A stretch of DNA of 32,000 nucleotides from Nitrososphaerota archaeon (GCA_028866895.1 JAGWHF010000002.1:71309-103308); one strand, 5' to 3'. Positions 1 through 32,000 are shown, counted from the first letter of the stretch. Notes: generated by a model not told the origin, from the sequence alone. Numbers and translations are program-made.

Positions 1-2000
1 ACAGGCAGATGACCATCGTCCAGGCAAACGTGACCCTCCTTTACGAGAAAAATGACGAGGAGTACGTCATTAACATGATCGATACACCGGGCCACATCGA
101 CTTTACGGGGCGTGTCACAAGAAGCCTTAGGGCAATAGACGGCGCAGTCGTGGTATCTGATTCTGTAGAGGGAATAATGACACAAACCGAGACAGTTACT
201 CGTCAGGCACTTGAAGAAAGGGTAAGGCCGGTGCTTTACATCAACAAGATTGACCGCCTCATAAAGGAGCTGAGGCTGACCCCTGACAAGATGCAGGAAT
301 GGCTACTCGAGATTATCACCAACTTTAACAGGCTTATCGATATTTACGCGGAACCCGAATACAGGGACAAGTGGAAGGTGAGCATACAAGACGGGAGCGT
401 CTCGTTCGGTTCTGCAAAGGACAGGTGGGGATTCAATGCGGACGTCATGAAGGCCAAGGGGATATCATTCAAGGACATTTTTGCCGCCTATTCGGAAGGA
501 GGAGATGTCAAGGCGCTAGCCGAGAAGGCGCCCCTATACGACGCGGTGCTCGGGATGGTGGTGAAGCATCATCCGAACCCTGCGGAGGCGCAAAAGTACA
601 GGATTCCAAAGATCTGGAAGGGCGACCTCAACTCCGACATTGGCAAGGCATTGTTAAACTGCGATGACAACGGCCCGGCAGTCATGATGATAGTCAACAT
701 GACGGTAGACCCGGCCGCAGGTCCGGTCGCAATAGGGCGGCTGTTTTCAGGGAGACTCAAGGACGGGGACAGGGTCTATCTCATCGACAGCAAGAGAGAG
801 GGAAGGATACAGTCAGTCAACTTTTTCATGGGCAACCAGAGGGAGATGGTGGGCGAGCTTGCAGCAGGCAACATCCCTGCGCTCCTTGGGCTTGAGCATG
901 CAAGGGCAGGCCAGACAATCTCAACCATATCGGATGTCCACACGTTTGAGGGCATCCAGTACGTCTCGGAACCTGTTGTGCAGATTGCAGTAGAACCCAA
1001 GCATCCAAAGGACCTTCCAAAACTTGTGGAGGCATTAAACAGGATCACAATTGAGGACCCGAACCTTCAAGTGAAGATCAACGAGGAGAGCGGTGAGACG
1101 GTCATAGCAGGAATGGGAGTGCTTCATCTGGAGATCGCAACCGCCCTGATTGCGGATGCAAAAGTGGAGATTGTAACTTCGCAGCCGCTCATCAACTATA
1201 GGGAGACAATAAGGACGGCGGCGGGTCCGATAATGTCCAAATCGCCTAACAGGCACAACAAGATCTTCATGAAGGTGGAACCGCTCGATGAGAAGGTGGC
1301 AGAGATGATACGGAACGGTACGTTAAACGAGTACAAGGATAAGAAGGAGGTTGCGGAGATCCTCAAGGAAGCTGGTTGGGACAAGGAGGATGCAAAACGC
1401 GTCATGAAGTTCGATCCTAGAGGAAATGTCATGGTGGACGGAACGAAGGGTGTGCAGTTTGTCCAGGAATCAACCGACTCGATACTTTCAGGCTTTGATG
1501 ATACCATGAAGGAGGGACCGCTCACAAGGGAGCAGGTCAGGGGTTGCAAGTTCACATTCCACCACTTTGTACCTCACGAGGACCCAGCGCACAGGGGACT
1601 CTCTCAGCTTGGTCCTGCCTCAAGGCGCGCATGCATGGGTGCAATGCTGCTAGCTAACCCCGTCCTACTGGAGCCGACGCTTGGGATTGAGGTAAGAATT
1701 CCACAGGAACTGATAGGCAATGTGGCAGGTGTGATATCGGGCAAGAGAGGAAAGGTGCTCAACATGGAACAGAAGGGAGTGGTAAATATTGTAACAGGAG
1801 AGATTCCAGCATCTGAGACATTCGATCTATCCGAGGTCATGAGGGGACAGACGGCGGGAAAGGCAATGTGGAATACCCACTTTAAGGCATGGACGCCAAT
1901 ACCAAACTCCATACTGCCTACGATAGTTGCAGACATCAGAAAAAGGAAGGGCCTGAGCCCAGAACCGCCAACCGCTGACGAGTTTATCGACAAAGAGTAA
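1..2000 (+). CDS. fusA: Translation elongation factor 2 (aEF-2), 5' end cut by the window edge
   Basis: ORF 9..2000 remains open back to nt 3 in the same frame. GTPase motifs DTPGHIDF (G3) and NKIDR (G4) are present, plus a C-terminal HEDPAHRG diphthamide-loop-like motif. The G1 P-loop must lie upstream of the window. Confidence 0.95.
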   Translation, partial: RQMTIVQANVTLLYEKNDEEYVINMIDTPGHIDFTGRVTRSLRAIDGAVVVSDSVEGIMTQTETVTRQALEERVRPVLYINKIDRLIKELRLTPDKMQEWLLEIITNFNRLIDIYAEPEYRDKWKVSIQDGSVSFGSAKDRWGFNADVMKAKGISFKDIFAAYSEGGDVKALAEKAPLYDAVLGMVVKHHPNPAEAQKYRIPKIWKGDLNSDIGKALLNCDDNGPAVMMIVNMTVDPAAGPVAIGRLFSGRLKDGDRVYLIDSKREGRIQSVNFFMGNQREMVGELAAGNIPALLGLEHARAGQTISTISDVHTFEGIQYVSEPVVQIAVEPKHPKDLPKLVEALNRITIEDPNLQVKINEESGETVIAGMGVLHLEIATALIADAKVEIVTSQPLINYRETIRTAAGPIMSKSPNRHNKIFMKVEPLDEKVAEMIRNGTLNEYKDKKEVAEILKEAGWDKEDAKRVMKFDPRGNVMVDGTKGVQFVQESTDSILSGFDDTMKEGPLTREQVRGCKFTFHHFVPHEDPAHRGLSQLGPASRRACMGAMLLANPVLLEPTLGIEVRIPQELIGNVAGVISGKRGKVLNMEQKGVVNIVTGEIPASETFDLSEVMRGQTAGKAMWNTHFKAWTPIPNSILPTIVADIRKRKGLSPEPPTADEFIDKE

Positions 2001-2358
2001 AAAGACAAACCCCGCGATTTGTGCGTGGGAATACTCTAGTTGTCGTAAAGGTTACCGTTTAGAACAAAGGATATCTTGCCTGTGTTAGGAGTTGCATGGT
2101 TCTAGATATCGCGAATACCGCAAGTGTAAAGGATGTGGTAGAATGGAAGTTTTATCGCATATCGAATCGAACATGGAAGAGCGCTGATTATGAATTTAGA
2201 ACAGAAGTCTGGTCAATTTCAAAACACATGTATGGCGAAACCATTGTTTGTATAGATCAAACAAGCGATTTGTGGTAATGGATGGTAAGGATTTATTATA
2301 TTGACTCTAAAAGGTGCGAAGATCATTATAATGTCAAACCCATGAAGGACACAAACTT

Positions 2359-2592
2359 TCACGCCCGTTCTGGACTGAGCCCAGGCCTGTTGTACCTAGC
2401 AGGATACTTTTGGACCACCTCATGGGCGCCCTTTATGCTACTAAAGAGGCACTTCTCCGAGCAGTGGGTGGCGTAGGGATCAGGTACTGACTTGCCGCAA
2501 ACCTCGCATTTTTTCTTCAAGGATTTCTGCCACGTATTCTTTAGCCTTTTTAATATATCATAATTTTTCAGATTATCAACATTGATTATCAT
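2359..2592 (-). CDS. Small zinc-ribbon protein (CxxC...HCSxxC, DUF2116-like), 77 aa
   Basis: This is the ATG-initiated part (MIINVDNL...) of ORF 2359..2769. It carries CEVCGK...HCSEKC cysteine pairs. The longer ORF would overlap the Rieske gene 3' end. It lies co-directionally downstream of the Rieske gene. Confidence 0.45.
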   Translation of the reverse strand: MIINVDNLKNYDILKRLKNTWQKSLKKKCEVCGKSVPDPYATHCSEKCLFSSIKGAHEVVQKYPARYNRPGLSPERA

Positions 2593-2696
2593 CCAAAATC
2601 CTTGTCGCGTGCACGCTTCCAATACATTGGCATCCTTGACCGTACGACAGGCTCTCAAAACACTCCCACAGCCAGGATCGAATCTCCATCCGGAGG

Positions 2697-3317
2697 TTAA
2701 CTGTGCAACAGCCTTCCGTACCCGACGATTCCGTTGACATTCACATCCCACACTGCCGGCTTTATCCACAAATCTCCTGTCCCATCAGCCTCTAGGAAGA
2801 GCAGGGGCAGCACATTTGAGGGAGGGGCCTGAAGTGATGCAGGACCCGCAAAGGCCTTTCCGTTAAGCATGTTGTACATGCTTCCATGGCACGGGCACTC
2901 GCCACGCCTCCTTCCAATCTCCGGCCAGTATTTCCACAGGCACCAGAGGTGGAGGCAGACCATGCTGTACACTCGGAACGCCGAGATATCGTTGACGGAT
3001 CCTCCCATCTCGGGGGGAAGCCTTACAAACTGCCACTTTTTGAATGCCTCCGAATCCAGCACGGGGTCTCCCGTTACGGGATATGTTATCACCTCGGAAC
3101 TGTTTACCGGAAATGTCTTTAGATTTGCAGTCGTCCCGTCAGAGAGCGTTACCTTGACCTTTTTTGGCACAATGTTGGATGGGTTTGGCATGAACTGCCC
3201 CCAAGGTATGAAGGGTGCAAACGCCAGACCGACTCCAGCAGCCCCAAGGAGCCTAAGAAAGTCCCTTCTTGTCACAGTGCCCCTGGTATCAATCTCCCCT
3301 GTTTCGCTTTCAGCCAT
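2697..3317 (-). CDS. Rieske [2Fe-2S] protein with twin-arginine (Tat) signal peptide
   Basis: The N-terminus TRRDFLRLLGAAGVGLAFA is an RR signal followed by a hydrophobic stretch. Rieske cluster boxes CLHLWC (CxHxxC) and CPCHGS (CxCH) are present. The ATG at 3317 was verified. Confidence 0.9.
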   Translation of the reverse strand: MAESETGEIDTRGTVTRRDFLRLLGAAGVGLAFAPFIPWGQFMPNPSNIVPKKVKVTLSDGTTANLKTFPVNSSEVITYPVTGDPVLDSEAFKKWQFVRLPPEMGGSVNDISAFRVYSMVCLHLWCLWKYWPEIGRRRGECPCHGSMYNMLNGKAFAGPASLQAPPSNVLPLLFLEADGTGDLWIKPAVWDVNVNGIVGYGRLLHS

Positions 3318-3403
3318 GCGTCATTACTCCCGTTCGCACTAGCGATCTCTCACTGCCTTGCAACTTCGCCCATAAAAGGGTCGATTTTTAATTTAAGCCT
3401 GAG

Positions 3404-3416
3404 TTAACATTGTTAT
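3404..3416. promoter_or_regulatory. Palindromic element TTAACATTGTTAT (copy C of TTAACA-W-TGTTAA), read toward the Rieske gene
   Basis: On the minus strand it reads ATAACAATGTTAA, then C, then tcag, then GCTTAAATTAAAAAT (AT-rich TATA-like box). It lies in the divergent intergenic region between the Rieske and RAM-domain genes. Confidence 0.35.
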
Positions 3417-3563
3417 TCGATTTGTCAATCATCCAAACCGATTCTCGACGTGGCTACCATTTGCTAATCCATCCAACAAAATCAACCCAATTTCAGCTAA
3501 CCTTATGATAAATAAGCTTGGTTGTTGAACTTGAGTAATAAGCAATTTTTACCAAAGGCCTCC

Positions 3564-3821
3564 ATGCTCAAGGCAGAGGTCCAGAGTAAGGCGGAAACCG
3601 CATTTGTAATGATAAACTGCGAGGCAGGCCAGGAGGCAAATGTCATAGAGCAGATAAGAGCAATAAGCGGCGTAAAGGAGGCCTTCAGGACAAACGGACA
3701 GCATGACATCCTTAGCAGTGTCGAGGCCTCTTCCGTAGAATCTCTACGGGAGATAATAGACCAGAGGATCCGCAAGACCCCGCACGTAAGATCGACCACA
3801 ACACTCATCAAGTCCTACTAG
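3564..3821 (+). CDS. Stand-alone Lrp/AsnC-type ligand-binding (RAM) domain protein, 85 aa, no HTH
   Basis: The sequence AFVMINCEAGQEANVIEQIRAISGVKEAFRTNGQHDILSSVEASSVESLREII shows the beta-alpha-beta-beta-alpha-beta RAM-domain pattern. I chose ATG 3564; the track start at 3522 is a TTG. Confidence 0.7.
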   Translation: MLKAEVQSKAETAFVMINCEAGQEANVIEQIRAISGVKEAFRTNGQHDILSSVEASSVESLREIIDQRIRKTPHVRSTTTLIKSY

Positions 3822-3934
3822 CCCGTCATGTAGGGCGGCCGTCACGCCAAACCAATATCCTGCGCGCCATCATGAAGATGTCTAAAACCATTTTTAATGA
3901 AATCATTTAACTAGGAACCGCCCCAAGGGGAACC

Positions 3935-4276
3935 ATGGGCTCCAAGCCGTCGGGAATCGAGCGGTTTATCGCACCCTCGCTTGGCAAGATAGGCGAGGAA
4001 CTCGGTTCAATCCATTCGGCGATTGACAGTCTGACAGCAAGGATGGCTGAGATGGAAGAACGGTTCTCAAATCTTGAAGGCGACTGCCGCAAGCTTGAGA
4101 CGCGGATGGACAAGAAGGGCGAAGCCCCGCCGCCAGAGACCCAGCTCCTTATCACAAACATCGGGGAGATGGAACAACGGGACAGGGACGAGATTGATAC
4201 ACTCAAAAGATTCATGGATGTGGCACAGCGAAGGCTTGCCATCCTTGAAGCGAAGATGAAGGAACTAGGGCAGTAG
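3935..4276 (+). CDS. Hypothetical coiled-coil protein, 113 aa
   Basis: Clean ATG ORF with Glu/Arg/Leu-rich heptad-like segments (ARMAEMEERFSNLEGDCRKLETRMD; RRLAILEAKMKELGQ). The opposite-strand ORF is low-complexity shadow. Confidence 0.55.
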   Translation: MGSKPSGIERFIAPSLGKIGEELGSIHSAIDSLTARMAEMEERFSNLEGDCRKLETRMDKKGEAPPPETQLLITNIGEMEQRDRDEIDTLKRFMDVAQRRLAILEAKMKELGQ

Positions 4277-4333
4277 CAGGCCTCCTAAGGCACAAGGAGG
4301 ACACGATCCTGCACAACACAGCCCAGAGATGAC

Positions 4334-4346
4334 TAACAATGTTAAT
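4334..4346 (+). promoter_or_regulatory. Palindromic element TAACAATGTTAAT (copy B), followed by a TATA-like box
   Basis: The element is followed by ccag, then ACATAATAGA (4351..4360). The ATG of a 46-aa ORF lies about 30 nt further on, at 4386. Confidence 0.35.
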
Positions 4347-4385
4347 CCAGACATAATAGAGCGCTTGGAAGATAAACTTTGAAAA

Positions 4386-4526
4386 ATGTTTGACCAGTCG
4401 CTTGGAGAAGTTGTCGTCAGCGTATTTGCCTACATCGGAGTCGGCGGCGGCATATTCCTTGGAGGAGTAATAGGCATGGTCCTAATAGGGGACGCATTCC
4501 ACAAAGCACCCAAGGCCGAGACCTAG
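4386..4526 (+). CDS. Small hydrophobic glycine-rich membrane peptide, 46 aa (not in ORF track)
   Basis: Hand translation: MFDQSLGEVVVSVFAYIGVGGGIFLGGVIGMVLIGDAFHKAPKAET, with TAG at 4524..4526. The promoter-like module lies about 30 nt upstream. Confidence 0.35.
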   Translation: MFDQSLGEVVVSVFAYIGVGGGIFLGGVIGMVLIGDAFHKAPKAET

Positions 4527-4550
4527 CCGTTGCGCGCCAGACCATATGAG

Positions 4551-4564
4551 TTAACAATGTTAAT
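4551..4564 (+). promoter_or_regulatory. Perfect palindrome TTAACAATGTTAA(T) (copy A), followed by a TATA-like box
   Basis: TTAACA-A-TGTTAA is a perfect 6-1-6 palindrome. It is followed by cagg and GAATAAATAG (4569..4578). ATG 4600 lies about 26 nt downstream of the box centre. Confidence 0.4.
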
Positions 4565-4599
4565 CAGGGAATAAATAGTAAGACCGGAGGTCTGCTTAC

Positions 4600-4785
4600 A
4601 TGATAAGGCCCGGAAAATGGCTTGCAGTTCCTGCAGCTATTGTCATACTGCTGTCCTCCGCCTTGGAGGCTGCAACTTTCCACTATTCGGAACTCTTCAT
4701 CGCGTCCGTTACCATGCTTGCACTTGTCTGCTGGTTTACCCTGCTAAGCTCGTGCGTGATGGCAGTGGGAAGAGTCATGGCATAA
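4600..4785 (+). CDS. Small membrane protein, 61 aa, two predicted TM segments
   Basis: MIRPGKWLAVPAAIVILLSSALEAA...FIASVTMLALVCWFTLLSSCVMAV shows two hydrophobic stretches. The spacing from the TATA-like box is consistent with a leaderless transcript. Confidence 0.4.
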   Translation: MIRPGKWLAVPAAIVILLSSALEAATFHYSELFIASVTMLALVCWFTLLSSCVMAVGRVMA

Positions 4786-4962
4786 GTTCCTGCACGCCAC
4801 ACCGGCATTGCCCCGAATCCAAGGCAGCGCAATCCGAGATCATTATGTTAGCCTGCCCGATGATGCCTGCCAGTACCGCACTTTTATCCTAGATCCATGC
4901 CTGTGCGGTGCACGGCGACGCCAGTATAGTCTTAATTAGGGCCTTTGTCGAACCCAAATTCG

Positions 4963-6282
4963 ATGATCCTTCAAGATTGGTGGTTTACTACGTTAATGGG
5001 AGGCACGCAAGCTATAAAGCCTCCGCTCAGGGGGGACCACAAGGCCGACGTCCTCATCGTGGGCGCCGGGGCCTCCGGCCTTGCTGCTGCACTCCGCCTG
5101 ATGGATTCTGGCAGGAAGGTCATACTGCTTGACAAGAACATTTGCGGTGGCAGCTCCACAGGAAAGAGTGCGGGCTTTCTTACCCCAGACAGCGAGCTTG
5201 AACTCTCACAGCTTCTCCGCAAGTACGGCCCCAAAGGCGCCAAGGACCTCTGGGAGGTTGCTGCAAGGGGGGTAGACATAATGGTAGAGAACATAAAAAA
5301 GCACAACATCGCATGCGACCTGCAGGTCCAAGACTGCCTCTTTCTAGGAAAGGGTCAGAGCGGCTGGAAGGACGTCCAGGATGAGGTCGAGGCAAGAAAG
5401 AAGCTAGGGTACTCCAGCTCCGTTTACAATGAGGCCGATGTCCCATCAGTCATAGGTTCCAAGGCATATTCCGGAGCCATTCGGTATACCGGGACATACG
5501 GCGTCAACCCGCTCCTATACGCACAGGGAATAAAGAAGGTACTCCTTGACGGGGGCATCGAGATCTTCGAGTCCTCCGAGGTGCTATCATGGAAGGAGAG
5601 GACCGTACGCACACACCTTGGAACGGTCACGGCAGACAAGATAATCTTCTGCATCGACAAACCCAAGCCCTACATTACAAGATATTATCAGGAGGTCTAT
5701 CATGCGCAGACCTTCCTCTCAATCAGCGAGCCGCTTGGCGACTCGGACATAGCGCAGCTCTTCCCCCAGGGCCCTCTCCAGTGCTGGGACTCTGACCTCA
5801 TCTACACCTACTTCCGCCTGACGGGAGACAAGAGGCTCCTTGTGGGGGGCGGGGACATGATGACGACATACGCAAAGAACGACACCACCACACCCCGAGT
5901 GATGGACAAGGTACTGAAGGGTATCAAGGAAACAATACCATCCCTTAGGTCATTGAGATTCATCCAGTACTGGCAGGGCCGCATTGACATGACACGTGAC
6001 CTGATACCAACCGTGCTTGTTGACCCAGAACACCCCTGGGCCCACTTTGTCCTCGGCTGCGTCGGTCTTCCATGGGCCACGTTTTGCGGCAACTTTGCCG
6101 CAAGAAACGTCATCGACGACAAGGAAATAGACAACGAAAAGTACTACCAGTACTTCTCCCCAAACCGCAAGTTCCTCCTCCCCGTCTGGCTCGAACGCGT
6201 GATAGGAAAAAGGATTGTATTTACTGTAAACAATGCTTGGGCAAAATACAGGCAGAAAGACGTTTCCCAGGGCCAGGCCTAG
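4963..6282 (+). CDS. FAD-dependent oxidoreductase (DAO/amine-oxidase-like)
   Basis: The N-terminal Rossmann dinucleotide motif DVLIVGAGASGLAAALRL is followed by LLDK. The protein is about 440 aa. I chose ATG 4963; an in-frame TTG at 4945 is the alternative. A TATA-like TTAATTAGG lies about 27 nt upstream of 4963. Confidence 0.88.
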   Translation: MILQDWWFTTLMGGTQAIKPPLRGDHKADVLIVGAGASGLAAALRLMDSGRKVILLDKNICGGSSTGKSAGFLTPDSELELSQLLRKYGPKGAKDLWEVAARGVDIMVENIKKHNIACDLQVQDCLFLGKGQSGWKDVQDEVEARKKLGYSSSVYNEADVPSVIGSKAYSGAIRYTGTYGVNPLLYAQGIKKVLLDGGIEIFESSEVLSWKERTVRTHLGTVTADKIIFCIDKPKPYITRYYQEVYHAQTFLSISEPLGDSDIAQLFPQGPLQCWDSDLIYTYFRLTGDKRLLVGGGDMMTTYAKNDTTTPRVMDKVLKGIKETIPSLRSLRFIQYWQGRIDMTRDLIPTVLVDPEHPWAHFVLGCVGLPWATFCGNFAARNVIDDKEIDNEKYYQYFSPNRKFLLPVWLERVIGKRIVFTVNNAWAKYRQKDVSQGQA

Positions 6283-6352
6283 ATCCGTTTGCAAGTACCA
6301 GGAGCCTTTACCTCTCCAATCCGGGTCTTCGGGGCATCGCGCATATTCTGGA

Positions 6353-6383
6353 TTAACAATATTACGCAAATCTTATCTGATAA
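6353..6383 (+). promoter_or_regulatory. Orphan promoter-like module: degenerate palindrome TTAACAATATTAC plus TTATCTGATAA box
   Basis: The architecture matches copies A-C (palindrome, 4 nt, AT-rich box). It sits between two convergent gene ends with no ORF downstream. The 11-mer TTATCTGATAA recurs at 22076..22086, about 20 nt upstream of the ATG at 22097. Confidence 0.3.
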
Positions 6384-6402
6384 AAACTGCCCATAACCAC
6401 AG

Positions 6403-6461
6403 AAGCTGTAGGACCTCCAAAGGACAGCGACCCACCAATCTTGTTACCTTTCCTACAGTTT
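6403..6461 (+). other. 11-bp inverted repeat hairpin (AAGCTGTAGGA / TCCTACAGTTT); candidate small RNA or bidirectional terminator
   Basis: Positions 6403..6413 pair with 6451..6461 (10 Watson-Crick pairs plus 1 G-U). Inner AAGG/CCTT pairing is also possible. The hairpin begins about 25 nt downstream of the TTATCTGATAA box. Confidence 0.45.
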
Positions 6462-6501
6462 CTAACCTGTTATCACAAGCTGCCACAATCCTCATACTGC
6501 C

Positions 6502-7083
6502 TTAGCGTATCTTCCTTCCTCCAGCAATTACAGTCCCGCTACAAGACTCTGGTATTGAAGATATCCTTCCCCCGACCTCGATGACACCGCCTGACATGTA
6601 TGTACCCGTATGGCATCCAGCGTCCCCCCGCACTGTTATTCGTCCCCCCGACATGCAGTACCCTGCATAGTTGCCCACCCTTCCCCTGACAGTAATCTCG
6701 CCGCCTCGCATCCTCTCACCTAGGTAGTCCCCGGCGCCTCCCTCCACTATTATGCTGCCCCTCTCAAGGGCATACCCTATGCAGTCGACAGGACATCCGA
6801 GCAATCCAAACTCCAAGACAACGGAGCTCATTTCCGTAGCCATCTTGTTGATCGCAGCAGAGACAAAGAGTCCGGACGTCCAATAGTTTGCCTTGTCTGA
6901 GAACCTGCTGCCGCTTATGCCTTGGGCAAACTGTCCCACATCATCAAGTGAAAATATTGTGCCTGCAACCTTTGAGGCTGCAAGCTTGTAAGAAATATCC
7001 GAGGTCATCATATTCGCATCCCTGATGTACTCCTTAAATGCCCTTTCTATTGATGGAAGATTCCCAGTCCCAACTTGTCTCAT
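6502..7083 (-). CDS. GXGXG-domain protein (glutamate synthase domain-3 / FwdC-like beta-helix)
   Basis: Repeated beta-helix turns are present: GGAGDYLGERMRGGEITVRGRVGNYAGYCMSGGRITVRGDAGCHTGTYMSGGVIEVGG. I chose ATG 7083 because the longer ORF start (7218) overlaps the upstream gene by 79 nt. Confidence 0.8.
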   Translation of the reverse strand: MRQVGTGNLPSIERAFKEYIRDANMMTSDISYKLAASKVAGTIFSLDDVGQFAQGISGSRFSDKANYWTSGLFVSAAINKMATEMSSVVLEFGLLGCPVDCIGYALERGSIIVEGGAGDYLGERMRGGEITVRGRVGNYAGYCMSGGRITVRGDAGCHTGTYMSGGVIEVGGRISSIPESCSGTVIAGGRKIR

Positions 7084-7139
7084 TTGGATTGCTGCTAGAC
7101 GAAACCCGTCAAGAAAATTAAGGATTTGCCCTCGGGAGC

Positions 7140-7457
7140 CTAGCCGGAGAGCAGACTTGCAATACTCCCGTCCTGTTCTAAGGCTGACTTGAAGGATTGC
7201 AGCGGAGTGACCTTCCACTTGACCATTCCCCAGAACGGAATTGCCTTTAGGATCTTTCCGACCTCCTCGTTTGATGATGCCTCCATCACGAACGCTCCTG
7301 CCCTCTGCCCTGCCAGCAGTCCGCCCTTTATCTTGTTCTCCGCCTCCATCTTTATGAGCTGCTCATAGCTTGGAATGACTATGTGACTTATGTACTCGGG
7401 GACTTCCTTCATTGGGACGAGGCCGTCTATGTTCTCGGCTTCTATGAGATACTGCAT
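7140..7457 (-). CDS. Muconolactone-isomerase-like (dimeric alpha+beta barrel) small protein, 105 aa
   Basis: The sequence KGGLLAGQRAGAFVMEASSNEEVGKILKAIPFWGMVKWKVTPLQSF matches the MIase-family layout as I remember it (...G..W...G......D..S..E...L...P......I.V.PL). A TATA-like TTAATTAATTTT lies about 25 nt upstream. Confidence 0.65.
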   Translation of the reverse strand: MQYLIEAENIDGLVPMKEVPEYISHIVIPSYEQLIKMEAENKIKGGLLAGQRAGAFVMEASSNEEVGKILKAIPFWGMVKWKVTPLQSFKSALEQDGSIASLLSG

Positions 7458-7597
7458 TGCTAATTATGGGACCAAAATTAATTAAGAATTGCTGTACTGT
7501 CACAATGATACCAGACCAATCCCTGCAGGGCTTCCCTCCGGTTTTGCAGCTTTTGATCAAGCTATCCCTTAATGGGCAGGCCGCCCAATAAGGCCCA

Positions 7598-7942
7598 ATG
7601 GCAAAACTTGCGTGCGCCGACTATGGCTTTGAATGCAGGTATGAGACGGAAGGCGACGACGACGTCGTGGTATCGAGATTCATGCGCCACTCGCTTGACG
7701 AGCACGGTATAGAATACTCGTACGGCGGGCTTCGCCAGTTCCTCCTCAGGAAGACGGGCTCGTTCTCCCAAGACTCCCAGGTCCACCTTGCCGGGGAGGA
7801 CGTAAGGACCATAATCTCCATCCTTGAATACGCGTCCGACTTTTTACCGCTCTCCGCAATAAGTGATGGCAAGATAGATGCCAATTCTGCCCGCCAGATA
7901 ATTGAGAAACTCTCATGCTCACTTCATGCTGCCGCCCCATAG
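7598..7942 (+). CDS. DUF1059-like small metal-binding domain protein with a C-terminal extension, 114 aa
   Basis: The N-terminus MAKLACADYGFECRYETEGDDDVVVSRFMRHSLDEHGIEY fits the DUF1059 pattern (C.D.G..C.F......E.....H....H). Confidence 0.65.
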   Translation: MAKLACADYGFECRYETEGDDDVVVSRFMRHSLDEHGIEYSYGGLRQFLLRKTGSFSQDSQVHLAGEDVRTIISILEYASDFLPLSAISDGKIDANSARQIIEKLSCSLHAAAP

Positions 7943-7956
7943 ATCATAGGCGCCAG

Positions 7957-8535
7957 TTATTTCTTTGCAACCATTCCGGAAAAATCGTACCCTTTCCCCA
8001 CGCTCCCGTTTACAGAACCCGTGAGGTCTATAGTAATCGAAAGCACCTTGTCGGTATGTTCGCACCTTGACATCACGCCGAACTGGGCAAGCGTCACTGT
8101 GACCACCCTTTCAATATATGCCGACCACTTGGCCCCTAGGTCATGCAGCACAATGAACCTGTGGATACCGCAGTCCTCATCGTAAGAGTACGGGAACCCG
8201 CTCATCCTCAACCACTCCTCAAAAGCCTTGAGGGAGTTTAGCACGTCAAACTGTTTAGTCAACCTTATCACCGTATCCATGTTGCTTGTCTGTCCGACTA
8301 TTCCAGCCAGTGTCTCCACCTCCTCCTGGGTGCACATGTCGAGAAATCTTGCAAGAAGTGCCTTCCTTATCGGGATGAACTCATTATTGCGTACGTTCCA
8401 CAATGTAAAGTTCTCAAGCGTTCTGCTTATCAGGCCGTTTACCGGCATGTTTTCCTTGGCAGCGGCGTTCCTCAAGTTCTCAAGCACATCGTCTGAGATT
8501 GAGACGCTGAACTTCTTCCTCTTGCCCAATATCAT
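7957..8535 (-). CDS. Hypothetical protein with N-terminal ribbon-helix-helix-like segment, 192 aa
   Basis: KKFSVSISDDVLENLRNAAAKENMPVNGLISRTLENF has a beta-strand then helix-helix pattern typical of CopG/RHH. The remainder is unassigned. Confidence 0.55.
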   Translation of the reverse strand: MILGKRKKFSVSISDDVLENLRNAAAKENMPVNGLISRTLENFTLWNVRNNEFIPIRKALLARFLDMCTQEEVETLAGIVGQTSNMDTVIRLTKQFDVLNSLKAFEEWLRMSGFPYSYDEDCGIHRFIVLHDLGAKWSAYIERVVTVTLAQFGVMSRCEHTDKVLSITIDLTGSVNGSVGKGYDFSGMVAKK

Positions 8536-8598
8536 AGTACCGTTCTTTCACTTAATAAGAATGATCGAGCAGCTTTCCGACCAAAGATTTTATGATGC

Positions 8599-9237
8599 AT
8601 GTACGCACTCGAGAACAACTTGAGGATGTACTACATAGCGCCCATCATGTTGGTCGCTGTCCTACTGTTTTTCCTCCTCCACACCTCCGAGGGAACGCTC
8701 GAGTTTGCGGCCGACTCGATAGGCAGGGTGGATGCCTCTGGCATTCAAGTCTCATTCCTCATATGCAATCCTTCGCCAATGCCAATCACTCTTGAGGGCG
8801 CACGCGAAAGTCTTGATGGTCCCAAAGGGGCATACGGCACCCTCTCCATGCCAGCGCTGACCGTGCCAGCAGTCTCCTCGGCAACCCTTGAGGGCTGGGC
8901 GGACTTTGCCTCCCCTGCAGCCATGAAGGGGTTCATAGACTCGATACTTTCCAACCGGACATCCACCAACGCTACGCTCGCTGTCAGCGAGAAGCTTCTG
9001 GGGCTGGTTCCTTATTCCTTCAAAAGCGAATCCCGCCAGTCCCTTGCCGGACTGTTCACTGGCAGCGTCAAATGGGACTGCAAGGACATTCCAAACCACG
9101 GCCTCCAGATACGGCAGCGCCTAGAGGTTGCAGACGCGCAGATCTCAGCGGCGCACCTACTCTATCTTGGCGGTACTGCAACCGAGGGGCAGTCGGGCCC
9201 TGTTGCTGGCCTGCGGTCCCCCCAGGAGGGAGGCTGA
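8599..9237 (+). CDS. Hypothetical N-terminally membrane-anchored protein, 212 aa (possibly LEA14/WHy-like beta-sandwich)
   Basis: An N-terminal TM segment (YYIAPIMLVAVLLFFLL) is present. IQVSFLICNPSPMPITLEG resembles the NPN-strand motif of LEA_2 domains, but weakly. The start could instead be ATG 8626. Confidence 0.5.
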   Translation: MYALENNLRMYYIAPIMLVAVLLFFLLHTSEGTLEFAADSIGRVDASGIQVSFLICNPSPMPITLEGARESLDGPKGAYGTLSMPALTVPAVSSATLEGWADFASPAAMKGFIDSILSNRTSTNATLAVSEKLLGLVPYSFKSESRQSLAGLFTGSVKWDCKDIPNHGLQIRQRLEVADAQISAAHLLYLGGTATEGQSGPVAGLRSPQEGG

Positions 9238-9238
9238 A

Positions 9239-9475
9239 CTATGCAATCCTTATGCCGTGCCTTTTTGCAAAATCCAAAATCTCACCCTCGCTGAAAAACC
9301 CCGCAACATATGGTATGAACCTCTTCTTTATTATCTCGGGCTCCGTCTCTCCTATGACAACCCTGTCCAGATAGTCTAGCCTGTGCATCTCCCTCTTGTG
9401 CTCCCTACAGAGTTCCTGCAGCTGCTCAAGCGAGAAGCCTTCGAGCAGTGCCTTGTTTGCCTCATGCCTCCTCAT
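9239..9475 (-). CDS. Hypothetical protein, 78 aa
   Basis: ATG-initiated ORF with balanced, protein-like composition (MRRHEANKALLEGFSLEQLQELCREHKREMHRLDYLDRVVIGE...). No motif recognised. Confidence 0.5.
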   Translation of the reverse strand: MRRHEANKALLEGFSLEQLQELCREHKREMHRLDYLDRVVIGETEPEIIKKRFIPYVAGFFSEGEILDFAKRHGIRIA

Positions 9476-9892
9476 GTGTCACGTCCCCTACTGATTCGCA
9501 TGACGCGTCCCCTAAAGGCCTTCCTCCGGGGTTGCTCCGGCCTAAGAATCACCATCTGGAAAACCAAGACCCCGCGAGTATGGGATGAACCTCCTCCTTG
9601 TGCTTGCCCGCCGCCTTGTGTGCAGCAAGGACGCAATGGTGCATCATACCACACCGTGCCCTTTTGGGATTTCTATAAAAAAAGGCGCCCCTTGCCTGTG
9701 TGGGTAGAGATCGTTCAGGCCACGGTGGTGGGCCCGAGTTCCTTTCTTTCACAAACAAGGAGGTTCGCCAGTGAAGCGAGCCCCACATGGCTTATTAGTG
9801 GTGGGAAGGACTTCTGAACAAAATTTTTATCCCAACACGAGCAAGAAGAACTTTGAAAAAATCATAGAGGGAGGCACATGCAAGAGTGGGGC

Positions 9893-10057
9893 CTAGAACT
9901 CGATCTTTTCCTTCTCGTTGAGAAGGAACTTTTTGGACTTTCTTGTCCCCTTGAGATCAAACCAGCTGATCTTCAAAGTGACCTTCTTTCCCTTGATCTC
10001 GTCTATGACTATCCTGTCTGCCATCTTGACAAGCTCGTTTATCGTTTGATTTGCCAT
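9893..10057 (-). CDS. Small basic protein, 54 aa (not in ORF track)
   Basis: Hand translation: MANQTINELVKMADRIVIDEIKGKKVTLKISWFDLKGTRKSKKFLLNEKEKIEF, with TAG at 9893..9895. An AT-rich promoter lies upstream and T-runs lie just downstream. The listed opposite-strand ORF 9878..10069 is not protein-like. Confidence 0.5.
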   Translation of the reverse strand: MANQTINELVKMADRIVIDEIKGKKVTLKISWFDLKGTRKSKKFLLNEKEKIEF

Positions 10058-10080
10058 TTGGTTCGCTAAAATATTTTTTA

Positions 10081-10101
10081 ATTTATTCCTTGGGAATAAA
10101 T
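10081..10101. promoter_or_regulatory. Perfect 9-bp inverted repeat ATTTATTCC-TTG-GGAATAAAT overlapping the TATA region of the 54-aa gene
   Basis: Read directly from the sequence. It lies 24-44 nt upstream of the minus-strand ATG at 10057, and each arm contains a TATA-like AATAAAT. Confidence 0.4.
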
Positions 10102-10125
10102 TTTTGATACTTTGGATTAAACATT

Positions 10126-10139
10126 ATTCAACGAGCCCC
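10126..10139 (-). promoter_or_regulatory. Degenerate copy of the palindromic element (minus strand GAATAATGTTTAAT)
   Basis: On the minus strand, GAATAATGTTTAAT is followed by ccaa and then an AT-rich stretch leading into the 10081..10101 inverted repeat. The core contains one insertion or mismatch. Confidence 0.2.
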
Positions 10140-10278
10140 TTCCCAAAATATCAAAAAATACCCCCCATGATGGATTTTTTTACATTTATACGGTGATTAA
10201 CCCAACATTGTTGTGTAGGAAATGCCAGGGTTGACCAGTTTTTTCAATGTCGTCCGGAAGCAGACGGCGGTGTAGGAC

Positions 10279-11013
10279 GTGGAGATCTACAGATGCTACG
10301 AGGTACTCGGGCTCAATCCAGGGGCAACACAGAAGGAGATCAGGCAGGCGTACAGGCGACTTGTCCTCAAATACCATCCAGACAGGAATCAGGACAAGGA
10401 GGGAGACCGTTTCAAGATGATAACCGAGGCGTACCTTGCCCTAAGGACGGCCCTGCCAGAAGAGACCCGCAATCCGAGAGCGTTTTCCGACCTGTACCCT
10501 GAAGAGGCGGCCGCGTGGTTTGAAGATGCCGAAAACATGCGTGCAAGGAGGCAGTATGCCGAGGCCGCAGTTCTCTATGACAGGGTGACTTCCAGCCTTC
10601 CAAGGTATGAGAGGGCCTGGCTTCAGAAGGGAGCCTGCCTTGACGCCCTAAAGAGGCATGACGAGGCCCTTGCTTGCTACGGTAGGGCCCTTGAGATCAA
10701 CCCGGAATCGATGGGCGCCTGGAACCTGCGAGGTATATGCCTCTCAGATCTCAAAAGATACGAAGAGGCTTTGGATTCATTCGAGGCCGCGATAGAGAGG
10801 AGTCCCGTACACGGCGAGGTCTGGAACCTGCGAGGCGTCTGCCTCTACAACCTCAAAAGATACGACGAGGCGCTGGAATCTTTTGACAGGGCCATCAAGC
10901 TAGACTCTGCGCTTGTTACAGCCTGGAAAAACAAGGGAAGCCTGCTGCTGCAGAGGGGACAAAAGGAGGAGGGCAGGAGGTGCATCGAAGAGGCACTACG
11001 GCTATTGGGCTGA
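10279..11013 (+). CDS. J-domain protein fused to TPR repeats
   Basis: A J domain with an HPD motif is present (YEVLGLNPGATQKEIRQAYRRLVLKYHPDRN). It is followed by about five 34-aa TPR units (e.g. AWNLRGICLSDLKRYEEALDSFEAAIE). GTG start at 10279. Confidence 0.9.
   Translation: MEIYRCYEVLGLNPGATQKEIRQAYRRLVLKYHPDRNQDKEGDRFKMITEAYLALRTALPEETRNPRAFSDLYPEEAAAWFEDAENMRARRQYAEAAVLYDRVTSSLPRYERAWLQKGACLDALKRHDEALACYGRALEINPESMGAWNLRGICLSDLKRYEEALDSFEAAIERSPVHGEVWNLRGVCLYNLKRYDEALESFDRAIKLDSALVTAWKNKGSLLLQRGQKEEGRRCIEEALRLLG
10717..10920 (+). repeat. Tandem 102-nt (34-codon) TPR unit duplication inside the J-domain/TPR gene
   Basis: TGGAACCTGCGAGG at 10720 recurs at 10822, and CTCAAAAGATACGA at 10750 recurs at 10852. 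The offset is exactly 102 nt in both cases. Confidence 0.6.
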
Positions 11014-11049
11014 CCACTCCTTATTACCAACCGCATCTTTCAACATGTC

Positions 11050-11226
11050 ATGGCAAAAGGAATGAGCTACAAGAAGTTCCGAGAATCACCCAAGGACTTT
11101 TACACTTCAAAGGCCGGAAGGCTGAGCCGCGGCGAGGTGATAGCACGGCTCGAGTCCTTCATAGTGCAAAAGGAGGGCGAGGGCCAGGACTTTTTTGACC
11201 GGTACGAGGTCCGGGAAGAAGGTTGA
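11050..11226 (+). CDS. Hypothetical small protein, 58 aa (not in ORF track)
   Basis: Hand translation: MAKGMSYKKFRESPKDFYTSKAGRLSRGEVIARLESFIVQKEGEGQDFFDRYEVREEG, with TGA at 11224..11226. It converges on the SNF2 gene's 3' end. Confidence 0.4.
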   Translation: MAKGMSYKKFRESPKDFYTSKAGRLSRGEVIARLESFIVQKEGEGQDFFDRYEVREEG

Positions 11227-11228
11227 CC

Positions 11229-14200
11229 CTAGTGCTTTGTGGTTAGCCTGTCGTGAATCTGGGCGAGAATTAGTTCTGCCTTGTCCTTGTTCTCAAAGGC
11301 CTCCTCCTTTTCGTCCATTATGGCGTCAATCTCGTAGCTCTTGTCGACAAGCACGTTTGCCACATGATCATCAAGGGTGCCGTTTCCTATCAGATAATAG
11401 GCAAACACTGTGTTTTTTTGTCCTATTCTGTGGCAGTTGTGGACGGATGCTTGCCCAACCACAAACGAATGGTCATCTTCCACCGTGAGATCGTACACTG
11501 TTGCCCTGTCATGGTACGTTCTAACGTCTTTTACAGGCTGGTAGCAGTATTCGTTGTCTTTTACATCATGTTTTTTATCGCCTGGATCCCCGTTGATTGC
11601 ATATCCGCCAATCCACTGGCCGCCTTCTTTTCCATTTTCGATTTCCATCAGTGAGGGCATAAAACCGCATTTGAGTGCAATTAGATTAATTTGTGAGGCT
11701 AATTGTCTACTATCAGTAACCCATTCTTGCCGGCTGTCTCTAAGATTATCTTCCCCTTTACAATATGCGCCAAAAAATATTTTTAATTTTTGAGCGGGAA
11801 GATCAAGTATGAATTCCGGAATCCTTTTTTCATGAGCATTTCCTCCAAACCATTTGCTAAACCATGTGGCTAGTCCTGCTGAGTATGCTCTCAGTTCTGC
11901 ATTGCCTTCATTACATTCGATGGAATAGGTCGCCCCAAGTTTTCCCAGTCTCTCTCCTAATTTTTCCAATACTGGCATTTCTCTTACGTGTCCTGGCAAA
12001 GAAATGAAACTGCCTTTGCCATCTGTCTTGCCTGAAAACCCTTCTGCAGTGTACAAGCCAAAGAGGCAAAGCAAATCATCGTCGAGCTCGGTTCTTCTCT
12101 GAATTTGGATATACCTTCCATCAGTTAAGACGGATCCAAGCTGGTTTTTTCGTGTTGGATTGTGAAAACACTCTTCTGGCATGTCGACGGTTGTTTTATC
12201 TAAAATTTTTGTTGGTACCGGTGTCAAAACAAAGTCGCCAGGCAATATTTCATCTGCATTTATCCATTTTGGTTTTGCCTGATCTTGTTTGAGAACCAGT
12301 ATCCTATGATCATGTGTACAGATTAATGGCTTGCTATATCTGTGGTAGGTAATTTCTGTCATTAAACCTCGGTGTTCTCTTCTTTTTATGTTTTGAACTT
12401 TCTTCCAGTTGCCTAGATGTGTTAAAACAAGGTCGTTTAATTTTACATTCTCAATCTCGATCAAGCCTTTGTTCTGTACATTTACCAGTTGTCCTTGCTT
12501 GATGCACCTGTCTTCGGCTTGTCTGTGAATTGCTGGACTCCAGTCAAGCTCTGCAAATATTACGTATCTTGCAACGGACAAATTAATTCCAACGTTTCCT
12601 GCGCGGAGCCCAGCTATCATCAGCTTGGTCTGCCCATTTTGGAACCGCTCGATGTTGTTCTGCCTCTCCTTGTCTGACTGGCCTCCGATAATTGAGGATG
12701 GGGAAAATTCCTGCAGGCTCTTGTGTAAAAGGGCATGGATTGCCTTGTGGTGGCAGAATACGACCACGCTTTCCTCAATCTCCATGATATTTTTTACAAA
12801 CTCTATGACATGGGGAAGCTTGGCGGCGCCTGCGGCCTGGCGCTCGCTCTGAATTGCTCTCTTGTACGACGAGAACTTGTCAAATGCCGAGGTCGCGTTC
12901 TTTTGCTCCTCTTCCAACCTCTTCCAGATCTTGTCAAGCTCTGAATGATAGTAATTGATATCTGAATCAATAAACTCCTTGTACCTTACCTTTTCTTTTA
13001 GTTCTTTTAGGACATCTGACTTTTTGCGTCGAAGCATGACGTGCTTTCGGAGCTCGTCGCCAAGCGAGGCCCTCTTGTTCTCAAGAACTATCGCCTTTCC
13101 TTTCTCGTTGACATAGCAAAAGTATTCGCAAAACTCTTCAAAACTTCCAAGAAGGCCAGGTCTTAGTATGTCCACTATCGGCCAAATCTCAGAGCCCCTG
13201 TTGTAAATTGGAGTGCCGGAAAGTCCTATTCTGTATTTTACCGATTCTAGGGCAGCGAGTTTCTTTACTGCGGAGTACTTTTTTGTCGATTTTGAGCGGA
13301 GATGTTGTACCTCGTCGCATACGATTGTCCTGATTCCAAGCTTGGAGAGGTCGCCAAGTCTCTTGTACAAAAGGTCGTAATTTATTATGTACACGTCATG
13401 CCTTTCTATCTCCTGCGACTTGCCTGTCCTGATAAGAATTGATGACGGAAATTGGGCTTCTAAAATTCGTCCATTCTTGCTCCTTTTCTTGAGGAATTTC
13501 TGTGCCTCTCGTTCCCAGTTGGTCAGAGTTACAAGTGGTGCGACAATTAGTGCGGGGAAAGTTTGTTTTTCAGTGGCAAGATATGCCAAGGTCATTATTG
13601 TGTTATGCGTTATGATGCCGTTTGCGATATAATTGTGGGTTTCGGGAACGGAAAGATCGTACACATATCCGGCATGGTGCTTTACCTTCAGGGATTTTAC
13701 CGGACACCAGTTGATTGAATCCGAAGAAATTCCGTGTAACCCCCATGGGATCTCATGCATGTGAAGCGGTTCCATCTTGGCGCGACCTGAGGCTGAAATC
13801 TCTTTGCACATCCATTGTGATTGATCGTGAGGAGTGAAAAGTCTGAGTGAACGCATTGGCATCCCATCCTCTGTTATCTTCTGGGTGGTTTCCTGCAACG
13901 GAAAATGATCAATGTTTTTACCGTGATTCTCTGCTGCCAGTAGGTCAAGCGCCTTTTGCTTATGTATTGCAAGTGGTCTGAACTCGCTGTGGAATCTCGA
14001 CACCGAGTTGGCGTCAATTGTGCATACATAGCCTTTTCGGCGTATCTTGGAGCCGTTTGTTGCAAACTTTCTTGCTTCTCTGATTCTGAGCCAAACGCCA
14101 AAATGTAATAAAATCTCGCGCAGTGACAGGGCAATGGATTTTGATGCTGTTGTGAACTCGCACTGGCTCTTTCGTACGTGACCTCCAGCATCAAACAAGG

Positions 14201-15296
14201 CTTGTACGAATGCTTTCTGTGTTTCTATTGGTGCCTCAAGTATTGCGCGCTGGATGTCCTTGTCCTTTGACTTTTTGGTCCACTCGTGGCGGAATTTTGA
14301 AAATTCCTTGTATGTCCCGCTTGTGCCACTGACAAAGTTCGTCGGATTATTTGCGCGAGGCCCTGGATTGGGAATTTCATTTCCGTTCTGTTTGGCAAGT
14401 TTCTGAACTCGAGTCAGTGCACTGTAATCAGAATTTGAAAATGCTGAACGTGCATATTTTTTTTCCTCGTGATATTCATTTTCTTCTGCCACTTGCCATG
14501 CCATCAATTCTGCGGCTTCTGGTGAGAGTATGCTCTTACCTTGGTGCAATGTCTTTGCGGGGATCGCAACCATGTCATTCATGGTGAGCCTGCCTGCCAT
14601 CTTCCAACCTTCTGGAGTGCAAAGCCTGTGACGCTTGGTGCATTCTATCGAGGCACCGTCGGCAAATGTGATCTTCATTATGTCCTCGTCAATCTTTTGT
14701 CTGAATACGCGCGTGACTTCTTTAGTCACAACCCTCCTTCCGTTAAATGACTGGACCTTGATTGGTTTTTTCAGGCTTGCCCACTCCTCATGGTTGTCCT
14801 TCTCCGTCACCTCGCCCTTGTCCCAGATTTCCTTAATTGTAACTTGACCATTTAGTGTGCTTATCAAAGTGTCTGGTAAAACGCACTTTCCAAGGCCCAT
14901 TTCGTCTGCAAGCAGCGCATTGCCCGATGACTTGAGCAGAAAGTCGAGCCCTTCCCTCTGGAAGTTGAGCAACGTGCCCCTGAACTGGCCTCCGGGAGTC
15001 GCCTTCCTGAGCTTTTCTATCTTGGTCCACCTTCTCTTGGGCACCTTCATATGCCTGGTCTTACGCTGCCATATGTTCCTCGACTTTATCTCAAGGGGAT
15101 ATGTCTCCATGATCCACTTTATCTTCTCGACGTTCTGTACAGTGTCAGGAACCATCGCCTCCTCTGGGCCGTCGCCGTACCATGCCTGTGGTATGACGCG
15201 GGCGACCATGCTTACCGCCCTTGAGCCTGTCAACTTCCATGTCCAGTTTTTAGAGTACGTATCCAAGACGTACTCTAGGGTTCCAAATTCTTTCAT
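11229..15296 (-). CDS. SNF2/Rad54-family helicase precursor containing two inteins (570-aa extein)
   Basis: SNF2 motifs present: I LLADEMGLGK|T (split), Ia LIVAPLVTLTNWERE, II VCDEVQHL, III LSGTPIYN, V GLRAGNVGINL, VI QAEDR|CHRIGQ (split). It is a single uninterrupted 1355-aa ORF. Confidence 0.95.
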   Translation of the reverse strand: MKEFGTLEYVLDTYSKNWTWKLTGSRAVSMVARVIPQAWYGDGPEEAMVPDTVQNVEKIKWIMETYPLEIKSRNIWQRKTRHMKVPKRRWTKIEKLRKATPGGQFRGTLLNFQREGLDFLLKSSGNALLADEMGLGKCVLPDTLISTLNGQVTIKEIWDKGEVTEKDNHEEWASLKKPIKVQSFNGRRVVTKEVTRVFRQKIDEDIMKITFADGASIECTKRHRLCTPEGWKMAGRLTMNDMVAIPAKTLHQGKSILSPEAAELMAWQVAEENEYHEEKKYARSAFSNSDYSALTRVQKLAKQNGNEIPNPGPRANNPTNFVSGTSGTYKEFSKFRHEWTKKSKDKDIQRAILEAPIETQKAFVQALFDAGGHVRKSQCEFTTASKSIALSLREILLHFGVWLRIREARKFATNGSKIRRKGYVCTIDANSVSRFHSEFRPLAIHKQKALDLLAAENHGKNIDHFPLQETTQKITEDGMPMRSLRLFTPHDQSQWMCKEISASGRAKMEPLHMHEIPWGLHGISSDSINWCPVKSLKVKHHAGYVYDLSVPETHNYIANGIITHNTIMTLAYLATEKQTFPALIVAPLVTLTNWEREAQKFLKKRSKNGRILEAQFPSSILIRTGKSQEIERHDVYIINYDLLYKRLGDLSKLGIRTIVCDEVQHLRSKSTKKYSAVKKLAALESVKYRIGLSGTPIYNRGSEIWPIVDILRPGLLGSFEEFCEYFCYVNEKGKAIVLENKRASLGDELRKHVMLRRKKSDVLKELKEKVRYKEFIDSDINYYHSELDKIWKRLEEEQKNATSAFDKFSSYKRAIQSERQAAGAAKLPHVIEFVKNIMEIEESVVVFCHHKAIHALLHKSLQEFSPSSIIGGQSDKERQNNIERFQNGQTKLMIAGLRAGNVGINLSVARYVIFAELDWSPAIHRQAEDRCIKQGQLVNVQNKGLIEIENVKLNDLVLTHLGNWKKVQNIKRREHRGLMTEITYHRYSKPLICTHDHRILVLKQDQAKPKWINADEILPGDFVLTPVPTKILDKTTVDMPEECFHNPTRKNQLGSVLTDGRYIQIQRRTELDDDLLCLFGLYTAEGFSGKTDGKGSFISLPGHVREMPVLEKLGERLGKLGATYSIECNEGNAELRAYSAGLATWFSKWFGGNAHEKRIPEFILDLPAQKLKIFFGAYCKGEDNLRDSRQEWVTDSRQLASQINLIALKCGFMPSLMEIENGKEGGQWIGGYAINGDPGDKKHDVKDNEYCYQPVKDVRTYHDRATVYDLTVEDDHSFVVGQASVHNCHRIGQKNTVFAYYLIGNGTLDDHVANVLVDKSYEIDAIMDEKEEAFENKDKAELILAQIHDRLTTKH
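11436..12506 (-). mobile_element. Intein 2 (357 aa, residues 931-1287) with LAGLIDADG endonuclease domain, inserted in SNF2 motif VI
   Basis: It begins at Cys1 (CIKQGQLVNV). Block B is THDH. LAGLIDADG motifs are LFGLYTAEGF and FFGAYCKGED. The C-terminus is VYDLTVEDDHSFVVGQASVHN with +1 Cys. Junction codons were verified on the nucleotide sequence. Confidence 0.9.
13602..14885 (-). mobile_element. Intein 1 (428 aa, residues 138-565) with LAGLIDADG-type endonuclease domain, inserted in the SNF2 P-loop (GLGK|T)
   Basis: It begins at Cys1 (CVLPDTLISTLNG). Block B is TKRH. The endonuclease motif LFDAGGHV is clear, while the first motif is degenerate. The C-terminus is VYDLSVPETHNYIANGIITHN with +1 Thr. 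Junction codons were verified. Confidence 0.9.
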
Positions 15297-15486
15297 GCCT
15301 ATCTAATTTCCCGAGAGTTGAGCAATTCGGTTTATGAACCTTTTACTTTCAGCCCAGAATGCAGATATTCCATTTTTATGCCGGATTCGGTCAATTTTTA
15401 ACAGAATTGATCTTTTTTATCATAATATGTAGCGCATGATGCGGCCTTAGCAAAAGATCGTCTTCCTTGAGCACGACCCACTGGCC

Positions 15487-15999
15487 TTATTCCTTTCCGG
15501 TCGAGGTCTTGTGTACTGTCTTTATCTTCCCGTTGTCGCTGTCGTACCTCAGAAGCAACGCATACCTCCCCCACTCTACAATCCAGCTGAACGTCTGCTC
15601 AGGGTCGACGTCGGGCATGTTATCCTTGAGGAACCCTACCAGCTCCTCCTTCGTCACCTCGCCCCCGTGCTCCATCCTGATAAAGTCTATTATCGCCTTG
15701 AACTCGCCGGATGAGGCAAGCATCTTGTTGAGCATCCTCTTTCTGGCAGCCGCACTCTTTGAGAGCAGCATCCTGCCCTCGTCTGTAAGTATCAGATCGC
15801 CCGAGTCCACCTGCAGCATGTGCAGAAGCTTTGCGGCGTCAACGGCGGGAAGTATGTCGTCAAGCTCAAGTCTCAGCTCGTCGGCAACCTTGGCCAGATC
15901 AACCTTTCCCTTGAAGTCCTGGAGGACCTCCAAGAGGCCGATCATGTTCCCTACCTGCACCCGGGGAATGGTCACCTGTCTAGTTCCTCCACAAAACAA
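15487..15999 (-). CDS. AAA-associated-domain protein (stand-alone C-terminal domain of NitT/TauT-type ABC ATPases)
   Basis: The layout LPRV.VG.MIGLLEVL...GKVDLAKVADELRLELDDILPAVDAAKLLHML matches my memory of the AAA-associated domain. It is the last gene of the ABC operon. The start is TTG 15999 or a nearby GTG. Confidence 0.65.
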   Translation of the reverse strand: MFCGGTRQVTIPRVQVGNMIGLLEVLQDFKGKVDLAKVADELRLELDDILPAVDAAKLLHMLQVDSGDLILTDEGRMLLSKSAAARKRMLNKMLASSGEFKAIIDFIRMEHGGEVTKEELVGFLKDNMPDVDPEQTFSWIVEWGRYALLLRYDSDNGKIKTVHKTSTGKE

Positions 16000-16033
16000 G
16001 TTTCGTTCGATGCTTGCGCCAAATAAAGTTTCA

Positions 16034-16813
16034 TCATACTATCATTCCTGTGATCTCGTCGACCAGCCTGTAAAGCTCGGCGCTCCTTGGGTCTCGCGGC
16101 CTTGGGATGTTTACCATTACCTCCTTTGCAATCGTCCCGGGCCTAGACGTGAGTACCACTATCCTGTCTGACATGTACACTGCCTCCTCCACATTATGGG
16201 TCACCATTACCACTGCCTCGGGAGGCAGTGTTGGATCTGCCCAGAGGTGCAGCACCTCCTCCCTAAGGTGAGTTGATGTCAGGGGATCAAGTGCTGAGAA
16301 CGGCTCGTCCATCAGGAGGATCTCGGGCTCGGACACCATTGCCCTGGCAAGTCCTACCCTCTGCTTCATACCCCCTGAGAGCTCCCTCGGATACGCCTCT
16401 TCGTATCCTTCGAGGCCTATCACCTTGATGACTTCAAGCGACCTTCTTCTCTTCTCCTCCTTCCCGAAGGGCTTGCCCTCGAGACCAAGCTCCACATTCT
16501 CGACTACGTTGAGCCACGGAAAGAGGGCAAATGTCTGGAAGACCATCGACATGGCCTCGCAGACCCCATCTAGCTTCCTGTCGTGGTAGTACACCTCGCC
16601 ATCTTCCGGCTTTGAGAGGCCCATCATTATGCGCAGGAGAGTCGACTTGCCGCACCCCGATGGTCCCACGATGCTGACAAACTCGTGCTGCGTGATTGAT
16701 AGATTGATGTGCTCAAGGACCACATGGGGCCTTGCTGCCATCTGCCCGTAAGCCTTTGTGACATTGCGCAATTCGACGAGTTTTTGCAAATTTGTCTGCT
16801 CTGTCAATCCCAA
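16034..16813 (-). CDS. ABC transporter ATP-binding protein (NitT/TauT-like)
   Basis: Walker A is GPSGCGKST, the signature is LSGGMKQRVGLARA, and Walker B is LLMDEPFSALD. The H-loop is VTHN. The TTG start lies 4 nt after the permease stop. Confidence 0.95.
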   Translation of the reverse strand: MGLTEQTNLQKLVELRNVTKAYGQMAARPHVVLEHINLSITQHEFVSIVGPSGCGKSTLLRIMMGLSKPEDGEVYYHDRKLDGVCEAMSMVFQTFALFPWLNVVENVELGLEGKPFGKEEKRRRSLEVIKVIGLEGYEEAYPRELSGGMKQRVGLARAMVSEPEILLMDEPFSALDPLTSTHLREEVLHLWADPTLPPEAVVMVTHNVEEAVYMSDRIVVLTSRPGTIAKEVMVNIPRPRDPRSAELYRLVDEITGMIV

Positions 16814-16817
16814 TCCC

Positions 16818-18476
16818 TCAATCTAGCCTGTACTTGGAAAAAGTAATCTTGTAAAGGCGCCTCCAGACTAGTCTGTTGAGTCCGACTACGACGCATACCA
16901 TGACGACTATGGTGAGCATCAGGAGGCTGACGTTGCCAATCTCATATGCAGCCCGGTTCATCAGGGATCCTATGCCAAGGACAGACATTGTTTGCTTGTT
17001 GAACGTGATGTACTCCGAGAGCACAAGCGCGTTCCAGCCCCCGCCCCATGCTGTGATGCTGCCTGTTATGAAGGAGGGCAGGATTGCGGGGAAGATAAGC
17101 TTGCGCATCTTCTGGAAGCCTGTTATCCTGTATGTCTTTGATACCTCGACTAGATCCGACGGGATTGCCTTTACACCGCCTAGTATGTTGAACAGGAGGT
17201 ACCACTGCATGCCCGTCATCGTAAGTATGATTGATGTCAACTGCAGGCCGCCTGGAAGGTTCATGGTCCCAAGCACGATGAGGGGGAAGAGCGCGGTGGC
17301 AGGGAGTGACGCCAGAATCTCCATTGCAAATACCGAGGTGCCAAAAGATCTGGGCTTTCCCGAAATTTTGAGAGCAAGAGGGAGTATCCAGGCAATGCTC
17401 AGGAGGTATGCCACCATCAGCCTCAAAAGCGAGAAGCCGAGCGCCGCAGGAATCTGGCTTGCGGCCGAGATTACCTCCTGCTTTCTAAGGTCGTTTGATA
17501 TGCTTGCGGGAATGGAGATGAGGCCGGCTATGACGGCCTCGCTTGTAACTATAAAGACTGCAGCTGCAACGACGGATGCGACCACTATGACCAACTTCCG
17601 GTGCCTCTGCATTATCCTGCCCTCTTCTGCCGCATACCTTACGGTCTGGGCGATTGGCCTGAACGTGGTAGTGGTGATGGCATGGGTGAGCGCAGTGGGT
17701 GGCCTGACAGGCAGGACTGCAAGGTGGCTTCTCAGCCATGTTATCCTCTGGTCGTGCGGGGACCTGCCGTCCTCCTCCGAGGATATGGACTCGTACCGGA
17801 ACCTGTCTGCATAATGTCTCAGCGGCCTCCACAGTGCAAGGTCGACAATCAGTATCATCGTGACAAGTACGATCAGTCCTAGTACCGTACCCTGATAGTT
17901 GCCCGCATATGTCGCATCTGCAAGGTAGCTTCCTATGCCCTGCAGCTTGAACTGCTGCGAACCTATGGAGATCATCTCTGCTGCCACAAGGTAGTACCAT
18001 CCAGTTGACCAGGACAGGATGCCGTTGTAAATGAGCTTTGGAACAGAGGCCGGGATGTAAAGCGTCCGGAACTTCCTCCATCCTTTGAGGCTAAACGATC
18101 CTGCCGCCTCCTCGAGGTCAGCCGGAATGGACGAGACAGACTCGTAGACCGCAAACGCCAAGTTCCATGCCTGGCTTGTAAATATGAGGAAGACTGCCGC
18201 AAGCTCGACGCCCACCCAGCTATGCTGAAAGAGCGCAATGAAGAAGAAGATCGCCGCGGGAAAGAAACCGAGTATCGGCACCGACTGCAGTATGTCGAGG
18301 ACAGGCATCAATATCCTCTCCGCCCTCTTGTTGCGGGCAGCTGCCACTCCGTACGATATGGCAAAGGCGTATGATATTACAAGTGCGATTGCCATCCGCA
18401 GGAGAGAGTAGGAGGAGTAGAGGAACACATGCAGGATCCCACCTAGGGAAAGGCCAGAAAGTATGTCTGCTGCCAT
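16818..18476 (-). CDS. ABC transporter permease with two fused transmembrane domains, 552 aa
   Basis: It is highly hydrophobic and carries two EAA-loop-like motifs, one per half: LEEAAGSFSLKGWRKFRTLYIPASVP and LVEVSKTYRITGFQKMRKLIFPAILP. Confidence 0.9.
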   Translation of the reverse strand: MAADILSGLSLGGILHVFLYSSYSLLRMAIALVISYAFAISYGVAAARNKRAERILMPVLDILQSVPILGFFPAAIFFFIALFQHSWVGVELAAVFLIFTSQAWNLAFAVYESVSSIPADLEEAAGSFSLKGWRKFRTLYIPASVPKLIYNGILSWSTGWYYLVAAEMISIGSQQFKLQGIGSYLADATYAGNYQGTVLGLIVLVTMILIVDLALWRPLRHYADRFRYESISSEEDGRSPHDQRITWLRSHLAVLPVRPPTALTHAITTTTFRPIAQTVRYAAEEGRIMQRHRKLVIVVASVVAAAVFIVTSEAVIAGLISIPASISNDLRKQEVISAASQIPAALGFSLLRLMVAYLLSIAWILPLALKISGKPRSFGTSVFAMEILASLPATALFPLIVLGTMNLPGGLQLTSIILTMTGMQWYLLFNILGGVKAIPSDLVEVSKTYRITGFQKMRKLIFPAILPSFITGSITAWGGGWNALVLSEYITFNKQTMSVLGIGSLMNRAAYEIGNVSLLMLTIVVMVCVVVGLNRLVWRRLYKITFSKYRLD

Positions 18477-18611
18477 GGTATGCTAGGGCGGACTGGACGG
18501 GTTTATACGCATTTTGATCCTGCAAGTCCCCCGGGGTTTACTACACGGGCTGCCATTCCTGCCATTGTTCCATGCCAAATGGTAAAATATGATCCGCTCC
18601 GAGGTACTCGT

Positions 18612-18893
18612 ATGAAGGTCTTGGTCGATGAGATGTATGACGGGATGGACGCAAGGCTCAGGGATTTCGGATACGAAGCCTTTAGCGTAAAAAAACTCAT
18701 CCAAGACGGCAAAAAGCTGACAAGCGATTACTCGGTGATAAGATTTGCGGAGGAGAACGGCATGGTGGTAGTGACGGAGGACGTCGAGATGGGCAAGGCA
18801 TGCAGGGAGAACAACATACCGTGCGTACTGCTTGACACCGAGGCGCTCTTCAAGATAATGCTTGAGGAACTAGGCAACTTCAGGAATAGATGA
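18612..18893 (+). CDS. PIN-like / Mut7-C N-terminal-like (DUF5615-type) small protein, 93 aa
   Basis: MKVLVDEMYDGMDARLRDFGYEAFSV...VIRFAEENGMVVVTEDVEM follows the M.FLVD...L...LR..GYD....D..I...A...G..LVT.D pattern. ATG 18612 has a TATA-like GGTAAAATATG about 30 nt upstream. The 3' end overlaps the DedA gene by 24 nt. Confidence 0.55.
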   Translation: MKVLVDEMYDGMDARLRDFGYEAFSVKKLIQDGKKLTSDYSVIRFAEENGMVVVTEDVEMGKACRENNIPCVLLDTEALFKIMLEELGNFRNR

Positions 18894-19496
18894 CCTTCTC
18901 TTCCTCCAGTAGTAGATTATAGCTATTATTACCGCTATCACCACTATGGCGTCAAAGAAACTCGAGTATTTTTTTATGCCGACCCAGTTCTGGCCGAGTT
19001 TTATCCCTATGAATGTAAGGGCGGCATTCCAGATTATCGAGCCTGCAAGCGTGAGTATGGAAAACCTGCCCAGGCTCATCTTTCCCGTCCCTGCAGGCAG
19101 TGATACGTATGTCCTTACTATGGGTAGCAGTCTGCTTACGAAGGTGGCCCTGTCGCCGTATTTTTTAAAATAAGATTCTGCGATGTCCAGGTGCGACTTT
19201 CTGATGAGTATGTACCTTCCATATTTCAGTACGAGCCCCCTGCCAACATAAGCCCCCACAAAGTAGGCTATGAGGGAGCCTGCAAGGTTTCCAAGAGAGC
19301 CTGCAGCAATCACCAACAATACGTTGAATTTTCCAGACGATACAAGGTATCCAGAAAATGGCATGACGACCTCACTTGGTATGGGGATGAGTGCGCTTTC
19401 ACCCACCATGAGCAGGAAGATCCCAATGTAGCCCGAATTTGATATTGTCTGCACTACGAAATTGGTAAGGCTTGAAAGAATCTCAAGTGTGACCAA
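18870..19496 (-). CDS. DedA-family membrane protein
   Basis: GYIGIFLLMVGESALIPIPSEVVMPFSGYL is the characteristic DedA N-terminal re-entrant motif. Multiple TM segments are present. TTG start at 19496. Confidence 0.88.
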   Translation of the reverse strand: MVTLEILSSLTNFVVQTISNSGYIGIFLLMVGESALIPIPSEVVMPFSGYLVSSGKFNVLLVIAAGSLGNLAGSLIAYFVGAYVGRGLVLKYGRYILIRKSHLDIAESYFKKYGDRATFVSRLLPIVRTYVSLPAGTGKMSLGRFSILTLAGSIIWNAALTFIGIKLGQNWVGIKKYSSFFDAIVVIAVIIAIIYYWRKRRSSIPEVA

Positions 19497-19540
19497 CCCT
19501 TCTATAGCCGTGATACTACTGAATTATACCTATCGGGACC

Positions 19541-19705
19541 CTACCACGTGCCGCTTGTGGTAAAGCCTGGCTCATCGAAGTTCCTCTGCGGGGCATGCTT
19601 GTGCGCCTTCTTCATGTGTCTGTCCAGACGTACTGGGTCATTGAGCTCAAGGCCGCATTCCTTGCATTTCGTCTGAGCCTCTTCCTTCTTCTTGAACAAG
19701 CCCAT
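19541..19705 (-). CDS. Small C2H2 zinc-finger protein, 54 aa (not in ORF track)
   Basis: Hand translation: MGLFKKKEEAQTKCKECGLELNDPVRLDRHMKKAHKHAPQRNFDEPGFTTSGTW. The spacing is exactly C-x2-C-x12-H-x4-H. An AT-rich box lies about 25 nt upstream of the ATG. Confidence 0.6.
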   Translation of the reverse strand: MGLFKKKEEAQTKCKECGLELNDPVRLDRHMKKAHKHAPQRNFDEPGFTTSGTW

Positions 19706-19808
19706 GATGCTACTACCCAAAATATGCTAATATTCTTTTCCGGTATTTCCACGGGCCATGGTCTCTCGATGGTGCGTATAACATGCGTGGATTGGATCGC
19801 ATAGGTGG

Positions 19809-19847
19809 ATAAAAATGGCACCTGCGTAGGAACTTGCTACGCAGTGG
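19809..19847 (-). terminator. Hairpin plus T-run downstream of the methyltransferase gene
   Basis: CTGCGTAG (19822..19829) and CTACGCAG (19837..19844) form a perfect 8-bp stem with a 7-nt loop. On the minus strand this is followed by CCATTTTTAT. It lies about 65 nt after the stop at 19913. Confidence 0.45.
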
Positions 19848-19912
19848 GTACCAGCGGAACTGGTATTACAGGGTGGTGTAACATCTGCAGGAAGATAAGG
19901 TTTTGTTCGTTC

Positions 19913-20803
19913 TTATGCGACACACTTTATAAGAGCATATTCGATGCGCCGTCGGTTGGAAACCTCCCTCATCTTGAGGAGGGACCTGTAGAGGATCCCC
20001 TCTACATACGAGGGGTACCTCTCGAGGATCTTCTTTCTAAGGTATTCCCTGTTCTGCAGGTAGTAATCTGCAAGCGGGTTGTAGACTTTCTTGCCTATGA
20101 GTTCGGAGGAGGCGACCTTCATGCCGGATTTGCTTAAGGTCCGGGTCAGATCATCGAGCATGTAGTGCTCCGAGGACCACGTGAACGAGAGTATTCCAAG
20201 CTTGAAAAGATGAATCCGTGCGGGCTCGACGACCACGGGTATGGCAATGGCAAGTATGCCGCCTGGCCTGAGCACTCTCCTTGACTCGTGCACAAACTCA
20301 GAAAATGGCCTAAAATGCTGGGCGGACTCGAGCGCAATCACCCTGTCCATCGACCCATCTGCAAGGGGCAACCTTGTCGCAGTCGAGTTTATGAGGCCGA
20401 TACCTGTCCCGGCATCGGGTCTTCCTATACCGGCAAGCCTCATTGATGCCTCAAGCTGTCCCCTGTTGACGTTGAGGCAGGAGATCCTAATCTGCGGAAA
20501 GTCGCCCTTCCACACATCGGCAGGCTCGGAGAACCCACTGCCGACATCCAGCACGTCCCGGGCCGAGCCAAGCTCTGCAAGCCCGCCGATCATCCTGCAT
20601 AGTGCAGTCTGGGCCTCGGACGGCGCCGTGGTTTTATCTGTCCAGTACCCGAAGTTGAGCATATTTCCGCCTGTGGAGATCTGCATCAGCAGGGCAAGCG
20701 CATCATACATGTTTACTACGTCGGCCTCATTTCTGCGGAACGTCCAGAGCAGTACATCCAACGGCCTTATCTTGGCCGATTTCTTGCGGTCCACCTGCAT
20801 CAT
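19913..20803 (-). CDS. Class I SAM-dependent methyltransferase (small-molecule type)
   Basis: Motif I is VLDVGSGFSEP, the post-I region is RISCLNV, and LRPGGILAIA is present. NFGYW lies upstream of motif I. I chose ATG 20803 (MMQVD) because a TATA-like GATTTTTAAGC lies about 25 nt upstream. The TTG at 20851 is an alternative. Confidence 0.85.
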   Translation of the reverse strand: MMQVDRKKSAKIRPLDVLLWTFRRNEADVVNMYDALALLMQISTGGNMLNFGYWTDKTTAPSEAQTALCRMIGGLAELGSARDVLDVGSGFSEPADVWKGDFPQIRISCLNVNRGQLEASMRLAGIGRPDAGTGIGLINSTATRLPLADGSMDRVIALESAQHFRPFSEFVHESRRVLRPGGILAIAIPVVVEPARIHLFKLGILSFTWSSEHYMLDDLTRTLSKSGMKVASSELIGKKVYNPLADYYLQNREYLRKKILERYPSYVEGILYRSLLKMREVSNRRRIEYALIKCVA

Positions 20804-20881
20804 CCCACCTCTGCCCGTAACATGCTTAAAAATCTGCGGAACGGAACTCAACTTTTTATCACGGGAGGAGTATGAAATCCC

Positions 20882-21136
20882 ATGGACGCATGCGATGCAA
20901 GGACCAAGGCGTACAAGAACGGAAGGACGTTTGACCAGAGTAGGAAGGTTGCCGAATCACTCTCGTCCGAGATTGCAGGTAGGGTGGATGTGGAGGGACA
21001 GGTTGCATGGAAGGACATACTCGAGGTCTCAGGCCATGACGAGCTTGTCTACAAACTCACGCTGAAGTACCTCCGGCAGGCAGGCTACAACATCGGGGAC
21101 TGGAAAGTCCCGCGTGTCACTGCACCTACTGCCTAG
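20882..21136 (+). CDS. Hypothetical protein, 84 aa
   Basis: ATG ORF with protein-like composition. A TATA-like TTTTTATC lies about 25 nt upstream. It is divergent from the methyltransferase gene. No motif recognised. Confidence 0.45.
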   Translation: MDACDARTKAYKNGRTFDQSRKVAESLSSEIAGRVDVEGQVAWKDILEVSGHDELVYKLTLKYLRQAGYNIGDWKVPRVTAPTA

Positions 21137-21968
21137 GTTCTAGGGCACAGCTCCCATTTTGCGCCTTCCTTATCCTCCTTGCCATGATATACGGTGTGAG
21201 GAACAGGATGGGAAGCGAGATTGCAATGAATATCGTCTGCAATTGTGCCTCATAGCTTGTCAGAAAGAGGGTGATGCCGGTCGCGCTTGCGCCAAGTCCA
21301 AAGAGCATGGTAAATGCGGTACCGGCGCACGTCGGGCAGCCCACAAAAAGACCGGTCAGTGCACCAAAGGTCCCGAATCTTCCACCCGTCTTTGCAGCAG
21401 CAAATGTGGATGCAGAGAGCGCAAAGTTCAGCCCTACCATGAAGGAGACCACCACGAGCAGTACTAGGTTGAGCGGCACTATCTGTAGTCCTACATGCTG
21501 CGTGAAGAAGGCGAAGATCATGGGCATGTAGCCAGGAAGGTCACAGCAGGGTGAGAGCTCGATATGAGGCGGGGTGGGAAAGCCGTAATCTGTGGCATTG
21601 ATCTCCGGCTTGTAAAGTATGACGCCGGAGGTCAGACCGAAGAATATACCGTAGGCTATGGAGCTGATAAGCAGGATTCTTTTTGCCTTCCTACTGTTGA
21701 TGGAGTTTGCTATTATCGAGGAGATTGACGAGTCAGGGAAATCTATCTTTACCTTGTAAAACTTGTGTAGGCCCCAGCCTATCGAGATGAAGGATGCAAA
21801 GAGTACTGCGTATGTTGCATATGCCATGTTCTGGAGTGCTGGCATGGCCGCGGGCGTCACGGTAATCTCGTCATTCCGGGCATATGCCAGAAATGATACT
21901 GCGATTGCCAAAAAGCCCACAATCAACAGCGCCCTATGTGAGCGGCGAATGGTCCTCTGCTTTTCCAA
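21126..21968 (-). CDS. Polytopic membrane protein with intramembrane Cys motifs (SPCCDLP, GCPTCAG)
   Basis: It has about 6-7 hydrophobic segments. Paired cysteines sit at TM boundaries, reminiscent of CcdA/DsbD/VKOR-type thiol-transfer proteins or metal transporters. Family not recognised. TTG start. Confidence 0.7.
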   Translation of the reverse strand: MEKQRTIRRSHRALLIVGFLAIAVSFLAYARNDEITVTPAAMPALQNMAYATYAVLFASFISIGWGLHKFYKVKIDFPDSSISSIIANSINSRKAKRILLISSIAYGIFFGLTSGVILYKPEINATDYGFPTPPHIELSPCCDLPGYMPMIFAFFTQHVGLQIVPLNLVLLVVVSFMVGLNFALSASTFAAAKTGGRFGTFGALTGLFVGCPTCAGTAFTMLFGLGASATGITLFLTSYEAQLQTIFIAISLPILFLTPYIMARRIRKAQNGSCALEPRQ

Positions 21969-22096
21969 CGGTTAAAAACGACGCAGGGTGACATTAATTC
22001 CTATCTGTTTTTTCCAATGCAAGGGATGATCTGCGACGCTGGGCGGTTTGGCATGTGGTTGTCTTTACAAAGTATTTATCTGATAAGGGCTGATAT

Positions 22097-22531
22097 ATGT
22101 TCATAATGAAGATCGACGAGCCGCAGGATTCAGATTATGTCGAGACCAAGATTGTTCATGTGGGCTTTGTCGACCCGTACGGAGTTGAGGGGTTAGTCGT
22201 GCTAAGGTCGGATGACGAGCGCGAGTTCCACATGCGCGCGTTCTCGGGCGAGGTGGCAAGGCACATATCGAACTTTGTAGAGGGCGAGCGCGGCGCGATT
22301 CCTACCATTTACAACATGATAGAGGAGCTCTCCGAGGTAAACGAACTCGTACTTGTCAGGATAAAGGTCTATGAGAGCGGAAGCGTCCTGCGCGCAAACC
22401 TGTACCTTACTGGAAAACAGGAAATCGTGATGCGGAACTATAGGGCGTCAGACGCGATAGCTCTTGCCTCGTTCTACAATGTCCCCATTCTCGTGCGAAA
22501 AAACCTTCTGAAAGAAAAGATGGAGGCATAG
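22097..22531 (+). CDS. Bifunctional nuclease (BFN/DUF151) family protein
   Basis: FHMRAFSGEVARHI...IPTIYNMIEEL...RIKVYESGSVLRANLYL...RNYRASDAIALASFYNVPILV matches the BFN domain layout (...RP.THDL...F.A.L......D.RPSDAIALA....PI.V). Confidence 0.8.
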   Translation: MFIMKIDEPQDSDYVETKIVHVGFVDPYGVEGLVVLRSDDEREFHMRAFSGEVARHISNFVEGERGAIPTIYNMIEELSEVNELVLVRIKVYESGSVLRANLYLTGKQEIVMRNYRASDAIALASFYNVPILVRKNLLKEKMEA

Positions 22532-22546
22532 TGGCCTTGGAATCGT

Positions 22547-23638
22547 CTATGTGACTATCTGAGAGATCTTCCCCTCTTGGTGTGCCTTCCTTATCTCCAT
22601 GGCAATCCGCCTGCCTACGCCAAAGGTTATACCGTACTTGTACTTTGTGTACGGGCTAGTGGTCGCAAGTATGGGGTTTCCTGGGACCCTAAGTGATACA
22701 TCGTACACCACGATCTCGAGGTCCCGTGTGATCACACTCTGAAGGGAGAACGGTCCTATTATCCCTGGGGGGTATTCCTTTTTCACCGCGGCGACAAACT
22801 TGTCTCCTGCAGCAAGCACCTTCTCAAGAAGTGACTCGCGTATGCTTGCAGGGGTGTGCCCCACCTCTATGTTCTGCAGCTCGATGTTTGTCTCGAGCTG
22901 CTGCTTTGCAGGCAGGGAGACGAAGTCATGTACGTTTGTCTGCAGCCTGCGCTCGATGCCTAGGAAGTCGACTTCGTCCGAGATTGGGGTGTGGAAATAG
23001 TTGAAATTGAAATACGTGCCCACGACAAACTCCTCTATGCTTGCCATCTTTAGTGCCTCGCGTGATATCAGGCCCTGCCTTATCCTTCGCTCTGTCTTAT
23101 CCTTATAGTCTGCATACGAGGTTGCAATGAAGAAGGCCCTCTCGAGCTTGCGGGACTTTTCTTGGACCTTCACAATGACAGGCCTGTCTATCTCTCTTGG
23201 TTCGTGGAATATTCTGGGAAGGTGTATTCGTGCCTTCTGGAGCAGGTAGTATTGGTTCTTCTTGTGAGAACGCTCCTCGGCTTGGAAGAGGGAACGGTTG
23301 CCAAAGAGTGGGATCGCAAGTCTGTCCTCCACGGCCTCGTATCCGAGGTATGCAGTAAGCGCCCTGTGCGGCACGAAGATGGTCTGCTCGGCCCTCAAAT
23401 CCGATTGGATCCTGCGTGATAGCATATCCTTGAACCTTTCTAGCACGATTATCTTGTCGGCAATCCTTGAGAACCTCCTGTAGGCAATCTCGCGGCCCTT
23501 CTGGCAGATTACCAACGTCCTAAAATTCTCGTCCTTTGCCCCGTCCATTATCTCGAGGGCCGAATGGCTGCCAAGTGTGCCAACGGAGGGATCCGAGTAA
23601 CTGCTGACAATCTTCTGCATCTCGGACCGCCTTATCAT
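22547..23638 (-). CDS. purP: 5-formaminoimidazole-4-carboxamide ribonucleotide (FAICAR) synthetase PurP
   Basis: The N-terminus VGTLGSHSALEIMDGAKDENFRTLVICQKGRE..YRRF and an ATP-grasp C-terminal half are typical of archaeal PurP. 363 aa. Confidence 0.9.
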   Translation of the reverse strand: MIRRSEMQKIVSSYSDPSVGTLGSHSALEIMDGAKDENFRTLVICQKGREIAYRRFSRIADKIIVLERFKDMLSRRIQSDLRAEQTIFVPHRALTAYLGYEAVEDRLAIPLFGNRSLFQAEERSHKKNQYYLLQKARIHLPRIFHEPREIDRPVIVKVQEKSRKLERAFFIATSYADYKDKTERRIRQGLISREALKMASIEEFVVGTYFNFNYFHTPISDEVDFLGIERRLQTNVHDFVSLPAKQQLETNIELQNIEVGHTPASIRESLLEKVLAAGDKFVAAVKKEYPPGIIGPFSLQSVITRDLEIVVYDVSLRVPGNPILATTSPYTKYKYGITFGVGRRIAMEIRKAHQEGKISQIVT

Positions 23639-23728
23639 GCGGAATCTATTTTTGAATGGGTAAAAAAGCCTTGTCAGGAGATTTGTCGGACACTGGGAAC
23701 GCTGCAGACGATATGAAAATCGCGGATC

Positions 23729-23905
23729 CTACTTGAGCTCTTCCTTGTCCTTGAACTCTTTCAATTCTTTCTCGGACTCTATCCTGCCCTTCTCGTACTC
23801 TCCCTTTGCACGTCCAAACGTCCTTGCCAGTTCCGGAATTTTCTTTGCCCCGAATATCAGGACGCCGATAATCACCACAGCAATGATGACGTTTTCATAG
23901 GCCAT
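23729..23905 (-). CDS. tatA: Twin-arginine translocase subunit TatA/E, 58 aa (not in ORF track)
   Basis: Hand translation: MAYENVIIAVVIIGVLIFGAKKIPELARTFGRAKGEYEKGRIESEKELKEFKDKEELK. It has a TM helix, the FGAKK.PEL.R..G hinge, and an amphipathic helix. It lies 21 nt downstream of tatC. Confidence 0.85.
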   Translation of the reverse strand: MAYENVIIAVVIIGVLIFGAKKIPELARTFGRAKGEYEKGRIESEKELKEFKDKEELK

Positions 23906-23926
23906 TGACGGTATTAGTTGGTCGGA

Positions 23927-24718
23927 TTAAGATTTAAGTGTTCCAATCCGAGATGCGCGCCTCTCCGAGAGGATCATGCCTCCGAGGTAGAGTCCTATGA
24001 GGGGACCTGCCACGAACCACATTGTGATTCCGCTGCCGTCAGGCGTTATGGCTGCGCCCAGGATAACGATTGCAATCACGGCCCATTTTATGTTGTTCCT
24101 CCAGAACTTGCGGTCCACCATCCCGGAGGATGTGACGGCGTACATTATCAGCGGAAGCTGGAACGAGATCCCAAACGCCAGCATGAACTGCAGTACAAAG
24201 TTGATGAAATCCACCACGTTGAGAAATGTTAGAAGGCCTGCCGACTGGCCGTACCTGTAGAGGAATGTAAGCATGTAGGGCGTAATGACTGAATATGAGA
24301 AAACGCAACCCGAGACGAATAGGCCTAGCGCGGGGAGGGTGACGGACTTGATTATCTGCACCTCCTTCTTCTCTAGTGCTGGCGTGAGGAATGCCATGAA
24401 CTCGCGCACGATGACGGGCATTGCAACTGCAATGCCTAGCATCACGGCAATGTAGAATTGTGAGAAGAAGGCCTGGCCGGGCGCTGTCTGGATGAGCTGG
24501 ACAGTGGGCGGCAGCAACTGGTGCCTCATGTCCACAGTTACTTGCGCTGCGATGTTGTCAAGCGGGCTGAAGGTAGGGTAGTAGAAGTGCAGCCCTCGGT
24601 AGACAAACGGAGTCAGGTGGAAGCCAAGTATGAAGAACGTCACTCCGCCTATGGCTGCAACCATCCTGAAGATCCGCTTCCTCAGCTCCTCGAGATGCTC
24701 CATTATTGTCATTGACAT
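23927..24718 (-). CDS. tatC: Twin-arginine translocase subunit TatC
   Basis: The N-terminus MEHLEELRKRI is followed by six TM segments, with the P.G....W motif region present. 263 aa. Confidence 0.92.
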   Translation of the reverse strand: MSMTIMEHLEELRKRIFRMVAAIGGVTFFILGFHLTPFVYRGLHFYYPTFSPLDNIAAQVTVDMRHQLLPPTVQLIQTAPGQAFFSQFYIAVMLGIAVAMPVIVREFMAFLTPALEKKEVQIIKSVTLPALGLFVSGCVFSYSVITPYMLTFLYRYGQSAGLLTFLNVVDFINFVLQFMLAFGISFQLPLIMYAVTSSGMVDRKFWRNNIKWAVIAIVILGAAITPDGSGITMWFVAGPLIGLYLGGMILSERRASRIGTLKS

Positions 24719-24758
24719 GTCTGTCAGGGATCTTATGATTTGTGAAAACCCTATTTAT

Positions 24759-25217
24759 CTACTTGCCGGGTATCGGGAGTATCTTGCTTGAGGGCAGGTT
24801 GCTCTGCTCCTGTTCTGGCACGGTAAAATTCTCAAGCTCCACCGTAAGCTCGGTACTTGCCTCGAACTTGTCGCCAAGCTGCACTGCAAGGTCAGCTATC
24901 TCCCCTGGCTGATAGATCTCGCTTGAGCCTTTGAGGAAGATCCTGCTTCCCTTCTCTGCGGGCTCACCACCAAACTTGTCCTTTAGGAACTTTGTAATCT
25001 TGCTCACCTCGTCGGCCGATATCTGGTTGTGGTAGAAGACTATGCCGTTCACGGATGCATAGTCCCATGGGGTTCCATTTCTGTAGCAAAAGACTCCAAA
25101 GTGCGTCCCTGCGTCGTCCTTGGTGCACTTGATCTCCCAGATGAGGACCTTTTTTGGATCATACTGGGCTTTGCGCATGTCGTCCACTGTCAACTTCCAG
25201 TATCGTAGCCTGCTCAT
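24759..25217 (-). CDS. Hypothetical protein, 152 aa
   Basis: Clean ATG ORF with protein-like composition. It is divergent from the HEAT-repeat gene, sharing a 41-bp promoter region. No motif recognised. Confidence 0.6.
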   Translation of the reverse strand: MSRLRYWKLTVDDMRKAQYDPKKVLIWEIKCTKDDAGTHFGVFCYRNGTPWDYASVNGIVFYHNQISADEVSKITKFLKDKFGGEPAEKGSRIFLKGSSEIYQPGEIADLAVQLGDKFEASTELTVELENFTVPEQEQSNLPSSKILPIPGK

Positions 25218-25228
25218 ACTAGTAGTTG

Positions 25229-25253
25229 AAATAAATATGCGATTATAAAATCG
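25229..25253. promoter_or_regulatory. Back-to-back TATA-like boxes in a 41-bp divergent intergenic region
   Basis: GAAATAAATATGCGATTATAAAATCG. The first box is centred about 25 nt upstream of the plus-strand ATG 25259. The second, read on the minus strand, is centred about 28 nt upstream of ATG 25217. Confidence 0.4.
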
Positions 25254-25258
25254 TGTGC

Positions 25259-25747
25259 ATGGAAATCGTTCCCAAGGGGCGTCTTGAGACTTTGTCGGAG
25301 ATGGAGGAGAGGTATGAGAAAAAGGACAAGGACTATTTTGTCAAGATGCTTGAAAGCGGGGATTTTGTGATAAGGTGCAGGGCTGTATGCATCCTAGTCG
25401 ACATGGGGGGAGAGGATGTAGTCCCCCACATAGCACGGGTACTAAAGAATGATGCCAACGAGCTTGTGCGCCACGAGGCGGCATTCTCTCTTGGGCAGAT
25501 GTGTCTTAGAAGCGGGATCAAGCCGCTTGAAGATGCCACTATGGGTGATCCGAGCCTCTTTGTTCGCCACGAGGCGGCAGTCGCGTTGGGCGTGATAGGT
25601 TCGCAGGATGCCAGGGAGACGCTGCAAAGGGCACTTGACGATTCTAGCGAGCAGGTGAGGGATTCAGCCGTCGTGGCTCTCTCGAACCTCAAGTTCATGG
25701 AACGCCTCTGCAAGAATGAGCGTTTTGCAAAGCTGACGGGAGGGTGA
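25259..25747 (+). CDS. Four-HEAT-repeat protein with two His-Glu motifs (half-size deoxyhypusine-hydroxylase-like)
   Basis: There are four PBS-lyase-type HEAT repeats. Repeats 2 and 3 read LVRHEAAFSLGQM and FVRHEAAVALGVIG, and repeat 4 reads VRDSAVVALSNL. The start is ATG 25259, or GTG 25253. Confidence 0.85.
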   Translation: MEIVPKGRLETLSEMEERYEKKDKDYFVKMLESGDFVIRCRAVCILVDMGGEDVVPHIARVLKNDANELVRHEAAFSLGQMCLRSGIKPLEDATMGDPSLFVRHEAAVALGVIGSQDARETLQRALDDSSEQVRDSAVVALSNLKFMERLCKNERFAKLTGG

Positions 25748-25755
25748 GGGAGAGG

Positions 25756-28206
25756 TCATGGCCTGCCGGTCATGCGGGTAATCTTTGAGATGCCGGAATC
25801 CTTGCTTACTTGGAATATGTTGTCTACGTATGTCTCAAGCTCCTTCTCGTGAGAGACCAGGATTATCTGCTCAGAATTCATCTCCATCAGAAGGGATTTT
25901 ACCTTCGCAAGCTGGGTCTTGCTGAAGCCATCTGTTGGCTCATCGAGGATGAGCAGGTTCGTATTCATTGTGGAGGATCCTCTCCTGATGAGCGAGTTTA
26001 ATGTCAACCGGTAGGCAAGGGCTATGCTGGTCTTTTCACCGCCGCTTAGAAACTCGACGTCCTGTTCGTACCCGTCCTGCTCTACAATGGGCGTGAAACT
26101 CTCGTCGATTCTTGACTCTTTTGTGGGATCATCGATAAGGATGGAGTACCAGTGCCTGTAAGCCTCGTTGAAATCCTGCTGGATTGCAAGCAGAACCTGC
26201 CTTTCTATCTGTTCCAATGTGGGTATGAAGAACTTGCTTAGCCATTCGTGGAAATTTGAGTATCTTCTGTACCACTTTTGCCAGTACAGTGCCTCCGCTA
26301 TACTGTTCTCATGTCCACTTTTCTTGTCCTCAAGTGAGGTCCTTGTCTGCTCCTGCCTTGCCAGGTCTTGTGAGGCTTCGCCCAGCATCCGCTGGCATGC
26401 AGCCTCTTCGCGTTCGAGGGATTCCGTCCTGGCCTCCAGACCTTCAAGCTGGCCAATCTCGCTCTTCATTTTTTGTATTTCATCGCAAAGCCTGCCCATC
26501 TCGAGGCGACTTGATTCGATCTCCATCTTGCGGCAGTCCATTGTCTGCGCAAGCTTTGCTTTCTGCACCTCCTTCTCCTTGATCCTATCGCATGCATTTT
26601 GGTACCTCAAAAGGGCCTCCTTGACTGTGGCAAGACGCTCAACGGGATCTTCCTTGCCGTCTCCTGGTCCTATCTCCTCCTCTAGGTTGATTGCCACCTC
26701 TTCAAGCCTTTCAAGTCCTATCCTTGCGGCCTGCATCTCAACCGCGTTTTCCGAGGCCTTCTTGAGGGCGGGGATGATCTTTCTTATCATGTCTCTCTCT
26801 AACTCCTTCTCTGAAATCCTGGCCTTTAGGGTGACCCGCCGTGATTGGAGGGATGATATCTCCTCTGATATTCCGCCTATCTTCGATGCAGCCTCTTCAA
26901 GCCTTGCCTCCCTGTCCCTCTCCACACGTTCCTTGTGTTCGTGGCTTATGTTGCTCTCGCAGACCGGGCACTTGGAGTCGAGGCTCCTTATCTGGCCGAG
27001 GTCTCTTGTGTACTCCTCTACGTTGGTCTCGTATTTGGTTAGAAGTTTGGAACATTCTACTATCTGTCCATCCGTACTTTCAAGCCCAGACTGCAGCGAC
27101 GCAATCTCGGCTAAGAGGCCGTCAAGGCAGGTCTCGAGATCGTCGGCGCCAGCCAGGGCATGCTGCCCAATCTCTCGTTCAAGAACTGCCGACTGTCTTG
27201 ACAGAACCTCGATCTTTGACGCAAGCTCATGCTTTGCCTTGTTCGACTCTGAAAATTCCTTGATTAGGCAGTTTACCCTCTCAAGATTTGTTGTTGCCGG
27301 CCTAGTGACCTCCTTTAGTGATGCTATCTCCTTCTCGGTACGACTAATCTCGGAAATTGCGTCCTCCAACTCTCTTGAGATCTTTGCTATCTCCATTTCC
27401 CTGTTTGATGCCTGTGCCTGCGCGTTTTTTATCTCGGCAGACAGCCTCACCGATTTCTCACGGTCCTTCCTTGCCTGCTCCACCTTCAGCCTTATTTCCG
27501 CTAACTGCCTTTCAAGACGCGCCTTCTCCTTTTCTAGCCGCCCTGTTATGATTGCGCAGTCCTCAAGCGACTTTTTGGTCCTTCCCAGCTCCTCCTCATG
27601 CCTTGGGAGGTCGTGGAACCTCTCGCCTAGGATGCCTGCCTGCTTGTCCAAAAACCTCCTGAAATTCTCAGAGTTCTCGATTGCAGTTTTATAGTCCTCC
27701 ACGCGGAACGCCTTCCGTATCGTCTCCAACCTCTTGGAAGGATCACGCAGGATCTCTTTCATCTCCTCCTGCGGCGTAAAGACTGCATAACGGAAGATCC
27801 TGCTCTCCGAGCGCGGATCCTCCGACTCGTTGAAGCGGAGTATCTGCAACACCCTCTGCTTCAGCTCGGAGGGCGAGAGCGGTTCAAGCACGTCGCCCAC
27901 CTTGAGGTATGATGATTTAGGATCCTGGCTCACAGACTCTCCCTTCCTCCTAAGCGTCCGCCGTATCTCACATTTCTGCCCGTTGGCCTCGAAGTTTAGC
28001 GTGACGACGCCTTCATTTGCCTTCTTTGAGAGAAGGGCCTCCGGCTTCTGTGATCCTAGCCCGAACAGAGCAAACTCTATACCCATGAGGACCGATGACT
28101 TTCCGGATCCTATGTCGCCCTCAAATAGGGTGATGCCACGGGGGAATTCTATCCTTTCCCTCTCATAACTCCTGATGTTTTCAAGTTCAATCGATTCGAG
28201 CAACAT
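25756..28206 (-). CDS. rad50: DNA double-strand break repair ATPase Rad50
   Basis: Walker A is GDIGSGKSS. A long coiled coil carries the CPVC zinc hook. The signature is LSGGEKTSIALAYRL and Walker B is LLILDEPTDGF. The start overlaps the mre11 stop by 20 nt. Confidence 0.95.
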   Translation of the reverse strand: MLLESIELENIRSYERERIEFPRGITLFEGDIGSGKSSVLMGIEFALFGLGSQKPEALLSKKANEGVVTLNFEANGQKCEIRRTLRRKGESVSQDPKSSYLKVGDVLEPLSPSELKQRVLQILRFNESEDPRSESRIFRYAVFTPQEEMKEILRDPSKRLETIRKAFRVEDYKTAIENSENFRRFLDKQAGILGERFHDLPRHEEELGRTKKSLEDCAIITGRLEKEKARLERQLAEIRLKVEQARKDREKSVRLSAEIKNAQAQASNREMEIAKISRELEDAISEISRTEKEIASLKEVTRPATTNLERVNCLIKEFSESNKAKHELASKIEVLSRQSAVLEREIGQHALAGADDLETCLDGLLAEIASLQSGLESTDGQIVECSKLLTKYETNVEEYTRDLGQIRSLDSKCPVCESNISHEHKERVERDREARLEEAASKIGGISEEISSLQSRRVTLKARISEKELERDMIRKIIPALKKASENAVEMQAARIGLERLEEVAINLEEEIGPGDGKEDPVERLATVKEALLRYQNACDRIKEKEVQKAKLAQTMDCRKMEIESSRLEMGRLCDEIQKMKSEIGQLEGLEARTESLEREEAACQRMLGEASQDLARQEQTRTSLEDKKSGHENSIAEALYWQKWYRRYSNFHEWLSKFFIPTLEQIERQVLLAIQQDFNEAYRHWYSILIDDPTKESRIDESFTPIVEQDGYEQDVEFLSGGEKTSIALAYRLTLNSLIRRGSSTMNTNLLILDEPTDGFSKTQLAKVKSLLMEMNSEQIILVSHEKELETYVDNIFQVSKDSGISKITRMTGRP

Positions 28207-29449
28207 CTCTAATTTTTAGTCCCGCTGTTCCAAGCATGTTTTCAATTATCCTGTTCTGGTAATCTGTTCTCTTCTCATTTTGCAGGATGGGCAGAATGGC
28301 TGCACTGAGCATCGCCCGTGCTGTATTGATGCCAGCATCCCCCATAAGCTCACGCTCATCCATCCTGACCTCGCCTATGTTTTCCCTAAACGCGTTGGTC
28401 TCAATCTCTGTCCTGTCCCTCCCGCCAGCAGGAGTGATGGCGTATTCCCTTGAGGTAAGCCTGCTCCTGTTGACCTTTATCTCCAGTGCCCCGTACAGGC
28501 CCTCCTTTGCCTTCGCGTACTCGATGTCGGTAGTCTTGCCTTCTGACAGTTCGCCGTGAATCTTAATTACTACAATCTTGTCCTTTGAATCAGACTGCCG
28601 CACCTTTTCGAGAAGTTCACTGTTCACGGTGCTTGCCCTCTTTCTTTCTGCGTCAATGTCTATGAGGGTGTATTCCGCGTTGGGCAGTGGGACGAATTCG
28701 ACGGTTAGACCATCCTGCCCGACCTCGACGAACACCATGCCCCTCTCCTGTCCTCTGGCATTCTCCTCCAAGTCGCTGTGGTAGCCGGCAAACAGCGTCC
28801 CGGGATATACCACGTTTGGATGGTCGGGATATCTTGCATGGTGATACTTGTGCATGTGTCCTCCCGCATAGTAGTCAAAGCCCCTTGGCAACGATGAAAG
28901 TGCCATAAAGTCAGTCTCAGGCCCTACCTCGGTCTTCATCTCGTCAATTCCTCCGTGGAACAAGAATATCTTAAAGCCGCCTTCACGCTCAAGCGCCGCC
29001 CTGTCCAGCTTCTCATAATAGACCGAATCCTTGCCAGCCTTGAGGCCGGGAAGTCCTGTTATCTTTGCACCTGTCTTTTTGTCAACAGTAAACTCGAGGG
29101 AAATCCTGTCGTCGCCCGTCTCCACTACATTGGTTACCTTGGTGAGGTATCTAGTTTCATTTAGAAGATCTATCACGGAATTTGAGACCGGGCTAAAGTC
29201 ATGACTGCCGTATACGGCGTAGACCGGGATCCCTGCCTCGTAGACCTGCCTGAATTTTGCAAAAGCGGCCTTTTGGACACGCATCTCGGGAATATTTACG
29301 TGGAACAGATCTCCTGCAATGAGGATGAAGTCCACCTTCCTGCGGATGCATTCGTCTATTGCGCGCTCGAAGACGGACCGCTCTGTTCTCTGAAGATTCT
29401 CGGACTTTTGAAACCCAAGGTGAATGTCAGACAAGTGCGCGAATTTCAT
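28187..29449 (-). CDS. mre11: DNA double-strand break repair nuclease Mre11
   Basis: Calcineurin-like phosphoesterase motifs are present: HLSDIHLG, GDLFH, GSHD, GGHMH. Confidence 0.95.
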   Translation of the reverse strand: MKFAHLSDIHLGFQKSENLQRTERSVFERAIDECIRRKVDFILIAGDLFHVNIPEMRVQKAAFAKFRQVYEAGIPVYAVYGSHDFSPVSNSVIDLLNETRYLTKVTNVVETGDDRISLEFTVDKKTGAKITGLPGLKAGKDSVYYEKLDRAALEREGGFKIFLFHGGIDEMKTEVGPETDFMALSSLPRGFDYYAGGHMHKYHHARYPDHPNVVYPGTLFAGYHSDLEENARGQERGMVFVEVGQDGLTVEFVPLPNAEYTLIDIDAERKRASTVNSELLEKVRQSDSKDKIVVIKIHGELSEGKTTDIEYAKAKEGLYGALEIKVNRSRLTSREYAITPAGGRDRTEIETNAFRENIGEVRMDERELMGDAGINTARAMLSAAILPILQNEKRTDYQNRIIENMLGTAGLKIRDVARID

Positions 29450-31012
29450 TTAAAACACCTTTGTCCTCGCAGCACGTTTTTCAGAGCCGTTGTTGCCTAC
29501 CATTTCCTCGAAGAGTGGTATCTTGATTGGGAGTGCGAACGGTACGAATATGCTCGAGATAATCCCCTCGCCCTTGTCAAGGCTCGCTATGTTCTTATCA
29601 TCTTCCGACAGGTCCTGGGACGCGCTCTCTATGATGGCATCCCTCTCCTGCTTCATCTCATTTCCAAGTATTATCTTTGTATTCATGTTCGCAAGGATGG
29701 TCCTTGGGATCACACTGGAAAGCTGAGTTATTGCAGTCAGGCCTACCTTGAACTTCCTGCCCTCCTTTGCTATGATGCTGTATATGTTGTCGTTCTTCGA
29801 AACTAGGACATCCTCCCCAATCACTCGCGGGGCCTCCTCTATGACGACGGTCACGACCGGCTTCCTTTCAAGCTGCCCCTTTTGCTTGTAGTCTTTGTAT
29901 CTCTCGAGCACCTTTGACGCTATTATGTTCCCCACGATTATTTCCGCCTCGTTGCCGAGCCTCGAGGTATCGAGAATAACCTTCTTGCCTGCCTCAAGGT
30001 CATTGACAATGTCATCCACCGTGGTAATCCCCTTTGTGGCAGCATCGAACACCTCGTTTTTGCATTCCACTTGGTTTTGTTCATTGAGATCAAGCCCGAG
30101 TATGATCCTCATCTTTCTCTTCACGACTGACATGGTAACTGCCGCATTCTCGGACGAGGCAAACTCCTCGGGTGATGTCATCATTATCTGTGATATCCAC
30201 GTATCCCTGTGCGTCCTGTAGGCTCCTCTGATTGCCTGGTACTGCGCATCGGAAAAGTCTATGATCCCTTCAAAGTGCTCAGGCCTTACAGAGCGGAGGT
30301 TTATGGTGAGCATATTCGTTCCGGGTGGCGGGCTTGCTGGGGTATAGTAGACAAGGTTCTCCCTTGATCTAGGATGGTCCTTCAGTCCAGGGCCATGCCT
30401 GCCGTAATACTCATCATGCGCATCAAGGACAAGTGCGCCGACCCTATTAGAATCAAGGGCATGCCACAAGATGGTCTTGACTAGATTGCTTTTTCCCCTT
30501 CCAGTTGTGGCTGGGATCAGGATATGGTGTGAGAACACGTCTTCGGCATTGAGCCAGACTTCAGCGTCCTTGATGACCTTGGTGCCACTCCTGATGTGAC
30601 CTACGAAAATCTGTTCGGTCGACCTCTTCAGAAATCTCAGGTCTTCGTTTTTAATGAATCTGAGTTTGTTGAAAAAGGAGGGAAGGGACTTTGGCAGTGT
30701 GACTTTGTTGTCCGTGCGGGAGACTCTGGCCAGGGGTTTTATTCTTGCTAGGACGTAATTGACAAATTCTGGCTCGTAAAACTCCGCATTTCCCACACCC
30801 TGCTCCAGGTTGACTCCAGACATCATTTGCTGCATCCTGTCTTGGATCTGGCTGCCGTACTCCAAGGCAAACACTTGGAGTATGAGATAAGATCCGTCCT
30901 CTTCCGATATCAACAGATCCCCGATCTCCAAATTTTTGCCAAATTTTTCCCTAATCACGATGTCGCCAAAACTTCCCCCGATTACCTGTCCCACAATGTC
31001 AATCTCGTCCAA
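29450..31012 (-). CDS. herA: HerA (FtsK/HerA-type) hexameric ATPase/helicase
   Basis: There is an N-terminal HAS-barrel-like region, the Walker A motif ATTGRGKSN, and a Walker B-like VVIEEA. The TTG start directly abuts the nurA stop (TAATTG). Confidence 0.92.
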
Positions 31013-32000
31013 TTAACTAGTCACCCAGTTGAGGTCATCATGGACGACGTTGGTGAGGGTATACTTTGAGAGGCGCTTCCACTGTGGGTCCCTCGATTTT
31101 TCAGCCATTATCATGCCGCGGTACATCTCAAGCTCATTTATTCTGACTTGGGCAAACCTATCCGCGTCGATTGATCCGTATGGGTATCCAAGCATGGAGA
31201 TGTCCTCGGCATTGACCGCCAGGCTGGCCAGCACGTTGTTCCGCTCATCCTCGCCCATGGCGTTGAACTGCTCAAGGAGGATCTCAAACCTAAACACGTG
31301 CCTTGATTTGGGGTGGAGCTTGCACACCACCATGAAGCCCCTGTCATCGGATGACACCTTCTCTGCTACAGGGATGTACCACCTTGGAAGATCCGTCCTC
31401 TCTGAAATCTCGGCAATCCTTGCCAGCAGGGGATCTCCAGATTGTGTGACAAGCCTGCTGGTCTTTGTCAGTCCGCAAACTATGACGCCTTTCTCCGTTG
31501 CAAGCTCATACAACCTGTTTGCGTATTTTACCTCGTTCTCAAAGCTTGTCTGAAGAGACCCGTCAATTACAATCACATCCCCGCTCGAAAGCTCGTTTTC
31601 GACAATCCTGCAGGCCATATTCCACTCGGCAAAGCGCCTTGAAAGGGAAACTAGTTTTGAGCCCTGCAGGATTGAAGAATATTCCACCTTGGATGTCAGG
31701 TCGGCAACATCTGGCAGGTATTCCAAGTCGCCGTCATCATAAGTGAAGAGGTTGGTGTTGTAGCTTATGCTCTGCCTCTCACCAACTTTCTTGATCTCGG
31801 ATACTACGTAGGAGAAAAATTCAATCCGGCGCTTGAGTTTTTGCGGCATTATTCGCTTTTTTCCGCGGAATATCGAGAAGTAGAGCCTATTTATCACAAT
31901 CATGTAATTGGGGGATTCCTCCAGTATGCCATCCCCACCGTCCACAAACGCGATCTTCTTTGGATTGATGGTACCACTTATCTCTATAAAATTCTCCGCC
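31013..32000 (-). CDS. nurA: NurA 5'-3' nuclease, 5' end cut by the window edge
   Basis: The reading frame stays open to the window end (...ENFIEISGTINPKKIAFVDGGDG...). IAFVDGG matches the first catalytic Asp motif region of NurA. It sits immediately upstream of herA. Confidence 0.8.
   Translation of the reverse strand, partial: AENFIEISGTINPKKIAFVDGGDGILEESPNYMIVINRLYFSIFRGKKRIMPQKLKRRIEFFSYVVSEIKKVGERQSISYNTNLFTYDDGDLEYLPDVADLTSKVEYSSILQGSKLVSLSRRFAEWNMACRIVENELSSGDVIVIDGSLQTSFENEVKYANRLYELATEKGVIVCGLTKTSRLVTQSGDPLLARIAEISERTDLPRWYIPVAEKVSSDDRGFMVVCKLHPKSRHVFRFEILLEQFNAMGEDERNNVLASLAVNAEDISMLGYPYGSIDADRFAQVRINELEMYRGMIMAEKSRDPQWKRLSKYTLTNVVHDDLNWVTS

Follow-up and report, generated by a model that had tools for sequence, protein, structure and literature searches.

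Eukaryotic deoxyhypusine hydroxylase (DOHH/Lia1/nero; EC 1.14.99.29; PDB 4D4Z) is built from HEAT_PBS-type repeats, eight in one chain, and carries four His-Glu motifs, located where the second helix begins in repeats 2 and 3 within each four-repeat unit; the two domains are joined by a linker with a conserved DPAPP segment. The iron ligands of the human enzyme are His56/His89/Glu90 and His207/His240/Glu241, and the substrate is bound by Glu57/Glu208 and Gly63/Gly214 (PMC9117371). The 31-residue consensus of the repeat (..VR..AA.ALG.IG) and the solenoid fold are shared by generic HEAT_PBS proteins (CpcE/CpcF/NblB, E. coli YibA, MTH187 and alphaRep), in which the residues after VR are variable surface positions and the repeats, many and variable in number, form a continuous superhelix. 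We know of no metal site in these generic proteins.

According to the literature, every archaeon has a deoxyhypusine synthase (dhs) and no DOHH homologue has been identified, yet some archaea carry hypusine (PMC5178350, 2016; PMC6105217, 2018; PMC7773846, 2020; PMC8153317, 2021), which was reported in Thermoproteus and Pyrodictium (PMC5178350). These papers agree with a first-pass annotation of the DNA studied here (32,000 nucleotides at full length, hereafter the window), which had stated that no DOHH was assigned in archaea and had put forward a HEAT-repeat ORF as a candidate. Our literature search found no paper describing a half-size DOHH-like family or an archaeal DOHH, nor any report of hypusine versus deoxyhypusine on thaumarchaeal aIF5A. 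Here, we compare the product of this ORF with eukaryotic DOHH and with generic HEAT proteins, and we consider it probable that it is a homodimeric DOHH-type hydroxylase, an assignment in which the enzymatic function is untested and homodimerisation is inferred.

Results

The gene and its four HEAT repeats

The gene occupies 25259..25747 on the + strand and encodes a half-size DOHH-like HEAT protein of 162 aa, as supported by the ORF list, the homologues and a third-codon-position bias. In the ORF list and the sequence it begins with ATG at 25259 and ends with the stop codon TGA at 25745-25747, which gives 162 codons. An ORF of 164 aa had been annotated here at first, and the ORF itself holds but its length does not, as the ATG yields 162 aa and 164 is reached only from a GTG at 25253. 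About 120 close homologues are likewise approximately 162 aa long and start at the equivalent ATG, and homologues of exactly 162 aa are present in Nitrosotalea, Nitrosopumilus, Nitrosotenuis, and Nitrosopelagicus. Because the nearest homologues (67-89% identity) come from Nitrosotalea and other Nitrosopumilales, the host of the window is, as judged from homology, a Nitrosotalea-like ammonia-oxidising thaumarchaeon. Substitutions relative to the homologues concentrate at the third codon position, with for example 25/13/97 at positions 1/2/3, and the frame is therefore under purifying selection and the gene is real. The gene is kept across the Nitrosopumilales and in more remote relatives. Immediately 5' of the ATG, an AT-rich stretch can be read directly from the sequence (AAATAAATAT...TTATAAAA, 25229..25250, + strand), and this may be a TATA-like promoter element from which a transcript with a short leader, or none, would start, a role that is only inferred.

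A search of Pfam with the 162-aa protein returned HEAT_2 (2.5e-22) and HEAT_PBS (6.4e-15), and the helix pattern transferred from a modelled homologue, the fused protein P0121 described below, shows four helical hairpins with one further helix in front of them at the N terminus. Together these bear out the four HEAT repeats of the first-pass annotation, and the translation likewise contains the His-Glu motifs that it had placed in repeats 2 and 3. All features are on the + strand. Repeat 1 (25325..25411, ~aa 23-51) has no His-Glu motif; it aligns with residues 24-50 of human DOHH and corresponds to the R.RA...L..GG repeat of that enzyme, with helix boundaries carried over from the P0121 model. 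Repeat 2 (25418..25507, ~aa 54-83) carries the first motif, LVRHEAAFSLGQM, with H72-E73 encoded at nt 25472-25477 and G79 at nt 25493-25495, and it aligns with human H56E57...G63 and H207E208...G214. Repeat 3 (25514..25603, ~aa 86-115) carries the second motif, FVRHEAAVALGVIG, with H104-E105 at nt 25568-25573, and it aligns with human H89E90 and H240E241. Repeat 4 (QVRDSAVVALSNL, 25610..25708, ~aa 118-150) again lacks His-Glu and aligns with human residues 110-134 and 262-277. The protein ends in a tail, FAKLTGG (25724..25744), whose Gly-Gly terminus is conserved in the half-size family. The distance from H72 to H104 is 32 residues, compared with 33 in human DOHH. The protein thus has a helical repeat fold of the HEAT_PBS type, as DOHH does.

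Conservation across the half-size family

We aligned 24 family members of 162-171 aa from Nitrosopumilales and remote metagenomic relatives, which share 41-85% identity. Conservation of the His-Glu motifs in orthologues had been named at the outset as a check on the DOHH idea, and both pairs are invariant in 24/24 members over this range of identity. The invariant residues comprise R71, H72, E73, A74, L78, G79, and Q80 in repeat 2, V102, R103, H104, E105, A107, G111, and G114 in repeat 3, and V133, S136, A137, L141, and N143 in repeat 4. Thus, the family shares with DOHH a strictly conserved His-Glu motif in both the second and the third repeat of the four-repeat unit, and the equivalents of the iron-binding and substrate-binding residues (H72, H104 and E105, and E73 and G79, respectively) are all present and invariant. 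A tail of the form F-x-[KR]-[LMK]-T-G-G stands at the extreme C terminus of 23/24 members and has no counterpart in eukaryotic DOHH. Every member of the half-size family has exactly four repeats.

The background was drawn from an exhaustive search of 1.8 billion representatives, in which the 137 generic long HEAT proteins with the best scores together contain 1913 HEAT_PBS-type repeats. Among these repeats, His-Glu directly follows the V-R of the consensus in only eight cases (8/1913, 0.4%), and just one of the 137 proteins has His-Glu in two neighbouring repeats. Because this background is 0.4% per repeat and the pairs are invariant in 24 family members, the His-Glu pattern of the half-size family exceeds what would be expected by chance.

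The conserved residues also admit the reading that the protein belongs to this lineage and binds metal but has a substrate or role other than aIF5A; candidates would be an oxygenase with one or two irons that modifies a different amine or protein, or a protein that handles or senses iron. We regard this as rather unlikely, though it cannot be set aside lightly, as a single subunit already presents a 2-His-1-carboxylate set (H72, H104, E105), and the C-terminal TGG tail and an N-terminal EME motif, neither of which occurs in DOHH, would also be in line with a different role. Conservation is nevertheless not limited to the metal ligands, since the substrate-binding equivalents E73 and G79 (the latter within LGQ) are invariant as well, which speaks for the DOHH substrate. 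To our knowledge, no characterised protein other than DOHH has this two-motif His-Glu arrangement, which also counts against another substrate.

Relationship to DOHH and to generic HEAT proteins

The human DOHH sequence used for comparison is identical to PDB 4d4z_A 1-289, and the human motifs and the numbering H56E57/H89E90/H207E208/H240E241 that the first-pass annotation had given are therefore right, with the roles of these residues as published (PMC9117371). In BLASTP, the window protein matched the N half of human DOHH with 32% identity over 114 aa (E 7e-13) and the C half with 35% identity over 111 aa (E 1e-10), and in this register all of the human His-Glu motifs and the LGQ glycine were aligned. 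The initial suggestion that the protein is colinear with one half of DOHH is accordingly true of both halves. The order of the motifs is also that of DOHH, as HEAAFSLGQ in repeat 2 resembles HExAYxLGQ and VRHEAAxALGxIG in repeat 3 resembles VRHEAAEALGxI. In a search of the PDB, the best natural match was human DOHH, with 72.5 bits for the single sequence and 127.6 bits (E 3e-36) for the family profile, and the next natural proteins were YibA (45.5), MTH187 (25), and CpcE (24). Scores comparable to or above that of DOHH came only from synthetic designs, namely consensus alphaReps and a designed trimer (6veh synthetic).

The two proteins differ in several respects. DOHH has eight repeats and four His-Glu motifs per chain, whereas the window protein has four repeats and two motifs, and it lacks the inter-domain linker with the DPAPP segment. 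In turn, its family has an N-terminal EME helix and a C-terminal FxKLTGG tail of its own, neither of which is found in DOHH. Finally, the window protein is archaeal and its activity is untested, whereas DOHH is eukaryotic. Because a single chain fails to provide eight repeats and four His-Glu motifs, we do not class it as DOHH proper; it is probably a half-size variant of DOHH that works like DOHH as a homodimer.

HEAT_PBS-type repeats are widespread, and the likeness to DOHH might reflect nothing more than a shared repeat type, in which case the protein would be a generic non-catalytic HEAT_PBS protein, such as an interaction scaffold or a PBS-lyase-like adaptor. Pfam indeed gives HEAT_2 and HEAT_PBS alone, and the NCBI name is 'HEAT repeat domain-containing protein'. 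However, human DOHH itself matches only HEAT_2 and HEAT_PBS, Pfam being without a DOHH-specific family, so that the Pfam result says nothing for or against DOHH. A PBS-lyase HEAT match had been considered as a refutation of DOHH and was rejected on the same ground. An assignment as PBS lyase or NblB can be rejected on NCBIfam scores far under the curated cut-offs (NblB, 35.7 vs 300; CpcE, 23.8 vs 330; CpcF, 16.4 vs 220). We also know of no phycobilisomes in archaea, which makes a PBS-lyase-like role less plausible.

Profile scores are less decisive. The half-size family aligned in hhalign with a profile of 12 eukaryotic DOHHs with a probability of 99.7 and an E of 4.7e-27. A control profile built from segments of the 137 best generic HEAT_PBS proteins scored 194 (132 columns, 26% identity, similarity 0.33), compared with 171/161 for the N/C halves of DOHH (109 columns, 32-34% identity, similarity 0.44-0.49). 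Since the generic score is not lower than those of the DOHH halves, the overall profile score fails to tell DOHH apart from the wider repeat family to which it belongs. The profile-profile comparison that had been proposed as a check therefore produced the DOHH signal but not the separation from HEAT_PBS. The exhaustive search of representatives was swamped by long multi-repeat HEAT proteins through their summed scores, and single-domain scoring was used instead. With the family profile, the highest single-domain scores were then those of DOHH-type proteins at 62-99 bits, including Galdieria DOHH (99), DPANN proteins with four His-Glu motifs (76-96), and human DOHH (65), and the best 150 generic HEAT proteins scored 30-83 bits. 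The equally high generic hhalign score, and the fact that synthetic alphaRep consensus proteins rank above DOHH in sequence searches, are what one would expect of a generic HEAT protein. Against this stand two adjacent and invariant His-Glu pairs over a per-repeat background of about 0.4%, and an architecture that always comprises exactly four repeats and is repeatedly found fused as a pair, and we consider a generic HEAT_PBS identity quite improbable. What points specifically to DOHH in the sequence data is the pair of motifs, the constant number of four repeats, and the higher identity, and not the overall profile score.

Fused homologues

The exhaustive search also yielded P0121, a protein of 363 aa that consists of two tandem copies of the half-size unit and has four His-Glu motifs. 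Each copy shares 60% identity and all of its motifs with the window protein, and the second copy retains a C-terminal ...RLIGG. P0121 aligns with Galdieria DOHH from end to end (32% over 262 aa, E 5e-32) with all four His-Glu motifs in register. When P0121 was used as the query, its best full-length relatives were eukaryotic DOHHs, and proteins of about 280 aa with four His-Glu motifs from DPANN archaea were recovered as well. A scan of metagenomes with P0121 yielded no second fused copy, and just two short fragments of the thaumarchaeal type.

The structure of P0121 was modelled with AF2 from its single sequence (pLDDT 70, pTM 0.67). The model matched 4d4z_A globally (TMq 0.62, TMt 0.77, 306 columns) and matched all continuous solenoids poorly (TM 0.24-0.48, 12-16 Å rmsd); the model therefore predicts that the two halves are opposed in the manner of DOHH. 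A predicted DOHH-like dyad in place of a continuous solenoid is a further point against a generic HEAT_PBS protein. The window protein itself, which was modelled as a head-to-tail concatenation with itself and not as a true two-chain prediction, gave a poor model (pLDDT 56, pTM 0.37), and the Foldseek comparison of this model gave TM values of 0.36-0.41 without a DOHH-like global match; we treat this model as uninformative and do not count it against a dimer.

The DPANN proteins of about 280 aa (P0303; P0319, 'Nanoarchaeota archaeon'; P0324) are uncharacterised archaeal DOHH-like proteins with LVRHEAAFALGEM-type motifs, which NCBI names just 'HEAT repeat domain-containing protein'. At full length they have eight HEAT repeats and four His-Glu motifs in one chain, and they are without the TGG tail. 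The eight-repeat, four-His-Glu form of DOHH is thus met by both P0121 and these proteins. Each of their halves scored 76-96 bits with the thaumarchaeal family profile. The halves are 43% identical to each other and only about 30% identical to the thaumarchaeal unit. Their genes adjoin those for PCNA, TatD, and a NOG1-like GTPase, and no dhs lies next to them.

The N and C halves of eukaryotic DOHH share 37% identity, those of the DPANN 280-aa proteins 43%, and those of P0121 58%, in each case more than the identity between lineages; at the level of the unit, the thaumarchaeal protein is 32-34% identical to either half of eukaryotic DOHH. Halves that are more alike within than between lineages point to independent tandem fusions, and this pattern of identities suggests at least three such fusions of the four-HEAT unit. 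Such recurrence would be expected if the unit functions in pairs, and together with the P0121 model it gives indirect support to the homodimer suggested at the outset.

Gene neighbourhood

The DOHH-like gene of the window stands by itself. On one side it diverges from a conserved ORF of 152 aa with unknown function, with tatC and purP farther out, and on the other it converges with a rad50-mre11-herA-(nurA) operon. The conserved neighbours in Thaumarchaeota are purP, tatC, the 152-aa unknown gene, and the rad50 operon; the synteny is kept within Nitrosotalea, and the upstream side is also kept in a relative at 55% identity. In tblastn searches, neither dhs nor aIF5A was found near the DOHH-like gene, whether in the window itself or across some 85 related loci, with the exception of the contig that encodes P0121.

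This 18-kb DPANN contig (L083) contains a dhs that shares 65-77% identity with its counterparts in Woesearchaeota and Nanoarchaeota. The genes immediately 5' of P0121 on the same strand encode this deoxyhypusine synthase, a PLP decarboxylase, N-carbamoylputrescine amidase, and agmatine deiminase. Flanking the cluster are two IF5A-like genes, both with hypusine-loop motifs: the first has LKAGKHGGPK aligned to the hypusine loop of M. jannaschii aIF5A, and the second has AKTGKQGHIKINLEG aligned to SKTGKHGHAKVHLVG of eIF5A. P0121 thus differs from the window protein both in being one chain of 363 aa in place of a single 162-aa unit and in lying beside dhs, putrescine-synthesis, and IF5A-like genes. 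The neighbourhood ties the fused member strongly to the hypusine pathway, but on one DPANN contig only, and the linkage was not replicated in Woesearchaeal relatives, which keep only the pair of dhs and decarboxylase. The protein also has a signal-peptide-like N terminus, preceded by a TATA-like and RBS-like region 5' of its ATG, and such an N terminus is odd and unexpected for a cytoplasmic enzyme.

Gene context bears on both sides of the question of another substrate. The lack of any linkage to the hypusine pathway in Thaumarchaeota and the signal-like N terminus of P0121 are in favour of a metalloprotein that acts elsewhere, as are the iron-related genes near one remote member (see below). 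In the opposite direction, the sole informative neighbourhood is one with dhs, polyamine genes, and two IF5A-like genes.

Two further contexts were observed among the remaining members. One remote member is directly preceded by a NifU_N gene and has a ferritin gene in its vicinity, and another family member has an aIF2-beta-like gene nearby; such mixed contexts are anecdotal.

Discussion

We lean, with somewhat better than even confidence, towards the 162-aa protein being a half-size HEAT_PBS protein of the DOHH lineage with a DOHH-type mechanism. The analysis behind this reading draws on the observed conservation of the ligands, the colinearity with both halves of DOHH, the recurrent fusion, the one pathway linkage, and the DOHH-like model of the fused homologue, and from these we infer that the protein dimerises, binds iron, carries out O2 chemistry, and uses aIF5A as its substrate. 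The first-pass annotation had proposed a candidate and not a proven function, and as such its interpretation is supported, having withstood most of the in-silico tests that it had set for itself. With only four repeats and two His-Glu motifs in each chain of the window protein, a four-His-Glu site would need a homodimer. In the proposed mechanism, each four-HEAT subunit would bind one iron on its concave face through His72 of repeat 2 and His104 and Glu105 of repeat 3. Two subunits related by two-fold symmetry would meet through their concave faces, similar to the N and C halves of eukaryotic DOHH, and the packed pair would build a four-His-Glu, O2-activating di-iron centre. Glu73 and Gly79, which are equivalent to human E57/E208 and G63/G214, may hold the deoxyhypusine side chain of aIF5A, which would then be hydroxylated to hypusine. 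The hosts of the half-size family are aerobic ammonia oxidisers, and this fits with an O2-dependent enzyme.

A broader reading, which we put forward only as a tentative speculation, would be that the window protein is a living, unfused, homodimeric DOHH, and that hypusine is formed in an O2-dependent manner in ammonia-oxidising archaea and, by fused forms, in some DPANN archaea. The eukaryotic eight-repeat enzyme would then be one of several independent fusions, and the Gly-Gly tail would be an added functional element, such as a plug for the active site or for partner binding. If this unfused homodimeric reading is true, the gap of the missing archaeal DOHH would be partly closed, and the family would offer a minimal system for studying the origin of a di-iron oxygenase from a binding repeat. 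Among archaea, Sulfolobales are known for hypusine, and haloarchaea and methanogens for deoxyhypusine. Thermoproteus and Pyrodictium are strict anaerobes; hypusine in these organisms means that an O2-dependent enzyme is not the general archaeal solution, and hypusine in anaerobic Crenarchaeota would stay unexplained even if the half-size protein is active.

The family provides a concrete and cloneable DOHH candidate in cultivable aerobic archaea (Nitrosopumilus, Nitrososphaera, and Nitrosotalea), and the work also uncovered full-length four-His-Glu homologues in DPANN archaea. If the half-size protein proves to be active, O2-dependent hydroxylation to hypusine would not be a eukaryotic invention, and the four-HEAT homodimer would represent a minimal DOHH that is useful for mechanistic and structural studies of the unusually stable peroxo-di-iron centre. 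An active protein would also document how an oxygenase site can emerge where two copies of a repeat module that is not itself an enzyme come together. In databases, the family members are HEAT repeat proteins at NCBI, and the automatic annotation of JGI names a subset of them 'deoxyhypusine monooxygenase', so that the DOHH idea already exists as an unexamined database label.

DOHH-like proteins of DPANN archaea and a tandem-fused relative

Proteins of about 280 aa that combine eight HEAT repeats with four His-Glu motifs were found in metagenome-assembled genomes (MAGs) of DPANN archaea of the Nanoarchaeota/Woesearchaeota type (P0303, P0314, P0319, P0321, P0324, P0326 and P0359; loci L086, L088 and L089). 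They resemble deoxyhypusine hydroxylase (DOHH) in full-length architecture and conflict with the published claim that archaea have no DOHH homologue. NCBI labels them only as HEAT repeat proteins, and their genes neighbour those for PCNA, TatD and a NOG1-like GTPase at L086, L088 and L089, where the deoxyhypusine synthase gene is not adjacent.

A compact "hypusine island" was found at 3857-10902 of L083, a Logan contig (SRR21363124) of a DPANN archaeon. It encodes an IF5A paralogue consisting of the N-domain only, with a long acidic N-terminal extension and an AGKHGG loop, together with deoxyhypusine synthase, a PLP decarboxylase, N-carbamoylputrescine amidase, agmatine deiminase, the tandem-fused HEAT protein P0121, which contains two copies of a unit of four HEAT repeats and two His-Glu motifs, and a second IF5A-like gene with a KTGKQGH loop that is truncated by the end of the contig. 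A gamma-butyrobetaine-dioxygenase-like gene adjoins the island. One possibility is that the island is a system devoted to modifying non-canonical IF5A-like substrates.

P0121 starts with a hydrophobic segment that resembles a signal peptide, and a Ser/Thr/Pro-rich stretch comes next (L083 9001-9156). The ATG of P0121 is preceded by a TATA-like element and AGGA. The next in-frame start, TTG/ATG at 9154/9157, would remove part of the N-terminal region that is conserved. That P0121 is exported or anchored in a membrane is not ruled out.

C-terminal tail and genomic context of the half-size family

The motif F-x-[KR]-[LMK]-T-G-G forms the extreme C terminus in 23 of the 24 aligned family members, including the HEAT protein of the window (aa 156-162; window 25724-25744). 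Eukaryotic DOHH lacks this tail, and the DPANN proteins of 280 aa likewise lack its T-G-G ending. A C-terminal Gly-Gly is the hallmark of ubiquitin-like, SAMP and ThiS-MoaD proteins; in contrast to these, the protein that ends in Gly-Gly here is a HEAT protein.

In the window, the divergent partner of the HEAT gene is a 152-aa ORF on the minus strand (24759-25217), which matched no Pfam family. The order of this pair (a 152-156 aa ORF, then tatC, tatA and purP) is conserved across loci L001, L002 and L087, which comprise Nitrosotalea loci and one from a relative with just 55% identity in the HEAT protein. Convergent with the HEAT gene is a complete archaeal DNA-end-resection operon (25756-31945, minus strand) comprising rad50 with a zinc hook, mre11, herA and a 310-aa ORF at the nurA position; 9 nt separate the HEAT and rad50 stops.

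Two contexts seen in distant members are single cases (L092 2700-4698; L093 8001-9537). One HEAT gene lies directly 3' of a NifU_N gene with a ferritin gene two genes away, which is an iron context, and another has an aIF2-beta-like (eIF-5_eIF-2B) gene two genes downstream, a translation context.

Source lineage of the window

The source of the window is a high-GC Nitrosotalea-like lineage. The G+C content of the window is 50.7%, versus 39% and 37% in the syntenic loci of Nitrosotalea devanaterra and a Nitrosopumilus MAG (L044 and L076). The closest loci belong to "Thaumarchaeota archaeon REEA" MAGs. The window also carries, on the minus strand, an SNF2-family helicase gene (11229-15296, 1355 aa) split by an intein that carries a homing-endonuclease domain of the LAGLIDADG type.
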